Source: Elusimicrobiota bacterium (GTDB lineage: Bacteria > Elusimicrobiota > Elusimicrobia > UBA1565 > UBA9628). Taken from it: a DNA stretch of 64,000 bases. Each line of letters starts with the position of its first letter. Position 1 is the first letter of the stretch. The DNA lies in NCBI GenBank assembly GCA_027371715.1, contig DAHXMM010000003.1, positions 30,758 through 94,757 of the forward strand, read 5' to 3'. Shown here piece after piece: positions 1 through 64,000 of the stretch. The position numbers were made by a program, and so were the translations under genes. The notes below the pieces were generated by a model. The model searched no databases and was not told the origin of the DNA. It saw nothing but the letters and a program-made list of their open reading frames with translations.

Positions 1-86
1 GATTCCGCCCCCGCGAATAAAAAAGCCGCGCCTCCGACAAGAATATTGGTTCCCAAAACAAGTGACTTCCATTGATTTTGGCTCAT
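1..86 (-). CDS. partial small hydrophobic protein (N-terminus only, runs off the window)
   Basis: ATG at 86..84. Translation is MSQNQWKSLVLGTNILVGGAAFLFAGAE..., which looks like a TM helix. The frame is open to the window edge. The RBS is weak. Confidence 0.25.
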   Translation of the reverse strand, partial: MSQNQWKSLVLGTNILVGGAAFLFAGAE

Positions 87-291
87 GGAAAAAGGATAAA
101 CGCTTTTCATCTTTTCGTCAAGGCCCAAAGGTCCTAGTCCGTCTGGGCCCTCAAACTCTTATGGTGCTTACTGCTTGGCAATACGAAATGATTCCTTCCG
201 CGAGATCGCTCCAAAGAAAAGGAAACAAATAATTAGTTCCGCAACAGAAAACGCTGGGAACAGGCCGGAGAATGTTCTGTCCTCGGATATT

Positions 292-918
292 TTACGGCTC
301 CAGCGCTTGGATTGCCTGGCGGGGCGAACGGGCTTTGCGCGCGTTTTCATCGGCGAGAGAAGTTTTGGCCCAAAGCCCGGCTTTGAGTCCGGCTTGCCGG
401 CAACCAAAGGGCAATTGGTCGAGATTTTTCCTGAGACAAGCGGAAACGCCTTTTTCAGTCGTCTCTTGATAGCAAAGGCTTAAAATCTGGGGCTTACAGG
501 AATTCCAAACCAGCGTCCGATAGGCGTAATGCTCGATTTCGGCCATTTGAGAGCGGCAAGGCACGGAAAGATTTTTGCGATGGTCTAAAAGACATTGAGA
601 CGCGGGACCGTATCCGCTCATTCGATCGGCGCAATATTTCGACAAATCGCGACTGCATCCATGAAGCAATTTCGCCGCCTCGTTATGAGCCGCGGCCACT
701 TTACTCCGGCAATCAGCGGAGAGGCGGCTTTTGTGTTTTTCAAGGCAGCGCAGTCTTTCCGGCATCGTCTGGGCGTTGCGGCAAAAATCGTAAATTTCTT
801 TCCCGCACCAGCCGTAGATGACCTTGTTTGACTTCGGCGGCGTTTGGATGTTTGCCGCCCATAATCGCCCTGTTCCCACCATTAAAAAAACTGCCAATAT
901 CCTCATATCATTTTTCAT
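292..918 (-). CDS. secreted cysteine-rich repeat protein
   Basis: I chose the internal start MKNDMRILAVFLMV (signal peptide), which lies just after the upstream stop at 932. There are three repeats of a 4-Cys unit (C-x7-C-x11-14-C-x12-C), e.g. CGKEIYDFC...RCLEKHKSRLSADC. Confidence 0.6.
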   Translation of the reverse strand: MKNDMRILAVFLMVGTGRLWAANIQTPPKSNKVIYGWCGKEIYDFCRNAQTMPERLRCLEKHKSRLSADCRSKVAAAHNEAAKLLHGCSRDLSKYCADRMSGYGPASQCLLDHRKNLSVPCRSQMAEIEHYAYRTLVWNSCKPQILSLCYQETTEKGVSACLRKNLDQLPFGCRQAGLKAGLWAKTSLADENARKARSPRQAIQALEP

Positions 919-931
919 TAATCTCTCTCTA

Positions 932-1846
932 TCACTGGCAACAAATCGCATATGAGTATGCCCATGGGCTAGGGGCCCCGGCATAATTCAAGCCCGTGCA
1001 CCAACAATTCCAGCTATTGCTAGATGCGGGATAAGAAGTCAAGATTGTCCCATAATTACAAGAACACCCGCCTCCTGTCATTTGAGTGTTTGACGGGCAG
1101 TAAGCATAGGTTGGATTGCTGTGCCCATAGGTGGCATACTGATTGCAGTTTAACGAAGCATTATTCTGCCATGCTCCGTCTCCGTAACTATTCTGAGCCG
1201 TCCAAACGCTTCCGGGCGTGACGCTGTTTTGCGGATAATTGATTCTCAATGGATTGGCGCAAGGGTGGCAGCCATAGGAATTGCAACAGGTCGCCGCCGC
1301 GGGTTCGATGTCCAAACTTGCCTGCGGGCTATTGGTCCCGATGCCGACATTTCCGGAAGGGGCGACGACTAAGTCCATATAGTTGCCGCCCCGCGCTTTG
1401 AACCGAAGCGGAAGCCCGCCGACCTCGGATGAAATGGTAGACACTCCGTTCCCACTATCATTGCCGCTGACGGAAAGAAATCCGTCTACGTCTAAAATAG
1501 GAAAAGAGCCCGAGCTTATTTTCCCTTGTCCCGGATTGGTCGTCCCGATTCCGACATTGCCGCCCATAACCGCCATTTTAGTATTACTTCCAATCCCCGA
1601 GTTGCTCCCAATTTCCACGAAACTAGGGGCTCCTCCGGGCTGCGGATCTCGCGCAAGCCAGGTGTTTCCAATGGTCACCATATTATTATAAGCCCCGGCG
1701 GGAGCGGGATAATAGGTTGACATCGTGATATCTTCGGTAGCAATCGGCTCAATGAGAAGCGCGACAAAAACCGCCGACAAAAGAACTGCCGTTTGCCCGC
1801 GCGTCAATTGAAGGCGAAATTCATGAAGGTGAACTTGCTTTTCCAT
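932..1846 (-). CDS. secreted protein with GNVGIGT glycine-rich repeats and a Cys-rich C-terminal domain
   Basis: Start chosen at MEKQVHLH..., upstream of a hydrophobic anchor (AVLLSAVFVALLI). It has repeated GGNVGIGTTNPG / SGNVGIGTNSPQ motifs. The C-terminal ~120 aa contain more than 12 Cys. Confidence 0.5.
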   Translation of the reverse strand: MEKQVHLHEFRLQLTRGQTAVLLSAVFVALLIEPIATEDITMSTYYPAPAGAYNNMVTIGNTWLARDPQPGGAPSFVEIGSNSGIGSNTKMAVMGGNVGIGTTNPGQGKISSGSFPILDVDGFLSVSGNDSGNGVSTISSEVGGLPLRFKARGGNYMDLVVAPSGNVGIGTNSPQASLDIEPAAATCCNSYGCHPCANPLRINYPQNSVTPGSVWTAQNSYGDGAWQNNASLNCNQYATYGHSNPTYAYCPSNTQMTGGGCSCNYGTILTSYPASSNSWNCWCTGLNYAGAPSPWAYSYAICCQ

Positions 1847-1946
1847 CGGTCTTATAAGTATTGAGCGAGCATCGACTTTTGTCAAGGGAAAGACATGAAA
1901 TCCAAAAGTCCTTGACAAAGTTAAATTCAGGGTCTATCCTTGGGTT

Positions 1947-2753
1947 ATGAAGACTCAGAACGTCGGAGTTCTAATCGCAAGCGCTTTTCTTTTTCCGGCA
2001 ATTTCCTTGCAAGCCTCCCTTGTCCCAGGAAATAGCCCCTGTTCGTTTCCGAAAACGTTTTTTCTGTCCAACATGGTACGAGAACTTGAGAACTCTCCCT
2101 CAACCCTAAAAGCCCCCGGCTTATGCGCCCAAGAAGTTCAAAGTTTCATCAAGAAAGATCCGCTTTACCGCCGACGCTGGAAAGAAGCCTCGGGAAACCC
2201 GATTAAAGAAGAGCGCCTATTAAAAGAAGTTAATTCTCTCTTTTATCATACCGGAAAAAACCTTCAAAAAACGCTTAAGGCCGCAAAGAAGTTTGGCCGC
2301 CTCAGCGCCAAAGGACGCGTTTCTCCTAAAAGCATGTCCTTGACTCCTTGGCTCATCGGACATGAAGCGCAGGTGGTCAAAAAAAATCTTAAAGCCCTCA
2401 ATCTTACGGTCAAAAAAGCCGGGCCCCATGCGAAACTCTCCTGGTTTTCCCCGCAGTGGCAAGAAAGCTTAGACCTGTCTTTAGGGCAAGCCCAACGTCA
2501 ATACGCCCTTTTCATCGCTCAGGAACAAAAACAAGCAAAAGCCCGCCAGGAAAAACTAGCCCTCGCAAAAAGACATTTAAATAAGCTCAGCCTTTCCGGA
2601 AAAAATTTCGACGACCCCGCGCTTAATTCCACCCTTGACTCCAACACTTCCCCGTCCCCGCATCCAGCGGGTTCAAGCGAAGCCGGAGCGGTCATGGCGG
2701 TATTTCTCGGACAAAAAGTCCTCAATACAAACGGACAAGCTACGGGAAAATGA
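1947..2753 (+). CDS. hypothetical secreted protein
   Basis: N-terminal signal peptide (MKTQNVGVLIASAFLFPAISLQA). The sequence is Lys-rich and I recognise no motif. Confidence 0.45.
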   Translation: MKTQNVGVLIASAFLFPAISLQASLVPGNSPCSFPKTFFLSNMVRELENSPSTLKAPGLCAQEVQSFIKKDPLYRRRWKEASGNPIKEERLLKEVNSLFYHTGKNLQKTLKAAKKFGRLSAKGRVSPKSMSLTPWLIGHEAQVVKKNLKALNLTVKKAGPHAKLSWFSPQWQESLDLSLGQAQRQYALFIAQEQKQAKARQEKLALAKRHLNKLSLSGKNFDDPALNSTLDSNTSPSPHPAGSSEAGAVMAVFLGQKVLNTNGQATGK

Positions 2754-2769
2754 GTCCCGAGAGTTTGTT

Positions 2770-5028
2770 ATGATTGAGGGAATGGCTCCGAAAAAATTCT
2801 TGTGGCTTTTTCTGGCAGTCGCCACTCTACTCTCAAGGCCCGCTTTCGCCGTTCTCGCCCCGGGCCCAGGAGCGCCCTTAGTCGGGCAAATTGTTGCTCG
2901 ATTCCTAGAGGAAGATCAATACGATCATCACCCCATTGACCCCTCGGTCTCCCAAAATTTTCTCCAAAATTATCTTGAAGCCTTCGATTACAACCACATG
3001 TTTTTTCTTCAGTCCGACGTTGATTCTTTTAAGAAACGTTACGGAGACGTCTTGGGCGAGAAAGTCAAGGAAGGCGATTTAAGCCCCGCCTATGAGATTT
3101 TTGACGTTTTTTTAAAGAGACTTCAAAACCGGGAAGAATACGTCATTTCTTTATCCTCGACTTCCTTCAATTTTAAGAAAAATGAAAAAATAACTCTCGA
3201 CCGCCACAAGCTTCCCTGGCCTAAAAATTGGAAAGAATCAGACTCTCTCTGGAGAAAACAAGTCAAATACGAGATGCTTGAAGAAATTCTCAACAAAACC
3301 AAAACCCAGAAACAGGGAAAAGAAATCCGCCACCGCTACCGCCGGCTTTTGAAGAGCTACCGGGAATTTGACGCCATTGATATTCTCCAAGAGTATCTCT
3401 CGGCCTTGACCCATGCCTATGACCCTCATTCCGACTATATGGCCCAGGAACAAAAGGAGAATTTCGATATCAGCATGCAGCTGTCCTTGGTTGGAATCGG
3501 GGCGGTGCTCAAAGAATCATCGGATGGTTTCGCTCAAATTGTCTCCCTGGTTCCCGGGGGCCCCGCCGATAAGGATAAGAGACTGAAGCCAAAAGACAAA
3601 ATCGAAGCGGTCGCCGAAGGCATAGACGGCCCCTGGATTGACGTCACGGGAATGCGCCTAGACCATGTCGTTGAGAAAATTCGCGGTAAAAAAGGAACAA
3701 CGGTGCGCCTTCGCGTCATACCGGCCGATTCCATCGGCCGTTCAACCAGAACCGTCATTTCGATTGTCCGGGATGAAATCAAATTGACTGACCAAGAGGC
3801 TAAAGCGGAAATTTTAACTGGACAAGACCTTCAAGGCAACCCCGTTAAAATAGGCGTTATCGATCTCCCGTCCTTTTATGAGGACATGAAATCCGGCGGC
3901 GAGAAAAAAAGCACGACCAAGGACGTCAAAAAGCTCCTCCTCGCCTTGGAGGCAAAAGGAATCCAAGGGCTGATTTTAGATCTTCGCCGAAACGGCGGCG
4001 GGGCCTTATCTGAAGCGATTAATCTTACCGGGCTCTTCATTCCACAAGGCCCTGTGGTCCAGGTGCGAGATTCTCGTGGAGTCATTCGCTCCCTTGAACA
4101 TTCAGATTCCATGATTTATTCCGGACCCATGATCGTCTTGACCAGCCACGCGTCCGCTTCCGCTTCCGAAATTTTCGCGGCGGCCCTTCAAGATTATGGA
4201 CGTGCTCTGATTGTGGGAAATAAAAAGACTTTCGGCAAGGGAACGGTTCAAACTCTTATCGATCTCTCGCAATATGTCCCCCGCATTGATTCAAAAACCG
4301 GCCCGGGCGCGCTCAAACTTACGATTCAGAAATTTTACCGCGTCTCCGGCGGTTCCACTCAAAACAAAGGCGTCATCCCCGATATTCAACTTCCCTCAAT
4401 TGAAAACTATATGGATATCGCAGAATCGGCTCTTGAGAACGCGCTTCCTTATGATGAAATCGACCCGGCCTCCTACCAAAAGGTGGGGGATGTGGCTCCT
4501 CCCTTGATTGAGCAACTAAGAAAAGCCTCGGAAGATCGCGTCAAGGCTTCCCGAGAGTTCGGCTATGTTCGAGAAGATATCGCACTTTTCAAACAGGAAG
4601 ACGAGGGAAAAGTCGAATCCCTTAACGAAGCAGATCGTCTCAAAGAGCAACAGGACGCGGAAAATTTAGACAAAGAGAGAAAAAAAGAGCGCCTGGATGC
4701 GGGGCCTGACGAATTTACCAAGACCGCGATCACTCTTGAATCCATCGCCGGAAGCACAGCCCCGGCGATATCGGAAAAAGCCTTAGACCAGGCCTCAAGT
4801 AAAAAAGACGATCAAACTAAAAATTCCGCCAAGAAAAAAGAAAAGGAGCCGAATATCCCCGATATCGAGCTTGAGGAAAGCGCCCGCATCCTCAATGATA
4901 TGCTTCACCCCAATGGAATTCCCCAAGAATTGACCAAGATCGCGGCTAAGACAAAAGCCGCCTTATCAGCCCTGGCCAAGGCCGAAAACAAGCAAAAATC
5001 AAACGAGCTAGACGAAATCCTGCCTTAA
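2770..5028 (+). CDS. prc: tail-specific (C-terminal processing) protease, Prc-type S41
   Basis: Start moved to the in-frame ATG at 2770 (MIEGMAPKKFLWLFLAV, signal peptide), because the longer ORF from 2635 overlaps the upstream gene. A PDZ-like segment precedes the S41 core (LILDLRRNGGGAL; TSHASASASEIFAAALQDYGRALIVG; TFGKGTVQ). Confidence 0.85.
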   Translation: MIEGMAPKKFLWLFLAVATLLSRPAFAVLAPGPGAPLVGQIVARFLEEDQYDHHPIDPSVSQNFLQNYLEAFDYNHMFFLQSDVDSFKKRYGDVLGEKVKEGDLSPAYEIFDVFLKRLQNREEYVISLSSTSFNFKKNEKITLDRHKLPWPKNWKESDSLWRKQVKYEMLEEILNKTKTQKQGKEIRHRYRRLLKSYREFDAIDILQEYLSALTHAYDPHSDYMAQEQKENFDISMQLSLVGIGAVLKESSDGFAQIVSLVPGGPADKDKRLKPKDKIEAVAEGIDGPWIDVTGMRLDHVVEKIRGKKGTTVRLRVIPADSIGRSTRTVISIVRDEIKLTDQEAKAEILTGQDLQGNPVKIGVIDLPSFYEDMKSGGEKKSTTKDVKKLLLALEAKGIQGLILDLRRNGGGALSEAINLTGLFIPQGPVVQVRDSRGVIRSLEHSDSMIYSGPMIVLTSHASASASEIFAAALQDYGRALIVGNKKTFGKGTVQTLIDLSQYVPRIDSKTGPGALKLTIQKFYRVSGGSTQNKGVIPDIQLPSIENYMDIAESALENALPYDEIDPASYQKVGDVAPPLIEQLRKASEDRVKASREFGYVREDIALFKQEDEGKVESLNEADRLKEQQDAENLDKERKKERLDAGPDEFTKTAITLESIAGSTAPAISEKALDQASSKKDDQTKNSAKKKEKEPNIPDIELEESARILNDMLHPNGIPQELTKIAAKTKAALSALAKAENKQKSNELDEILP

Positions 5029-5052
5029 GTGGTTTTTTAGTAAAATAAGATT

Positions 5053-9626
<4,574 letters not shown>

Positions 9627-9646
<20 letters not shown>

Positions 9647-10907
9647 GGCCCAAGTCCTTGAACGCCTCAATTGGGGCGCAAACACCCGTCTTTTCTTGCG
9701 CGGAATTTTTGCCCTGGCGCCTTTTATGGTCTTGTCTAGGCTCGTCGCGATGACTACGCACGTTTTGGCCGGACGCTGGCTGGGCCCCAATCAATACGGA
9801 ATGGCGAGTTTAACTCTCGCCACCGGTAAATTATGGCTTTTATTTATTTCTCTTGGTTTTTTTACCGCCGTCTCTCGCGTCGCGGCAGTCCCCGAAGAAA
9901 AACGAACGCTCGCAGTCTCAAGCCTCACCTGGAGTATTCTTACCTGGATTGGGTTTTGCCTACTCCTTCTCTTTATTTTCCATTCCCCGCTGGCGCGAAA
10001 ATTCAAAATTTCTCCGGAGGTTTATTTTTGGAGCGTTCTTTACGCCGGAGCGCAATTCCTATACGCTACTTCTTCAGGTCTTTTGGCCGGACTTCAAAAA
10101 TTCAAATCCCGCGGGATTTTTGAATTAACCTACAGCGCTATCGTCTTAGTTGTTTTCTCCGCCTCTTTTATTTTTAATCCCCAAATCAATTTTTCTTTAC
10201 TCTTGAGAGCCATGAGCTTGGGTTGCGCGTTGGGGAGTTTATTATGTTTCTATGAGATACGAGAGTTTATTCGTCCAGTTTTCTCGTTTTCGGCTATTCG
10301 AGACGTCTGGGATTATGCAGGGCCTTATCTGATGGCCTGGGGATGTATGGTCGGAGCTGAATCCTTGGTGACTCTCATGGTCTCTTGGAATTTAACCTCT
10401 AAGGAACTGGGTTTTTATAGCGCTTATCAAACCGCGATTTTTAGGCCGGTCTTAGTCGCCTCCGCCCTTATCGGAATCGTTCTAGGCCCTATTTCCAGCG
10501 TTCGGGAAAAGCAAAAAAAAATATGGAAAAAATTTCTTGGTCTTTCGCCCTTGATTTTCCTTATCGCCTGGTTCGTCTTTTCTTTTGCCGGTTCCGTAGT
10601 CATTAAATTCATGGGAAAGCGCTACCCGTTATCCTTCCCATGGATACTGACTTTCGGCGGGGCGGCCGCCTTCTTTTTTATGTCGGCTTTTCCTGGAACC
10701 ATTTTGAGTTTTCGGGACTCAAAAAGCGCCTGGCTTTCTAGTTTCTCCTCCGTTTGGGGGGCGTTCCTCGGCGCCGCCATTGGCTTTTGGGCCATCCCGC
10801 GATTTAAGATTGCGGGCGCGGCCCTGGCCTTAATGGGGCTTTATGCCGGAAGCTTTCTTTGGAATTCTATTTCCAGCCACCAAGTCATCAGTTCAGACGA
10901 CTCCTAA
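9627..10907 (+). CDS. polysaccharide flippase-like (Wzx/MOP family) membrane protein
   Basis: A polytopic membrane protein with about 12 hydrophobic segments. It lies directly after gmd-manC. The exact start is uncertain. Confidence 0.55.
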
Positions 10908-12250
10908 TTATACTTTTCAACCACCATCGCCCCGCCCATGCCGCCTCCGGCGCAAGCCGCAATCATCCCGTAGCGGCCCTTGGGGTTTTTCTTAAGCGCG
11001 TGCATTAAGTTGAGCATCAGACGAGTTCCGGTCGCGCCCAAGGGATGCCCTAAGGCGATGGAGCCCCCGTTGGGGTTTAAGGCGCCAGAGTCAAATTTTG
11101 ATTTCCAATCATGCCCGAACCTCTCGCGCCCGATTTTAAAAATGGACAACACCGTCGCCGCGAAAGGCTCGTGAAGCTCAATTTGATCGAGATCGTTAAA
11201 GGAAATTCCCGCCCGCTGTAAGGCGACCGGCGCCGCCAAAGCCGGAGACACCCCCATATGGGCGGGATTATTTCCGTAAAATCCCCAGCCTTTAATCTTA
11301 GCCAAAATCTCAAGCCCCAATTCCTTGGCTTTTTTTTCGGTTGAGACAATCGTCGCCGCCGCCCCGTCGGAACGCCCACAGGAATTAAACAAAGTCACCG
11401 TTCCCTTGTCGCCTTCTTGATAGGTTTTGCCTTCGACATACTTTCCGTAATCGGCATAAAAATTTTTAAGGGAATAAGACGGTCCATCAAAAAGAAGCGG
11501 CGCCTTGGCAAACATTTGCGGTTTTTCCACCAGGTCTTCCCTGAGAAAAGGATATTCATCCTTATCCAAGACGACATTGTCTTGGACCTGGGCCTTGTCC
11601 ACGTGGGAATCATAAAAGCCCGCCTTCCAACCGGAAATCGCGCGGCGAAAACTCTCGCGGGCGTAATCGTCCTCTTCCTGCCGGGTAATGCCGTACATTT
11701 GCGCGCAAACTTCCGCGGTAGCGGCCATGTTGATTTTCTTAACCGGATCGGTCAGTCCTTCTTCCAGGGAATCCGTCACTCGCACTTCTGAGCTTTCCAA
11801 AAGCCCCGCCCACTTGGCCTTAACGGTGTCAAAACTCCTGAGTTCTTTTAAGCCGCGAGAGCCTTCGATGGAATAAGGCATCCGGGACATACATTCAGTC
11901 CCGCCGGCGATGTAAAGTTCGCCTTCCCCACAGCGAATAAAACGCGCGGCCGCGGCGATAGATTCAATGGATGAGATGCAATTATTTTGCACCGTCACCG
12001 CCTGGGTTTTTTCGGGAAGACCGCAGTTAAGCGCGGTGACGCGAGCGATATTAGGGGCGGAAAAACTTTGAGCGACCCAACCAACCAAAACTCCGTCCAC
12101 CGCTTCCTTAGGAAGCCGCGATTTTTTAAGAAGAGAATTGACCGCCAGCGCCATCAAATTTTCAGCTTTAAGACCGGATAAAGATCTCGCCATGTGCCCG
12201 ATAGGCGTGCGAACTCCGGAACTAATCACGATTGTTTCTTTGGATTCCAT
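10904..12250 (-). CDS. acetyl-CoA acetyltransferase (thiolase) family protein
   Basis: Thiolase signatures: VQNNCISSIESI (nucleophilic Cys region), GGSIALGHPLGATG, and ACAGGGMGGAMVVE at the C-terminus. Confidence 0.85.
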   Translation of the reverse strand: MESKETIVISSGVRTPIGHMARSLSGLKAENLMALAVNSLLKKSRLPKEAVDGVLVGWVAQSFSAPNIARVTALNCGLPEKTQAVTVQNNCISSIESIAAAARFIRCGEGELYIAGGTECMSRMPYSIEGSRGLKELRSFDTVKAKWAGLLESSEVRVTDSLEEGLTDPVKKINMAATAEVCAQMYGITRQEEDDYARESFRRAISGWKAGFYDSHVDKAQVQDNVVLDKDEYPFLREDLVEKPQMFAKAPLLFDGPSYSLKNFYADYGKYVEGKTYQEGDKGTVTLFNSCGRSDGAAATIVSTEKKAKELGLEILAKIKGWGFYGNNPAHMGVSPALAAPVALQRAGISFNDLDQIELHEPFAATVLSIFKIGRERFGHDWKSKFDSGALNPNGGSIALGHPLGATGTRLMLNLMHALKKNPKGRYGMIAACAGGGMGGAMVVEKYN

Positions 12251-12264
12251 ACTAGTTTTCTCCT

Positions 12265-13338
12265 TTATTTCTCGCAGAGGGAATTTCCCTCCTGATTTTG
12301 TTCTTCGGCCATCGCTGCACGGCTCAGCGAAGGTTCTGAAATTTTAAGTCCCCAAAAAACAAATATGCTGACAAGACCGGGAAGAGCCTGGTAAGCCAAA
12401 CGATAAAGAAGGGCGGCCACCAAGGCCTTGTCCCAATCCACTCCGAAACCGGAAAAGACCGCCGCTAAAGAACCCTCCATGATGCCCAAGCCCGCCGGCA
12501 ATATCGGCACCAGCATCGCCGCCATCGCCATCGTAAACCCCGCGGTCAAATAGCCGACCGACAAACTGACCCCGACCGCGCGAAAAGCGAAATAAAGAGA
12601 ACTCATAAGAAAAACCCAATCCGCACCGGTAAAAATAATCATCCGGGTTAATTGCGCGCGCCCCCGGCGAACCCGGGACAGACCCTCTTCAAGTTGCCTC
12701 TCAAAAGCCTCAAAACTTTCTTTCGGAATACCCGTCTTAAGAAAGAAAAAAATCCCGCGCTCAACCCGTCGTGACAAACGTTTCATGATTTTTCCGCGAA
12801 TGCCTCGGTTAAACAAAAAGACCAGTATCGGGACGCTGACAGCCAACAAAATCAAAAGCCCGGCCGCGCTCTCCATAACCAAAATGGTCGTTCCATGAAG
12901 ACGCAAAATCAAATAAAGCAGCCCTTGGGCCAAAATCAAGGCCAAGACTAAATAAAGAATGACAGAACTTAAAACGGAAACCAAAACCGTCGTTCCATAG
13001 GGAACCCCACGCTTTCTGAGCAAATGCGCCTTCAACGCAAAACCGCTGGCTCCGGCGGTTGAGATAAAATAATTAATCGTGGTTGAAACCAAAGCGATTC
13101 CCAAAGACTCCATCAAAAGAAGTTTATGTTCAAAAATTAAAAGCGCCTCTTCAAGAGCGAACCCCGCCATTGAGTAACTTCCAAAAGCGCAGAAGGCGGA
13201 AACCCACACCCATGCCCATTCGATTTTATCTCCAATGGCCTCAACATCCGCGAAATGTTTGGAAAAAAGATAGAACAAGATGGCGCCCGATAATAAAAGG
13301 CCCAAGGTCAGGGGAATTTTTTTCTTGAGCGCGCTCAT
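12265..13338 (-). CDS. flippase-like / lysylphosphatidylglycerol-synthase TM-region family membrane protein (UPF0104-like)
   Basis: Start moved to MSALKKKIPLTLGLLL (ATG at 13338). This gives an ATGA overlap with the upstream gene's stop at 13335. The protein has about 8 TM segments. Confidence 0.55.
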   Translation of the reverse strand: MSALKKKIPLTLGLLLSGAILFYLFSKHFADVEAIGDKIEWAWVWVSAFCAFGSYSMAGFALEEALLIFEHKLLLMESLGIALVSTTINYFISTAGASGFALKAHLLRKRGVPYGTTVLVSVLSSVILYLVLALILAQGLLYLILRLHGTTILVMESAAGLLILLAVSVPILVFLFNRGIRGKIMKRLSRRVERGIFFFLKTGIPKESFEAFERQLEEGLSRVRRGRAQLTRMIIFTGADWVFLMSSLYFAFRAVGVSLSVGYLTAGFTMAMAAMLVPILPAGLGIMEGSLAAVFSGFGVDWDKALVAALLYRLAYQALPGLVSIFVFWGLKISEPSLSRAAMAEEQNQEGNSLCEK

Positions 13339-14234
13339 GGTCCCAGCATCCCCTGGTAGCTTGATAAAAACGCCTGCGCTTGGCCCCTGAAACGCTGGTG
13401 AAGCAAGGGCCATAAGGCCGCCAGGCGAAAAGCGAAAAGAACGGGAATAAGAAGCCCGGCCAAAGAAACAAGAATCAATTTTTGACCGTAGGAAGCCTCG
13501 GGCGGCCCTGCGGTTTCTTTTAGATGAAGATAAAGAAGAGCCGTAAAAATAAGCGCGAAGGGAAATGTGAAAAATCCGGAAAAAAGACCCAACACCGGAA
13601 TCTTCGACAGAATCCACGCCGAAAGACTGATGAAAATCAGCCTTCCGGCCACCGCCATCCAGCGATTTCTCACGTAGAACAAACTTCTTTGGAGGGACTC
13701 AAATCCTCCTATATTTTCCGAAACAAACACAAAAGGAACAAAGCTGAGCGAAAAAGCCAAGAAAACACCCGGTAAAATGAAAAGATAAATTCCGCCGATG
13801 GCCGAGAGAAAAGCTAAAAGACACGCCCAGGAGAAAGGCGTCAATTTATTCCAGGATTCTCGGTAAATGGAAAGAGCGTCCTTAGAATTTCCAAGCGCGA
13901 CTTCCATCAAGGCTACCTGGGTCCAGCTCACTCCCCATAAACCCAGAAAAACCGAAAAGCCGCCCGCCGCCGCCCACAACCACCAATGAGAATATCCAGT
14001 TCCGAACCAAATGAGAAGGGCCAGGCCAAAGGGGATCATTCCAGCGACGATGGTCAAAATTCCGCCAAGCCCCCCGGCCGCCATCAAGGCCCAAAAACGC
14101 GCCTTAAAAAGAGGCCAGGTTTCCTTTAATAAATCGCCGAGCGAAGGCAACGAAGAAGCCGAAGCGCTTCCATCCATGGTTTCCTTTTGAGACTGACCTT
14201 GGAACCAACCATTTTCTCGCTTAGACTCGGTCAT
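13335..14234 (-). CDS. hypothetical polytopic membrane protein
   Basis: A long ORF with 6-7 hydrophobic segments and no recognisable catalytic motif. An alternative start is M20 (14177). Confidence 0.45.
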   Translation of the reverse strand: MTESKRENGWFQGQSQKETMDGSASASSLPSLGDLLKETWPLFKARFWALMAAGGLGGILTIVAGMIPFGLALLIWFGTGYSHWWLWAAAGGFSVFLGLWGVSWTQVALMEVALGNSKDALSIYRESWNKLTPFSWACLLAFLSAIGGIYLFILPGVFLAFSLSFVPFVFVSENIGGFESLQRSLFYVRNRWMAVAGRLIFISLSAWILSKIPVLGLFSGFFTFPFALIFTALLYLHLKETAGPPEASYGQKLILVSLAGLLIPVLFAFRLAALWPLLHQRFRGQAQAFLSSYQGMLGP

Positions 14235-14299
14235 AACGCGATTATATATTTAAATCAGGGCCAGCAAAAACTTATCCGCATCATTTTGACATTTTTCCA

Positions 14300-14328
14300 T
14301 TGAAGAAGTCGCAGGGGTCTGTTATAAT
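14300..14328 (+). promoter_or_regulatory. sigma70-like promoter for ssrA
   Basis: TTGAAG (14300-14305), a 17-nt spacer, then TATAAT (14323-14328). The mature tmRNA 5' end lies 8 nt downstream. Confidence 0.45.
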
Positions 14329-14336
14329 GAAAGGAC

Positions 14337-14692
14337 GGGGGTGAATTAGGTTCGACAGGAGTGGACGGACCCTCGGTCGCAGGCCCTGGAAGGTCTGAGC
14401 CAGGATAAAATCAGGCCAAAAAAAATAAAAGCCAACACACAGCTGGCTTGGGCCACCGCCTAATCCGCGGTTGACCTACGTCGGTCCCTGACGCCCGCTA
14501 GGGGAGTTCCGACGTCATGAGCGGGATGCAGGTCTTTCTTGCTTTTTCCGTCGAGAGGGCCTAAAGACACAACGGAGATAGTTTGGGGATACTCGTTCGG
14601 CTGTTTTCCCCGAATGAAACTAAAGCCGGACTAAGCCTGTAGTGACCTGGGTCGGCCTCTTTTGGACGCGGGTGCGATTCCCGCCACCTCCA
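14337..14692 (+). ncRNA. ssrA: tmRNA (transfer-messenger RNA)
   Basis: The 5' end GGGGGUGAAUUAGGUUCGACAGG pairs with the 3' end ...GGACGCGGGUGCGAUUCCCGCCACCUCCA. This gives an acceptor stem with a G3:U pair, a T-arm and a discriminator A. An internal tag-like frame runs GCC AAC ACA CAG CTG GCT TGG GCC ACC GCC TAA (14431-14463). A T-run follows, and CCA is not encoded. Confidence 0.9.
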
Positions 14693-14721
14693 CGGTTTTT
14701 TTGTTTTTTTAGATAAACTCA

Positions 14722-16035
14722 ATGCCCTCTCGCACGCTAACCTTGACGCTCTCAGGCTTGGCTTTTGTCATCCTCGCCGCTGCTTCCGTTTCCGACTCGC
14801 ACCTAGCCCCTATTTTATTTCCCCTTTATGGATTTATTTTTTTATGGATGGGGCTTCGACAAGAGAGAGAGTTGCCGTTCGTATTTCTTTTTTTAGTTTC
14901 GGTCTCAGCGCTTCTTTCGGCCTCACGTCTTAAATCGCCCTGGAACCGCGAAATTTTCCTTGAGCTGGGGGCTTTGTGGCTTTTTCAGTTTTCCTGGGGC
15001 GTCTATCAAAACACGATTCTGGGTTCTCGCCGGGAACGCGAGATCAGAGTCAACGCCCTTCGTCTTAAAATCTCAGAAGAAGAAAAAGACGTCGAATATT
15101 ACAAGGCTTATCGAACGAAGGCCTTATCTCAAATTCAAAGTTCCCAAAACCTCACCGCCAGCGCCAAAAGTCTCGCCAATACTCTTTCGGCCTCCGAGGT
15201 TCACGATCGTTTGATTTCTATTCTCTCTTCTCGCTTTCCCTCGGCTCAAGTTGAAATTGTCGCTTCTCCCGGACAAGACCCGCTTCTCAATTTCGCCCAA
15301 ACCAGAAACGCCCCGACTCTGATCCGGGACGCTTGGGCAGACAAACGCTTTCACGAACTCTTGTCTCCTTACCGGTCCGGGATCTGTATTCCGCTTAAGG
15401 TCATGCGCCAGCCCGCGGGTTTTCTTAAAATTACCTCCAAAGAATCCGACGCTTTTGGGGCCGAAGAAGTAAAAGCCGCCGAGCTTTTCGTGGCGATGGC
15501 TTCCATGAGCCTTGAAAATATTCGCTTCTATGAACAGGTTCAAGCTCAATCGGTCAGGGATCCCCTGACTCAACTCTACAGCCACCGGGCTTTTCAAACC
15601 CAACTCCAAGAAGAGCTTCTGCGCGCCGGACGCAGCCAAACGCCCCTTTCTTTAATCATGATGGATATTGACCATTTTAAGTCTTATAACGACCGCTACG
15701 GCCACCCGGCCGGGGATTCCCTTCTTAAAACCGTTTCCGCTATTCTCAATTCTTTCGCTCGGCCCGTAGATTTCGCGGCCCGCTACGGGGGCGAGGAATT
15801 CTGCCTCATTTTGCCTAATTTTGTGCGCACGGAAGCCGTCGAAATCGCCAATCGCTTGAGGGTTCGGGTCGCCGCCCAACCCTTTTTCTTTAACGGCGAA
15901 AAAACTTCCGTGACCATAAGCCTCGGGGTCGCGAGCTTTCCGCAAGACGCGACCACCGCCAGCCAAATTATCCGCGTTGCCGATGAAAGACTCTATCAAG
16001 CCAAACACGGCGGGCGCAACCAGGTGGTGGGATGA
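14722..16035 (+). CDS. membrane-anchored GAF-GGDEF diguanylate cyclase
   Basis: N-terminal TM helices and a central GAF-like region. The C-terminal GGDEF domain shows DIDHFKSYNDRYGHPAGD and RYGGEEF. Confidence 0.85.
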   Translation: MPSRTLTLTLSGLAFVILAAASVSDSHLAPILFPLYGFIFLWMGLRQERELPFVFLFLVSVSALLSASRLKSPWNREIFLELGALWLFQFSWGVYQNTILGSRREREIRVNALRLKISEEEKDVEYYKAYRTKALSQIQSSQNLTASAKSLANTLSASEVHDRLISILSSRFPSAQVEIVASPGQDPLLNFAQTRNAPTLIRDAWADKRFHELLSPYRSGICIPLKVMRQPAGFLKITSKESDAFGAEEVKAAELFVAMASMSLENIRFYEQVQAQSVRDPLTQLYSHRAFQTQLQEELLRAGRSQTPLSLIMMDIDHFKSYNDRYGHPAGDSLLKTVSAILNSFARPVDFAARYGGEEFCLILPNFVRTEAVEIANRLRVRVAAQPFFFNGEKTSVTISLGVASFPQDATTASQIIRVADERLYQAKHGGRNQVVG

Positions 16036-17324
16036 ATTGGGTTTTTCCGTTTCTTTGCGCTTCCCCGGCTTTAATTTTCTGGAGCGCAAGGTTTTCCCAA
16101 AAACGTTTTCTCTGGGGCATTTTGGGATTTATTTTTTTCCTGGGCGCCCTCACCGCACTGACCTCTCCGCTTAATCTCAAAGAGACGGCCTTGACCTGCG
16201 GGTTCTGGTCAAGCGTGGCTTCTTTTTGGGCTTATACGGAATACGCCAAGGATCAGAAAAAAGACGCCGGCTCCAAGGCTTCCTTGCAAGAATTGATAGC
16301 AAAATCCGATGAAATTTCCAATCATCTTTCGGAACTTAAACTCGAAAGCGTCAAAATTGAACGCGAGCAAAAAAAGACCTTGGCCCTTTACGGGGCGGTC
16401 AAAAGCCTCGCCCAAGCCTTGGGATGGGAAGACACCAAGCCCATTCTTGAGTCGGCGGTCGATCAATATCTGGGGGCGACGGCCTATTCATTTTACGTGA
16501 GTTCTTCAAGCGGAAACGCCCATTTCGACTCTCTCTTATATCGCGGCCTTCACGATTCTCCCGGCTCTTCCGCCGCATCTCTCATGAAATGCCTCGAACA
16601 AAACTCTCTCTCCTATCGCCAAGCGTGCTTAATCCATTCTCCGGAAGAGGCGATAGTGACCCCCTTTGAAGACAACGGCGAAGTTTTAGGTCTTTTTTAC
16701 GCCAAAGTTCCTCATGGCTCCAATTCAGATGAGTTCTTAAAAAACTCAAAAATTTTCGCCGGAGAAATTGCCTTCGCTTTTAGAAGACTCAAGCTCTTTC
16801 AAGACGTGGAGAACCTCTCCCGCATTGACGGCCTGACCGGAGCGCATCGCCGGGGAGAATTCGAAGAAAGGCTCCGCCATGAAATCGTCCGCGCGCGGAC
16901 CTTTAAAACCACGCTTGGAATTCTTATGCTCGATATCGACCACTTTAAAAAACTTAACGATCGCTACGGCCACCCTTTCGGAGACCAGGTCTTGAAAAAA
17001 GTCGGCGAAATTTTAAACGCCTCAGTCTATGAAACCGACTTCGTCGCCCGCTACGGCGGAGAAGAATTCGTCGTCATCTTGCCGCGCGCGGAACCCGCTG
17101 GAGCCCTTAGAAAGGCCGAAGCGATACGCGCCGCGATAGAGGCCGAAAAATTTTCCATCGCTTTTGAAACAATTTCAATTTCGGTTTCTATTGGAATGTC
17201 TCATTTTCCAAGAGACGCCTCCGCTCCAGAAACCCTGGTTCAGGAAGCTGATCGCGCCCTTTACGCGGCAAAAGACCAAGGGAGAAACCAAGTCGTAGAC
17301 GCAAGCCAGGTCAAAAAATCGTAA
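16032..17324 (+). CDS. membrane-anchored GGDEF diguanylate cyclase (second, tandem)
   Basis: ATGA overlap with the previous gene. TM N-terminus and GGDEF domain (DIDHFKKLNDRYGHPFGD, RYGGEEF). Confidence 0.85.
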   Translation: MNWVFPFLCASPALIFWSARFSQKRFLWGILGFIFFLGALTALTSPLNLKETALTCGFWSSVASFWAYTEYAKDQKKDAGSKASLQELIAKSDEISNHLSELKLESVKIEREQKKTLALYGAVKSLAQALGWEDTKPILESAVDQYLGATAYSFYVSSSSGNAHFDSLLYRGLHDSPGSSAASLMKCLEQNSLSYRQACLIHSPEEAIVTPFEDNGEVLGLFYAKVPHGSNSDEFLKNSKIFAGEIAFAFRRLKLFQDVENLSRIDGLTGAHRRGEFEERLRHEIVRARTFKTTLGILMLDIDHFKKLNDRYGHPFGDQVLKKVGEILNASVYETDFVARYGGEEFVVILPRAEPAGALRKAEAIRAAIEAEKFSIAFETISISVSIGMSHFPRDASAPETLVQEADRALYAAKDQGRNQVVDASQVKKS

Positions 17325-17360
17325 AAAAACATCATCTTCGTTAAATGAAAAGGAAAAACA

Positions 17361-18386
17361 ATGGATCATCTTAATCCCGAACCAGCCTCCGCTCCGGAAA
17401 CGCCCTCTCCTCAGCTCCTCAAAAAAAAGCTGATCAAGTCTCTCATCATGGTTTACGCCTTGACGATTTTGTTGGGGTTAGTCTTTCTCCTCAAAAAACG
17501 CCCATCAAACCCCGATTTCAATATCGGAAAGCAAGCGGAAAGTTTTCTAGCTTTATCCAAGGAAGATAAAATTGGCGTCGTCGCCATTCACGGGCCGATT
17601 TCTTTGTCCGATGACGGACGCCCCTGGGATAACTCCGGCGCCGAGGGTTGGGAAAAACGAATCATAAAACTCGCCAATACCCGCGGGGTCAAGGCCATTA
17701 TTCTTGACATCAATTCCCCCGGCGGCTCGGTCGGAGCGGTTCAGGAACTCTACAGCGAAATTCTTCGCATCCGCAGAACCAAGCACATTCCCTTCGTCGC
17801 GTCTTTCGGAGACGTCGCCGCTTCCGGCGGTTACTATATCGCTTCCGCTTGCGACAAAATCGTCGCCCATCCTGGAACCTTGACGGGTTCTATCGGGGTT
17901 ATTTTTGACGCGACCGATCTTCAAGGTCTTTTTCATAAAATTGGGGTCAAAATGTCGCCGATAAAATCTGGAAAATTTAAGGATATCGGTTCTCCCGCCC
18001 GCGCGATGACCCCGGAAGAAAAGCGTCTTCTTCAAAGAATTATTGATGATACTTATGAGCAGTTTTTATCCGCGGTCAGCCTCGGGCGAGATATTCCAAA
18101 AGAAAAACTTCGCCCCATCGCGGACGGCCGCATTTTTTCAGGAAACCAGGCGCTCAAAGATCATCTCGTCGATCAATTGGGAGATTTTCATGACGCGGTG
18201 GCCCTGGCGGCCAAACTCGGCGGCATATCAGGAAAGCCTAAAATTATTCGCGGACATGGAAATTTAGATGAGCTTTTGAACATGCTTAATTCCAAATTCC
18301 TGGGCGGGCCGCTTTCCAGCGCGTCTTTAATCGGCCAAATTTCAATGCCCCGCGCGGGGCTGGAATATTTGTGGACAGGATATTAA
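17361..18386 (+). CDS. sppA: signal peptide peptidase SppA (36K type, S49)
   Basis: ILDINSPGGSVGA and DVAASGGYYIASACDKI motifs, with an N-terminal TM anchor. Confidence 0.85.
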   Translation: MDHLNPEPASAPETPSPQLLKKKLIKSLIMVYALTILLGLVFLLKKRPSNPDFNIGKQAESFLALSKEDKIGVVAIHGPISLSDDGRPWDNSGAEGWEKRIIKLANTRGVKAIILDINSPGGSVGAVQELYSEILRIRRTKHIPFVASFGDVAASGGYYIASACDKIVAHPGTLTGSIGVIFDATDLQGLFHKIGVKMSPIKSGKFKDIGSPARAMTPEEKRLLQRIIDDTYEQFLSAVSLGRDIPKEKLRPIADGRIFSGNQALKDHLVDQLGDFHDAVALAAKLGGISGKPKIIRGHGNLDELLNMLNSKFLGGPLSSASLIGQISMPRAGLEYLWTGY

Positions 18387-18389
18387 TTC

Positions 18390-18953
18390 ATGAGCCTTTC
18401 TGAAATTTTTTACGATTATCTGGAAGAACCGGACAAAGCCAGGGAAGAGATAACCGTTCGTCCGCCCATGGCCTTGGCCCTTGGCGGCTTTTTAACGGCG
18501 GCCCTTTCTTTGTCTCTCTGGAATAGCCTTAAAACCGGGGGGCTTGTTTTTTTCACCCTTAAGGCGGGAGCTATTTTCCTTTGGAATCTCTTTTCGGCCT
18601 TTTTATGGGCCGCCTTGATTCATTGGTATGCCTCCATCAAAAGCCCCGAGCCGTTAGCTCCAAAAACGGCAAAATCTATCCTCGTCTATTTCGGGCTTTC
18701 TGATTTCGCCTGGAGTTTGACGGCGGTGGCGGCCTTCGCTTCTCTCCTTGAACGTCCTTGGCGCTATTTTTCTCTTTTGATCTTCGCTCTCTCCGCCTTT
18801 TTAAATTTCGCGCTCAAAGCGCGAGGAGTTAAAAGCGTTTACCGGTTTTCCGGGCCCAAATCCTGGCTCTTGATTTTAGCCCCCTATGCCGCGTTTTTCA
18901 TTTTTGGAATGAGCTTTCTCATTTTCAGTCTTCTAGGATTATTCTTGCGTTAG
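18390..18953 (+). CDS. hypothetical membrane protein (Yip1-like topology)
   Basis: Four to five hydrophobic helices. It lies 3 nt after sppA. Confidence 0.45.
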   Translation: MSLSEIFYDYLEEPDKAREEITVRPPMALALGGFLTAALSLSLWNSLKTGGLVFFTLKAGAIFLWNLFSAFLWAALIHWYASIKSPEPLAPKTAKSILVYFGLSDFAWSLTAVAAFASLLERPWRYFSLLIFALSAFLNFALKARGVKSVYRFSGPKSWLLILAPYAAFFIFGMSFLIFSLLGLFLR

Positions 18954-18958
18954 CATTC

Positions 18959-19678
18959 ATGGGACAAGAAATTATTTCGGAAACCTTTGACGGTCTTCCG
19001 GCGGCGACAAGCGCCGAGATGCGACTTTTGGATCTGCGGGCCCAAGAGCGTCATGGTCTTTCCTCCGAGCAACTCATGGAAAACGCGGGAAAAGCCGCGA
19101 CTCAAGAAATAACTGACTTTCCAGGTCTTTCGCCCCAAGCTCAAATAACCATCGCCTGCGGCCGGGGATTTAACGGCGGAGACGGACTCGTCATCGCCCG
19201 CCTCTTAGCGGAGAAAAATTTTTTAGTTCAGGTCTTTATTTGTCCACCCAAAAAAGATGCAGTTTATCCGCCCCTGGTTTCTACCCAGATGGAACGCGCC
19301 CAAAAAGCCGGGGTTCTCGTCATCCCTTTTGAGGAAAACGAGATCTTTTCAAAAGAGCTTGAAAAATCCGTTCTCATCGTAGACGCCCTTTTGGGAACCG
19401 GCTCCAGTGGAAAGCCCACCGGGTGCGCCCATTTCATGATTCAAGAAATTGCGCGTTCCAAAAAACTAGTGATTGCCATAGACATCCCTTCCGGAATTAA
19501 CCCCGACACGGGGCATCACAGCGGCGCTTTTATAACAGCCACAGAAACGCTGACCTTTGGGCTTCCCAAGCGCGGTCTTCTTTTCCCCCATTCCCAAAAA
19601 AACGTCGGCCGTCTCAAAGTGCTTGACATCGGATACCCGCCGGATTTAATCAAGTCAGTCGTTTCCCGCACAAGATGA
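18959..19678 (+). CDS. nnrE: NAD(P)H-hydrate epimerase (YjeF N-terminal domain only)
   Basis: CGRGFNGGDGLVIARLL and DALLGTG motifs typical of YjeF_N. Confidence 0.8.
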   Translation: MGQEIISETFDGLPAATSAEMRLLDLRAQERHGLSSEQLMENAGKAATQEITDFPGLSPQAQITIACGRGFNGGDGLVIARLLAEKNFLVQVFICPPKKDAVYPPLVSTQMERAQKAGVLVIPFEENEIFSKELEKSVLIVDALLGTGSSGKPTGCAHFMIQEIARSKKLVIAIDIPSGINPDTGHHSGAFITATETLTFGLPKRGLLFPHSQKNVGRLKVLDIGYPPDLIKSVVSRTR

Positions 19679-20904
19679 GCCTCCCCCTCTCACGTCCCAA
19701 GGCTCTTTCAGTCTCGGAACTCTGTGTTCGCGTTCATGACCTTCTCGAACAAACCTACCCCCAGGTTTGGGTGGAAGGCGAAATTTCCAATTGTCGGTTA
19801 TATCCCTCCGGCCACACTTACTTGACGCTCAAAGACGCTGAGGCCCAAATCCCGGCGGTTCTATTTCGTGGAATGGCTACGGGAATTAAATTTAAACCGG
19901 AAGATGGGCTCAAGGTTCTAGTCAACGGCCGCGTTTCAGTTTACACAAAAAGAGGAGACTTACAGCTGATTCTTTCTTCCATCGAACCCCTGGAAAAAGG
20001 CGGATTGCAACTGGCCTTTGAACAACTCAAAGCCAAACTGGAAAAAGAAGGCCTTTTTGACGCCGCGAGAAAAAAACCTCTCCCAGAGTATCCCCAGACT
20101 ATAGGCGTTATTACGTCCCTTCAAGGGGCCGCCGTTCGAGACATCATCCACGTTTTAACCCGCCGGTGGCCGGAAACTCAGGTTCTCATTTTGCCGGTCC
20201 AGGTTCAGGGAGACGCGGCGGCCCCTGAAATCGCCCAGGCCATTCAGGATTTTAACCGGCATTTCCCCAAGACCGATGTTTTGCTGGTCGGCCGCGGCGG
20301 TGGAAGTCTGGAAGACCTGTGGGCGTTTAATGAAGAAATAGTCGCCCGCGCCATTGCCGAATCTCAAATTCCCATTATCTCCTGCGTGGGACACGAAACT
20401 GATTTTACCATCGCCGACTTTGTGGCGGATCTCCGCGCGCCAACGCCCTCGGCCGCAGCCGAGATGGCGGTTCCAGACGCGCAAAATGTCCAACAAAATC
20501 TTAAGTCCCTCAAACGATCTCTCGCTCAAAATATGGGAAACCTGATTCAAGTTTTTGAACAGCGACTGAAGACTTTTTCCCAACACCCATTTCTCAAAAG
20601 CCCGCGCCGAATGTATGAAGAATTTAGCCGAAGGCTGGATGAAACCGCCTCTGATCTTGAACGCGCGCTCACAACTAAACTTGAGATTTTAGAAAATCGT
20701 TTGGCCCTTCAAAGCGGACGCCTGGACGCCCTCAGTCCTCTCAAAGTTCTCGCACGCGGGTATTCCGTCGCCCGCAAATGGCCCGGTCTTCAAGTCCTTC
20801 GTTCCGAAAAAGACGTTCAAAATAAAGACGTCCTCTTACTTCGCCTCAATGACGGCGAAATTTTCTGCGAGGTCAAGGAAAAAAAACATGAGCAAAGAAA
20901 CTAA
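19675..20904 (+). CDS. xseA: exodeoxyribonuclease VII large subunit
   Basis: N-terminal OB fold (VWVEGEISN...SGHTYLTLKD) and the GRGGGSLEDLWAFNEE motif. Confidence 0.9.
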   Translation: MSLPLSRPKALSVSELCVRVHDLLEQTYPQVWVEGEISNCRLYPSGHTYLTLKDAEAQIPAVLFRGMATGIKFKPEDGLKVLVNGRVSVYTKRGDLQLILSSIEPLEKGGLQLAFEQLKAKLEKEGLFDAARKKPLPEYPQTIGVITSLQGAAVRDIIHVLTRRWPETQVLILPVQVQGDAAAPEIAQAIQDFNRHFPKTDVLLVGRGGGSLEDLWAFNEEIVARAIAESQIPIISCVGHETDFTIADFVADLRAPTPSAAAEMAVPDAQNVQQNLKSLKRSLAQNMGNLIQVFEQRLKTFSQHPFLKSPRRMYEEFSRRLDETASDLERALTTKLEILENRLALQSGRLDALSPLKVLARGYSVARKWPGLQVLRSEKDVQNKDVLLLRLNDGEIFCEVKEKKHEQRN

Positions 20905-21133
20905 AGAACCCAAAAAAGAATCGTTTGAGGCTTCTCTCAAAAAGTTGGAAAATTATGTTCAAACGCTGGAAGCGGGAGACAAAGGTATCGAGGAAAGTCT
21001 TGAGGTTTTTGAAAAAGGCGTGGCCCTGGCGAAAGAACTGTCCAAACGCCTGGAAGAAGCCAAAAAGAAAGTAGAAGTTCTTGCTAAAGAAGACAGCGGG
21101 TTTTCCCAAAAGCCTTTATCCGAATCAGAATGA
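20888..21133 (+). CDS. xseB: exodeoxyribonuclease VII small subunit
   Basis: Start moved to the internal ATG (MSKETKEP...). FEASLKKLENYVQTLEAG...LEESLEVFEKGVAL is typical XseB. It overlaps the xseA end. Confidence 0.8.
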   Translation: MSKETKEPKKESFEASLKKLENYVQTLEAGDKGIEESLEVFEKGVALAKELSKRLEEAKKKVEVLAKEDSGFSQKPLSESE

Positions 21134-21305
21134 CGTTCCCCCATTTTTTAGGCCGGGATAAATTGGTTATTTTTGGGGTTAAGCCGCTGAGCGCTCCATG
21201 CGGCCTTGGCTCACAACGAAGCCCCGTCCCAAAAGCGCCCTGGCCAATTGCTCATATTATTTCTTTCCAAGCCCTAAGCCCTAACCCGCCCAAAAAGGTT
21301 TCTGT

Positions 21306-21470
21306 TTAGGCTTTTTTGTTTTCTTCCACGAATTTGCGGATATCCTCGATATGTTCGAGAATCAAAGCCGCTTTTCCAAGCCCGAATTGAAAGGGAAACT
21401 TATCCTCGGCATTCCGTTTAAGGATAATCATTTTATTTCCCTTAAATTCTCCGAATTCAACCATTCCCAT
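21306..21470 (-). CDS. small hypothetical protein (54 aa, below the ORF-track cutoff)
   Basis: ATG at 21470 is preceded by AGGAGG. Translation is MGMVEFGEFKGNKMIILKRNAEDKFPFQFGLGKAALILEHIEDIRKFVEENKKA. It lies downstream of purD on the same strand. Confidence 0.4.
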   Translation of the reverse strand: MGMVEFGEFKGNKMIILKRNAEDKFPFQFGLGKAALILEHIEDIRKFVEENKKA

Positions 21471-21568
21471 AGCGCCTCCTGACTCTTTGATTTACCGTCT
21501 TTTGAGAAACGAAAATCAGCGATTTTCCTAAATGAGCAGCCATACTCTTAAATTATACGTTCAAAAAT

Positions 21569-22822
21569 TTATTTTGCGATATCTTTTCTTAACGCTTTCC
21601 CCTGAAAAAAAATCTTGGCCGCACTTTGATACGCGCTGTTGCGAGCTTTCGTAAGGCGCGTCCCCACCGCAACCACGCTTAAAACCCGGCCCCCCGCGGT
21701 CTTCCATTCTCCGTTTTTTAACGCAGTCCCGCAGTGAAAAATTTGAACGCCCCGGTTTTCCCCGCCAAGACCCAAAATCTTCCTTCCTATTTTAATCTTT
21801 TCCGGGTAGCCTTCGGAAACTAAATTGACGCAAACCGATGATTTTTTAAGAACTTTAATTTTGAGGCCTTTAAGCTTTTTTTGGGATGTCGCCCACAACA
21901 AGGCCAGGAAATCAGATTGAATCAGCGGCAAAGCCGTCTGGGTTTCCGGATCTCCAAAACGACAGTTAAACTCCAAAACCTTGACGCCCTCCGGCGTCAG
22001 CATCAACCCGCAATACAAAAGCCCCCGATAATCCATTTTTTCCCGGCGAATGCCCGTCAGGGTTTCCCTAAAAATTGTCTCTATTTCGTTTGTTGTTTTT
22101 ATCGAAACAGAAACCGGCGCAAAGGCCCCCATACCGCCGGTGTTAGGGCCCCGGTCTCCGTCTTTAAGACGCTTATGGTCGCGGCTTAAAGGCAGTAAAA
22201 CAAAATCCCTCCCATCGGTTAAGGCCATCGCGCTTAATTCCGGGCCGGCCAAACATTCTTCGATCACCACCCTCTCACCGGCGTCCTTAAATATTCTTTC
22301 TTTCATTAATTTTCTGGCTGAAATCAAAGCGTCTTCTTTACTCTCGCAGACAAAAACGCCTTTCCCTCCGGCCAGGCCGCTGGCCTTGACCACCAAGGGC
22401 CTTTCCGAAATTTGGTTTAAATAGCGGGAAACGTCTGAGAAATTTTTAAACGCCTTAAAATGAGCGGTGGGAATCGCGTATTTTTTCATAAAATTCTTGG
22501 CAAAGACCTTCGAGGACTCAAGACGAGCGCCGCGCCTGGTCGGGCCAAAACAGGCAATTTTTCTTTTTATCAGTTCATCGGCGACTCCCGCCGCCAAAGG
22601 TCCTTCGGGGCCAACCACCACGAGATTAATTTTATTTTCGACCGCGAACGCGGCGACGGCTTTTGGGCTTAAACAATTAATATCGGCGCAAACAGCCAGA
22701 CACGCAATCGCATCCGAGCCGGGAGCGCAAAAAAGCTTGCCCAAATAGGGGCTTAGCCTAATTTTTTCGCAGAGAACGTGTTCCCGCCCGCCGGAACCCA
22801 AGACCAAAACGTTTAATTTCAA
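21569..22822 (-). CDS. purD: phosphoribosylamine--glycine ligase
   Basis: I place the start at TTG 22822..22820, giving (M)KLNVLVLGSGGREHVL. It forms a TTGA overlap with the purF stop. The ATG at 22897 would overlap purF by 79 nt. ATP-grasp body. Confidence 0.9.
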   Translation of the reverse strand: MKLNVLVLGSGGREHVLCEKIRLSPYLGKLFCAPGSDAIACLAVCADINCLSPKAVAAFAVENKINLVVVGPEGPLAAGVADELIKRKIACFGPTRRGARLESSKVFAKNFMKKYAIPTAHFKAFKNFSDVSRYLNQISERPLVVKASGLAGGKGVFVCESKEDALISARKLMKERIFKDAGERVVIEECLAGPELSAMALTDGRDFVLLPLSRDHKRLKDGDRGPNTGGMGAFAPVSVSIKTTNEIETIFRETLTGIRREKMDYRGLLYCGLMLTPEGVKVLEFNCRFGDPETQTALPLIQSDFLALLWATSQKKLKGLKIKVLKKSSVCVNLVSEGYPEKIKIGRKILGLGGENRGVQIFHCGTALKNGEWKTAGGRVLSVVAVGTRLTKARNSAYQSAAKIFFQGKALRKDIAK

Positions 22823-24186
22823 GAGCCAACCTTTTGGAAACTCAAGGCTTGAGTTGGAGTTCTGATCGGATAGTTCTTCGTAAAACACGCGTCGCAAAAA
22901 CCGGCTCCGCCGGCGGCCGCAAGCATCGCGTCAAGACTCAGATAGTGAAGGCTATCAACCCCGATAAAATCCCGAATTTCCTCAAGCTTTCTCTGGTTGG
23001 CAATCAAGGCCTCTGACTTGGGAGTATCAATCCCGTAATAGCACGCGGAAACAATCGGGGGGCTGGTAATTCCCATGTGGATTTCCAGTGCGCCGGCTTC
23101 TCTTAAGCTTCGCGCAATTTTACGGGAGGTGGTTCCGCGAACAATGGAATCGTCAATTAAGATCACTTTTTTCCCTTTCAAGGCCTCGGAGACTGGACTT
23201 AATTTTAAATCGACCGCCATTTCCCGCATCTCCTGGCTGGGACGAATAAAAGTGCGGCTAATGTAGTGGCTGCGAACCAATCCTACCTCAAATGGAATTT
23301 GAGATTCTCTTGAAAACCCAAGGGCCGCCGGCACCCCGGAATCGGGAACCGGCATCACGAAATCGGCTTTAACTTCCCTCATTTGTCGCGCCAGGAACTT
23401 TCCTAATTCTTGCCGCACGGCCTGAACGCTTTTTCCAAAAACCACGGAATCCGGACGCGAAAAATAAACGAGTTCAAAAACGCAACGCGCAGAACTAAGA
23501 CGAGGCAAAGCCTTAACGCTTTTCAAAACTCCTTCTCGAATAAAGACTATCTCGCCGGGTTCTATCTCGCGAATATAAGAAGCCTTAATCAAAGACAAGG
23601 CCGTTGTTTCAGAGCTGACTACATAAGAATTTCCCAACTTTCCCAAAACCAGCGGACGAAACCCATGGGGGTCCCGGCAAGCGATCATTTGGTCCCGAGT
23701 CAAAATGAGAAGCGAATAAGCTCCTTCTACTTTTTTAAGGGCTTCAACAAGCGCCTCGTCAAAATCGCTAGAAGCATGGGCCAACAAATGTAAAATCGCC
23801 TCGGAATCGGTTGAGGAATGGAAAATAGCTCCCCTGGCTTCAAGAGCCTTGCGAATTTCAGAAGCGTTGGTCAAATTTCCATTGTGGCCCAAGGCCAACA
23901 CCCCGTGCCGGGTTTTGGAGACAAGGGGCTGGGCGTTTTTTATGTGGCTTGAACCCGTGGTCGAATAGCGCACATGCCCGATGGCGGAAGTCCCATTTAA
24001 CTTTTCAATTCTTTTTTCGGAAAAAACCTCGCCGGCAATTCCCATTCCGGTATGAGAATTCATCTGGCCGTTTAAAACTGAAGCGATGCCCGCCGATTCC
24101 TGACCGCGATGCTGAAGAGCAAAAAGACTTAAATAAGTCAGGTGAGCGGCGTCGGGATGATTTTCAATTCCAAAGATTCCGCACAT
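22819..24186 (-). CDS. purF: amidophosphoribosyltransferase
   Basis: MCGIFG N-terminal nucleophile and the PRTase motif VILIDDSIVRGTTS. Confidence 0.9.
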   Translation of the reverse strand: MCGIFGIENHPDAAHLTYLSLFALQHRGQESAGIASVLNGQMNSHTGMGIAGEVFSEKRIEKLNGTSAIGHVRYSTTGSSHIKNAQPLVSKTRHGVLALGHNGNLTNASEIRKALEARGAIFHSSTDSEAILHLLAHASSDFDEALVEALKKVEGAYSLLILTRDQMIACRDPHGFRPLVLGKLGNSYVVSSETTALSLIKASYIREIEPGEIVFIREGVLKSVKALPRLSSARCVFELVYFSRPDSVVFGKSVQAVRQELGKFLARQMREVKADFVMPVPDSGVPAALGFSRESQIPFEVGLVRSHYISRTFIRPSQEMREMAVDLKLSPVSEALKGKKVILIDDSIVRGTTSRKIARSLREAGALEIHMGITSPPIVSACYYGIDTPKSEALIANQRKLEEIRDFIGVDSLHYLSLDAMLAAAGGAGFCDACFTKNYPIRTPTQALSFQKVGS

Positions 24187-24205
24187 GTTCAGATTCTCTC
24201 CTTCT

Positions 24206-24769
24206 TTAACAACTCCGCTTGACGGAATTCCAACGCTCTAAAATATCCTTAAGCTCGTCTAAAGCCGAAAAGCGGCTTAACCATTCCTGGATATAAACCA
24301 GGTCGATATCTTTTTTCTTACGCGCCCAAATTCCACTGGCATCCTCGATATCGCGAGGCCTGCCCGCAATGAGTTTGTAAATCAGCAAATCATCGGCGCG
24401 AATAAAACGTACGGCTGTACCAGCGACAAGAACAGATTCGGCGCGCGCAATAGCCGCTCTTTCGTAAGGCAAATCCGAAAAAAGGAAATCGACGCGAACT
24501 TTCGAATGCTTATCCATAACAGGGAAAACATTGGTCTCTCGCGCGAAAGAAGCTGGATTTTCGCACGCAGGTTTAAAATCATTTTTGGCGAGAGCTTTTT
24601 CAAAATGCGCGGCATTCTCAACACTGACGCCCAACGTAATATCGATGTCGCGAGTGAAACGCGGCTCTCCATGGATTAAAACCGCTTGCCCACCGATAAT
24701 CATGTAAGGAATGCCTTCTCTATCTAGTATTCCAGCAATCCGGGATAAGAGTTTTTCCAACCGGTTCAT
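24206..24769 (-). CDS. minimal nucleotidyltransferase-fold protein (AbiEii/MNT-like)
   Basis: IIGGQAVLIHGEPRFTRDIDI matches the GG-x-A...G-x-x-R-x-T-x-D-x-D nucleotidyltransferase signature. There is an ATGA overlap with the upstream 76-aa ORF. Confidence 0.55.
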   Translation of the reverse strand: MNRLEKLLSRIAGILDREGIPYMIIGGQAVLIHGEPRFTRDIDITLGVSVENAAHFEKALAKNDFKPACENPASFARETNVFPVMDKHSKVRVDFLFSDLPYERAAIARAESVLVAGTAVRFIRADDLLIYKLIAGRPRDIEDASGIWARKKKDIDLVYIQEWLSRFSALDELKDILERWNSVKRSC

Positions 24770-24996
24770 CGAACTCGGCTAAAAATTTTACGCATCTCGA
24801 TCAAAAGCCGCAAATGCGGATCGGCAAGTAAAGAAGCGGCGTCATCAGAAATAACAAAAGTCTCCGGGCTCAAGGAACACGCCTCTTGATGAGCCTCGTC
24901 AAACCACCGAAAAGCTTCTTCCGGGCTCAGAGCGGAAAGAGCCTCTTCCCGCGCGCGTTTTTCAAACTCTCGCCATTTTCCCGGGTTCTTAAGCAT
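24766..24996 (-). CDS. small helical protein, putative partner (antitoxin-like) of the nucleotidyltransferase
   Basis: 76 aa. It starts 3 nt after the purQ stop and is translationally coupled (ATGA) to the next gene. Confidence 0.45.
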   Translation of the reverse strand: MLKNPGKWREFEKRAREEALSALSPEEAFRWFDEAHQEACSLSPETFVISDDAASLLADPHLRLLIEMRKIFSRVR

Positions 24997-24999
24997 AAC

Positions 25000-25776
25000 C
25001 TATCCCCTGCAATAATCTACCGCGTTTTTAAGAATCGCCATCCCAAAGGCTTGCTTTTGAAAGGTTTGCCTCGTCCAATTGGGGTGATGATGAATTTTAG
25101 TGTATCTTTCCGGGTGCGGCATCATTCCCAGACAATTTCCATCCGGGTTGGTCAAGGCCGCGATGTTAAAGACCGAACCGTTGGGGTTGGCCGGGTAAGG
25201 AGCAATTTTTCCATCATCGGAAACATATTGCATCGCAATCGAGCGATTGCGTTTTAAATCTTCCAATTGCTTAGGGCTTCTTAAAACCAGTTTTCCTTCT
25301 CCATGCGCGACCGGAAGTTCAATCATCTCCGGAAGACCCTTAAAAAATAAGGAGGGATTCTGGGTGTTAATCCTTAAATGAACCCAGCGGTCCTCAAAAC
25401 GCCCGGAATCGTTCGCGACAAAACTGGCGCTTTGTTCACAGGAAGGCGAAAATGGAAGTATTCCGGCTTTGACCAACACCTGAAAGCCGTTACAAATACC
25501 GATCACCGGACGCCCCATCCGAATAAAATTCTTAATATCAGCGATATGAATTTTGACCTGGGCCGCCAAAATTCTTCCCGCTGAAATCTCATCTCCATAA
25601 GAAAATCCGCCGGGAAGGATAAAGATATCGTAATCCAACAGCCGGACGCGCTTTTCTTTAAATAAGCGCAAGGAAACAATCTCGGGCTTGGCCCCCAATT
25701 CCGCGAAAGCGTTGGAGGTCTCAACGGCGCAATTAGTTCCCGGAGCGGACAAAATCAGGACTTTCGGCGATTTCAC
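25000..25776 (-). CDS. purQ: phosphoribosylformylglycinamidine synthase, glutaminase subunit
   Basis: Class-I GATase with GICNGFQ (nucleophile Cys) and MMPHPER. Confidence 0.9.
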   Translation of the reverse strand: MKSPKVLILSAPGTNCAVETSNAFAELGAKPEIVSLRLFKEKRVRLLDYDIFILPGGFSYGDEISAGRILAAQVKIHIADIKNFIRMGRPVIGICNGFQVLVKAGILPFSPSCEQSASFVANDSGRFEDRWVHLRINTQNPSLFFKGLPEMIELPVAHGEGKLVLRSPKQLEDLKRNRSIAMQYVSDDGKIAPYPANPNGSVFNIAALTNPDGNCLGMMPHPERYTKIHHHPNWTRQTFQKQAFGMAILKNAVDYCRG

Positions 25777-28199
25777 GACAACACCGTCCTCTGCCAGGCG
25801 GCTTTAAAAGGGGCCGTCGACTCTTCAAATAAAACTAAGCCGTCAAGGCCGATAATTTTGATGATCGGATTGGCGATACTTGAGCCCACACGCTTAACGC
25901 AAGAACCCTTGACACATTTGAGAAAAGCGGCTTCGTGTTCGGGTTTTACCTCAAGCAGGATACGACTAGGAGTTTCGGAAAACAACAAAACTTCAGCCGA
26001 ATAAATCGGTTTTTGCTTGGGAAGAGCGTCCAAATCAATCATCGCCCCAAATTCTCCCGAAAAAGCCATTTCGGCCACCGCCGTCAAAAGCCCGCCTTCC
26101 GACAAATCATGAGCGGAGGCAACCAAGCCCTTTGACATCGCCTGATAGACCGCGGCAAAATTTCTTCTCGCACACCGAGCATCTACGCGCGGAACCGCTC
26201 CGCCAGCAAGGCCGTTAATTTCATGATAAAGCGAGCCTCCCATGTCTTCCCCGGTCTGACCAACCAGATAAAGGGAATTTCCTGGTCCTTTCATATCCAT
26301 CGTGACGGCTTTTTCAATATTGGGAACCGGCGCAATGGCGGAAATTAAAAGAGTGCCGGGAATAGAAACCATTTTTCCGGAAGCGTCTTTTGACTCGTTA
26401 TAAAGACTGTCTTTTCCAGAAATAAAAGGAATTTGAAATCCCAAGGAAGCGTCACGGCACCCCATGGCGGCTTTGACCAAGGAACCAAGAACTTGCGGGT
26501 TTTCGGGATTCCCCCAACAGAAGTTGTCCAAGAAAGCGGCCCGGGAAATATCGGCGCCCACGCACAGAATATTGCGAAGGGCTTCATCCGCGCACAACCA
26601 CGCCATTTGATAAGGATCTAATTTCCCGGAAGCGGGGTTAAGCCCGTGACCCACGGCAAAACCGGATAAATCCGAAACGTCTTTGGTCGCGGCTTGCGGC
26701 CAGATGACCGAAGCGTCCCCGGGACCGTCGTGGCGAGTTCCCTGAAGAGGCTTAATCACGGTCCCCCCTTGGACTTCATGGTCGTATTGCCGAATCAGCC
26801 ATTCACGGCTACAAACATTGAGATGAGACAAAATGTTTTTGAGATTTTCCGCAAGAGATTTTTTCGGGAGAGCGCGAGACTCATTCCCTTTGGGCGGAAT
26901 ATAGACGGCCTTTTTTTCCTCGACAGGAATCCCGTTACTGATAAATTTAAGCGAAAGATTAATGAGCGGGCGGCCATTCCATAAAACCTCAATGCGACCG
27001 GTCTTAACAAATTCCCCGACCACTCGGCTTTCTACTCCTTCATCCGCAAAAACTTTTTCAAAGGCTTTTAAGTTCGACGGCGGAACGGCAAAAACCATCC
27101 GTTCCTGGGATTCTGAAACCCAAATTTCCCACGGCTCCATATCAGACGCCTTGAGGCTTTCTTTTTCCAGTTGAACGCGAGCGCCCACAATGTCGGCCAT
27201 TTCAGTGATGGCTGAGGAAAGGCCTCCCGCCCCGCAATCAGTGACGGAATGATAGAGCTTCTTATCCCGGGCATTGAGCAGAGCTTCCATCACGCGCTTC
27301 TCATTGAGGGGATGCCCGATTTGGACCGCCGTTGAGTGATCATCTCCGTTTAAATTAGCGGAAGAAAAAGTGGCCCCGTGAAGCCCGTCTTTTCCAGTCA
27401 GTCCGCCGGCAACCACGATTAAATCTCCCGGTCGAATTTCTTTTTTCACGGCCTTCGCCGGAAGAACTCCGACGCTCCCGACAAAAACCAAGGGGTTTAA
27501 AGCGTATCCCTCGTCAAAGTAAAGCCCTCCCGCCGCAGTCGGAATTCCCATTCGGTTGCCATAATCTCTAACCCCGGCGATAAGACCCCTCAAAATTCTT
27601 TCCGGAGAAAGCGCCTTGGGAGGCAAGGATAATTTCTTATCCGGAGGAGCGACGCAAAAAATATCCGTTGATAAAACGGGCTTGGCCCCCAGCCCCGCGG
27701 CTAAAACGTCTCGAATGACGCCCCCAAGACCGGTTTCGGCGCCGCCTTTGGGCTCGATCGCGCAGGGGTGGTTATGGGTCTCCACTTTAAAAGCTAAAGC
27801 CCACTGCCCTTTTTTCCCAAAACTGACAATCCCCGCGTTGTCTTTAAAAACAGATAAACACCAAGGCTTTTTTGTTTGGCGGGTCGCGCGCGCGATAGTC
27901 TCTTCAAAAAGATTTTTAATCAAAACGGTTTTGGAACCTTCTTGATAACGGATGGGAGATTTAAAGGTCTTATGCCGACAATGTTCCGACCAACTTTGGG
28001 CGACGGTCTCAATTTCCGCGCGCGTGGGATTTCGTTTTAGGGATCGGAAATAGGCTTGGACGGCGAGAATTTCCTTTTCATTTAAAGACCATAGATTTTG
28101 AGCGCTCAGATTCTTTAATTCCTTGATCCCCAGCGAATTGAAATCGGATAAGACCTGCACAGGAAGAGTTGGATTTTCTATTTTTTCGGTCATGAACAA
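25773..28199 (-). CDS. purL: phosphoribosylformylglycinamidine synthase subunit PurL
   Basis: WSEHCRHKTF, ETHNHP and duplicated AIR-synthase-like domains. It overlaps both purS and purQ. Confidence 0.9.
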   Translation of the reverse strand: MFMTEKIENPTLPVQVLSDFNSLGIKELKNLSAQNLWSLNEKEILAVQAYFRSLKRNPTRAEIETVAQSWSEHCRHKTFKSPIRYQEGSKTVLIKNLFEETIARATRQTKKPWCLSVFKDNAGIVSFGKKGQWALAFKVETHNHPCAIEPKGGAETGLGGVIRDVLAAGLGAKPVLSTDIFCVAPPDKKLSLPPKALSPERILRGLIAGVRDYGNRMGIPTAAGGLYFDEGYALNPLVFVGSVGVLPAKAVKKEIRPGDLIVVAGGLTGKDGLHGATFSSANLNGDDHSTAVQIGHPLNEKRVMEALLNARDKKLYHSVTDCGAGGLSSAITEMADIVGARVQLEKESLKASDMEPWEIWVSESQERMVFAVPPSNLKAFEKVFADEGVESRVVGEFVKTGRIEVLWNGRPLINLSLKFISNGIPVEEKKAVYIPPKGNESRALPKKSLAENLKNILSHLNVCSREWLIRQYDHEVQGGTVIKPLQGTRHDGPGDASVIWPQAATKDVSDLSGFAVGHGLNPASGKLDPYQMAWLCADEALRNILCVGADISRAAFLDNFCWGNPENPQVLGSLVKAAMGCRDASLGFQIPFISGKDSLYNESKDASGKMVSIPGTLLISAIAPVPNIEKAVTMDMKGPGNSLYLVGQTGEDMGGSLYHEINGLAGGAVPRVDARCARRNFAAVYQAMSKGLVASAHDLSEGGLLTAVAEMAFSGEFGAMIDLDALPKQKPIYSAEVLLFSETPSRILLEVKPEHEAAFLKCVKGSCVKRVGSSIANPIIKIIGLDGLVLFEESTAPFKAAWQRTVLS

Positions 28200-28669
28200 G
28201 CCGTAATTGAATAAAGATGGATGATGGGATTTAAAAGCGAGCGGACAGCGGAGGATTCAATCTGGGGTTTGCCGCATTTAGATTCAATTTTGTAAATGGA
28301 GGCAATTCGAATAAAATCCGGAGCTGGAAAGCCCATCTCAGTCATCGCATTTTTCATGGTATCGGCCTCCGGATCTAAAACCGTGGGTTTCAGTCTCACT
28401 TCCACCCTCCAAAAAGGCCCCTGGGTCGAGGGTGGCTGGGACAAAACCCGAAAATCCTCGGTAATCGGATCGCAAAGAAGATCCCGGCTCAAGCGATTAA
28501 TGTGGGCGGCGGTGAAACTGCCCCGAATTTCATAAAGACGGCTTTTGCGAACCTTAGACACCGTTGGCGCTCCGGAAGATTTTAAAACGACAGCCAGAGA
28601 CGAGGATTCCGCGTCTCCGTATTCCGATTTAAGCGAAACCTCTATTCTATGCGTCGAAGCCGCAATCAT
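28190..28669 (-). CDS. purS: tandem (double-domain) PurS
   Basis: Two PurS-like halves. The first is IEVSLKSEYGDAE...LLCDPITEDFRV. The second is VEVRLKPTVLDPEADTMKNAMTEMGF...LLNPIIHLYSI. Confidence 0.75.
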   Translation of the reverse strand: MIAASTHRIEVSLKSEYGDAESSSLAVVLKSSGAPTVSKVRKSRLYEIRGSFTAAHINRLSRDLLCDPITEDFRVLSQPPSTQGPFWRVEVRLKPTVLDPEADTMKNAMTEMGFPAPDFIRIASIYKIESKCGKPQIESSAVRSLLNPIIHLYSITACS

Positions 28670-28740
28670 TAGTCCCTCTCCTTATAAAATTTCAGGGACG
28701 GGACAATGCCGCCCTTATGGTTTATTGGAAGAGGCATTAG
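28667..28740 (-). other. conserved junction element, copy A (22-codon mini-ORF 28737..28669: MPLPINHKGGIVPSLKFYKERD)
   Basis: On the minus strand, TAATG joins the purC stop to the mini-ORF start, and TAATG joins the mini-ORF stop to the purS start. The core GGGCGGCATTGTCCC is shared with copies B and C. Confidence 0.55.
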
Positions 28741-29636
28741 GCTTTTAACATTTTTAAAAATTGAAGATATCGGCTGCGCGTCTGGTCAACAATTTCTTTT
28801 GGGAGAGCCGGGGGCGCCGAATTTTTATCCCAACCCGTCTGTTCCAAATAATCCCGCACGAACTGTTTGTCAAAACTCGCCGGAGAAAAACCCGGGCGAT
28901 AAGAAGCCGCATCCCAAAAACGGGAAGAATCCGGGGTGAGTATTTCGTCAATGAGGCGGAGTTCAGAACCGACAAACCCAAACTCCAGCTTCGTATCCGC
29001 CAAAATGATTCCGCGAAGACGGCAATAGGCAGCCGCAAACTCATAAATTTTGAGCGTCGCTTCTTTTAGCCTGACGGCAATATCCGCCCCCACAAGGGAT
29101 TTAAGCTTTTCAAAAGAAATATTTTGGTCATGGCCCGCATCGGCCTTGGTCGAGGGGGTGAAAAGAGGGCGCGGAAGTTGAGAAGCTTCAACGAGCCCTT
29201 CCGGCAAAAATTCACCGCAAACGGAACGTGATTTTTTATATTCCTTAAAACCCGTGCCGGCCAAATATCCCCGCGCAATACATTCGGCATCCACGCGCCG
29301 GGCTTTTTTAACCAACATCGTTCGTCCTTCCAAATCGTCCCAGGGAGCCCGAACCGAAGACGGCAATAGTCTCCGAATTTCCTTTATATCAGCCGTGATC
29401 AGGTGATTAGGAATGATTTTTTTGGTCAGGTCAAACCACAAAAGGCTGGCTTCCGTCAAAATTTTTCCTTTATCGGGAACCTCGGTCTCTAAAACCCAGT
29501 CGAAAGCCGACAGGCGATCGGTCGAAACAATCAAAAGATTGTCGCCTAAATCATAAACATCCCGAACTTTGCCCTTTCTCAAAAGGGGAATCCCCATTAC
29601 TTCTAATTCGAGAGCGCTCAAATTGTTCATTCCCAT
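28737..29636 (-). CDS. purC: phosphoribosylaminoimidazole-succinocarboxamide synthase
   Basis: GKVRDVYDLGD, STDRLSAFD and LADTKLEFG motifs. Confidence 0.9.
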   Translation of the reverse strand: MGMNNLSALELEVMGIPLLRKGKVRDVYDLGDNLLIVSTDRLSAFDWVLETEVPDKGKILTEASLLWFDLTKKIIPNHLITADIKEIRRLLPSSVRAPWDDLEGRTMLVKKARRVDAECIARGYLAGTGFKEYKKSRSVCGEFLPEGLVEASQLPRPLFTPSTKADAGHDQNISFEKLKSLVGADIAVRLKEATLKIYEFAAAYCRLRGIILADTKLEFGFVGSELRLIDEILTPDSSRFWDAASYRPGFSPASFDKQFVRDYLEQTGWDKNSAPPALPKEIVDQTRSRYLQFLKMLKA

Positions 29637-31201
29637 TCGATGGTGGCCGGAGGTTTTGAGGTGATGTCGTAAACCACCCGGTTAATCCCGCTCACTTCTC
29701 TGGTGATCCGGTCGGATACGCGGCGAAGCAGATTTTCCGGAAGGCGCGCCCATTCCGCGGTCATACCATCTACGCTCGTTACGGATCTGAGAACCACCGC
29801 ATTTTGATAGCTTCTTGAATCTCCCATCACCCCGACGGTTTTAACCGGCAAAAGTACCGACAAAGCCTGCCAAACCTGGGAATAATATCCCGCTTTTTTT
29901 AATTCGTCAATAAAAACAGCGTCGGCCTCACGGAGAATTTTAAGACGTTCTGCGGTTACTTCTCCAATAATCCGAACCGCAAGCCCCGGACCCGGAAAGG
30001 GGTGGGAGAGTAAAATATCATCTGGAATTTGAAGTTCCGCACCCAAACGCCGCACTTCGTCTTTAAAAAGAAAGCGCAAGGGTTCGATGAGTTTTAAACG
30101 CATTCTTTTGGGCAAACCGCCGACATTGTGATGGCTTTTGATGATGGAAGATGGCCCGCTGACGGGAACCGATTCAATTACATCCGGATAAAGAGTTCCC
30201 TGCGCCAAAAAGGTGGCTGATTTAATTTTCTGGGCTTCCTTTTCAAAAACATCAATAAAAGTTTTTCCGATGATTTTCCGCTTTTTTTCCGGGTCGCTGA
30301 CGCCTTTAAGGCGCCTTAAAAACAATTTCGAGGCGTCCACGATTTTGACATTGAGACCCAAGGATTGTCCTAAAACCCCTTCCACCCGCTCGCGATCCCC
30401 TGATCGCAAAAGACCGGTATCGACAAAAAATGCGTGCAATCTGGTTCCGACCGCCTTTCCAATCAAAACGGCGGCCACCGCGCTGTCGACGCCGCCGGAG
30501 ACCGCGCAAACAACGCTCGATTTTCCTACCTGGGCCTGAATTTGCGAAACAGCCTCTTTAAGAACATAGGAAATCGTCCAGCGGGATTTGATTCCGCAAA
30601 CACCGCGGACAAAATTCTCAAGGATTTTTTCCCCTTGGCTGGTGTGAGCGACCTCGGGATGAAATTGAAGCCCGTAAATTTTCTTTTTCTCATCGGCGAT
30701 TGCGGCCATTGGACAATCCTGGGTTTCAGCAATGACCCTAAATCCGTTGTCCAAGCGCTCGACACTGTCGCCATGGCTCATCCAGGCTCTAAAAAGACCG
30801 GAAACTCCATTAAAAATCGCGCTGGGCTCCAAGGCCCGAACCTCCGCCTCTCCGTATTCCCGGTTTTTTGAAGCCCGCACCTGGCCCCCGTGCTCGTGAA
30901 CCAGGAGTTGCATCCCATAGCAGATTCCCAAAATGGGAATTCCCAAGGAAAAAAGATCGACGGAAGTTTTCGGGGCATTTTTATCTAAAACCCCGGAAGG
31001 CCCGCCGGAAAGAATGATGCCCTTGGGACCGATCTCCGAAATTTTTTCCTTGGAAATGGAAAAAGGGACGATCTCGCTAAAAACCTCAAGTTCCCGCAAC
31101 CTACGGGCTAAGAGCTGGGTGTATTGGCTCCCAAAATCAAGAATCAGAATTTTCTCTTCCGGCCTCACCCCGGCGAGAATATCCGTATTCGAATTTTTCA
31201 T
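29627..31201 (-). CDS. guaA: GMP synthase (glutamine-hydrolysing)
   Basis: GATase GICYGMQ, PP-loop SGGVDS, and the C-terminal PPATIEWE. Confidence 0.9.
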   Translation of the reverse strand: MKNSNTDILAGVRPEEKILILDFGSQYTQLLARRLRELEVFSEIVPFSISKEKISEIGPKGIILSGGPSGVLDKNAPKTSVDLFSLGIPILGICYGMQLLVHEHGGQVRASKNREYGEAEVRALEPSAIFNGVSGLFRAWMSHGDSVERLDNGFRVIAETQDCPMAAIADEKKKIYGLQFHPEVAHTSQGEKILENFVRGVCGIKSRWTISYVLKEAVSQIQAQVGKSSVVCAVSGGVDSAVAAVLIGKAVGTRLHAFFVDTGLLRSGDRERVEGVLGQSLGLNVKIVDASKLFLRRLKGVSDPEKKRKIIGKTFIDVFEKEAQKIKSATFLAQGTLYPDVIESVPVSGPSSIIKSHHNVGGLPKRMRLKLIEPLRFLFKDEVRRLGAELQIPDDILLSHPFPGPGLAVRIIGEVTAERLKILREADAVFIDELKKAGYYSQVWQALSVLLPVKTVGVMGDSRSYQNAVVLRSVTSVDGMTAEWARLPENLLRRVSDRITREVSGINRVVYDITSKPPATIEWE

Positions 31202-32358
31202 TTGCCCATTCCAATTCTTTGAGTTCTCTGGAAAATTTTTCCCTCGGTTTTAATCGCCGGCGCGATGATGATTTCAGCGGCCTGCATTTCTCTAATATTA
31301 GAGGCCCCGATAGACCCCATACAGGTTCTAAGCGCCCCGACCAGATTTTGAGATCCGTCATCTAAACGGGAAGGACCATACAAAATCTCTTCCAGACTTC
31401 CGGTGACCCCCACCTGGATTCTCGTTCCGCGCGGAAGATTTTGATGAGGAGTCGCCATCCCCCAATGAAAACCTCGTCCCGGGGCTTCCTTGGAGCGAGC
31501 AAAGGCCGAACCCACCATCACTCCATCGGCCCCGCAAGCAATGGCTTTACAAATATCGCCCCCGGAAGACATTCCCCCATCGGTAATGATGGGGACGTAT
31601 TTGCCCGTCCTCTTATAATAATAATCCCGCGCCGCCGCGCAATCAACGGTCGCGGTCACCTGGGGAACGCCCAGACCCAGAACTCCCCGGGTCGTGCAAG
31701 CCGCCCCGGGCCCGACGCCAATGAGAAGCCCTGAAGCCCCGGCATCCATGAGTTCTGAAGCGACCGAATAAGTCACGCAATTTCCCACGATGACAGGGAT
31801 TTTCATTTTTTTACAAAAGGCCCCAATATCAAATGGCTTATATTTTTTTGCCTGGTGCCGGACCGTGGCCACGGTGGATTGAACGACAAACAAATCGCAT
31901 CCCGCTTCCTGAGCGATGGGGCCGAATGAATCCGCATTTTGAGGAATGGTCGAAACCGCGCAGGGAACTTTCCCGGCTTTAATTTCGGAAACCCGGCGCG
32001 CGATCAAATCTTTTTTAACGGGTTTTTGGTAAATTTCCTGAACCAAGGCCGTCGCCTCTTCGGGGCTGGCTTGAGCGATTTGATTTAAGACCTCGCCTGG
32101 ATGGTCATAGCGGGTGTTGACCCCGTCTAAATTAAGAACCCCCAATCCCCCTTGTTTTCCCATCGCAATGGCGAAAGAAACGTCTACGACTCCATCCATG
32201 GCGGAGGCCAGAAAAGGAATTTCTAGGTTGATGGGACCGAAGGAAAGTTTCGTGTCCACCTCATCCGGATTCAGCGTTAAATCTCCCGGAACCAAGGCGA
32301 TTTCGTCAAAACCATAAGCTCGCCGGGCTTGTCTATCTCGTCCAATAAAAAAAGACAT
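31198..32358 (-). CDS. IMP dehydrogenase family protein without CBS/Bateman insert (GuaB3-like)
   Basis: Start moved to MSFFIGRDRQARRAYGFDEIALVPG. A TIM barrel carries the IMPDH-like loop GVGPGAACTTRGVLGLGVPQ. There is no CBS pair. It overlaps guaA by 4 nt. Confidence 0.75.
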   Translation of the reverse strand: MSFFIGRDRQARRAYGFDEIALVPGDLTLNPDEVDTKLSFGPINLEIPFLASAMDGVVDVSFAIAMGKQGGLGVLNLDGVNTRYDHPGEVLNQIAQASPEEATALVQEIYQKPVKKDLIARRVSEIKAGKVPCAVSTIPQNADSFGPIAQEAGCDLFVVQSTVATVRHQAKKYKPFDIGAFCKKMKIPVIVGNCVTYSVASELMDAGASGLLIGVGPGAACTTRGVLGLGVPQVTATVDCAAARDYYYKRTGKYVPIITDGGMSSGGDICKAIACGADGVMVGSAFARSKEAPGRGFHWGMATPHQNLPRGTRIQVGVTGSLEEILYGPSRLDDGSQNLVGALRTCMGSIGASNIREMQAAEIIIAPAIKTEGKIFQRTQRIGMGK

Positions 32359-32445
32359 TGCCACCTCCCTTCGAGAGATATGATACAAAATACATGGACG
32401 CGCACAAATGGGTTTTGCTAGCATACTGAAAGGAGAGATTATTTC

Positions 32446-33330
32446 ATGAACCGTCTTGGCGGATTTCTAACTACCTTAGCCTTATCCGTAACTTTGATTT
32501 TTTCCGTCTCTGGTTGCGGGACGCTCATTGACCCGGGACACGAAGGGCTTCGCCAATTAGTTTTTCGCGAGCATTCTCTTCAGAAAGAACCGCTGACCGA
32601 CGGATTCTACTGGCATTTCCCCTGGAACAATATTTTTGTCTATAAAACTACCTGGCAAAGCCGGACCGAAGAAGTGCACGTTCTGACGGAAGAAGCTCTT
32701 CATATTTTCGTTCGCGTCACCGTCACTTATCGCCCGAAAGCGAGTCAACTCTACGAATTGGCGCAAACCATCGGCCCCCATTACTACAGCCAGGTCATCC
32801 GCCCGCCGTTTGTGACGATTACCAGAACGGAGTTCGCCTGGCACAAACACAACCGCTTGGGGCAAGATTCTCCGATTATCGAAAGCGACATTTTGAAAAA
32901 ATTGAAAGCGGCTTTGGCCGATATGCCGCTAGTCATCGCCCGCGTCTCCATTGATCACATTCAATACGACCGACAAGTGACCGACGCGATATCGGATAAA
33001 ATCGCGACTCACCAAAAAGCGGAGCAGAAAGTTTACGAGGAAGACATCGCAAAAGAAAACGCCGACATCGCCCGCACCAACGCCCAAGGCCAAGCCGACG
33101 CCGAGGATATTCAGGCTTCCGGAGACGCCAAGGCGATTTTAGTCAAAGCCCAGGCGAAAGCCAAGGCTCAAATGGAGATTTCAAAGACTCTGACCCGGCA
33201 ATACATTCAGCTCAAGGCCTTCGACAACCCCGCGACGCGCTATTACTTTGTTCCCACCGGAAAAGACGGACTTCCCCTCATCATCAACACGGGATCCTCT
33301 AATCCCAACTTTAATTCCATAACCAAATAA
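32446..33330 (+). CDS. SPFH/Band-7 (prohibitin-like) lipoprotein
   Basis: Lipobox-like LIFSVSGC, an SPFH body, and a C-terminal Ala/Lys/Gln-rich coiled coil. Confidence 0.75.
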   Translation: MNRLGGFLTTLALSVTLIFSVSGCGTLIDPGHEGLRQLVFREHSLQKEPLTDGFYWHFPWNNIFVYKTTWQSRTEEVHVLTEEALHIFVRVTVTYRPKASQLYELAQTIGPHYYSQVIRPPFVTITRTEFAWHKHNRLGQDSPIIESDILKKLKAALADMPLVIARVSIDHIQYDRQVTDAISDKIATHQKAEQKVYEEDIAKENADIARTNAQGQADAEDIQASGDAKAILVKAQAKAKAQMEISKTLTRQYIQLKAFDNPATRYYFVPTGKDGLPLIINTGSSNPNFNSITK

Positions 33331-33338
33331 CGCGCCGC

Positions 33339-33668
33339 ATGAAAACCATCCTTCTTTTGACTTGCTCAAATATTTTCATGACCTTCGCTTGGTACGGGCA
33401 TTTGCGCTACCGGCAGGTTCCGCTGTGGGAAGTCATTCTAATTAGCTGGGGCATCGCTTTTTTTGAATATTGTTTTCAAGTTCCGGCCAACCGCATCGGT
33501 TACGGCGAGTTTTCGGTTGTTCAGCTTAAAACCATCCAGGAAATCATCACCCTAACCGTGTTCGTGGTCTTTGCCACGTTCTATTTAGGCGAAAAACTCA
33601 GATGGAATCATTTTGTCGGATTTTCTTTCCTTATTTTAGCCGCATTTTTCATTTTCCAACATCAGTAA
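33339..33668 (+). CDS. small DMT-superfamily membrane protein (DUF486-like)
   Basis: 109 aa with 4 TM segments. NIFMTFAWYGHLR is typical of this family. Confidence 0.65.
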   Translation: MKTILLLTCSNIFMTFAWYGHLRYRQVPLWEVILISWGIAFFEYCFQVPANRIGYGEFSVVQLKTIQEIITLTVFVVFATFYLGEKLRWNHFVGFSFLILAAFFIFQHQ

Positions 33669-33681
33669 ACCTGCCGATGAG

Positions 33682-33702
33682 CATCGTCGGTAGTGATATA
33701 AT
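33682..33702 (+). repeat. 21-nt direct repeat, left copy (CATCGTCGGTAGTGATATAAT)
   Basis: 18/21 identical to 35762-35782. It ends in TGaTATAAT, an extended -10-like sequence. Confidence 0.5.
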
Positions 33703-33871
33703 CTCAAGAGAGATGCGGGCGGAATTAGTGGAAAGTAGGATTTCTCTTTTCACGATCCCCTCAGTCGCGAGGCCATCAAGGGGCTTCCCTTGTTCTCCGA
33801 TTTAGGCGACGACGTTTTCATTCCCGAGCCGGAAAAAGATTTTCCGCCCAGGCATTTTTTGGAGATCGCCA

Positions 33872-34402
33872 ATGAATGAGAAAGATGTTAATTCCATGAT
33901 CTGCTATGTGCGGCAGGCAAATGGAATGCTTGAGATTTTGGAGGAAAATAAAAAAAACCAAGAAATCACGCTACGAGAACTTCAAGGAAAATTCAAGGAA
34001 AAATATAAAGCAGATCCAGGGAATGATGATTTCTCTTTCTGCAACCAACACCAGTTCTCCGCTTCCTTGTTTATCTATATCGGCATACCATCCCAGAAAT
34101 TTTTTAACAGCCTCCCAGAATGTTCTGTTGAAAAACTTGTTCCTGATTGGGGAGTCCCACCCTCCGTACAAGAGTCGAGATGGAACCTAAAAGAACTCAT
34201 TCGTCATCTGCGCAACGCGATTGCACATGGCAATGTCTCTATTTCTCCTGATTTAGAATTTACCTTTGTAGACGAGAAAAAGGGGAATTCTATAGAAATT
34301 AAATTTAATAGGGATGAGCTTCAACGTTTTAGCCAGGCGTTAAGTTGGTGGTGCTTAACAAAAGACATAACACTTAAAGGACTGCGTGACAATCACTCTT
34401 AA
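33872..34402 (+). CDS. HEPN-motif protein (putative RNase)
   Basis: 176 aa. The R-x4-H motif lies in LIRHLRNAIAHGNVSI within a predicted helical domain. There is no intact partner gene. Confidence 0.55.
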   Translation: MNEKDVNSMICYVRQANGMLEILEENKKNQEITLRELQGKFKEKYKADPGNDDFSFCNQHQFSASLFIYIGIPSQKFFNSLPECSVEKLVPDWGVPPSVQESRWNLKELIRHLRNAIAHGNVSISPDLEFTFVDEKKGNSIEIKFNRDELQRFSQALSWWCLTKDITLKGLRDNHS

Positions 34403-34522
34403 GTGATCAGGAAAAGCCTATTACGTAGGAAAGACCCGTTCCGCATTATGGTACCCTGGGGCAATCCAAGCCAATGACACCGCAAAAATACAATAAATTC
34501 ATGGATATTTTTATTTGTTTCT

Positions 34523-34564
34523 ATTGCGTAGTTATATTGCGTTTTACGCAATACGCTACGCAAT
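34523..34564. promoter_or_regulatory. 42-nt nested palindrome with four ATTGCGT/ACGCAAT half-sites (operator-like)
   Basis: ATTGCGTAG-ttat-ATTGCGT-ttt-ACGCAAT-acg-CTACGCAAT. It lies 29 nt upstream of the methyltransferase remnant. Confidence 0.45.
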
Positions 34565-34592
34565 GTCAATGCATGGGGAGTCTTAGCGCGAA

Positions 34593-34760
34593 ATGTTGAA
34601 AGTTGAAAACCACAACCCTGATGTTTTAAGCTGCTTGGCGAATTTGAGCAGTGACGAGGTCTTTACGCCGCCTCGCCGCGCGTGGGGAACTACCCAATGC
34701 TTGCCAGCATTTGGGAATTTTTCTCAATCATCACGACGCTCTTTCCAACCCAGATCATGA
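34593..34760 (+). pseudogene. remnant of a DNA methyltransferase (N-terminal ~27 codons only)
   Basis: MLKVENHNPDVLSCLANLSSDEVFTPP resembles, from memory, the conserved N-terminus (..NPDVL.CLANLS.DEVFTPP) of large N6-adenine RM methyltransferases. After that the frame becomes unrelated sequence and stops after 55 codons. Confidence 0.45.
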
Positions 34761-34812
34761 TTGGATTTGAATCAAGCAAAAAGATATCCTGTTAGAGAAC
34801 TTTAGAAATACA

Positions 34813-35712
34813 ATGCCTATTCCTAATTACCAGCCCTGCATGCTGCCTCTCCTGGAATTTTATTCGGATAATAAAGAGCATTCAGCTCATGAAGCCTGTG
34901 CCCAACTTGCGAAAAAGTTTCAATTAACCGGCGCTGAGAGACAAACGCTGTTGCCTAGCGGTCAACAAACGGTTTTTGAAAATAGAGTTGGATGGGCTCG
35001 AACCTATTTAAAAAAGTCAGGGCTCATTGACGCTCCTAAACGAGGCGTTAATAAAATTACCTCCCGAGGCCTGGAGGTCTTGCAAAAAAATCCGACCTCT
35101 ATTGATGTACGGTTTCTTGAACAATTCCAGGAATTCAAGGAATTTAGGGATTTACGGAGAAATGACGGAGAAACTGAGCCCGAGAACGGCGATGATACGC
35201 CGGAAGAGTTACTCGAACGAGCGCATCAAACGCTCCAATCTTCCATTCTCACCGACTTACTCCAGCGGCTTAAGGCGTGTTCCCCATCTTTTTTCGAGAA
35301 AATTGTCGTTGAGGTAATTTTAAAAATGGGTTATGGCGGCAGCAGGCAGGATGCGGGTAAAGCCATAGGCCAAACCGGAGACGGCGGCATTGATGGAATT
35401 ATTAAACAAGATAAACTAGGCCTCGATGCGATCTATATTCAAGCGAAGAAATGGGAAAGCGTCGTTGGCAGACCTGAAATTCAAAAATTTGTCGGCGCAT
35501 TGACCGGTCAACGCGCCAGAAAAGGCGTTTTTATAACGACTTCTGATTTTTCCTCCGGGGCAAAAGATTATGCGTCTCAAATCGACACGAAGGTTATCCT
35601 TGTGGATGGGAAAATGTTGGCACGGTTGATGTTGGAACATAATGTCGGAGTATCGCTCGTCAGCACTTACGCCGTTAAAAAAATCGATTCCGATTATTTC
35701 TCGGAAGAATAG
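34813..35712 (+). CDS. mrr: Mrr-family type IV restriction endonuclease
   Basis: N-terminal Mrr_N winged helix (MPIPNYQPCMLPLLEF...). The C-terminal PD-(D/E)xK core is GDGGIDGIIKQDKLGLDAIYIQAKKW. Confidence 0.85.
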   Translation: MPIPNYQPCMLPLLEFYSDNKEHSAHEACAQLAKKFQLTGAERQTLLPSGQQTVFENRVGWARTYLKKSGLIDAPKRGVNKITSRGLEVLQKNPTSIDVRFLEQFQEFKEFRDLRRNDGETEPENGDDTPEELLERAHQTLQSSILTDLLQRLKACSPSFFEKIVVEVILKMGYGGSRQDAGKAIGQTGDGGIDGIIKQDKLGLDAIYIQAKKWESVVGRPEIQKFVGALTGQRARKGVFITTSDFSSGAKDYASQIDTKVILVDGKMLARLMLEHNVGVSLVSTYAVKKIDSDYFSEE

Positions 35713-35761
35713 TCATCCGAAGACAACCACAAATCACTCCCCATTAAATTTCCCTAATAAA

Positions 35762-35782
35762 CATCGTCGGTAGTAGTACAAT
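35762..35782 (+). repeat. 21-nt direct repeat, right copy (CATCGTCGGTAGTAGTACAAT)
   Basis: 18/21 identical to 33682-33702. Together the two copies bracket the HEPN / MTase-remnant / Mrr segment. Confidence 0.5.
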
Positions 35783-35859
35783 TTAAGACATGGCGTTCAA
35801 TCGAGAAGATGGATTCTTTATGTTTGAAAATACGCCAAAAATTTAGGGAGACAATAACA

Positions 35860-36187
35860 ATGCACCGCTCTTTTTCTCAAAGGCATGAACACAAGCCGGT
35901 CAAAGACCAATTACAGATCGAATCAATGGATGATAGCCTGAGAAACAGGCTGTGGGATATTGTTTTTTTATCAACTTAAATTGGATACTCTGAAAAAAAA
36001 TGCTCCATTTTCCATTGTAGATTCGAGTATTATGGCGTTAATATACAAACTTTGGCATCTTTATTTTAAGCAGCCACAAGACACAATTCCAGGTAATGGA
36101 TATGATATCGCACAAAATATCCGAAACTATTTTTTCGATTGCAAAATAATCCACATTTCCTTTTTTCAGCAGCAATATTCAGCATGA
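35860..36187 (+). pseudogene. frameshifted and truncated AbiJ N-terminal-domain-like gene
   Basis: An AGGGAG RBS precedes MHRSFSQRHEHKPVKDQLQIESMDDSLRNRLWDIVF. The frame breaks at a T7 run (35963-35969) and continues in +1 as ..YQLKLDTL...NIRNYFFDCK. It ends just upstream of the XRE promoter. Confidence 0.4.
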
Positions 36188-36200
36188 TTTACGAGCGGTA

Positions 36201-36238
36201 TTGACAAAATACGAAAGGCGTTGTATAATAATTACAAC
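36201..36238 (+). promoter_or_regulatory. consensus sigma70 promoter plus overlapping inverted repeat (operator) of the XRE cassette
   Basis: TTGACA (36201-06), a 17-nt spacer, then TATAAT (36224-29). The inverted repeat GTTGTA-N7-TACAAC (36220-36238) spans the -10. The GGAGAGGGGG RBS follows. Confidence 0.65.
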
Positions 36239-36261
36239 ACCAAAAGGAGAGGGGGTCTCAC

Positions 36262-36636
36262 ATGAACCACCATGGGAGTTTTGGGGAATATTTTAAGAGT
36301 TTGCGTTTGAAGAGAGGTCTCACCTTGCGAGATTTTTGCCTGCAAAACGGTTTTGATCCTGGAAATATCAGCAAACTCGAGCGCGGCATTTTCGCGCCCC
36401 CACAGAGCGATGAAAAGTTGCGCGATTACGCGAAGGCCTTGGGGTTGCGCGAGGGGAGCGCCGAATGGATTGAATTTTTTGATTTAGCCGCGGCTGAGGG
36501 CGGACGACTTCCCGAGGACATACGGAAAGATTCCAGCGTGATCGAAAGACTCCCCGCTTTCTTTCGGACTCTACGCGATAAAAAGCTTCCCGGCGAGGCG
36601 CTGGACAAACTAATCGAGAAACTTAAGCATTCTTAA
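36262..36636 (+). CDS. XRE-family helix-turn-helix regulator
   Basis: FGEYFKSLRLKRGLTLRDFCLQNGFDPGNISKLERG is a canonical HTH_3 motif. Confidence 0.75.
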   Translation: MNHHGSFGEYFKSLRLKRGLTLRDFCLQNGFDPGNISKLERGIFAPPQSDEKLRDYAKALGLREGSAEWIEFFDLAAAEGGRLPEDIRKDSSVIERLPAFFRTLRDKKLPGEALDKLIEKLKHS

Positions 36637-36648
36637 GAGAATTCGCGC

Positions 36649-37269
36649 GTGACCCTTAATTTACCTCGGCGCGATTATAAAGAACTTCGCCGCGTGGCGG
36701 GTGAGTTTCTCTCCGAATATCATCCTGAAGACATCACTCCAGTTCCCATAGAGCAAATCATAGAAACACGGTTTAAAATATCCCTGATTCCAATTCCCGG
36801 CCTCTTGGATGAATTTAAAATTGATGGATTTATTTCCTCAAGTCTAAAAGAAATAAGCATTGACGAATTTGTCTATATGAAGCGGGAGCGCCGGGCTCGG
36901 TTTACTCTTGCTCATGAGCTTTCGCATCTCATTTTGCACCGCGACATCATTTTGGCTCGCCGCGTTGAGACGATTGAAAATTACAAGACATTTCGCGACT
37001 CCATGGAGGACGAATACCGCTGGCTGGAGTGGCAGGCGAGCTGCTTGGCAGGGCTCATCCTTGTCCCGACAGTTCCTCTTCGCGCGCAATTTGAGTTATC
37101 CCGCAAACAAGCCGAGACCGCGGGCCTTAACCCCTCAACCGAGCCCGCCGTTAAGTACATCTGCGACTATCTCTCCGACATTTTTAATGTTTCCGCGCAA
37201 GTGGTCCAATATCGGCTGACCAAGGAAGGACTAGTCACGGTGGAATTTCCTTTCTCGGACGGCGTTTGA
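36649..37269 (+). CDS. ImmA/IrrE-family Zn metallopeptidase (COG2856-like)
   Basis: GTG start 12 nt after the XRE gene. HEXXH lies in FTLAHELSHLILH, and a downstream E-rich helix (EWQASCLAGLILVP) is typical of this family. Confidence 0.8.
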   Translation: MTLNLPRRDYKELRRVAGEFLSEYHPEDITPVPIEQIIETRFKISLIPIPGLLDEFKIDGFISSSLKEISIDEFVYMKRERRARFTLAHELSHLILHRDIILARRVETIENYKTFRDSMEDEYRWLEWQASCLAGLILVPTVPLRAQFELSRKQAETAGLNPSTEPAVKYICDYLSDIFNVSAQVVQYRLTKEGLVTVEFPFSDGV

Positions 37270-37287
37270 GAATTCAGAAAATGAGGC

Positions 37288-38229
37288 ATGACTGAGCCTA
37301 TGTCCCAGACAATCTACCTGCCAAAGCGACTGGTTAAACCGCCCATCCGGTTGGTTTTGGATTCTTCTATTGTATTTGGATTAGGCGAAAAAAACTGGAA
37401 GTTCTTAGAAGATTTGACAGAGGCTAAAAAAATCCAGGCATGGGATTCCGTTGTGGGCTTATGTGAAATTATTTGTCATGTCCATAAATCGGATAGCCCA
37501 GAACATCACGATGCGAAATGGCTCGCCAATAGATGCGCGAATTTAGCGCGAATAACTCCAAATCACATGCTTCCAAGCCCTGGAGTTGTGGTCAGCAGGG
37601 CATTGCGCGAGTGGCTCAAATGGCCCAAGACCGCAAGAATTGAGGAATCAAAAATATTTCTTAGAATTCGCAAGAAATTAATAGACCAACCCTCATTTTT
37701 AAAGTCGAATGAGATTCGCGCCGCTATTGTTGAGCCGACGGATACGGTAGAAAAATCTTTTTGTCGAAGCCTTGAATCGTTGCGGGAGGAACTAAAAAAA
37801 GACTATGTCGTCAAGGCGCAATCCACCGTATCACCAAACCAATTTAGAGAGATGATTATCGGCTATATACAACGCAAGCCTGAATTCCAATCAAGCTTAT
37901 TTTGCCATTTTATGAATCATCACAATGTTGGAATCGAGGCAATGGCGGCCATTGCGCTAAAATGGCGGGAAATCCCGTATGTCGCCGATCTGATGTCCAT
38001 TTACAATCTGCAAATTGGCAATTTCATCGCACATAGTCGAAAAGCCGAGTTTTCGGATTTTTTAGATTTTGAATTGGCCGCTTATATTGCTTCCAATCAT
38101 ATTGACTTCTTTGTGACGAATAATAAACGCGATTTTCAAGAGGCATTTAAATATTATGCGCCTTTGGCGAACAAGGTCCTTTCTTGGGAAGATTTTAAGA
38201 AACGCATGGAATCATCCAATGGCCGCTAA
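37288..38229 (+). CDS. PIN-like domain protein with a large internal insert (putative effector)
   Basis: N-terminal IRLVLDSSIVFGL is a PIN strand-1 Asp motif. C-terminal FLDFELAAYIASNHIDFFVTNNKRDF is a PIN-like distal motif. About 230 aa of unassigned sequence lies between them. Confidence 0.45.
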   Translation: MTEPMSQTIYLPKRLVKPPIRLVLDSSIVFGLGEKNWKFLEDLTEAKKIQAWDSVVGLCEIICHVHKSDSPEHHDAKWLANRCANLARITPNHMLPSPGVVVSRALREWLKWPKTARIEESKIFLRIRKKLIDQPSFLKSNEIRAAIVEPTDTVEKSFCRSLESLREELKKDYVVKAQSTVSPNQFREMIIGYIQRKPEFQSSLFCHFMNHHNVGIEAMAAIALKWREIPYVADLMSIYNLQIGNFIAHSRKAEFSDFLDFELAAYIASNHIDFFVTNNKRDFQEAFKYYAPLANKVLSWEDFKKRMESSNGR

Positions 38230-38944
38230 AAAAGATACTGTCATATCAGCCAGAGATGCCGCGCTCACCACAACAGAAGCGGGATTGTCTCTTATTAACG
38301 GCGGGGGCATTCTATCTGCCTTGCTGAATCAGTTTATTCCCAAGACTTGGCAAAAACGGACCAATGAAGAAATGGAGTGTTTAAGAAATGAATTCCAGCG
38401 ACTAGATCAAAAAATTGATAAAAACAAAATTTCATCTGAAAATTTTCATATTACGGTGCTTCAGGTAATCATGGGTGCGCTAATTGAAAATCACGCGGAG
38501 AAGCGGGCCGCGTTTCGAGCCATTTTGCTTAACGAGGCGATTTCTCCTGCTCCAAATCCGGAACTAGACTTATTTATTAAAATCACAAGGGATTTGACCC
38601 TTGAGCATATTCAGGCGTTGAAAGTGTTAAATGATCCAGTTTCCGCCCAATCGCAACACCTTGAAATTAGCGCGAAAATAAACGCCATCACAAGCACCAA
38701 TTCCGAGACTATCCCCCAAAGCGACATTATTTCAGTTTTGCTCAAGCCTTCGCTTCCGGAAATTCCAGAAGATCATTTTCTCTTGATTCTCCATGGACTT
38801 ACAAGTCTTGGACTACTTGTAGATCCAGGGATGGCCTGGGGCGGGGTAACCGCTTGGAAATCCTCCTTGAATCCGCAAAAAATATTGGAGAAAAGAATCA
38901 CGCCGCTAGGGGAACGCTATATTCAATTTATCACGCTGCCTTGA
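38219..38944 (+). CDS. hypothetical protein (241 aa), last gene of the XRE-ImmA cassette
   Basis: ATG at 38219 overlaps the previous gene by 11 nt. The protein looks helical, and its C-terminal LLILHGLTSLGLLVD resembles a winged-helix recognition segment. I recognise no catalytic motif. Confidence 0.45.
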   Translation: MAAKKDTVISARDAALTTTEAGLSLINGGGILSALLNQFIPKTWQKRTNEEMECLRNEFQRLDQKIDKNKISSENFHITVLQVIMGALIENHAEKRAAFRAILLNEAISPAPNPELDLFIKITRDLTLEHIQALKVLNDPVSAQSQHLEISAKINAITSTNSETIPQSDIISVLLKPSLPEIPEDHFLLILHGLTSLGLLVDPGMAWGGVTAWKSSLNPQKILEKRITPLGERYIQFITLP

Positions 38945-38969
38945 ACCGATTTTGAGTTAAACCAATTAA

Positions 38970-41900
38970 ATGAACGACTCCGAAAGCCGCCTTGCGGCCC
39001 AATTTGATCTCGACTCCAACATGGTCGTCGAAGCGGCGGCCGGAACGGGAAAAACTTCCCTTCTGATTGCGAGAATTCTTTCCCTGGTTATAGCGGGGCA
39101 GGGAGGGAAAGGCGTTTCTCTCGAAAAAATCGCGGCTTTAACCTTTACCAACAAAGCCGCCGCGGAAATGAAAATTCGCCTAGCCCAACAACTCCATCAA
39201 GTCTCGATTTTCTCCCGCCATCCCGAAAACGTTTCAGAAACGCTGAAAGAATTACTTTTCTCGCTTCAAAAACGATTCTCACTAAATCAAACGACATTCG
39301 AAGAACGCGCCGCATCCGCTCTGAACTTAATCGAACGAGCTCCCATTGAAACCTTTCATTCCTTTATGGCGCGAATTCTAAGACTTTATCCTCTTGAAGC
39401 GGGGCTTTCCCCAGCCTTTGAAATCGATCAAGGGCGAAGTTTTAACCGGATATTTGAATCGGAATGGGAAGCGTGGCTGGATATTGAATTGGGGCCTTCC
39501 GCGCCGCGCGAAAAAGACTGGCTCTTAATTCTTAAATTTGTCTCTATTAAGGATTTAAAAAAATTGGCGAAAGAACTCTGCCAAGAGAAAATACCCTCGG
39601 AAATGATTCACAACGTTTCGAAAGAGGCCCTAGAAAGCCTGGAAATACTGCGGCGAAAATTAAAACAGATTCCCACGGGGAAACCCGCTCCCAAAAGCCG
39701 GGCCTTTCTCGATCGATTCTCCGAATTAGAAGACCAAGTTGAAAAGCTGATTCAAGCGGGAAGCCAAAAAAATTCTGAAATCCCTGAGAATTGGAATCCT
39801 CTCCTTTTACCGCCTTCGTGGCCTAAATGGCCAAAGGCGTGGGAAGAATACGCAGACGAAGAAAAAATTTACGAGCGCGCGAAAAAAATAGTCGAATTAT
39901 CTTCTCCAAAAAAGCACGCTTTGGTGGAAAAGGCGATTATTCTCCTGACGCCCTTCCGCAAAAAATTCAGCGACACCTTTCAAAGGGCCGGATTTATTTC
40001 TTTTGACGGCCTTTTAACCGAGGCCCGAAATCTTTTCAAAGACAATCTGCGAATTCGAAATGAAATTAAGCGCTTTTATCATTCCTTTTTGGTCGATGAA
40101 TTTCAGGACACCGACCCTCTTCAAGGAGAAATTCTTTTTTTTCTGGCGGAAGACATCAATTCGGCGGCGACGGATTGGAAACAAGCGCGTCCAGGCCCGG
40201 GCCGGATTTTCGTCGTCGGCGACCCCAAACAATCCATTTACCGCTTTCGCGGGGCCGACATCGCCGCCTATCAAGATTTCACGCAAAAAATTTTGTCATA
40301 CCCTCATTCCAAATTCTTGTCTTTAAATCTTAATTTCAGGAGTAGGCCCGAGGTTTTATCTCCGATTAATTCTCTCTTCTCAAAAACGATGGAAGAAAAA
40401 AAAGGGTTGCAAGCCGCTCATCAAGAACTCCTTTCAAGCAAAACCTCAAATTCTAATGCCGCGCTTGAGATCGTTAAGCTCAGTTTTTCTAAATCTCCCG
40501 CCAGTTCCGAAGAATTTCAAAAAACGGAAACCCAATGGATTTGCCAGTGGATTCAGAAAAATTGCGGCCCCAAGAAAAAATTTCGCTACAAGGACGTAGC
40601 CGTTCTTTGGAGAACGCAAACAGGCAGTTCTCATCTTATAGAAGCCTTTAAGGACGCTCAAATTCCCTATGCCGCCCAACTAAAGAATTCTCTCTATTCT
40701 TCCCAAGAATTCATTGATTTTACAAACCTCATTCGCGTCCTGGACAATCCCGCGGATGAAATCTCTCTAACCGCGCTCATGCGCTCCCCTCTCAGCGACA
40801 TCAAGGATTCAGATTTAGCGGATCTTAAAAGCGGAACAAAAAACTCATTGCCCCTAGAAAAAACTCTCGACTATCTTCGCAAGCGCCTCGGAAGAATTCC
40901 ACTGCCGCTTTTTTTAGATCAAACGCTCAAGGAAACCGCTCTTTTGCCTATCGCCGCCAAAGCCTACCACGGTTCCCAAGCCGTCTCAAACCTCCTCAAA
41001 GTCGCCCGACTCGCGGAAGAAATGGCCGATAAGGAAGGGCTCAGCGCTCGGGAAATGCTCGAACGCATATCCGAGGAAATTAAATCAGGAGAGGAGGAAG
41101 GGGAAAATCCCCTGGCGGATGAATCTTTTGACTGCGTTCGGCTGTTGACCATCCATAAAGCTAAAGGCCTTGAATTTCCCATCGTCTTTATTCCCCGCAT
41201 CTCATCGCCTGGAAAAGACCATGAAATTTCTCCTTTTCTCTCCGACTGGAAAACGCAAACGGTAGGCTTTTATCTTTCCAAGGCCCATGCGGCTTCCCTC
41301 AACATGGCAATTCTTCAAATCAACGAGAAAGAAAGACTTGCGCACGAAGTCCTGCGTCTTCTCTATGTCGGATTGACCCGGGCCAAGGAAAAAATATTTC
41401 TCATTGGAGACAAGGATTTCTCCCCGGGGAGATATTCTTTCTCGCAATTTTTATCGCAAGACCCCAGTCTCCCATCGCAAGATTTAACCGCTGATTCTCT
41501 TCTCACAAATTCAAAATCCCCCCCGCGCAAACAAGCGAGGGAAATTTCCATTCCGCCCAAAGACTGGGCGGCGCGCTGGGAAAAACGCTCTGAATTAAAG
41601 CGCGCGTCTTTATCTCCCTGGTCCTCAAGCCCCACCCAAACCCAAGCCAACCTTTTTGGGGAAGAAGATTCCCTTCCCCGACAAAACCAAGCTTCTCTCT
41701 TAGGACAACTTTGCCACGAAACGCTCAAAAGATTAGATTTTAAAAATCCAGGCGAGGTCAAAAAAATAATCAGCGCCGCTTACGCTTCCTTGGCTCAACT
41801 AAACTTAGAACCTCCGGGAAAAAACCTGCTCAATGAGGCCTCGGCTTTGATCGATAATTTTTTACGCTCGTCTTCAGCCAAAGAAATCGAACACGCCGAA

Positions 41901-42191
41901 ATTTTAGGCCGGGAAATTCCTTTTGCCTATCCCAACAAAGGCTCTCTCATTAAAGGAACTATTGATTTGGTCTATCAAACCAAACATCAAACCGTCATTG
42001 TCGACTATAAAACCGGTTCTCCGCCTATGTCCAAAGAAGCGGAAAAATCTGCTCTTGAGCGCTACCGCGCTCAAGCTGAAACCTATCTCCTATCCTTGGA
42101 GAAATCTTTAGGGAAAAAAGCTCGGTTTCAACTTCTTTTCTTGCGACGGCCGGATAGCCCTATATGGTATAATGATGAGGACTTCTTATAG
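38970..42191 (+). CDS. UvrD/PcrA-type SF1 helicase with C-terminal RecB-family (PD-(D/E)xK) nuclease domain (AddA-like)
   Basis: Motif I AAAGTGKTS, motif II DEFQDT, motif III VGDPKQSIYRFRGAD, and helicase motif TIHKAKGLEF. The C-terminal nuclease signature is GTIDLVYQTKHQTVIVDYKTG. Confidence 0.85.
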   Translation: MNDSESRLAAQFDLDSNMVVEAAAGTGKTSLLIARILSLVIAGQGGKGVSLEKIAALTFTNKAAAEMKIRLAQQLHQVSIFSRHPENVSETLKELLFSLQKRFSLNQTTFEERAASALNLIERAPIETFHSFMARILRLYPLEAGLSPAFEIDQGRSFNRIFESEWEAWLDIELGPSAPREKDWLLILKFVSIKDLKKLAKELCQEKIPSEMIHNVSKEALESLEILRRKLKQIPTGKPAPKSRAFLDRFSELEDQVEKLIQAGSQKNSEIPENWNPLLLPPSWPKWPKAWEEYADEEKIYERAKKIVELSSPKKHALVEKAIILLTPFRKKFSDTFQRAGFISFDGLLTEARNLFKDNLRIRNEIKRFYHSFLVDEFQDTDPLQGEILFFLAEDINSAATDWKQARPGPGRIFVVGDPKQSIYRFRGADIAAYQDFTQKILSYPHSKFLSLNLNFRSRPEVLSPINSLFSKTMEEKKGLQAAHQELLSSKTSNSNAALEIVKLSFSKSPASSEEFQKTETQWICQWIQKNCGPKKKFRYKDVAVLWRTQTGSSHLIEAFKDAQIPYAAQLKNSLYSSQEFIDFTNLIRVLDNPADEISLTALMRSPLSDIKDSDLADLKSGTKNSLPLEKTLDYLRKRLGRIPLPLFLDQTLKETALLPIAAKAYHGSQAVSNLLKVARLAEEMADKEGLSAREMLERISEEIKSGEEEGENPLADESFDCVRLLTIHKAKGLEFPIVFIPRISSPGKDHEISPFLSDWKTQTVGFYLSKAHAASLNMAILQINEKERLAHEVLRLLYVGLTRAKEKIFLIGDKDFSPGRYSFSQFLSQDPSLPSQDLTADSLLTNSKSPPRKQAREISIPPKDWAARWEKRSELKRASLSPWSSSPTQTQANLFGEEDSLPRQNQASLLGQLCHETLKRLDFKNPGEVKKIISAAYASLAQLNLEPPGKNLLNEASALIDNFLRSSSAKEIEHAEILGREIPFAYPNKGSLIKGTIDLVYQTKHQTVIVDYKTGSPPMSKEAEKSALERYRAQAETYLLSLEKSLGKKARFQLLFLRRPDSPIWYNDEDFL

Positions 42192-42201
42192 GATTAACTC
42201 T

Positions 42202-42525
42202 ATGTTTTATCATTTACTTTTAGCCGTTCATGTCTGCGTCTGCGTTCTGATGATTTTAGTCGTGTTGCTTCAAACCGGCCGAGGAGCAGGCTTGGCTCTC
42301 TTTGGAAGTTCCGGGGATTCTCTCATCACGACCCCCACCGGGTCTAGCTTCATGCGAAATTTAACCGGGGCGCTGGCCGGAACTTTCGCGTTCACTTCTC
42401 TCTTTCTTTCTTTATTGTCGGCAAAAAGCGGAATGTCGAGCGTCACTTCTCGTTTCTCCTTGCCGGCGGCTCCAGTTTCTCAACAAGCCCCCGCTGTTCC
42501 AGCCGCTTCCACAAAAAAGAAATAA
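42202..42525 (+). CDS. secG: preprotein translocase subunit SecG
   Basis: Start moved to MFYHLLLAVHV. LLQTGRGAG is the SecG signature. It has two TM helices. Confidence 0.8.
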   Translation: MFYHLLLAVHVCVCVLMILVVLLQTGRGAGLALFGSSGDSLITTPTGSSFMRNLTGALAGTFAFTSLFLSLLSAKSGMSSVTSRFSLPAAPVSQQAPAVPAASTKKK

Positions 42526-42534
42526 TTTCATTAC

Positions 42535-42616
42535 GCGCGGGTGGCGGAACTGGCAGACGCGTACGTTTGAGGGGCGTATGCCGCAAGGCGTGAGGGTTCG
42601 AGTCCCTCCCCGCGCA
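42535..42616 (+). tRNA. tRNA-Leu (anticodon GAG)
   Basis: Hand-folded: acceptor GCGCGGG/CCCGCGC, D-arm GCGG..CGC, anticodon arm TACGT-TTGAGGG-GCGTA, long variable arm TGCCGCAAGGCGT, T-arm GAGGG-TTCGAGT-CCCTC, discriminator A. CCA is not encoded. Confidence 0.9.
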
Positions 42617-42786
42617 AAAACTCTATTCAAGGAAAGGGACTCAAAGCCGAGCCGCGCGCGTCCGGGGGACGAGAAGCGAAACGAAGTTTCGCGTCAGCGC
42701 GGCCAGCGGGCCGCGAGGGAAGAGCGAAGCGACGGATGAGCGGGAGGCCCTCCCCGCGCGAATCTAAGGATAGGAATCAAAATCAT

Positions 42787-43212
42787 ATGAGCTCACCGTT
42801 AATTTCTTTTAGTTGCCGAATTTACGGGATTCTAGTTGAAGACGGAAAAGTTTTAATGACGCGAAGCCGTTTTATCGACCGCGAGTTCGTCAATTTTCCC
42901 GGGGGCGGGATAGAAATTGGAGAAGCCCCCCAAGACGCCTTGATTCGAGAATACCAAGAAGAAACCGGTTTATCCATTAAGATTAAAAAAATTATTTTCT
43001 CCAGCCAGAAACTCCATCTCTCCACTCAAAGACCGATTCAAATCGTCAGTTCTTTCTGGCGGGTGGAAAAAACCGGAGGAACGCTCAAGGAAAACGGAAA
43101 TGACGACGACGTCCTTAAGCTTTTCTGGGCCGAACTCTCCGCGATCCCAAAAGGGGAGATGTTTTCTTCCGATCGGGAATTTGCCGATCTTCTGCCAAGT
43201 CTCTTATTTTAA
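42787..43212 (+). CDS. NUDIX hydrolase
   Basis: Nudix box GGGIEIGEAPQDALIREYQEETGL. Start chosen at MSSPLISF. Confidence 0.75.
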   Translation: MSSPLISFSCRIYGILVEDGKVLMTRSRFIDREFVNFPGGGIEIGEAPQDALIREYQEETGLSIKIKKIIFSSQKLHLSTQRPIQIVSSFWRVEKTGGTLKENGNDDDVLKLFWAELSAIPKGEMFSSDREFADLLPSLLF

Positions 43213-43549
43213 GAACGTCCTGGGCGATTTGGTTTTTCAAATCTTGAAGAGAGGCAAATTTTTTTTGGCCGCGAATTTTCTTAAGCAAAGACACCTTGAG
43301 TTTTGTTCCATAAAGGTTCCCTTTAAACCCAGGGATATGAACCTCAAAAACGCGGCGGCTCCCGTTGACGGTCGGGCGAGTCCCCACGCTCACGGCCGCA
43401 AGCCGAACGCCCAATTTCACACTGTCAACTTTCCCAGCATAAACCCCGTCTTTGGGAAAGACGGCGGGATCTATTTCAAGATTAGCGGTCGGATATCCGA
43501 GTTTTCTTCCAATCTTATCTCCGGAAACGACTCGCCCGCAATAAAGCAT
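43115..43549 (-). CDS. riboflavin kinase (monofunctional, RibF C-terminal domain only)
   Basis: GRVVSGDKIGRKLGYPTANL, GVYAGKV, VGTRPT and FEVHIPGFKGNLYG motifs. There is no FMN adenylyltransferase domain. Confidence 0.8.
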   Translation of the reverse strand: MLYCGRVVSGDKIGRKLGYPTANLEIDPAVFPKDGVYAGKVDSVKLGVRLAAVSVGTRPTVNGSRRVFEVHIPGFKGNLYGTKLKVSLLKKIRGQKKFASLQDLKNQIAQDVLKIRDLAEDRQIPDRKKTSPLLGSRRVRPRKA

Positions 43550-43620
43550 CAGTCCCGCTCCTCATAAAATTCTAAGGTCGGGACAATGCCGCCCTTACAA
43601 TTCCTGAAAGGAGGCATCAG
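43547..43620 (-). other. conserved junction element, copy B (22-codon mini-ORF 43617..43549: MPPFRNCKGGIVPTLEFYEERD)
   Basis: TGATG joins the truB stop to the mini-ORF start, and TGATG joins the mini-ORF stop to the riboflavin-kinase start. The length and core are the same as copy A. Confidence 0.55.
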
Positions 43621-44357
43621 GCGCTTTTTATTTTCGAGGCGAATTGAAAAAGCCTCATCGTCCCCTCTTCGAGGAGATTTTTGATGTCTTCCGTCTTAAA
43701 CCCCTTAAGGGACTCCAAATTAATGGACTCATCCACGGAAAAAGGCCCGATTTTTTCTCTTCTGAGCGTCTGAACGACCGCCCCGCACCCTAATTTGCTC
43801 CCCACCCCTTCGGCCAAGGCGCGGACATAGGTGCCGCTCGAACAGAAAAGGCGGTTTTCGATTTCTCCCGTATGCGGGTCGTAATTTAAGGCTTCCCAAC
43901 GGTAAACCGTTGATTTTCTCGGCTTCTCGGGAACGCTGATTCCCTTGCGGGCGTAATGATAAAGCGGTTTCCCTTTGTGCTTGACGGCCGAAAAAACGGG
44001 CGCGGGAAGAGAAATTTCTCCCAAATATTGATCGAAGCCGGCCTGAATATCGGATAATCTCAGTTCCGGAACCGGACGCTTTTCGAGAACCTTTCCCGTA
44101 ATATCGCCCGAATCGGTTACAACTCCCAGCTTAATCGTTCCATAATAGACCTTATCCAAGCCTTGCATGTGAGCCTGAAGTTTCCGCGTGCGACCGGCTA
44201 AAATAATTAAAAGCCCCGTGGCCAACGGATCCAAGGTCCCGCAATGCCCTGCTTTTTCGTGGGCCGGCAAAAAACGCCGAAAGGCGTTAACCGCGTCATG
44301 AGAAGTCCAGCCGGTCGGCTTGTCGAACAAAATCATTCCGGCAAGTTCGGGCTTCAT
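43617..44357 (-). CDS. truB: tRNA pseudouridine(55) synthase
   Basis: GHCGTLDPLATGLLII (catalytic Asp motif). Confidence 0.9.
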   Translation of the reverse strand: MKPELAGMILFDKPTGWTSHDAVNAFRRFLPAHEKAGHCGTLDPLATGLLIILAGRTRKLQAHMQGLDKVYYGTIKLGVVTDSGDITGKVLEKRPVPELRLSDIQAGFDQYLGEISLPAPVFSAVKHKGKPLYHYARKGISVPEKPRKSTVYRWEALNYDPHTGEIENRLFCSSGTYVRALAEGVGSKLGCGAVVQTLRREKIGPFSVDESINLESLKGFKTEDIKNLLEEGTMRLFQFASKIKSA

Positions 44358-44698
44358 TCTTTTCCTCTTAATTCATCTAATATTTTGTCGATTCGAGAAG
44401 CCTTGGCCGGCGTTCCATCATATTTAAAAATAAGTTCCGGCAAAATGCGCGTCGTCCATTTTTGACTTAATTTCTGTCGAACATAGGGGGTCGCACGCAG
44501 AAGAGCCTTTTCGCAATTTAAACGTTCTCTGGGGCTTCCCATGACTGAATAGAAAATTCTCGCGGTCTTCATGTCCCGAGACAACACGATATCGGTCACT
44601 GTAATCAACCCTGAGAAACCGGGGTCCCGAATAGTTGGCACCATGCCGCCGATCTCTTTTCGGAGAAGCTCTTGGAGGCGGTCAATTCTGGAAAACAA
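44354..44698 (-). CDS. rbfA: ribosome-binding factor A
   Basis: Its size, its position between infB and truB, and the LITVTDIVLSRDMKTARIFYS motif. Confidence 0.85.
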   Translation of the reverse strand: MFSRIDRLQELLRKEIGGMVPTIRDPGFSGLITVTDIVLSRDMKTARIFYSVMGSPRERLNCEKALLRATPYVRQKLSQKWTTRILPELIFKYDGTPAKASRIDKILDELRGKE

Positions 44699-44703
44699 GG
44701 AGG

Positions 44704-47160
44704 TTAGACGTTCTCAAGCCGCCGCGTTCGGGATTCCTTGATAAAGATTTCAAGAGTATCGCCTTTTTGATAAGAAACGCTCCCGTCAATTTGGATTCCG
44801 CACTCGAGATTCTTTTCCACTTCCTTGACATCGTCTTTAAAGCGCTTAAGGTTGACCACCTTCCCTTCGGCGACCTTGACCCCATTACGCATCACCCGCG
44901 CAAAAGCCCCTCTCGAGACCTTGCCTTCGCGCACAAGAGAGCCCGCGACAAAGGAATTTCCCTTCACCGGGAATATCTCTCTGACTTCCGCTTTTCCAAC
45001 AATGACTTCTACGATTTCGGGAGCCAAAAGCCCTTCGAGCCCGGCTTTAACATCCGCAATCAAGTCATAAATGATTTTATAGGAACGAATCTCGACTTCT
45101 TCTCGCGCGGCCAATTCCCTAGCGCGCGCTTCAGAAGAGCTATTGAACAAAAAGATAATCGCGTTCGAGGCCGAAGCCAGCAAAACGTCCGATTCATTCG
45201 CGCTCCCAAGCCCCGCATGGACGATTCTCACCTGACATTCCTTGGTGGACAGACTTTCCAAGGAATCGCGCAACGCTTGAAGAGATCCCTGAACGTCGGC
45301 CTTGAGAATAATATTTAAGTCTTTGGCCGTCGTTCCAAGCTGGGATTTAAGGCTGATAAGACTCACATGCCGCTGGTGGGCCAAAACTTGCTCGCGGTTA
45401 AGTTTTTGACGTTCTTCCGCGATTTCACGGGCTTCTTTTTCATTTTTGACGACGCTAAAAATATCGCCCGCCTGGGGAGTCTTAGATAAACCAAGAAGCT
45501 CAACCGGAGTCGCCGGCTCCGCTTTTTCAAGTCTTTTCCCGTTTTCATCCAAAAGCGCTTTGACCTTTCCATGGCACAAACCCACAACCAAGGGATCTCC
45601 GATTTTCAACACTCCGGATTGAACGAGCAAAGTCGCGACGCTCCCTCTTTGAGGATCCATCTTCGCTTCCAAGACAATTCCCGAAGCCGCGCGGTCATAA
45701 TTGGCTTTCAAATCCAAAAGTTCGGCCTGAAGCGAAAGCATTTCAAGCAAGTGATCAAGATTGAGTTTTTTCTTAGCCGAGACATCGACAAAAATGGTTT
45801 TCCCGCCCCACTCTTCCGGATTGAGTCCATGAAGAGACAAGTCCTGCCGAATTTTTTGCGGGTTCGCGCCGGGGAGATCAATTTTATTGACCGCAACCAC
45901 GATGGGAACTCCGGCGGCCTTGGCATGATCAATGGCTTCAATGGTCTGCGGCATGATTCCGTCAACCGCGCTGACGACTAGAACAACGATGTCGGTCGCT
46001 TTAGCTCCCCGAGAACGCATGGCGGTAAAGGCCTCATGGCCCGGAGTGTCCAAGAAGACCAAAATTCCTTTCGGCGTCGCGACTTTATAAGCCCCGATAT
46101 GTTGCGTGATGCCGCCCGCTTCTCCGGTCGCAACCGAACTAGACCTAATCGCATCCAAAAGAGAAGTCTTCCCGTGATCGACATGCCCCATGACCGTAAT
46201 AATAGGAGGACGCGGTTTTAAATTTTCAGAAGAATCTTTTTGACCATGAGCGGTTTCAATTTCTTCTTCTTTGTACATCGCCGTCACTTTCAACTCATAG
46301 TTAAATTCCTGAGCGATAATCATTGCGGCGTCAATTTCAAGACGCTGGTTAATCGTGGCAAAAACCCCGAGACTCATCAGCTTTTTAATCAGCTCATTAG
46401 GGGTGGCTTCCATTTTCTCGGCCAATTCCCGAACTGTGATAATACTGGGAACTTCAAGGACCCTGGCGGCGGGCTTAACCGGAACCGCTGGAGAAGCCGC
46501 CGGAGCGGCGACGCTTGGAACGGGTTTGGGCGCTACTTGGGGTTTCGGCTGAGGTTTTGCTGGAACCTGGGTCGGCCGCGCGATAGGCTTTGGCTGATCC
46601 GAAGAAATGGTTTTCGGAGGCGCCGCTGGATTCGGCAAGGTCTTGGCTGGTTCTGGGGCCGGAGCCAACACCGCTTTAGGCGCCGGGGCTGAAGCGCCGC
46701 CTGAGGGCAAGGCGGTTTTTTTAGGCGGCTCAATCACAGGCTTGGGCGTTTGAGGCCGCGAAATCTGCCCTGCTGGAGTGGGGGTTGAAACAGGAGGAGT
46801 ATTTGCCGGAGGATTATCCTTTACCGGGTTTGGAGTTCCCTTGAAACCCGTCGCCGGAGCCATGCGAGAAACCGTAGGAGTTTGACGAGCGGGACCTGGT
46901 TTTCGCTTAAATAAATCAAAAGCGGACACTAAATGGGAAGTAGGCGGAGCGATGGAACCGGCCTCGCTTGAATCTCTCTTTTCCGCCCGGGCCTTGACAA
47001 TCGCGGGCTCCGAGGAACCCTTCTTTTTAGAACCCTCGGAACTGGATTTTTTATCGGAAGATTTCTTATCCGAAGCGGCTTTTTTAGGGCGAACAGCCTT
47101 GGGCGATTTTTTTTCTTTTTCCGCTTTAGGTTCGGAGGTTTTCTTGGGTTTGGAAGGCAT
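44704..47160 (-). CDS. infB: translation initiation factor IF-2
   Basis: G domain with [20 protein letters not shown] and NKIDL. The N-terminal region is Pro/Ala/Lys-rich and low-complexity. Confidence 0.9.
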
Positions 47161-47197
47161 AAGATTATAATATCATTTTAAAAATGCGCGAGGGTTC

Positions 47198-48436
47198 TTA
47201 GGAATTTTTCTCCTCTAAAATGGCCTTGGCTTTCGCGATAATTTTAGTCGCCATCTTTTCGGTAATCCCCTCGATCTTGGTCAAAGATTCGACGCTCTGC
47301 TTGGCGATTTCATGGACATCCGACATTCCCGCGCGAGAAAGCAATTCCATCGTCTTAAGGCTTAGTCCCTCGATTCGAGATTCGGGAAGCTCCCCCGCTT
47401 TTTTATCGATTTGAGGCTTAATTTCGATATGCCACCCAATCAACCGGGAGGCAAGTTCTAAATTCTGGCTTTCCTTTCCGATCGCAATCGCAAACTGGGA
47501 CTCCGGGACAAAAGCGACCGCTTTTTTGGCCGCGGCATCCGTGATCTTGACCTGGGAAACTTGCGCCGGAGCCAGGGCATTGGCGATGAGTTTTACCGGA
47601 TCCTCCTGATGGGCGATTAAATCAATTTTTTCGCCGGCCAACTCATTCATCAAACTTCGGATTCGAGATCCCCGAAGGCCCACGCACGCCCCGACCGGGT
47701 CGACTTGGGAATCGTTGGATTTGACCAAAACCTTGGCCCTAAAACCGGGATCGCGAACGATGGAAACAACCGAAATCGTCTTATCTTTAATTTCCGGAAC
47801 CTCGATTTCAAGTAAACGCTCTAAAAATAGGGGCGCCGCCCTAGACAAAAGAATCTGGGGGGCTTGAGAGGCCCGATCAACCCTTAAAATAACGCAACGA
47901 ACGTTCATTCCGATGTTGTAGCGCTCGCGGCGAATTTGTTCCCGCATGGGAATGACGCCTTCCACCTTTCCCAAATCAACCACGATCGTTCTTTCAATAA
48001 AACGATGAACGGAACCCGTCGTTAATTGCCCTTCCTTGGGTTTAAATTCATCATAGAGCTTATCTCTCTCGGATTCGCGAACTTTTTGAGTGAGAAGCTG
48101 TTTGGCTGTCTGGGCCGCGATACGGGCAAAATCAGCCGCGGGCGCCGGAAGGCGAATTTCATCCCCCACCTGGGCGTCGGATTTAAATTTTCTCGCTTCC
48201 GCAAGCGTCATTTCAACTTCGGAATCCATCACGGCTTCGGCCACTTTTTTAACCACGCGCGCCTGAAACTGGGCCGTCTCCGGGTCTATAGCGGCTTCGA
48301 TCACGGCATTTTTGCCGACATACTTTCTTAAGGAGCTGACCACAGCGCTCTCAATCATCTGCAGGATTTCGCTTTTGGGAATTCCCTTGTCGCGTTCGAT
48401 TTGCTCCAAAACAAGTATCAATTCTGATTTAGCCAT
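47198..48436 (-). CDS. nusA: transcription termination/antitermination factor NusA
   Basis: Start moved to MAKSELILVLEQIERDKGI. It has S1 and KH domains (GACVGLRGSRI). Confidence 0.9.
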   Translation of the reverse strand: MAKSELILVLEQIERDKGIPKSEILQMIESAVVSSLRKYVGKNAVIEAAIDPETAQFQARVVKKVAEAVMDSEVEMTLAEARKFKSDAQVGDEIRLPAPAADFARIAAQTAKQLLTQKVRESERDKLYDEFKPKEGQLTTGSVHRFIERTIVVDLGKVEGVIPMREQIRRERYNIGMNVRCVILRVDRASQAPQILLSRAAPLFLERLLEIEVPEIKDKTISVVSIVRDPGFRAKVLVKSNDSQVDPVGACVGLRGSRIRSLMNELAGEKIDLIAHQEDPVKLIANALAPAQVSQVKITDAAAKKAVAFVPESQFAIAIGKESQNLELASRLIGWHIEIKPQIDKKAGELPESRIEGLSLKTMELLSRAGMSDVHEIAKQSVESLTKIEGITEKMATKIIAKAKAILEEKNS

Positions 48437-48440
48437 ATTT

Positions 48441-48911
48441 TCAAATAGACAGATGAGCCGTCTCGTTAAGACGGGCTTCTTCAATTAAGCCAATCTCAAA
48501 AGAAAAGGTTTTTCCCTCGCATTCAAACGCCACCTGCCCTCCTTGGCATCCCCGAATCACTCCGGAGAAATTTCGACGGCCTTCCAAAGGTTCCTTGAGT
48601 TGAATCTTGACGGCCTTGCCGGTAAAACGCTGGAAATCTTTTTCTTTCTTGATTACACGGTCAATCCCTGGTGAAGACACCTCAAGAACGTACGCGGCCG
48701 CAAGAATCCCGGACGAATCAAGAAGACTGCCGATGCGATCGGAAAAATAAGCGCAATCATCCAAAGAAATCCGCGGCGGTTTATCAATATAAACTCTAAG
48801 AACCCATTGAGAACCTTCCCTCACGTACTCTAGGTCAACCAGCTCCGCTCCCTCTTGTTCCAAGAGAGGAGTCATCAGCGCCTCAAGTTTAGATAGGTCC
48901 ATAGTGATCAC
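48441..48911 (-). CDS. rimP: ribosome maturation factor RimP
   Basis: Its position upstream of nusA and the LEVSSPGIDR motif. GTG start with a GGAGGGG SD 8 nt upstream. ATG at 48902 is an alternative. Confidence 0.8.
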   Translation of the reverse strand: MITMDLSKLEALMTPLLEQEGAELVDLEYVREGSQWVLRVYIDKPPRISLDDCAYFSDRIGSLLDSSGILAAAYVLEVSSPGIDRVIKKEKDFQRFTGKAVKIQLKEPLEGRRNFSGVIRGCQGGQVAFECEGKTFSFEIGLIEEARLNETAHLSI

Positions 48912-48924
48912 GGGACAAACCCCT

Positions 48925-48957
48925 CCAAAAACAAAGCCGCTCGAACGCCCGAGCGGC
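48925..48957 (-). terminator. intrinsic terminator/attenuator hairpin in the rimP leader
   Basis: The minus strand reads GCCGCUCG-GGCGUU-CGAGCGGC followed by UUUGUUUUU. The U-tract abuts the rimP SD. Confidence 0.5.
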
Positions 48958-49038
48958 CTTAAGGCTCGTCCTATACTTATATTATTCTATCTTATTTACC
49001 GGCCATTTCCCAACTTAAAAACCAAAAAACTGGTGGCC

Positions 49039-49935
49039 CTATGAATGAGTAAGGAGGGATTTGAAATCAGAAATTCCGGCTTTAACTCCCCGCATCAGGT
49101 CTCCGCTCTCTTTTTTCAGAAGTTCCGTTCGCAATCCGGCTTTTAAGGGCCGCCTCGCTTTCTGATTGAGATCGGCGGTTGAAAACCCCTCAATCAAGGT
49201 TTCATCTAAATTAAGGATTCGCGCCGCAGTTTTGGCAAAATCAAGACGGGAAATAAAATCCGGCCCGGCCGCATGGATGATGCCGCGGGCGCCAACATCC
49301 ACTAATTCTTTCAGGGCCAAGGCCAAATCCGGGGCGTAGGTCGGCGTTGCCCACTGATCCGCCGGCACGCGCATTTTTTCGCCTTGAGAGAGCCTTTTAA
49401 GCAATTGCATAACAAAATTATTACCCTCCGGCCGGTAACTATAAACCGTCGTCGTTCGAACCACGAGATTATTCTCCGAGGCCTCCAAAACTGCTTTCTC
49501 GCCCTCCAATTTGCTGGCCCCATAAATATTGAGCGGCCGAACCTTCGCGTCCTCACCATAAGGACCGGCGTCTCCGTCAAAAACATAATCCGTCGAAAGA
49601 TAAATAAATTTGGAGGAGGCGTTTCTTCTCATCTCTCGTGCGATATCCGCCGGCGATTGGGCATTGATTTGGAAAGCCTTTTCTCTTGAAGATTCACAAC
49701 CCTCCACATCCGTCATTCCTCCGCAAAGAAGAGTGATATCGGGATGAAGACGAGAAACCGCTTCTCCGGCTTCCCCCTTTTTTGATAAGTCCAGGCGCGA
49801 CAAAGAAGGACCAGCATGAGTCAAGCCCGTTCCCATAACTTGATATGAATCGCCGGAAAAAGCCTTAAGGCATAATCGCCCCAGTTGCCCGGAAGCCCCA
49901 ATAATTAAAACTTTTTTAGGCGCAAAAGAAGACAT
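49039..49935 (-). CDS. rfbD: dTDP-4-dehydrorhamnose reductase-like NAD(P)-dependent sugar reductase
   Basis: IIGASGQLG Rossmann motif, STDYVFDG, and YGASKLEGE (Y-x3-K). Confidence 0.75.
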   Translation of the reverse strand: MSSFAPKKVLIIGASGQLGRLCLKAFSGDSYQVMGTGLTHAGPSLSRLDLSKKGEAGEAVSRLHPDITLLCGGMTDVEGCESSREKAFQINAQSPADIAREMRRNASSKFIYLSTDYVFDGDAGPYGEDAKVRPLNIYGASKLEGEKAVLEASENNLVVRTTTVYSYRPEGNNFVMQLLKRLSQGEKMRVPADQWATPTYAPDLALALKELVDVGARGIIHAAGPDFISRLDFAKTAARILNLDETLIEGFSTADLNQKARRPLKAGLRTELLKKESGDLMRGVKAGISDFKSLLTHS

Positions 49936-49990
49936 GACTGAATTTTAACAAACTATTTCTTCAAATCACTAAATTTGATACGATAAAGTC

Positions 49991-50833
49991 GTGCTTTCGC
50001 CATTCGTATATTTGTTGCTTTCCTCCTCGGTTTTTGCGACAAAGGCCCGAGCTTTAGAAAATTCTTCTCCGCTCGCTCTCTATTCCTTATGGCCTGGTTC
50101 TCCATCTCCCGTTCCGCTTCCCGGCCCTTGGGATCAAGAACCGCTTCCAGCCTTTCGCCCGCCCGCGGCCGAAACCGCTTCCACAAATCAGGCTATTTTT
50201 ATCCGCTTGAAATTGAGCCTGAAAACAAAAAAAAATCTAAAAGACTCCTTGATTGATTTGGGAACGGAGACGGGTTTTCGCCCCGACGCCCGTTTTGACC
50301 CGGTCGTGGATGGACAAGAGCAAAAAGCCTTCGTTTGGGGATGGCTGTCGCCGTCTCGAATCAGCCAGATGACCCGCTTTCCCGCAGTCGAGAAAATATC
50401 CTTTTCCGATCACCGGCGCGGAAAAATTCCAATGAACGCCACGGAAAGCCTGATTGTGGGGTTAAAAGTTGATTCTTCCATTTCCAAAACACTGTCCAAA
50501 GACCTCCCACGCCTCATTCATAAGACGGGATTTAAAATTCAAAAAACAATTGGCTATCAGCCCATTCCCCAATCCGATAAGATTGCGATTCTATTCTTAG
50601 GACAGATCCCCATATCGGACATTGATCGCCTTCTCAACCAGCCTTATGTCGTTAAGGTCCTGCCGCTCATGCCAAAATCCAAGGGGGATTCTTTCCGCAA
50701 CGTTCAAGCGCCATCTCCTAAATCCGTTTCTCTCCCTGAAAAACTGACGCTCTGGGGCGGCGCTTTAGGGCTCGTTCTCGGATGCCTTTCCTTTTACCTC
50801 TTATTTCTAATCCGGAAAAAGGCTTCTTCTTAA
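49991..50833 (+). CDS. hypothetical secreted protein with C-terminal TM anchor
   Basis: GTG start, signal-like N-terminus, and a C-terminal hydrophobic helix (LWGGALGLVLGCLSFYLLFLI). Confidence 0.4.
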   Translation: MLSPFVYLLLSSSVFATKARALENSSPLALYSLWPGSPSPVPLPGPWDQEPLPAFRPPAAETASTNQAIFIRLKLSLKTKKNLKDSLIDLGTETGFRPDARFDPVVDGQEQKAFVWGWLSPSRISQMTRFPAVEKISFSDHRRGKIPMNATESLIVGLKVDSSISKTLSKDLPRLIHKTGFKIQKTIGYQPIPQSDKIAILFLGQIPISDIDRLLNQPYVVKVLPLMPKSKGDSFRNVQAPSPKSVSLPEKLTLWGGALGLVLGCLSFYLLFLIRKKASS

Positions 50834-50850
50834 AGCGCCATCGGCTCAAA

Positions 50851-51609
50851 ATGAAAAGACGTTTCTCGGCGGCTCTCTTGCTCGGAATAATCCTCGGCTT
50901 GGGCGGGGAAGCTCTCCTTTTGTCAAAAGCCGCGGTTTCTCATTTTTCGGGGAATTTAAAAAACAGTTTCCGCGTTCTTTTTTTCATGCCGGAAAAATCT
51001 TCCGCCCAAACGCTTCTTGAAGCCCAAAAATCAATCATGAATGTTTCCGGAACGAAATCCGCAACCCCCATATCCCAGGAAAAAGCCCTTTCCCTCCTCA
51101 AAAAAACAGACCCCGAACTCGCGCAAAATCTATCCTTTTTGTCCCAAAACCCGATCGAGCCCGCCATCGAAGCGACTCTCACCGAACAAGGTCTTCTCTC
51201 TTTCTCCTCCTGGATGGACAAAGCCTCTTCCATTGGAAAGTGGACCGAAACCCGCTACCAACCGGAATATCTCAAATCCATTTTGAGGCTAGAATTGTAT
51301 CTGCGTTTTATCAGCGTTTCCCTGACCGCGCTTCTGTGCTTGGCCGCTCTCATCGTAATCCTTGGAATTCTCCTTCCGCTTATGACTCTCTCCAAGCATT
51401 CGCCTCATAAAATCGCGGGATTTCTCTCTCTGAGCGCAAAAACTTTCGGCGTCTCCATGATGGGCGTATGCCTAGGAGGAATTTTTTCAATTTCTTTTGC
51501 CATCCCCCTGGCCCGCGCCGTTTCATGGTGGATATGGCCGTCTCTCTTCACACAAGGAATTTTCCTCTTGCCCGCCGCGACCGCTTGCGCGATTTTATGC
51601 GTTTGGTGA
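50851..51609 (+). CDS. FtsX-like permease family protein
   Basis: Start chosen at MKRRFSAALLLGIIL. The topology is TM1, a ~110-aa periplasmic domain with NPIEPAIE (compare FtsX NPLP), then three TM helices. Confidence 0.55.
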   Translation: MKRRFSAALLLGIILGLGGEALLLSKAAVSHFSGNLKNSFRVLFFMPEKSSAQTLLEAQKSIMNVSGTKSATPISQEKALSLLKKTDPELAQNLSFLSQNPIEPAIEATLTEQGLLSFSSWMDKASSIGKWTETRYQPEYLKSILRLELYLRFISVSLTALLCLAALIVILGILLPLMTLSKHSPHKIAGFLSLSAKTFGVSMMGVCLGGIFSISFAIPLARAVSWWIWPSLFTQGIFLLPAATACAILCVW

Positions 51610-52706
51610 TAATTTCAGCTTTCCTTTTCTTTGTTCCCGAACTCCAAGCTAAACCCATCGGACGGAAACTCGGCGAAATCAAAAAAGAAATTCTTGAAAC
51701 TCGGCGGGAAATCAGCCGCTATCAAAAAATGGAAACCAACCTAAAAAAAGACGCGGAATTTCTCAAACACAAAAATCTGGCCAATCAAAAAGCTCTCGCT
51801 CGCTTGTTTGCCCTCGAACAATCAATCAAAACCAAGGAACAAGAACTCACCCTCCAACTAGAATCCCTTCAAGAAGATTCTGAATTTTGGTCCCAGGAAC
51901 TCAAAAAGAATTTACGAACCTATTTCGCCGATCTTGAAATCGGCCAAGGATATCAAGGCGCGCATTTTCTCCAACAAGAAGAATTTTTGCGCTTTTCGCT
52001 CATGAATGAAGCCGCCATGCTCAAGGCTCTTGGCGGAAGCGCGCGAAAAACAGCCCAAGCCAAACAAAAAACAGACGCGGCTAAATTGGGAATCATCGCC
52101 CAAACCCGAAGAACCTTCGTGCAAAATCAAAAATTATCCGTTTCCTATGCCCAGAAAAAATCTCTCATCAATAACATCAACGAAAAAAAGTCGGAAGCTC
52201 TCAAGAAAGAAAAAAAACTGGAGGAATCAGAAAAAGCTCTGACCCTTCTCTTGAAAAAATTTAATCACCGGAAGACGCTGCGGCATTTCCGGGTGTCTCC
52301 TCATCCCTTCACCCACATAAAACCCCATTCTCTGCCCTGGCCCGCGCGCGGGAAAATCGTCGAATTTTTTGGAAAGCAAAAAAATGTAGAGCTGGGAACT
52401 TGGGCCATTCACCAAGGAATTCTCCTTAAAACCGCCGCTCATTCTCCGGTCCGAAGCGTCGCCGCGGGACGAGTCATCTTCGCCGCTCCTTTTCGCTCTT
52501 ATGGGCAAATCGTCATCGTCGATTGCGGATACGAATTTTTCGCCATCTATGGACATCTGGGTTCTATTTCAACGACCGCCGGTTCTTTGGTTGGACTCAG
52601 ACAAATCATCGGAACAAGCTCGCCCTATTCTGATTCTGGAAATTTATATTTTGAACTGCGCCAGAAAACGACCGCGCTCAATCCGCTCACCTGGCTGAAA
52701 AGGTAA
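51597..52706 (+). CDS. EnvC-like coiled-coil protein with degenerate M23/LytM domain
   Basis: Start chosen at MRLVIISAFLFFVPELQA (signal peptide). A long coiled coil precedes a C-terminal LytM fold whose metal ligands are replaced (HQGILL, VDCGYEFFAIYGHL, LYFELR). Confidence 0.65.
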   Translation: MRLVIISAFLFFVPELQAKPIGRKLGEIKKEILETRREISRYQKMETNLKKDAEFLKHKNLANQKALARLFALEQSIKTKEQELTLQLESLQEDSEFWSQELKKNLRTYFADLEIGQGYQGAHFLQQEEFLRFSLMNEAAMLKALGGSARKTAQAKQKTDAAKLGIIAQTRRTFVQNQKLSVSYAQKKSLINNINEKKSEALKKEKKLEESEKALTLLLKKFNHRKTLRHFRVSPHPFTHIKPHSLPWPARGKIVEFFGKQKNVELGTWAIHQGILLKTAAHSPVRSVAAGRVIFAAPFRSYGQIVIVDCGYEFFAIYGHLGSISTTAGSLVGLRQIIGTSSPYSDSGNLYFELRQKTTALNPLTWLKR

Positions 52707-52715
52707 AATAAAAAA

Positions 52716-54044
52716 ATGAATAACTCCTTAAAAAAAACGGCCCGGGCTGGTTTCTTCGCTTTTCTCTTAAGCCTTGCCCTTTCCCCCTCCCTGAAAAGCC
52801 AGGTGGTTATTTCCTCTTCTCCCCGGCAAACACTCTCAGGCGATGAGACTTATAAAAAAATAAAAACCCTCGTTGATGTCCTTCACTATATTCGCGAAGA
52901 TTATGTCGATCCGGTATCAACCAAGCAATTAATGGACGGGGCCTTATCGGGAATGGTAGACACCCTGGACCCTTTTTCTCAATATCTGGGGGTCGAAGCG
53001 GCGGGAGAAATGGACACCGAAACCAAAGGTCATTTCGACGGAGTCGGCCTCCAGCTCAACGTGGATGGCGATTGGCTGACCGTCATCACCCCTATTCCCG
53101 GAACCCCCGCCTACAGCGCCGGCATTTTACCCGGAGATCGCTTGTCTTCGGTCAACGGTGAAAGCACCAAGGACGACACCTTGGACGGAATCCAAAAAGA
53201 TTTACGCGGAAAACCCGGAAGCCACGTCATCATCACGGTCTTGAGAAAAACGCAGGAGGGCAACTCTGAAATTTGGAAGCCCCTCAGTTTTACGCTAGAA
53301 AGGAAAGCCATTAAAATAGAAAGCGTCCACTCCCGAATGCTACCCAATCATATCGGATACATTCGAATCGTAGAATTTAACGCCAACACCGCCAAGGACG
53401 TCTTGGTCGCCCTCAACGCCTTGAAGAAAGACGGAATGGCGAGCCTCATTTTAGATCTCAGAAATAATCCCGGAGGGCTTTTATCAGCCGCCGTTCAAAT
53501 TGCCTCTTATTTTCTCCCCGGAAAAAAACTCATCGTCTATACACAAGGAAGAAAACCGGACGACCGCGAGGAATTTAGAAGTTTTGAAACCGCTCCTTTT
53601 CCTCATCTTCCGATGATTGTCTTGGTCAACGGCGGGTCCGCCTCGGCGGCGGAAATAGTCTCGGGAGCTCTTCAAGACAATCGCCGATCTCTTCTCATTG
53701 GAATGCGCACCTACGGAAAAGCCAGCGTCCAATCCATTATTCCTCTTGATGATGGGTCAAGCCTGAGGCTCACCATCGCGCGCTACTATACCCCCTCCGG
53801 AAGATCCATTCAACGCAATGAAAAAACCCATACCGGCGGGATTTTACCTGACATCGTAGTCAAGGTGCCGCCCGCTATTGAAGCCAAACTCTATGATCAA
53901 TGGGATATGATTTACGCCAAAAATCAAAAACCCCATTCAATGATTGAGAAGAAATACCGCGTCCCGGACGAAACCCTCAACCGCGCCGAGGAAATTCTCA
54001 AAGCCCAAAACGTTTTAGAGCCGCAAGGAAACGCAAGTCCGTGA
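52716..54044 (+). CDS. ctpA: carboxy-terminal processing protease CtpA (S41)
   Basis: A PDZ segment (GILPGDRLSSVNG) followed by the S41 core (LILDLRNNPGGLL, VNGGSASAAEIVSGALQD, TYGKASVQ). Confidence 0.85.
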   Translation: MNNSLKKTARAGFFAFLLSLALSPSLKSQVVISSSPRQTLSGDETYKKIKTLVDVLHYIREDYVDPVSTKQLMDGALSGMVDTLDPFSQYLGVEAAGEMDTETKGHFDGVGLQLNVDGDWLTVITPIPGTPAYSAGILPGDRLSSVNGESTKDDTLDGIQKDLRGKPGSHVIITVLRKTQEGNSEIWKPLSFTLERKAIKIESVHSRMLPNHIGYIRIVEFNANTAKDVLVALNALKKDGMASLILDLRNNPGGLLSAAVQIASYFLPGKKLIVYTQGRKPDDREEFRSFETAPFPHLPMIVLVNGGSASAAEIVSGALQDNRRSLLIGMRTYGKASVQSIIPLDDGSSLRLTIARYYTPSGRSIQRNEKTHTGGILPDIVVKVPPAIEAKLYDQWDMIYAKNQKPHSMIEKKYRVPDETLNRAEEILKAQNVLEPQGNASP

Positions 54045-55078
54045 AGGTTTTAGGAATCGAAACCTCTTGCGATGAAACCTCCGCCGCGGTCGTCGATGAC
54101 CGGAGAGGAATTTTATCCAATGTCGTCATCTCTCAAATTCCCCTTCACCGCCCCTACCAAGGCGTTGTTCCGGAACTGGCTTCACGAACTCATTTCAAAA
54201 AGATAGCGCCGGTCATCAAAGAAGCTTGCCTAAAGGCCAAAATAAAAAAACCAGACGCCGTCGCCTTTACCCAAGGCCCGGGGCTGATGGGTTCTCTCTT
54301 AGTCGGAAGAGTCGCGGCGGAAACCTTGGGGCGGCTTTGGAATTGTCCGGTCGTGGGCATCAACCATCTTGAGGGCCACATTTTCGCAGCCGAGCTGGAA
54401 GAAAAATTACGCTTTCCGCTTCTCGCACTGATTGTTTCGGGAGGGCATACCGATTTAGTTCTGTCTTTTAAACCTGGAAAATACCGGGTTTTAGGCCGCA
54501 CCCGGGATGACGCCGCCGGGGAGTGTTACGACAAAGCCGCTAAAATTTTAGGGTTGGGATATCCCGGCGGTCCCATCATGGATAAACGGGCTCAAAATGG
54601 GGACAAAAATTCAATTTTCTTTCCGCGGCCTTATCTTGAGGGAAGTTTTGATTTTTCCTTTTCCGGGCTTAAAACTTCGCTTCTCTATTACGTCAACCAA
54701 CGCCTGAAGCGATCGATGAACGCAAAGATTAAAGAATCCCCTAAGCCTGTTTTTAAGCCTCAAGAAACGGCGGACCTTTGCGCTTCTTTTCAGGAGGCCA
54801 TTTGCGAAACCTTGACGCGAAAGACCATCTTCGCCGCGAAAACGTTCGGCGTTCGGCAAATCGTGGTGGGCGGAGGGGTTTCCGCCAACAGCCGCCTGCG
54901 AGAAATGCTCACCTCCCAATGCGTAAAAGAAAAAATCTCCCTTCGCCTCTCAAATCCAAAACTTTGCACCGACAATGGGGCGATGATCGCGCAAGTGGCT
55001 ATTCACAAACTCAAGTCCAAATTCAAAATCGGACCGGCCCCCAGCGATCCCGCATTGCCGTTTAAAAATTGGGCCTAA
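54041..55078 (+). CDS. tsaD: tRNA N6-adenosine threonylcarbamoyltransferase
   Basis: GTG start. GIETSCDETS, NHLEGH and SGGHT motifs. Confidence 0.9.
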   Translation: MKVLGIETSCDETSAAVVDDRRGILSNVVISQIPLHRPYQGVVPELASRTHFKKIAPVIKEACLKAKIKKPDAVAFTQGPGLMGSLLVGRVAAETLGRLWNCPVVGINHLEGHIFAAELEEKLRFPLLALIVSGGHTDLVLSFKPGKYRVLGRTRDDAAGECYDKAAKILGLGYPGGPIMDKRAQNGDKNSIFFPRPYLEGSFDFSFSGLKTSLLYYVNQRLKRSMNAKIKESPKPVFKPQETADLCASFQEAICETLTRKTIFAAKTFGVRQIVVGGGVSANSRLREMLTSQCVKEKISLRLSNPKLCTDNGAMIAQVAIHKLKSKFKIGPAPSDPALPFKNWA

Positions 55079-56181
55079 AAACTAGCCAGCTTTTTAAGCC
55101 GGGGCAAAGGTTCCATCCCCAAACCCGCCCGCACTTTTGACAAATCGTAAAGGCCTCTGTGTCCGAGAGTCGGGCCCTTCCAGAGTTTTTGGGAAAACCA
55201 AAGGGGCGTGTCTAAATCAACGAAGCTGAAATCTCCCCTGCCGCAGGCAAAATGGGAAGAGCATGTCATCGCTAAAGCGGTCTCAATATTGCCGCCGATC
55301 ATCAATATTTTGCCCTTCTTCCGCGCCAATTCCGCGATGCGAATGTTTTCGATGATCCCGCATTTCATGAGCTTGATGTTGACGGCGGAAGGAAAAGGCC
55401 GGCGAAACAAATTCTGAACCGCTTTAAAACTGTAGGCCGACTCATCCGCGCAGACGGGAACCTTTCCGTGTTTTTCAACGTCGAAAAGCCCCTCCAAATC
55501 TTCTCTTTTCACCGGCTGTTCAAAAAGAGCGGGCACAATTTTTCTTTTTTTAAGGCGTAAAAGAAAATCAAGAGCTTTTTTGGCGGAATACCCCTGATTG
55601 GCGTCAATAATGAGCCTAGCCTTGGGGGCTTCGGCGACGACCGCCAAAACGCGCTTTTCATCCTCATCCAGTTCGCAGCCGACCTTGATTTTAATGGTCT
55701 CAACGCCCAAACGAGTAATTTTACGCGCGGCTAACCGCGCCTTTTGCGGAGAAATTAAAGTCACCGTCACATCCGAAAAAACCCTTTTTCTCGCGCCTCC
55801 TAAAAAAGACCTGAGAGAAATCTCTTGTGAACGAGTCCAAGCGTCTAAAATGGCCATTTGAACGGCCGCGCGGGCGGCCCCGCGTTCCGGCGGCATCCGC
55901 CGGTCCAATTTTTCAAGAAAAGAGTGGATATTGGAAAGGGGTTGCCCCTCTAAAAACGGAATCTGTTCGGACAAAGCGGAAAAGGTAAGCGTTTGGCTGT
56001 CTCCGTTAAAGGTGGTCGACGGGGCGCCTTCGCCGTATCCGACGGTCCCATCTTTAAGAATCACCCGCACCAAGACGTTGCTCGTCGCGGCTTGAGACCC
56101 GGAAGAAATAGGAAACGGCTCATTGAGAGGTTCATTCAGTTTGCGAATCAAAACTTTCGAGATAACGGGAGAAGCGCTCAT
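55075..56181 (-). CDS. dipeptide epimerase / enolase-superfamily (MR-MLE) enzyme
   Basis: IKIKVG, IIDANQGY, FEQP and CADES motifs mark the barrel metal ligands and catalytic Lys. Confidence 0.7.
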   Translation of the reverse strand: MSASPVISKVLIRKLNEPLNEPFPISSGSQAATSNVLVRVILKDGTVGYGEGAPSTTFNGDSQTLTFSALSEQIPFLEGQPLSNIHSFLEKLDRRMPPERGAARAAVQMAILDAWTRSQEISLRSFLGGARKRVFSDVTVTLISPQKARLAARKITRLGVETIKIKVGCELDEDEKRVLAVVAEAPKARLIIDANQGYSAKKALDFLLRLKKRKIVPALFEQPVKREDLEGLFDVEKHGKVPVCADESAYSFKAVQNLFRRPFPSAVNIKLMKCGIIENIRIAELARKKGKILMIGGNIETALAMTCSSHFACGRGDFSFVDLDTPLWFSQKLWKGPTLGHRGLYDLSKVRAGLGMEPLPRLKKLASF

Positions 56182-57080
56182 TGCGGGATCAAAAGAATTT
56201 GGGCGAGTTCGCCTAATCTTTCGCTGTTTAAATTTAAGCCCGCGTTCTGATAGACCGCCATCAAATTGCGCAAAAGCCGCATTAGAATATAGGAGTTCGA
56301 GACCGGTCTGAGAACGCTCGGATCGTAGCTAAATCCATTTTGAGCCAGACGCCGGCGCATTCCGGAAACGTCCAAGACCTTGTTTAAAATAGGGTCCCAA
56401 AATAAGGATGGGCGCCCCAGACCGACGATAAAATGCCCGGGAAGACCAATTCCAAAAGCCGGAATTTTAAGCCTCCGCGCTAATGTAAGGAAAAGGATGG
56501 ACAGGCTTAAGGGCGTACCCCGCCTCATCTCGATCACCCGATTGAGATAATTGTTGTCCGGGTCGTAATAATTCTCCTCGTTAAGACGGAAACCCATGGC
56601 GGTAGAAAGAAAAGAGTGAAGGCGCTTAAAAGCCATGGTCGGTTTTTCAAGTCGGGAAATATCGCCTTGAATTTTCGCGGCCACTCGGTCCAGCCATTTG
56701 CGATACACCTTCTCATCAAGCATGGGATAGGCGAAACGTGCGATGAGAAACGCCCCCTTTTCCAAGTCTTTTTTATTCTCGCTTAAGCGCGCGAATTTCT
56801 CAAATTCCCTTTTAAGTTCTCCAAAGGCGATGTCGGAAATAAGCCCCTGGGCTTTTTGAAAAAGCGGCGGATGGGAACGCTCTAAATCCATAAGATAGGG
56901 AAGCATCGGCCTTCCAATTTTGAGAATATGATCCCGCACCAAGGACGCGCTTTTGGGCTCCTCATCCTCAAGGAGTAAGGCCAGGCTCCGCAAATTGCGG
57001 CTTTTCGCTTTACTGCTCGCGCCGAGAGGTTTTATCCGATTCATCATCCATATTGTATCCCCTCCGGCGATGGATTTCAA
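56178..57080 (-). CDS. SirB1-like transglutaminase-fold/TPR family protein (UPF0162-like)
   Basis: GTPLSLSILFLTLARRLKIPAFGIGLPGHFIV is characteristic of this family. Confidence 0.5.
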   Translation of the reverse strand: MKSIAGGDTIWMMNRIKPLGASSKAKSRNLRSLALLLEDEEPKSASLVRDHILKIGRPMLPYLMDLERSHPPLFQKAQGLISDIAFGELKREFEKFARLSENKKDLEKGAFLIARFAYPMLDEKVYRKWLDRVAAKIQGDISRLEKPTMAFKRLHSFLSTAMGFRLNEENYYDPDNNYLNRVIEMRRGTPLSLSILFLTLARRLKIPAFGIGLPGHFIVGLGRPSLFWDPILNKVLDVSGMRRRLAQNGFSYDPSVLRPVSNSYILMRLLRNLMAVYQNAGLNLNSERLGELAQILLIPQ

Positions 57081-58729
57081 TACGAACCTTGAAGAACGAT
57101 TTTTGCCGCCTCCGGCGCGTTTGAAGCGCTCAGCAAACCGGACAAAATTTTTCGCCCCGCAGCATCGTGGGTTAGGTCATAGACGAAAATCGAATTCCCG
57201 GCCACAAAGACGGGCGTTCGCTTCTTAAGCCAGGAAAAAAGATTTTTATCGACAAAATAGACCGCCTGTAGATTGGTTTGTGAAACGGCGAAAAAAAGCG
57301 GCCCGGACCTATTCGGGAGAGTCACCCCGTCCTTGCGGCTGACATCTGAAAAAAAGGCCAATGGGAAATAGTGAATCCCTTCGTAAGAGGGATCGGCGAC
57401 CCCGAAATAGGAAAGAACGATGGGTGGATTCCCGCGCTTTTTAAGCTCTTGGGCCAAATCCTTGAGCCCTTGCCCCCAGTCAAGATTAGAATCGGCTAAA
57501 ACGCGATAGCCGCCGGACGGCCCGTTCGTGAGTTCGTTAAAATAGACGAGATAATGGGGGTAGGCCCTCATCACGCTAAGAAAAGTCCAAAACGCTCCGG
57601 TCAAAACCGCGGCGGAAAACGCCGTTTTGGAGAAGCGAAGTTTTAGGTCTGACACCGCGCGTGCCGCGAGAACAATCATAAAGGGATAAATTGGAAGAAT
57701 ATGGCGGTATCCAATGTCGGTTTTGGAAATCAAAGCCGCGATAAAATAAGCGACCGGAGGCATGACCAGCCAAATTTCCCGCGCGGACGGACGCCTCAAG
57801 GCCGAGTAAAATCCAAAACCGGAGAAAAGGAGAAGCGGAATCGGGGTCTTGACCGCCAATGCCACCGGAAAAAAATCCCAAAATCCATTCTGGCTATAGC
57901 GCCCCAACAGAAAAGAGGGTCGGCCATGGCTGAGCCTCGTCAAGGTTTGAGAGAGCCCGGACCAATAAAGAGAAACGTCTCCAAAGCGATAAGCGGCAAA
58001 CAGAATCAAGGCCGCAAGAGGCAAGAAGATTAGAATTTGGGAAATAGTCGGCCGCCTCTTGGGAAGAACCCGGGCCTCGGTTAAAAGAGCGCTGACGATC
58101 ACAATCGGAAGAAGGATCATGCTGAATTTCGAGGCCAAGGCCCCGCCCAAGCATAACCCGGACAAACCCCAATCCATCAACCCGCGATTGGGGCGGGAAA
58201 GAAAAAAACAGGAGAGAAAATAAAAGACCGCCGGCATCGCGTCGGTGGTCGCCAAGGAAAAATTGGAAAAAATCGGCGGGCAAAAGGCGAGAAAAAAAGA
58301 AGCCGCGAGAAAGGCCCATTCGCCGCCTAAACTCCAAGACCACGCCAAAACCGCCGGAAACAGGATTAAAAGAAGACTGATTAAGTTCCAGGCCCGGGCG
58401 GAATTAAGAATTCGGGAAGGGTCGACGCGGTTTTTATAGATAAACTGATCCGCGAAAGGATAAAGCCTTCCAAAGTCCGGGCTTAAAACCATCGTCGAGG
58501 GATTGAGAAAAAGAAGCGGAAAAGCCTCCCACATTTCCGCGAGCGGCGGATGGTCCCGCCAGTTGAGAGGCGGAAAATCGGTTTTCAGCGCGAGGTATCC
58601 GCTCGCCAGGTGAACGGGTTCGTCGTAAGTCGCCGAGGAATCTCGAATTTGGGATAGCCCAAAGAAGGCCGCCGTCAAAAACCCGAAAACGGCAAACGCC
58701 CCCAAACCAATATTTCTCATCATTGACAC
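57077..58729 (-). CDS. GT-C fold glycosyltransferase (family 39/83, ArnT/PMT-like)
   Basis: A polytopic membrane protein. The first-loop acidic motif is SATYDEPVHLASGY. Confidence 0.65.
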   Translation of the reverse strand: MSMMRNIGLGAFAVFGFLTAAFFGLSQIRDSSATYDEPVHLASGYLALKTDFPPLNWRDHPPLAEMWEAFPLLFLNPSTMVLSPDFGRLYPFADQFIYKNRVDPSRILNSARAWNLISLLLILFPAVLAWSWSLGGEWAFLAASFFLAFCPPIFSNFSLATTDAMPAVFYFLSCFFLSRPNRGLMDWGLSGLCLGGALASKFSMILLPIVIVSALLTEARVLPKRRPTISQILIFLPLAALILFAAYRFGDVSLYWSGLSQTLTRLSHGRPSFLLGRYSQNGFWDFFPVALAVKTPIPLLLFSGFGFYSALRRPSAREIWLVMPPVAYFIAALISKTDIGYRHILPIYPFMIVLAARAVSDLKLRFSKTAFSAAVLTGAFWTFLSVMRAYPHYLVYFNELTNGPSGGYRVLADSNLDWGQGLKDLAQELKKRGNPPIVLSYFGVADPSYEGIHYFPLAFFSDVSRKDGVTLPNRSGPLFFAVSQTNLQAVYFVDKNLFSWLKKRTPVFVAGNSIFVYDLTHDAAGRKILSGLLSASNAPEAAKIVLQGSY

Positions 58730-58752
58730 GACTTATTTTATAATTTGAGACT

Positions 58753-58900
58753 GGGCGCATGACCACGGTCTCGGTTTTCAGACGCCGATATCGTAGCGTC
58801 ACCCCGACGGAAGTCGGGGTCCAGTTTCATGATATTGTTCTGGATTCCGGCTTTCGCCGCAACGGCGGAGGAAAAATTTCGAGATGGAGGTCATGCGCCC
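58753..58900. mobile_element. 148-bp MITE-like non-autonomous element
   Basis: Perfect 12-bp terminal inverted repeats GGGCGCATGACC / GGTCATGCGCCC, extendable to about 21 nt at 17/21. Flanking 9-bp direct repeats are TTTGAGACT (58744-52) and TTTGAGGCT (58901-09). An internal perfect hairpin is ACCCCGAC-GGAA-GTCGGGGT. Confidence 0.6.
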
Positions 58901-58964
58901 TTTGAGGCTTACGCTCTTGACAATGCGGTTAGGGACGCGTATCCTTATTCAGGGTCCGTTTAGA

Positions 58965-61097
58965 ATGAATCTTTTTAGAAAATTTGCATTAATCTTGGCG
59001 GCCGTGAGTTTAATCCCAGCCGGATTTTTAGGATACCGCCTGATTGGAATCAATCACCGCGGGATTCAGGCGGCGGTTTTAGAGCTCCATACGAAACTGG
59101 CCGAAAGCCTGGCGGAAGAAATAAACCAATACCTGAAATCTAACGAGAGAGAAATTAGTTTCGGACTGGTTTCTCTCAAAGGCCAAACCTCCTGGCCGAA
59201 AAAAGAAAAATTTCTGGAAAACTTGATGGATCAAGACTCCGATTTAATTGAAATCGATTTGGTGGGCCGCAAAGGAAAGGAATTTTTAAAGGTGTATAAC
59301 CCGAATTTAACCTCAAAACCGCGTTTAATCAATCATCAACAAGAAAAAGGGCTTCGGGCCGCATTTTCATCCGGTCAAAATCAAATCTCTTTTTCAAAGG
59401 CCTCCCAATCTCCAGTCGCCATCCTCTATATTCCGTTGGCTCAGACCGTAGTCGCTCGCGTAGAAATCAGTCTGCAAAAATTAGCCCGAAAAATTAAGGA
59501 CGAGCGCGTGGGAGGAACCGGGTTTGCGGTGTTAGCGGGAATTGAAGGAGAGCCCCTCCTCTACCCGCAAAAACTATCCAGCGCGGATTTAAAACATTTC
59601 TCTTCTTGGCCCATTGTTCGCTCCGCCGTTAAGGCCTTGAGCGTGGGAGCGGGAGAGTTCAAATCAAACGGAATCGCTTATGTCGGAGCGTATGCCCCGG
59701 TCTCTTCACTAGGAGGCGCGGTTCTCATTCTCCAAAAACGTTTGGAAGCCTATAGCTCGGAAGCGCGTATGCGAAAGACAGCGGTCACGTTGATTTCGCT
59801 GGTCGCTTTTTTGTCTGTTTTAGTCGCGATGCTTTTAGCGCGGAGACTGACGAGACCTCTTTTGTCTCTAACTCAAGCCGCCCATTCCGTTTCCGGGGGA
59901 GATTTTTCCGTTCGCGTCCATTTAGAAACGCAAGACGAACTGAGGGAACTCGCTGAAACCTTCAACCGCATGGCGGAAAAGCTTAAAGCCTATGCCGATA
60001 TTCAGGTAGACCGTCTCATTGCCGAGCAAAGAAAAACAGAAGCGATTCTCTATTCGATTGACGAGGGAATCATCCTCTTAGACCAAGAAAAGCGTCTTGA
60101 CCTCATGAATCGCAGGGCCGTTGAATTTCTTAATTTGCCGCGGAAAGGCGAAATTTTGGGCCGGCCCCTGGTTGAGATATTAGACGAAGGCTCCCTAAAA
60201 AAAGCCCTGCTTGAGATTAAAAGCCCCGCGGAAGACAGGACGGAAATCAAGGAAGTGGAATTAACCCAGGATATCAACAAAATTATTCTTCAGATTATAT
60301 CGAGAAAGGTTCTAAGGCCCGGGGAACAAGAGCCTGGACTCCTTTTGGCTCTTAGAGATATTACGCTCCAGCGGGAACTGGACAAAATGAAGGAAGACTT
60401 TCTTCATTACGTGACTCACGATTTAAGAAATCCTTTAGGTTCCATTATGGGATTTTTGGAGATTTTGCTGAGCGGAATTCCGGGAAACTTAACGGAAGAC
60501 CAACGGTCCATCTTAAGCTCCATTCAACGCTCTTCCCGACGATTGATGGGGATGATTAACAATATCCTCGATATCGCCAAGATGGAATCGGGAAAGCTAG
60601 CGCTCAATTTGAAAAAGGTTTCGCTCCAGGAAATCGCTTTCCGCGCGGCCGACACGCTGGATTCTCTTTCCAAGGCCAAAAAAATCTCCGTCAAGGTGGA
60701 CACTCAGGGGGACTGCGAGGCGATGGCCGATGGAGATCTGATTGAGCGCGTCTTTATCAATCTTCTTGGAAACGCGATTAAATATACCCCCCAAAATGGA
60801 AGTATTACGTTGTCGGTTGAGGATAAAGGAGATCATTTCAAGGCTGGAGTGACTGATACCGGAGAGGGAATTCCGAAAGAATATCTGGAAAGGGTGTTTT
60901 TAAAATTTGAGCAAGTAGAAGGAAAGGCACGAGGCGGAACCGGGCTGGGACTGACCATTTCACGCTTTTTTGTCGAATCTCATTTTGGAAAAATCTGGGT
61001 CGAATCGGAATTAGGAAAAGGTTCTTCTTTTTACTTTACGATTCCGAAAAACTTGACTTTGAATGCCGCGGGAAATCTCTTCATCCAAACGACATGA
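58965..61097 (+). CDS. sensor histidine kinase (periplasmic sensor-HAMP-PAS-HisKA-HATPase)
   Basis: Start chosen at MNLFRKFALILAAVSLI. It has a HAMP domain (RPLLSLTQAAHSVSGGDFSVRV), the H-box HYVTHDLRNPL, and the G-boxes DTGEGIP and GTGLGLTISR. Confidence 0.85.
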   Translation: MNLFRKFALILAAVSLIPAGFLGYRLIGINHRGIQAAVLELHTKLAESLAEEINQYLKSNEREISFGLVSLKGQTSWPKKEKFLENLMDQDSDLIEIDLVGRKGKEFLKVYNPNLTSKPRLINHQQEKGLRAAFSSGQNQISFSKASQSPVAILYIPLAQTVVARVEISLQKLARKIKDERVGGTGFAVLAGIEGEPLLYPQKLSSADLKHFSSWPIVRSAVKALSVGAGEFKSNGIAYVGAYAPVSSLGGAVLILQKRLEAYSSEARMRKTAVTLISLVAFLSVLVAMLLARRLTRPLLSLTQAAHSVSGGDFSVRVHLETQDELRELAETFNRMAEKLKAYADIQVDRLIAEQRKTEAILYSIDEGIILLDQEKRLDLMNRRAVEFLNLPRKGEILGRPLVEILDEGSLKKALLEIKSPAEDRTEIKEVELTQDINKIILQIISRKVLRPGEQEPGLLLALRDITLQRELDKMKEDFLHYVTHDLRNPLGSIMGFLEILLSGIPGNLTEDQRSILSSIQRSSRRLMGMINNILDIAKMESGKLALNLKKVSLQEIAFRAADTLDSLSKAKKISVKVDTQGDCEAMADGDLIERVFINLLGNAIKYTPQNGSITLSVEDKGDHFKAGVTDTGEGIPKEYLERVFLKFEQVEGKARGGTGLGLTISRFFVESHFGKIWVESELGKGSSFYFTIPKNLTLNAAGNLFIQTT

Positions 61098-62284
61098 ATC
61101 TATTTTCTCTCATCACGCTGCTTATTCTTGCCTCATTCGCGGAGACCGTTTCATCCATTCAATTCGAAAAAGTCAAGGTCAAACCCGGAGACACGTTGTG
61201 GGGAATCGCCCAAACCTATCTTAAAAATCCAGAGGATTGGAATCAAATCCTCCGCTACAACCATCTTCCCTCCAACGATCCCACGGTCGCTCTTCCGGGA
61301 ATGACCCTGGAAGTTCCCAAAAAGATAATGAAGGAAATTGTTCCGGCAGGGAACCTTGTTTCGGCGGTCAACCAAGTTTTACTTCGACGCCAAGAAACTA
61401 CGCAATGGAAAAAAGCCAGTAGAGGAGAACGCCTCTATTCCAAAGATACCTTACGAACTCTGGATGAGTCAAAAGCGAAAGTGCGATTCATTGATTCGCA
61501 GATACTTGACTTGGAGCCGGATTCAATGGCCGTCATCTTGATTCCTCCCGACAGAAAGTCCGAAGATTCGGTTTCACTTAAAAAAGGAAGCGTCTTTATC
61601 GGCCATGCAAAAGTCATGACCCCAAGCGCAACCATTACTCCCAAGGTTCCCCATACGGTTTATTCCGCTAAAATTCGGGAAGACGCAAGCACCTTGGTTC
61701 GAGTTTACTCCGGAATCGCGACGGTGAGCGCCGAAGGCCAAAACGTGGACGTTCCTGCCGGCATGGAGACGACCGTCCCCCCGGGGCTTTCCGCCGGAGT
61801 TCCTCAAAAAATTCCTCATTGGAAGGAATTTAAGTCTCAAACTGAAATGGCGATGAATGTATCCAAAACCCGCGCACGGAAAACGGCGGGGGAAGGCGCA
61901 TTGAGTGAGACGATTTCAGGGAACGGACTTCAAGGAAATCCCCCGGCTTCATCGGCAGAGACAGGCGCTCTTTCCGCAAAAAGAGGTTCGGGGGCGAGCG
62001 CGGGAAATCTATCGGCGGCCAGATCGGCTCCTTCAGCCAGTCTCCAAAAAGAAATTTCGGATTTGTCCATTGGAAACCCGATTTCCGGCTACCGGCTTCA
62101 GGTGTCTATCGGGCGGGATTTTTCATCCCCTATTTTAGATAAGGTTTTTGATTCCGATGAAAAGGTGGATATTGAAGATTTAGGCCTTAAACCCGGAAGT
62201 TATTGGTTCCGCTTGGCGACTGTCGACCTCCTGGGCGAGCAGAGCCCTTTTACCAGCCCCCGAAATTACGTGGTTTCTCAATAA
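61094..62284 (+). CDS. secreted LysM-domain protein with FecR-like region
   Basis: A signal peptide followed by LysM (VKVKPGDTLWGIAQTYLKNPEDWNQILRYNHL). ATGA overlap with the kinase gene. Confidence 0.6.
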   Translation: MNLFSLITLLILASFAETVSSIQFEKVKVKPGDTLWGIAQTYLKNPEDWNQILRYNHLPSNDPTVALPGMTLEVPKKIMKEIVPAGNLVSAVNQVLLRRQETTQWKKASRGERLYSKDTLRTLDESKAKVRFIDSQILDLEPDSMAVILIPPDRKSEDSVSLKKGSVFIGHAKVMTPSATITPKVPHTVYSAKIREDASTLVRVYSGIATVSAEGQNVDVPAGMETTVPPGLSAGVPQKIPHWKEFKSQTEMAMNVSKTRARKTAGEGALSETISGNGLQGNPPASSAETGALSAKRGSGASAGNLSAARSAPSASLQKEISDLSIGNPISGYRLQVSIGRDFSSPILDKVFDSDEKVDIEDLGLKPGSYWFRLATVDLLGEQSPFTSPRNYVVSQ

Positions 62285-62356
62285 ATTAGTCCCTTTCATG
62301 AATAACATTAAGGTTGGGACAATGCCGCCCGTATTATTATTGGGAAAAGGCATAGG
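62284..62356 (-). other. conserved junction element, copy C (frame not preserved)
   Basis: It has the same ATGCCT...GGGCGGCATTGTCCC...GGGACTAAT architecture but is 1 nt shorter between the core and GGGACTAA. It lies in a convergent intergenic region with no downstream gene. Confidence 0.5.
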
Positions 62357-62435
62357 GACTGGCCGGATCATAACGTCATTCTTAAAGATGCTCCGGCACG
62401 CTCTCGCTTCGCGAGCGAAGGCAGTCCCTATTTCC

Positions 62436-63146
62436 CTAAGGTTGAATGACGGCGGTTTTGATGTAGTCCAAGTGCGGGAAATCCGCTTTAAGATAGGCAT
62501 TTCCCTGTTGCTGGACTTGGTTTTGATCCGGCCCGGGACCCGAGGGAGGGCCGTCGCCGTAACCGTTGAAAAGAGAAGTCACGACATCCATCCCCTGGGA
62601 AACTTTCCCAAAGGGGGTAAAGCCCATTGAGTCAAGAAAGGTATTGTTGGCGTAATTGATGAAAACTTGAGTCGTGCGGGTATTAGGGCCGGCCGTCGCG
62701 AAAGAAATAGTTCCGCGCAGGTTGGAATGGTTGGTCGCTAAATCATCGGGGATTTTCGCGTTAAACCATTGGGCGTTGACCTTGGGATTTCCGTTAATTC
62801 CAAATTGAACCATAAACCCTTTGACGACGCGAAAAAAAGCGTCCCCATTGTAAAACCCGATTTTGACGAGGTTATAAAACCGGTCGGCGCCGCTGGGCGC
62901 CCAGTCACGGTGAATTTCAAGAGTAAAGTCTCCCTTCGTGGTCGTAAATAAGACGTGATAGGTTTCCGGGGCTTTTAGATTATCCATATCGGGATTTAAA
63001 AGAGGATCGGTTGAAGCCGCTGCGGCGGCAGGCGTTTGAGATGCCGACGCCGGTTTGGGCGCGGCGTTTTTTGCCTGCTCATGACAAGCGGCCAGAAAGA
63101 CAACAGACGTACCTAACATAACTATAGGAAGAATATATTTTCTCAT
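62436..63146 (-). CDS. ppiA: cyclophilin-type peptidyl-prolyl cis-trans isomerase (lipoprotein)
   Basis: Lipobox VVFLAAC, and the cyclophilin core FFRVVKGFMVQFG, ...GTISFATAGPNTRTTQVFIN. Confidence 0.85.
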   Translation of the reverse strand: MRKYILPIVMLGTSVVFLAACHEQAKNAAPKPASASQTPAAAAASTDPLLNPDMDNLKAPETYHVLFTTTKGDFTLEIHRDWAPSGADRFYNLVKIGFYNGDAFFRVVKGFMVQFGINGNPKVNAQWFNAKIPDDLATNHSNLRGTISFATAGPNTRTTQVFINYANNTFLDSMGFTPFGKVSQGMDVVTSLFNGYGDGPPSGPGPDQNQVQQQGNAYLKADFPHLDYIKTAVIQP

Positions 63147-63230
63147 GAAGAAAGTCTAGCAAAAGAGATTTATAAATTTCAATTTTAGTACAACGGGCCA
63201 AGTCCTTGCCGCCCGGGTTTTTTAGTTCTG

Positions 63231-63290
63231 GAGAGGTGGGTGAGCGGCTGAAACCGACGGTTTGCTAATGCGTTTTAGGCCTCTCTGAAA
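63231..63290 (+). pseudogene. tRNA-Ser-like 5' fragment (not a complete tRNA)
   Basis: GGAGAGGTGGGTGAGCGGCTGAAACC matches a tRNA-Ser acceptor/D-arm, and TTGCTAA matches a GCU anticodon loop. The anticodon stem pairs only 3 bp, and no T-arm or 3' acceptor strand follows. Confidence 0.25.
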
Positions 63291-63692
63291 AATCCGTCCG
63301 GTCCCGTTTCTCATCGAGAGTTGTTGGCGGGCGTTAAGTCTCATCGTGCCTCTTGGACCAAAAAACACTACGTAAACACTACGCTGGAAAGGACCGATCG
63401 CGCGCCGAAATTCCGACATAAATCCCGACAAAGTGTCGGGATTCAATTATCCAAGGAGAAGTTCCAAGTGAACTCCTGGGAGCCGTCCTCCCAAAAAAAA
63501 GCAGCCCAACGTCAGCCTAGTAATCCTTTATAGGACCACGGCCGAGGCAAAAGCCTCGGAATTCGACTTGGTCGGGCTACTGGGATATTATAGCTCTTCT
63601 CTCGATTTCCGTCATGGCTGTGTAAATTTTACCTCGGTGGAATAATAGTTCCAATATTTTATATTATGGTATAAAATATTGGATATCCCAAA

Positions 63693-64000
63693 ATGCTGAC
63701 CCGCTATCTGGAAAAATCGATCTCGGAAGACCTCCCGGAAAAAATGGTCTTCTTGGGAGGTCCCAGACAAGTCGGCAAGACGACCTTGGCCAAGGCCTTG
63801 GGTCAAGACCGCTTCGGCAAAAGCTTCCGCTATCTGAATTGGGACGATTGGGATGATAGAAAGCGCATCCTTTCCGGAACCTTCGCCTCCGACGAGGCTC
63901 TTCTCATCTTCGATGAAATCCACAAATACCGCCATTGGAAAACTTTCATTAAGGGCTTCTTTGATAAGAACCGGGATCGCTACCGCGTGATCGTCACCGG
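63693..64000 (+). CDS. AAA+ ATPase (AAA_14/DUF4143-type, COG1373-like), partial
   Basis: This frame is open to the window end and so is not in the ORF track. MLTRYLEKSISEDLPEKMVFLGGPRQVGKTTLAK carries Walker A, and LLIFDEIHKY carries Walker B. The listed minus-strand ORF 63612..63935 is its antisense shadow. Confidence 0.7.
   Translation, partial: MLTRYLEKSISEDLPEKMVFLGGPRQVGKTTLAKALGQDRFGKSFRYLNWDDWDDRKRILSGTFASDEALLIFDEIHKYRHWKTFIKGFFDKNRDRYRVIVT

Follow-up and report, generated by a model that had tools for sequence, protein, structure and literature searches.

A probably mobile, MITE-like repeat family in Elusimicrobiota bridges stop and start codons within operons

Introduction

The closest described counterparts of the element analysed here are the mycobacterial MIRUs. 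In the accounts that summarise the work of Supply et al. (1997), these are mobile repeats that insert at start codons and carry an internal ORF coupled to the downstream gene, and empty as well as filled sites, short direct repeats and imperfect terminal inverted repeats (TIRs) are reported for them (PMC12548453; PMC3184786). Further likenesses are found among bacterial MITEs such as Correia/NEMIS, ERIC, RUP and BOX, which are short, non-coding and multi-copy, are co-transcribed with their neighbours, form a long hairpin through imperfect TIRs and are flanked by short direct repeats with TA; their architecture does not serve to connect a stop with a start codon, they occur in both orientations, and in several cases a parent IS has been identified (PMC3184786). 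Neisseria REP2 and Borrelia IR elements bring a promoter with them and function as 5' expression cassettes, and Rickettsia palindromic elements (RPEs) are palindromic mobile repeats that survive by an open reading frame, inserting within coding sequences and joining the protein (PMC3184786).

The repeat family described here resembles MIRUs in several respects. As the summaries present them, MIRUs are 40-100 bp repeats that lie between genes of polycistronic operons (PMC12548453; PMC3184786). According to the same descriptions, the two families have in common a small ORF that overlaps both flanking genes, by which translation would stay coupled, sites that are filled in one relative and empty in another, short terminal direct repeats, imperfect TIRs, internal GC-rich inverted repeats, occasional tandem copies, and an interpretation as insertions with minimal effect on expression. 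However, the hosts (Elusimicrobiota here, Actinomycetota there) and their base composition differ, and the families are likened by architecture, with no sequence relationship expected. Furthermore, the overlaps are 1-nt T(A/G)ATG overlaps at both ends, whereas MIRUs are described in these accounts with -4 spacing; the Elusimicrobiota element brings its own GGAG and has a sister subfamily without a bridging ORF; and tandem arrays, the rule at MIRU-VNTR loci, are rare here (2 of about 19 loci). In contrast to the other bacterial MITEs, the orientation of the element always follows the adjacent gene. Unlike REP2 and IR elements, the junction copies sit inside operons, and promoter and terminator scans around copies A and C of the window found neither. 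Unlike RPEs, the mini-ORF is a separate one lying between genes. Judged by its architecture, the family appears to be a new, unrelated analogue of the MIRUs, and not a new riboswitch or peptide gene. The assignment of the host to Elusimicrobiota follows the names that TruB and PurC homologues carry. Its members are probably non-autonomous, MITE-like mobile repeats of a small Elusimicrobiota clade, of which a junction subfamily inserts at 1-nt stop/start overlaps between co-transcribed genes.

Results

Three copies of the repeat, all on the minus strand, lie in the window, i.e. the whole stretch of 64,000 nucleotides that was analysed. They share the 15-nt core GGGCGGCATTGTCCC, which occurs exactly at 28700-28714, 43580-43594 and 62316-62330, while about 1e-4 occurrences of one given 15-mer are expected in 128 kb. 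An nhmmer profile search of the window and ~20 kb of additional flanking contig (~10 kb on each side) returned no further copies, degenerate ones included.

Copy A (28667-28740, minus strand) belongs to the junction subfamily and sits at the stop-start overlap of purC (SAICAR synthetase; 28737-29636, minus strand) and purS (a tandem PurS fusion of 159 aa; 28190-28669, minus strand), between CTAATG direct repeats at 28735-28740 and 28667-28672. Its mini-ORF of 22 codons (28669-28737, minus strand) encodes MPLPINHKGGIVPSLKFYKERD and leads from the purC stop to the purS ATG: the purC TAA (28737-28739) shares a base with the mini-ORF ATG (28735-28737), and the mini-ORF TAA (28669-28671) shares one with the purS ATG (28667-28669). 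The invariant core of this copy (28700-28714, minus strand) takes part in both hairpins: its GGCAT (28706-28710) is the 3' strand of hairpin 1, opposite ATGCC (28733-28737), and its GTCCC (28700-28704) is the 5' strand of hairpin 2, opposite GGGAC (28672-28676), all on the minus strand. An SD-like AAGGAG follows at 28678-28683 (minus strand), and its GGAG ends 8 nt 5' of the purS ATG; in the alignment, an internal GGAG at this distance from the downstream ATG is kept in 7/7 junction copies. SD-like motifs precede 16/57 long ORFs, against a background of 10%.

The second junction copy, B (43547-43620, minus strand), is flanked by CTGATG direct repeats and lies between truB (43617-44357, minus strand) and a riboflavin kinase gene that comprises the kinase domain only (43115-43549, minus strand). 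Its mini-ORF (43549-43617, minus strand) encodes MPPFRNCKGGIVPTLEFYEERD and overlaps both neighbours in the same geometry as that of copy A, with TGA in place of TAA. The observation behind the original prediction holds throughout: the three minus-strand copies and their common core are present in the letters, the A and B mini-ORFs are on recount identical at 53/69 nt with T(A/G)ATG overlaps at both ends, and Pfam agrees with the naming of all four flanking genes. Copy C (62287-62355, minus strand; nhmmer span 62285-62355) belongs to the intergenic subfamily (CTA-TGCC...GGGA-CTA) and bridges no genes. It is 1-2 nt shorter than A and B, starts with CTATG instead of CTRATG, and is located between convergent PPIase and LysM/FecR genes, beginning 80 nt past the PPIase stop; by its nhmmer coordinates the 3' end abuts the LysM/FecR stop, and the CTA repeat ends 2 nt before that stop.

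Altogether, the family numbers 22 copies, 3 in the window, 12 in the MAG JA2.bin36 (JAJZCM01) and 7 in the MAG YF2.bin79 (JAKAQO01), so that all counts refer to 22 copies from three MAG-level genomes, chosen in part via an exact-core search. In a scan of GTDB genomes that gave 44 loci, the real members were 13 loci from 2 MAGs, the others being chance matches to 20 specified bases. Scans of JGI metagenomes with two patterns yielded 0 matches and then 15 chance matches with no family member among them; neither the IMG/VR viral contigs, scanned for the exact pattern, nor the PLSDB plasmids and GenBank phages, searched with blastn, contained a match. The copies are dispersed at more than 15 unrelated loci. 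They include a tandem pair (L017), a copy with partial remnants on either side (L020) and an inverted pair (L031), whose two copies stand 60 nt apart in opposite orientations, each following its own neighbouring gene.

Both junction sites of the window are empty in 4-7 related contigs. The purC/purS site reads CTAATG-[62 nt]-CTAATG where filled, in the window and in JA2.bin36 (L034), and where empty it reads tcCTAATGatt in the relative L071 or is an ATGA overlap (L069, L070 and L072). Likewise, the truB/ribF site is CTGATG-[62 nt]-CTGATG in the window and, where empty, CTGATG in L047, L070 and L071, CTAAtATG in L069 and TAAaATG in L045 and L046. Since the hexamer is single at the clean empty sites (e.g. 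CTAATG in L071 and CTGATG in L047) and here stands on both sides of 62 nt, the element is an insertion. In L069, which represents YF2.bin79, both sites are empty, yet on none of the five proteins compared is this contig more distant from the window genome than JA2.bin36, and on four of them it is closer; hence, at least two gains or one precise loss must have occurred. That the repeat might be a small element targeting stop-start junctions had been one of the roles considered originally, and it is this role that the hexamer-only sites in relatives and the dispersal at unrelated loci in three genomes bear out.

Seven junction-subfamily copies, together with L027, fill seven independent operon junctions: purC/purS, truB/ribF, sucC/sucD, glutamine synthetase/Mrp, bamA/ompH, fabZ/lpxA and COX2/COX1. 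These eight copies lie between co-oriented operon partners, all eight in sense orientation, and at 7/7 junctions the ORF reaches from the upstream stop codon to the downstream start codon and overlaps both, with TRATG at both ends except for the 3' end of L027, which bridges differently, by a 28-codon ORF ending in ATGA. In all seven junction-subfamily copies the ORF is intact and exactly 22 codons long. A spacing of 68 nt between the hexamers (2 mod 3) and an open frame make a 22-codon ORF that runs exactly from stop to start, and because the hexamer stands on both sides of the insert, neither the stop of the upstream gene nor the start of the downstream gene is lost, each being regenerated. 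The junction subfamily always retains this bridging ORF, in contrast to the intergenic subfamily, which is without it. Three intergenic copies (L005, L014 and L040b) are in frame with the downstream gene, a likeness to the RPEs.

The element body of 62-66 nt is an imperfect palindrome with two alternative folds, a pair of hairpins and a single long one. When reverse-complemented, the element still matches the family profile, from position 7 to position 71 (E = 3e-7), pointing to imperfect TIRs; its termini are TGCCTYTTCC ... GGAARGGGAC. CTR is present at both ends in 20/22 copies (5' flank CTR in 20/22, 3' GGGA-CTR in 22/22), and the identity of the flanking repeats extends over 3-14 nt across the copies, being 6 nt at both junction sites of the window. 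Because of this variable length, and because the two ends disagree in two junction copies (TAA versus TGA), a target-site duplication of fixed length is not demonstrated. Mobilisation would have to be provided in trans by an enzyme; in ~0.3 Mb of these genomes we found neither a transposase nor another enzyme that could mobilise the repeat, nor a parent element of full length. A search of ~0.3 Mb for solo or widely spaced element ends and a parent IS gave only chance resemblances, such as the gene start ATGCCTATTCC at 34813, which was rejected as a solo end.

The variable end match beyond CTR and the discordant TAA/TGA ends would also suit a single-stranded-DNA hairpin element moved by an HUH enzyme, either REP/REPIN-like with a RAYT or an IS200/IS605-derived PATE, instead of a DDE-type MITE. 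Such an element would insert 3' of a self-recognised CTR, and the 3' CTR would be the element's own end, with no duplication. In agreement with this, the two subterminal hairpins are the most conserved features, the CTR ends are nearly constant, and GGCATT in the invariant core complements the AATGCC straddling the border of target and element. On the other hand, no Y1/HUH gene was seen in the ~0.3 Mb of these genomes examined, the consensus has no GTAG-type head, and the opposite copies of L031 follow their neighbouring genes, not a replication strand. Moreover, copy B carries the rarer CTG at both ends and corresponds to a CTGATG empty site, which fits duplication better. We consider movement by an HUH enzyme unlikely.

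Both hairpins are conserved. In the family alignment, the two-hairpin model pairs 93.9% of cells, against 35-54% when the partners are slid, which upholds the pairings AUGCC/GGCAU and GUCCC/GGGAC proposed from the window alone; a model with the long hairpin only, which pairs 80.8% of cells with no excess over shuffles, was rejected, and the long-hairpin fold is the minimum-free-energy structure in 13/22 copies. In copy L031a, hairpin 1 has changed both from AU to GC and from UA to CG, the one clear case of double compensation in the family; the stem is kept and the ATG lost. The AGG/CGG change between A and B, originally taken as compensatory, must be given up as such: the column pair in question, which flanks the GTCCC/GGGAC stem, is mostly mismatched across copies. 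Folding z-scores are modest (-1.2 to -3.7), the predicted structure flips between the two forms, and sense and antisense strands fold with no significant asymmetry (p = 0.16). As such, an RNA-level function of the hairpins is not demonstrated.

These hairpins could nevertheless belong to a domesticated cis-regulatory RNA that the host, irrespective of where the element came from, maintains as a switch or coupling device gated by structure. The AUG of the mini-ORF would then be hidden in hairpin 1, and the SD and AUG of the downstream gene in hairpin 2 or its extension CAUUGUCCC/GGGACURAUG, making downstream translation either strictly dependent on upstream translation or responsive to a cue, for example temperature or a binding protein. 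Indeed, the minimum-free-energy fold of copy B pairs the downstream AUG and SD (z = -3.7), and in the alignment the SD of the junction subfamily (GAGGAGA) is stronger than that of the intergenic copies (GAGGAAA). Between genomes with saturated synonymous sites, junction copies, whether orthologous or paralogous, are 90-94% identical; the orthologous purC/purS copies of the window and JA2.bin36 differ at 5/73 positions while the flanking genes have reached saturation at synonymous sites (pS 0.56-0.69), which indicates constraint, for mobility or for a host function, since junk would have diverged more. Against a regulatory role stands that the closest relative (YF2.bin79, L069) and further relatives run the same operons without the element, and that copies also occur in contexts without coupling, i.e. 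at convergent gene ends and in tandem arrays. The flanking genes, furthermore, have no common functional theme, which argues against a metabolite-specific regulator, covariation is minimal, and folding favours neither strand. When the whole window was compared with Rfam at gathering thresholds, only a tmRNA was returned and nothing on the element, and around copy A nothing overlapped the element even at E up to 10. We therefore regard a host-kept regulatory RNA as rather improbable. The original prediction had recognised no named riboswitch, leader or REP family here and had asked for the Rfam comparison; the absence of an Rfam match agrees with it, but it overlooked the mycobacterial MIRU as a described precedent (PMC12548453; PMC3184786).

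A conserved micropeptide gene, in which the 22-aa product (consensus MPxPINHKGGIVPSLKFYxERD) is the functional entity, is very improbable. The strictly kept length of the ORF, an invariant GGIVP and a few synonymous changes (Leu CTG/TTA, Arg AGG/CGG, Tyr TAT/TAC) speak for it. However, pN/pS is 0.60 in the ORF frame and as such not distinct from 0.72 and 0.89 in the other two frames; owing to 1-2-nt indels in non-junction copies, the invariant core is read in three frames among the copies (L002, L014, L016b, L031b and L031c use other frames), and several copies have early stops. The peptide itself is thus not under selection. In line with this, L031a retains hairpin 1 and loses the ATG, and a concatenated peptide query of a collection of 5.8 billion proteins found no protein sharing three 5-residue words. 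Finally, an immobile, ancient intercistronic spacer deleted in relatives would account for the purC/purS copy in two species, yet it is hardly tenable given the same sequence at more than 15 unrelated loci, the clean hexamer-only sites in relatives at two loci, a presence pattern that conflicts with the five-protein similarity ranking, and the tandem and inverted arrangements.

Discussion

We propose that three features could make a junction insertion harmless, namely the regenerated stop and start codons, the open frame of 22 codons and the element's own GGAG. Ribosomes that end the upstream gene would re-initiate on the mini-ORF, and its translation would melt the two hairpins that may otherwise occlude the AUG of the mini-ORF and the downstream SD and AUG. 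After terminating on UAAUG or UGAUG, the ribosomes would start anew on the downstream gene. Such a relay would preserve the translational coupling of the operon, so that the insertion would be tolerated, and the peptide would be a by-product. In this form the translational-coupling module of the original prediction is retained in part: the exact bridging ORF with its internal GGAG is present at seven junctions and makes coupling plausible, but we read the geometry as the reason why the insertion is tolerated.

A more far-reaching proposal, which we put forward as speculative and quite improbable, is that the GGCATT core pairs with the C-T-R-A-T-G overlap and thereby both chooses the DNA target and, as RNA, gates translation, the element homing to coupled junctions while the host begins to rely on the relay. 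If true, this would be sequence-guided targeting of a translational signal, beyond the tolerance of random insertions.

To our knowledge, MIRUs are the standard and essentially the only cited example of a mobile repeat that survives in operons by means of a coupling ORF. That an unrelated family from a remote, uncultured phylum shows the same solution (regeneration of stop and start, an open filler frame and a ribosome-binding site of its own) suggests convergent evolution, and also that small mobile DNA may quite generally find a safe harbour in stop/start overlaps. The contrast between the junction and the intergenic subfamily could be used to measure the constraint that translational coupling places on operon architecture. 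For annotation, such elements appear as "intergenic" gaps of 60-70 nt and as phantom ORFs of 22 codons where two genes would otherwise overlap. Within the window, every T[AG]ATG junction of two long ORFs is occupied, while at least ten ATGA-type overlaps are untouched.

The element family

The three copies in the window all lie on the minus strand (A, 28667-28740; B, 43547-43620; C, 62287-62355), as originally described. They share the 15-mer GGGCGGCATTGTCCC, whose occurrences across the window number exactly three, while a given 15-mer is expected ~1e-4 times per 128 kb. Copies A and B are identical at 53/69 positions, in agreement with the earlier count. In copy A, a mini-ORF of 22 codons (28669-28737, minus strand) begins with an ATG sharing a base with the purC stop TAA (28737-28739) and ends in a TAA overlapping the purS ATG (28667-28669). 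Copy B bridges truB and the riboflavin kinase gene (ribF) in the same way with TGA; these coordinates bear out the predicted overlaps at both ends, and Pfam verified the genes flanking both copies. Copy C is 1-2 nt shorter, begins CTATG and lies between convergent PPIase and LysM/FecR genes without bridging. A profile search of the window and ~20 kb of extra flanking contig revealed no further copies.

A scan for the core followed by GGGAC, with each GTDB species represented by one genome, returned 44 loci, of which 13 hold true copies, all from two related Elusimicrobiota MAGs, JA2.bin36 and YF2.bin79; the remaining loci are chance matches to the pattern. An nhmmer profile added five more diverged copies within the 13 loci, bringing the family to 22 (3 in the window, 12 in JA2.bin36, 7 in YF2.bin79). 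The window's own assignment to Elusimicrobiota agrees with the named homologues of its TruB and PurC. JGI metagenomes, IMG/VR, PLSDB and GenBank phages yielded no family members, and the distribution looks narrow in collection scans that demanded a near-exact core. Rfam, one of the checks initially proposed, contained nothing that matched the element with the E-value limit relaxed to 10, and we found no description of such repeats in the literature on Elusimicrobia.

Filled and empty sites

Comparison with relatives' contigs, retrieved via TruB and PurC homologues, shows that the element is an insertion. At truB/ribF the window is filled (gcCTGATG-[62 nt]-CTGATGctt), whereas three related contigs (L047, L070, L071) carry a plain CTGATG; L069 reads CTAAtATG, and L045 and L046 read TAAaATG. 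The purC/purS site is filled in the window and in JA2.bin36 (L034; CTAATG-[62 nt]-CTAATGatt), empty in L071 (tcCTAATGatt), and an ATGA overlap in L069, L070 and L072. Contig L069 belongs to YF2.bin79, its PurC being found also on a 779-kb contig of that MAG. Across five proteins YF2.bin79 is as close as JA2.bin36 to the window genome or closer (PurS 92.5% vs 85.5%, PurF 91.2% vs 87.9%), yet both of its sites are empty. To explain the purC/purS pattern, the same hexamer must hence have gained the element twice independently, or one copy must have been lost precisely. Furthermore, the window holds no unoccupied T[AG]ATG junction between long ORFs, while at least 10 ATGA-type overlaps are untouched. 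The suggestion that the element targets stop-start junctions was right.

CTR stands at both ends of 20 of the 22 copies, and flanking identity spans 3 to 14 nt (L040a has CTAATA on either side, L031a has CTGCGCCT on either side, and at fabZ/lpxA 14 nt agree); two junction copies are discordant, combining a TAA end with a TGA end. This fits a duplication of 3-6 nt followed by decay. A site-specific or HUH-type mechanism that inserts the element beside a CTR target, the 3' CTR being the element's own, fits equally well, and no transposase or parent element was found in the ~0.3 Mb of sequence searched. Copies between co-oriented genes are all in sense orientation (8 independent cases, ~0.004 by sign test), for which an asymmetric target would account as readily as selection.

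Conservation and folding

Orthologous purC/purS copies of the window and JA2.bin36 differ at 5/73 positions, whereas purC, purS and purL have reached saturation at synonymous sites (pS 0.56-0.69), and paralogous copies in different genomes are equally similar (90-94%). Constraint on the family therefore extends across almost the full length of the element, and it could serve mobilisation or a host-level role.

The consensus, C-T-R-(A)-TGCCTYTTCC...ATAA...GGGCGGCATTGTCCC...CCTTAA...TRAGGARRGGGA-C-T-R, contains two conserved hairpins, the first formed by ATGCC/GGCAT with an inner YCC/GGG stem and the second by GTCCC/GGGAC with an inner CCTTA/TRAGG stem. Together they pair 93.9% of alignment cells; shifting the partners by 1-3 columns gives 35-54%. 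In hairpin 1 of L031a, a double compensatory change (AU to GC, UA to CG) keeps the stem and loses the ATG. Alternatively, the two arms pair as imperfect terminal inverted repeats into one long hairpin, the minimum-free-energy (MFE) fold in 13/22 copies, for which the alignment as a whole gives less support (80.8% of cells paired); the reverse complement of the element matches the family profile at E = 3e-7. Since sense and antisense strands fold about equally (p = 0.16) and z-scores are modest (-1.2 to -3.7), the structure is not assignable to RNA over DNA. A search for promoter-like and terminator-like sites found none.

The bridging frame

Seven copies (A, B, L010, L013, L034, L044a, L044b) form a junction subfamily with identical arm lengths and the shared pattern T[AG]ATGCC...GAGGAG[AC]GGGACT[AG]ATG. 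They occupy purC/purS (two orthologous copies), truB/ribF, sucC/sucD, glutamine synthetase/Mrp, bamA/ompH and fabZ/lpxA, and all seven have an open 22-codon ORF, exact bridging and GGAG 8 nt before the downstream ATG. An SD-like motif precedes 16/57 long ORFs vs 10% background, so the organism uses SDs at least sometimes. L027 (COX2/COX1) has the shorter 3' arm of the other subfamily and still bridges, with a 28-codon ORF whose stop is the TGA within an ATGA overlap; the ORF of L031c also terminates in ATGA on the downstream start. Other copies follow stops, precede starts in divergent regions, or are arranged in tandem (L017) or head-to-head (L031). Non-junction copies carry 1-2-nt indels, several with early stops, and the same invariant nucleotides are consequently read as GGIVP, AALS or GRHCP.

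We propose that insertion at a C-T-R-A-T-G overlap would leave the hexamer on both sides, so that upstream stop and downstream start survive, and that the 68-nt inter-hexamer spacing (2 mod 3) and a stop-free frame would create a relay ORF. Ribosomes finishing the upstream gene would re-initiate at the overlapping AUG, which hairpin 1 would otherwise keep paired, and translate through hairpin 2, which would otherwise pair part of the SD and, in an extended form that is the MFE fold of copy B, also the downstream AUG. Terminating on UAAUG or UGAUG, they would re-initiate on the downstream gene, operon stoichiometry would be preserved and the insertion would persist. Of the coupling or switch module originally envisaged, translational coupling is likely the reason why insertions are tolerated, given the bridging ORF and GGAG in 7/7 junction copies; a host-domesticated switch is possible, and the data do not support it. 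A conserved micropeptide gene is rejected, as indels shift the frame, pN/pS among the seven junction ORFs (0.60) is near that of the other frames (0.72 and 0.89) and no word-sharing protein occurs in a 5.8-billion-sequence collection. We conclude that a frame linking two genes is kept open and in the correct phase, and that selection does not act on the sequence of the peptide.

Comparison with MIRUs

MIRUs, the interspersed repetitive units of mycobacteria, are 40-100-bp repeats within polycistronic operons; both empty and filled sites exist, and the repeats have short direct repeats at their ends, imperfect terminal inverted repeats, internal GC-rich inverted repeats and small ORFs overlapping adjacent genes; they are read as mobile, inserting at start codons, with an ORF that couples to the downstream gene at minimal effect on expression (PMC12548453; PMC3184786). 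The Elusimicrobiota family shares this architecture and these functional hallmarks, but belongs to an unrelated phylum and differs in composition, in its 1-nt overlaps at both ends, its own SD and a sister subfamily without bridging frame. It appears to be a new, sequence-unrelated case of MIRU-like, coupling-preserving MITEs, not a new class of element, and provides a clean second, probably convergent example beside MIRUs as well as a natural system in which coupling constraints could be measured.

Neighbouring features

Directly upstream of copy C, a 76-nt segment (62354-62429, minus strand), with AGGGACTGCC and GGCCAGTCCCT as the inverted repeats at its ends, has a folding energy of -30 kcal/mol (z = -2.6). 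Roughly 40 nt of this segment (GCCTTC..CGCTCGCG..GAGAGCG..CATCTTT) recur at a non-orthologous site upstream of L016a in JA2.bin36 (L016, 3489-3530, plus strand), and the segment may represent another small repeat, or else the element in a longer, composite form. In L016, coaD is bracketed by two copies (3545-3614 and 4114-4182), one reaching right up to the ATG and the other beginning 3 nt past the stop. Beyond the window's right end, near the PPIase gene and copy C, L073 6212-9454 holds a gene cluster typical of mobile DNA (an 82-aa phage-integrase fragment, an AAA_14/DUF4143 ATPase, an HNH nuclease and a metallophosphatase). A 299-aa ORF starts at 34813-34830 (plus strand) with ATGCCTATTCCTAATTAC, resembling the element's 5' end (ATGCCTATTCAAATAAAC in L044b); since no other element part is present, we judged this a chance resemblance.

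The riboflavin kinase gene (43115-43549, minus strand) encodes the kinase domain only (144 aa), the FAD-synthetase half of typical RibF being missing at the locus and in all relatives examined (149-150 aa). purS (28190-28669, minus strand) encodes a 159-aa tandem fusion of two PurS domains, a form also seen in L069-L072 (159-161 aa). A tmRNA gene lies at 14337-14695 (plus strand; Rfam RF00023, 156 bits). The adjacent, overlapping genes at 14722-16035 and 16032-17324 (plus strand) have stretches in common (75-79% identical; repeat families D7 and D13) that encode an RYGGEEF-type motif, and look like tandem paralogous diguanylate cyclase genes.

Follow-up and report, generated by a model that had tools for sequence, protein, structure and literature searches.

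A co-directional ImmR/ImmA-type switch ahead of an insert-bearing PIN-like gene in an Elusimicrobiota defence islet: a possible lineage-specific mosaic

Within the window, by which we mean the whole stretch of 64,000 nucleotides of an Elusimicrobiota contig analysed here, four tightly packed genes had been put forward in a preliminary description as a self-contained candidate novel defence or toxin-antitoxin-type system. The question that this locus raises is whether the four genes constitute a conserved system or were brought together in this one lineage. We suggest the latter: the locus would be a lineage-specific mosaic, in which an autoregulated switch of the ImmR/ImmA type (CapH/CapP-like) stands before two cargo genes, and the first of these, g3, would be the effector. 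We give this reading roughly even credence. The cassette comprises the following features.

36201 to 36229, + strand: sigma-70-type promoter TTGACA-17-TATAAT, a 12/12 match
36217 to 36241, no strand: candidate operator, palindrome GGCGTTGTA-N7-TACAACACC, spanning the -10 hexamer
36262 to 36636, + strand: g1, 124 aa, XRE-family HTH repressor, CapH/ImmR/DdrO-like
36649 to 37269, + strand: g2, 206 aa, GTG start, short ImmA/IrrE-family Zn metallopeptidase
37288 to 38229, + strand: g3, 313 aa, PIN-like protein
38219 to 38944, + strand: g4, 241 aa, orphan protein

Promoter, palindrome and genes were found exactly as first described, including the spacers of 12 nt (g1-g2) and 18 nt (g2-g3) and the 11-nt overlap of g3 and g4. 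No other site matches at 12/12 over the 10 kb that were scanned (33300-43300), and by an arithmetic estimate ~0.02 such perfect sites are expected per 64 kb (both strands, 16-18 nt spacer). The palindrome, whose inner part GTTGTA-N7-TACAAC lies at 36220-36238 and whose extended arms are 9 nt each, is not a rare pattern (0.46 expected, with <=2 mismatches allowed); it is suggestive because of its position over the -10 rather than its rarity, and no further copy or second operator was found in the whole window. We posit that g1 would be its binder. All four ORFs are intact and lie on the + strand behind the one promoter, with no terminator and no Rfam elements found inside the cassette, and public assemblies carry identical gene calls for it. 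Several metagenome samples, all of one near-clonal lineage, preserve this gene order with proteins that are 98-100% identical. A repeated GAGAATTC after the stops of g1 and g2 was considered as a signal and rejected, its frequency being at chance level.

The surroundings, which had been described as an island of restriction and Abi-like genes, contain the following.

33669 to 38969, no strand: inserted defence islet, ~5.3 kb, from the DMT_6 stop to the ATG of the AddA/RecB-like core gene
33872 to 34402, + strand: HEPN gene (pEK499_p136 family; Pfam 1e-9), within the islet
34593 to 34760, + strand: remnant of an Eco57I/type IIG-like methyltransferase N-terminus, colinear with the L001 island
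34813 to 35712, + strand: Mrr-type restriction endonuclease (Mrr_N 1.2e-30, Mrr_cat 1.7e-35)
35809 to 35979, + strand: AbiJ-like gene remnant (AbiJ_NTD4; Pfam 4.4e-8, 34.2 bits vs a cut-off of 34)
38970 to 42191, + strand: AddA/RecB-like helicase-nuclease, assigned by domain matches; core gene, outside the islet

That description is borne out: the HEPN and Mrr genes and the two remnants all lie upstream of the cassette, the methyltransferase remnant having 86% nucleotide identity to positions 5989-6047 of L001. The insert is missing from four related Elusimicrobia-type MAGs (L012-L015), in which SPFH-DMT_6 is followed, after ~15-25 nt, by the AddA-like ATG, and its GC content is 0.43-0.46 vs ~0.49 elsewhere. 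By sequence comparison, this is indeed a defence islet acquired by horizontal transfer. It is decayed and rearranged, with a direct repeat flanking one segment; no integrase, recombinase, excisionase or other mobile-element gene was found in the 5.3-kb insert, and the nearest tRNA gene, at 42535, lies outside it, past the AddA/RecB-like gene. The latter starts 25 nt past g4 with no terminator-like site between, and is hence probably transcribed from the islet. As a member of the system it was considered and rejected: it is a core gene, its orthologues hold the same position without the islet in the four relatives (67-79% identity), and in the L001/L015 genome it is not linked to g3.

The regulatory half of the cassette is ordinary, being another XRE/ImmA-type switch wired to defence cargo. 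g1 had been read as an XRE HTH protein, and its matches agree: the best is PADLOC capH (6.1e-8), with residues 5-122 aligned to positions 5-96 of the 103 in the profile, C-terminal dimerisation region included, followed by the repressor family phrog_4 (5.5e-7), with Pfam HTH_19/31/3 scoring slightly below their cut-offs and DdrO and CapH among weak PDB matches. Its C-terminal region holds F101-R102. Likewise, g2 is the ImmA/IrrE-family peptidase with HELSH that it was said to be, matching Peptidase_M78 (4e-12, extending to residue 191) with an intact metal/catalytic motif (H89-E90-x-x-H93 plus E127) and aligning to the CapP structure 7T5T across the HExxH and E-Q-A motifs. Its match to PADLOC capP (9e-11) is restricted to profile positions 4-123 of 242; with the length of 206 aa and the extent of the M78 match, this places a GAF domain among the things absent from g2, which lacks a cysteine switch too. 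In CapP the GAF domain is C-terminal (residues 182-288) and forms the ssDNA-binding groove (10.64898/2026.05.16.725639). Because both elements are missing, ssDNA, the known trigger, cannot be taken for granted in g2, and what the cassette adds to such switches is a peptidase without GAF domain, encoded co-directionally with its cargo. Over its full length, g2 comes closest to short phage and plasmid proteins annotated as ImmA/IrrE (23-30% identity), and a co-directional HTH-ImmA-nuclease layout is found elsewhere, for example on the Methylocystis plasmid NZ_CP044330.1.

The preliminary description placed PIN-like motifs at the two ends of g3, around a large insert. The AlphaFold model, the comparison of profiles and the conservation of four acidic residues indeed indicate that g3 has a predicted VapC-like PIN core (~17-97 and ~249-313) split by a helical insert of ~150 residues (~98-248). 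The AF2 model (pLDDT 87.3, pTM 0.84; from a two-sequence alignment only, pLDDT was 34) has the element order b1-a-b2-a-b3-insert-a-b4-a-b5-a. With hhalign the core is colinear with VapC from end to end (P=2e-4; 0/100 permutations attain the score), which pairs the putative catalytic residues D25, E60, D257 (with D260) and D282 with D7, E42, D98 and E119 of Shigella VapC, and the VTNNxRDF motif of g3 corresponds to VTNNTREF of VapC. Against the PDB, the insert-deleted profile ranks VapC structures first to fifth (E 0.007-0.05). The whole-length profile returned noise only, its sulfotransferase matches falling on the insert, and was set aside. Each single PIN test is weak, the best database-wide E being 0.007.

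It is also conceivable that the PIN likeness is convergent or degenerate, and that g3 has a non-catalytic role, e.g. as a scaffold or regulator. Such a role would be in line with Foldseek, where VapC, SMG6 and other PIN structures lead the ranks at E >=0.5 and TM <=0.4, with no significant match in PDB or BFVD (best E 0.5), low scores that are attributable to the insert; with the Pfam models PIN, PIN_3 and PIN_12, which remain under their cut-offs (E 6e-4 to 0.1) for all 20 family members and even for insert-deleted constructs; with the fourth acidic position (D282), which is retained in 16/20 sequences and is H, N or G in the other four; and with two g3 relatives that sit in an ABC-transporter operon, not a defence context. 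We nevertheless consider it very unlikely, for the other three acidic positions vary hardly or not at all (D25 14/15, E60 15/15, D257 20/20) among sequences that otherwise share ~20-25% identity, and the shared VTNN motif, the colinear alignment and the lead of VapC in the PDB family ranking also speak against it.

g4, in which no motif had been recognised, has no match in Pfam, NCBIfam, PADLOC or the PDB and no homologue besides itself among 5.8 billion clusters; its one weak match is to phrog_26838 (1.2e-5), whose function is not known. Kinship of g4 with the genes that follow g3 relatives, e.g. a 246-aa ORF in L010, was rejected for want of any similarity. g3 has no above-threshold match in Pfam, NCBIfam, PHROGs or PADLOC, and belongs to a very rare family of 19 cluster representatives in 1.84 billion. 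A word-indexed homologue search returned almost nothing for either gene; scans found no g3 relatives in plasmids, no g4 relatives in phages and neither in viral contigs, and a metagenome scan added one short contig to the g3 family, the full alignment of which is too divergent for scanning loci.

What bears most directly on the proposed four-gene system is the company that g3 keeps elsewhere. In a neighbourhood survey set beforehand as the test of co-occurrence, no XRE, M78/ImmA or g4 relative stood beside a g3 relative at any of the 11 other loci (8 with usable flanks), and the idea of a self-contained system does not survive this result. The relatives instead lie, co-directionally with their host operons, between HmaB and HmaC of an Hma system (L006), immediately upstream of the hsdR of a type I R-M system (L027), after a split type IIG-like R-M system (L001) and within a helicase/PLD/SNF2 cluster (L010). 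The g3 family is thus a single-gene module that elsewhere travels inside defence operons of R-M type, so that the four genes do not form a system conserved in evolution. Nor is the cassette present as such in the nearest intact relative island, L001, which has g3 and scattered remnants in common with the islet and is without g1, g2 and g4, the last having no homologue beyond this lineage. Given that the relatives of g3 stand elsewhere without a dedicated regulator or antitoxin, the switch is not intrinsic to its family, and g3 may be non-toxic.

A mosaic origin is suggested by a shift in GC content at the g2/g3 boundary (0.50/0.49 for g1/g2 vs 0.42/0.44 for g3/g4) together with the extent of the L001 homology over the cassette, which begins just past the start of g3 and ends at its stop codon. 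If the mosaic operates like the homologous pairs CapH/CapP and IrrE/DdrO, for which the mechanism is established (10.1101/2022.04.27.489752; 10.64898/2026.05.16.725639), an XRE dimer of g1 on the palindrome over the -10 would keep the whole operon low, until a trigger (by analogy DNA damage, ssDNA or an invader-encoded factor) activates g2. The peptidase would then cut g1 in its C-terminal region, possibly between F101 and R102; FR cleavage sites are known from CapH (F82-R83) and VapB52 (F75-R76) (PMC13273310). Once derepressed, the operon would deliver g3 and g4 in a burst, probably along with the AddA/RecB-like gene downstream. As effector, g3 would be a Mg-dependent PIN-type nuclease, with a VapC-like RNase as the nearest model, and its hypervariable ~150-residue helical insert would probably be a sensor or specificity domain; g4 might be a partner or modulator, which is a guess. 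We infer an anti-phage role for the cassette.

The locus could also be read as an incidental juxtaposition, with g1-g2 as an immunity module left over from a prophage or ICE that has degraded and g3 and g4 as unrelated passengers, co-transcribed without any selected function. The visible decay of the islet (the two remnants, the direct repeat around one segment), the GC change, the phage and plasmid affinities of g2 (23-30% identity) and the independence of g3 from XRE-ImmA at all other loci would fit such a juxtaposition. Yet four intact ORFs spaced at 12, 18 and -11 nt behind one perfect promoter, without an internal terminator, are not what it would lead one to expect, and neither are the intact catalytic residues of g2 and (putatively) g3, the lack of any integrase or other mobile-element gene left behind, or the maintenance of the arrangement across metagenome samples, albeit of one lineage. 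We regard incidental juxtaposition as improbable.

Another possibility is a three-component toxin-antitoxin or addiction module, in which g3 would be a toxin neutralised at the protein level by g1 or by the translationally coupled g4, g2 would destroy the neutraliser upon a stress signal, and the main benefit would be stabilisation of the islet, not phage defence. Xre-COG2856 genes are often linked to PIN toxins (PMC2701414), and VapB52, which includes a peptidase of the IrrE type, cuts itself at an FR motif and so releases VapC52 (PMC13273310). The FR motif of g1, the 11-nt overlap of g3 and g4, common in TA pairs, and a weak match of g2 to the NCBIfam spr1629 repressor/antitoxin model point the same way. 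However, no small antitoxin-like gene adjoins a g3 relative at the 8 informative loci, which are also free of XRE and g4 relatives, which suggests that cells tolerate members of the family in its absence; in addition, the VapBC-type order is antitoxin before toxin, whereas g4 follows g3. An addiction module thus seems unlikely to us.

Returning to the mosaic, the more useful result is the g3 family itself, a group of PIN-like proteins lacking annotation, whose large insert evolves fast and which recur in Hma, type I and type IIG operons. Its members diverge far faster than the neighbouring genes. The liv operons show a contrast of 27% vs 75%, and a localised patch of 53% identity lies amid otherwise near-identical strains. 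We tentatively propose, while thinking it rather doubtful, that the family is a new class of single-gene, operon-embedded defence nuclease, combining a sensor or specificity insert with a VapC-like PIN effector and possibly serving as a PrrC-like back-up or guard for R-M, which was here captured by an ImmR/ImmA switch. If so, both contrasts would be traces of an arms race, or of the exchange of cassettes, at the insert; and if g3 is a nuclease with an insert that detects infection or R-M loss, it would extend the range of embedded back-up defences and offer a compact sensor-effector architecture to study. The impact of this is limited by the rarity of the family (those 19 clusters among 1.84 billion proteins), by its uncultured hosts and by the prior description of the Xre-COG2856-PIN logic.

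Among known systems, CapH/CapP resembles the cassette in pairing an XRE repressor that has a C-terminal domain with a Zn metallopeptidase (HExxH, Glu) next to defence cargo; in PADLOC, g1 and g2 match capH and capP best, and an FR dipeptide is found in the repressor's C-terminal region. It differs in that g2, at 206 aa, covers the peptidase part of the capP profile only, with no GAF and no cysteine switch, and in that the cargo here is not CBASS. The regulators here are co-directional and co-transcribed with the cargo, whereas Lau et al. report a divergent layout for every CapH/CapP locus in their survey (10.1101/2022.04.27.489752). This co-directionality counts against a CapH/CapP-type reading of the switch.

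The ImmR/ImmA pairs of ICEBs1 and of phage immunity share with the cassette a repressor followed, after a 12-nt spacer here, by a short M78 peptidase, with cargo downstream in one operon; g2 aligns over its full length with the short ImmA of phages and plasmids. The order in ICEBs1 is immR-immA-int. The islet, in contrast, lacks an integrase, excisionase or other mobile-element gene, its cargo is nuclease-like, and identity to any characterised member of ImmR/ImmA or of Deinococcus DdrO/IrrE is <30%.

The combination of HTH, IrrE-type peptidase and PIN-like protein is that of the Xre-COG2856-PIN arrangement, predicted as a three-component TA system by Makarova et al. in 2009 (PMC2701414), and of M. 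tuberculosis VapBC52, for which proteolytic release of VapC52 by a fused IrrE-peptidase antitoxin was demonstrated in 2026 in NAR (PMC13273310). No named PADLOC system matches g3 or g4, but the idea of a protease-gated PIN protein had already been put forward in these two studies. Unlike VapBC52, the cassette has HTH and peptidase as separate proteins; unlike Xre-COG2856-PIN, its g3 belongs to another, insert-bearing family, with HTH or M78 neighbours at 0/11 other loci; and it differs from both by a fourth gene, and neutralisation at the protein level would here be hypothetical. With VapC toxins in general g3 shares the predicted topology, the four acidic residues aligned to Shigella VapC and the VTNNxR(D/E)F motif, but its ~150-residue helical insert between strand 3 and the helix of the third acidic residue sets it apart, as do a score below all Pfam PIN thresholds and the lack of a VapB-like antitoxin.

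Defence genes embedded in other operons provide the last comparison. From PrrC and the HEC-03/HEC-09 candidates of Payne et al. (2024), g3 differs in being a single gene with no ABC ATPase partner and, in the window, in not lying inside an intact R-M operon; neither g3 nor g4 matches any family of PADLOC-DB 2.0.0, HEC/PDC candidates included, at E <=1. The likeness is in the way that g3 relatives are wedged, co-directionally, by Hma, type I and type IIG genes. Some of the embedded candidates of Payne et al. carry PIN or PIN-like domains, and the recurrence of g3 relatives in defence operons fits the guilt-by-embedding principle of that study, which suggests a defence role by context (10.1101/2024.01.29.577857).

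The cassette opens at the promoter given in the preliminary description (TTGACA-17-TATAAT, 36201-36229); it matches the consensus at 12/12 positions and is the sole perfect site in the 10 kb scanned. The inverted repeat described across its -10, GTTGTA-N7-TACAAC, lies at 36220-36238, and its arms reach 9 nt (GGCGTTGTA/TACAACACC, 36217-36241). Judged by its pattern alone, such a palindrome is not unlikely to arise by chance (0.46 expected at <=2 mismatches), and it is present in a single copy within the window; its placement over the -10 is typical of an operator, and on this positional ground we regard it as a candidate operator. The four genes that follow are called in public assemblies as well, and their packing is as first described: gaps of 12 nt and 18 nt, followed by an 11-nt overlap.

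Features of the cassette and its surroundings (window coordinates)
14337-14695: tmRNA gene (Rfam 156 bits; tag ANTQLAWATA)
35809-35979, with adjoining ORF 35960-36187: AbiJ-like gene remnant (AbiJ_NTD4, E=4.4e-8), between Mrr and the cassette promoter
36262-36636: ORF of g1, the XRE HTH protein
36649-37269: ORF of g2, the ImmA/IrrE peptidase
37288-38229: ORF of g3, the PIN-like protein
38219-38944: ORF of g4, the 241-aa protein
42535-42616: tRNA-Leu(GAG) gene, shortly after the AddA-like and SecG genes

The defence-island setting proposed for these genes is borne out by comparison with four related genomes (L012-L015). There, the gene order is purS-purC-guaA-guaB / SPFH-DMT_6, with an AddA/RecB-like gene some 15-25 nt further on; the window has an extra 5.3 kb here (about 33669-38969), bounded precisely by the stop codon of DMT_6 and the ATG of the AddA-like gene. 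This insert has a GC content below that of its surroundings and contains, in order, a HEPN gene (pEK499_p136 family), the N-terminal remnant of an Eco57I/type IIG-like methyltransferase, the restriction gene Mrr, the AbiJ_NTD4 remnant and the four-gene cassette. At least one Abi gene is lost from it. The insertion, the lower GC and the gene content with its remnants together identify a genuine defence islet, acquired horizontally and by now partly decayed. Neither the tmRNA gene nor the tRNA-Leu(GAG) gene adjoins it. A 26-nt direct repeat (33677-33702 and 35757-35782) flanks the segment of HEPN, methyltransferase remnant and Mrr; its exact core is 13 nt (CATCGTCGGTAGT; found just twice in the window, where 0.01 copies are expected), its first copy includes an extended -10-like TGATATAAT, and it may be the trace of a separate insertion or of a promoter region that was duplicated.

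The AddA/RecB-like gene is a core gene that the islet cuts off from its ancestral upstream operon SPFH-DMT_6 (compare L012-L015 around 9990-10001), and its transcription probably now depends on the islet. As it starts 25 nt past g4 with no terminator between (38945-38970), this recombination/repair nuclease may have come under XRE/ImmA control.

The preliminary description had read the four genes as a self-contained system, a reading to be judged by their co-occurrence elsewhere. Across 11 other loci with g3 relatives, eight of them with usable flanks, relatives of g1, g2 or g4 are absent, which refutes the self-contained system on its own terms. The earlier proposal is thus partly supported, being right as to the parts and the island and wrong as to the four-gene system. 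Elsewhere, g3 relatives are packed tightly and co-directionally within other operons.

Settings of g3 relatives in other loci
L006: between HmaB methylase and HmaC ATPase; upstream overlap 4 nt
L027: directly upstream of type I hsdR (HSDR_N 8e-26)
L001: 4 nt past a split type IIG-like R-M (methyltransferase + T5orf172/helicase)
L010: between a HATPase_c_3 gene and unknown/PLD/SNF2 genes (matches to Zac, PDC-M27 and DrmD models)
L028 (7152-8000) and L029 (1297-2169): between two permease genes (BPD_transp_2) in an ABC-transporter operon
L028, further contents: N6_N4 methyltransferase + NotI R-M pair 3 kb upstream; a further unannotated 206-aa ORF within the transporter operon
L009 and L007: amid unannotated genes

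Embedding in Hma, type I or similar operons is a published predictor of defence function (10.1101/2024.01.29.577857). In L001, which belongs to another Elusimicrobia MAG (GCA_027406905.1), an intact island of type IIG-like R-M genes occupies a different site in the chromosome and is without g1, g2 and g4. It is colinear with the islet at three places, namely g3 and two methyltransferase remnants (33738-33885 and 34608-34711 in the window, 5216-5363 and 5983-6086 in L001), and the homology starts just inside g3 and stops at its stop codon. The two islands share common ancestry, the R-M gene body having been replaced by Mrr and XRE-ImmA in the window lineage. The GC content of g1 and g2 (0.50/0.49) is genome-like, and that of g3 and g4 (0.42/0.44) is lower. 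Colinearity, homology bounds and GC contrast point to a mosaic put together by recombination, with g3 as its older, mobile component.

g3 itself finds nothing in Pfam, NCBIfam, PADLOC or PHROGs, and when 1.84 billion cluster representatives were searched exhaustively with HMMER, only 19 family members came up at E <=1e-3, most of them full length (262-309 aa) and six of them shorter fragments. The AlphaFold model, built on a 20-sequence alignment, is confident (pLDDT 87.3, pTM 0.84). Its N-terminal half consists of a strand (20-24) with helices, a second strand (49-54) with helices, a short strand (94-95) and an all-helical block (98-248); its C-terminal half consists of a helix (255-268), a strand (274-276) with helices, a strand (297-298) and a helix (300-311). 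In this predicted structure the order of elements is that of a PIN domain with an insert of about 150 residues past strand 3.

The suggestion that g3 carries PIN-like motifs split by a large insert is therefore favoured by the modelled order, and also by profile alignment. With the insert removed, hhalign aligns g3 end to end and colinearly with VapC (P=2e-4; six real plasmid VapC sequences, the Shigella one 100% identical to NZ_CP026791.1), pairing D25, E60, D257 and D282 with VapC D7, E42, D98 and E119, and VTNNKRDF with VTNNTREF. The score of 30.1 compares with 11.9 +/- 2.7 in column-permuted controls, none of which (0/100) reached it, and with 10.5 for the reversed alignment; against 177,635 PDB sequences, the insert-deleted family profile places VapC at ranks 1-5 with full-length alignments (E 0.007-0.05). 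At the acidic positions, conservation reaches 14/15, 15/15, 20/20 and 16/20 sequences, and at D260 likewise 20/20, in a family whose mean pairwise identity is just 20-36%. On the other side, Pfam PIN, PIN_3 and PIN_12 match the family below threshold only, and Foldseek gives no significant match (best E 0.5), although VapC, SMG6/EST1A and archaeal PIN structures occupy most of its top 22 ranks; a viral structure library yielded nothing for the model. We consider a PIN-like nuclease core likely, if short of proven.

g3 evolves fast. Against P0002, a variant g3 from a metagenome contig, the window protein is a sharp mosaic, with 93-96% identity over residues 53-125, 53% over residues 126-230 within the insert, and 100% over residues 231-313. 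The permeases flanking the g3 relatives of L028 and L029 are 75% identical, the embedded relatives just 27%. The insert thus acts like a hypervariable module, which would suit a sensor or specificity role. The GC of g3 relatives is below that of the surroundings in every locus, and sister strains of the window lineage show 1-4 residue differences in g1, g2 and g4. The P0002 contig (1168 nt, ENA k141 assembly; window about 37441-38467) joins g4 residues 1-83 in frame to the g3 variant from residue 52. Adding k=141 to the 1027-nt unit that runs from codon 52 of g3 to codon 83 of g4 gives the length of the contig, hence a circular path in the assembly graph, which would stem from a partial duplication in tandem, from a circular molecule or from an artefact.

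g4 was described as having no recognisable motif, and indeed has no match in Pfam, NCBIfam, PADLOC or PDB and no relatives among phage records or viral contigs. Its only homologues are near-identical copies within the same lineage, and its sole signal is phrog_26838 (function not known; E=1.2e-5, residues 28-165).

Both regulator assignments hold. The best match of g1 is PADLOC capH (6e-8, nearly the whole profile covered); it also matches phage repressor PHROGs, and DdrO and CapH are among its weak PDB matches. g2 matches Peptidase_M78 (4e-12), and its H89-E-x-x-H93 and E127 align to the Zn ligands of CapP 7T5T. In the established ImmR/ImmA scheme, a palindrome-binding XRE dimer is inactivated by M78 peptidase cleavage. 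The XRE repressors of CapH/CapP and DdrO/IrrE likewise bind palindromic operators as dimers and are inactivated when their partner peptidase cleaves them (10.1101/2022.04.27.489752; 10.64898/2026.05.16.725639). CapH is cleaved at F82|R83 (10.1101/2022.04.27.489752) and VapB52 at a conserved F75-R76 (PMC13273310); by likeness, the F101-R102 in the C-terminal region of g1 is suggestive of a possible cleavage site.

What the sequence itself shows is the promoter with its palindrome, catalytic motifs that are intact, and tight operon packing; the following scheme is inferred. g1 would hold down its own operon via 36217-36241 until some trigger switched on g2, which would cut g1, possibly at F101|R102. 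The consensus promoter would then fire, g4 would be made together with g3, predicted to be a PIN-type nuclease and probably directed at RNA, and read-through would raise the AddA/RecB-like enzyme. As g1 is transcribed along with this cargo, one would expect a pulse that limits itself; candidate outcomes are phage restriction, abortive infection or islet stabilisation.

The co-directional layout of g1/g2 and cargo resembles that of immR-immA-int in ICEBs1. In contrast, every CapH/CapP locus in the survey of Lau et al. (10.1101/2022.04.27.489752) has its regulators divergent from the cargo. In Methylocystis rosea (plasmid NZ_CP044330.1, 144072-144913 with flanks), an exonuclease-domain gene runs co-directionally behind an HTH-ImmA pair that is divergent from a multiubiquitin/ThiF operon, so that one locus holds both orientations. 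CapP consists of peptidase (1-141), HTH (142-182) and GAF (182-288) domains, with ssDNA in the peptidase-GAF groove (10.64898/2026.05.16.725639), whereas g2, at 206 aa, is too short to hold a GAF domain and has no cysteine between its two Zn-binding motifs; it is thus ImmA-like rather than CapP proper. PADLOC capP covers only its peptidase part (profile positions 4-123 of 242), and the relatives closest to it over the full length are short ImmA proteins from phages and plasmids (23-30% identity). The regulatory logic is familiar, and the g3 family is very rare, with uncultured hosts; an operon-embedded PIN-like family with a hypervariable insert is nonetheless a concrete, testable lead. Xre, COG2856 and PIN gene content was predicted to form a three-component TA system in 2009 (PMC2701414), CapH/CapP-type control has been on record for a range of defence cargo since 2022 (10.1101/2022.04.27.489752), and in VapBC52 an IrrE-type peptidase domain was reported in 2026 to free a PIN toxin by proteolysis (PMC13273310). 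Against these systems, what is new is the g3 family, insert-bearing, hypervariable, operon-embedded and absent from all four libraries, and a GAF-less, co-directional form of the XRE/M78 switch.
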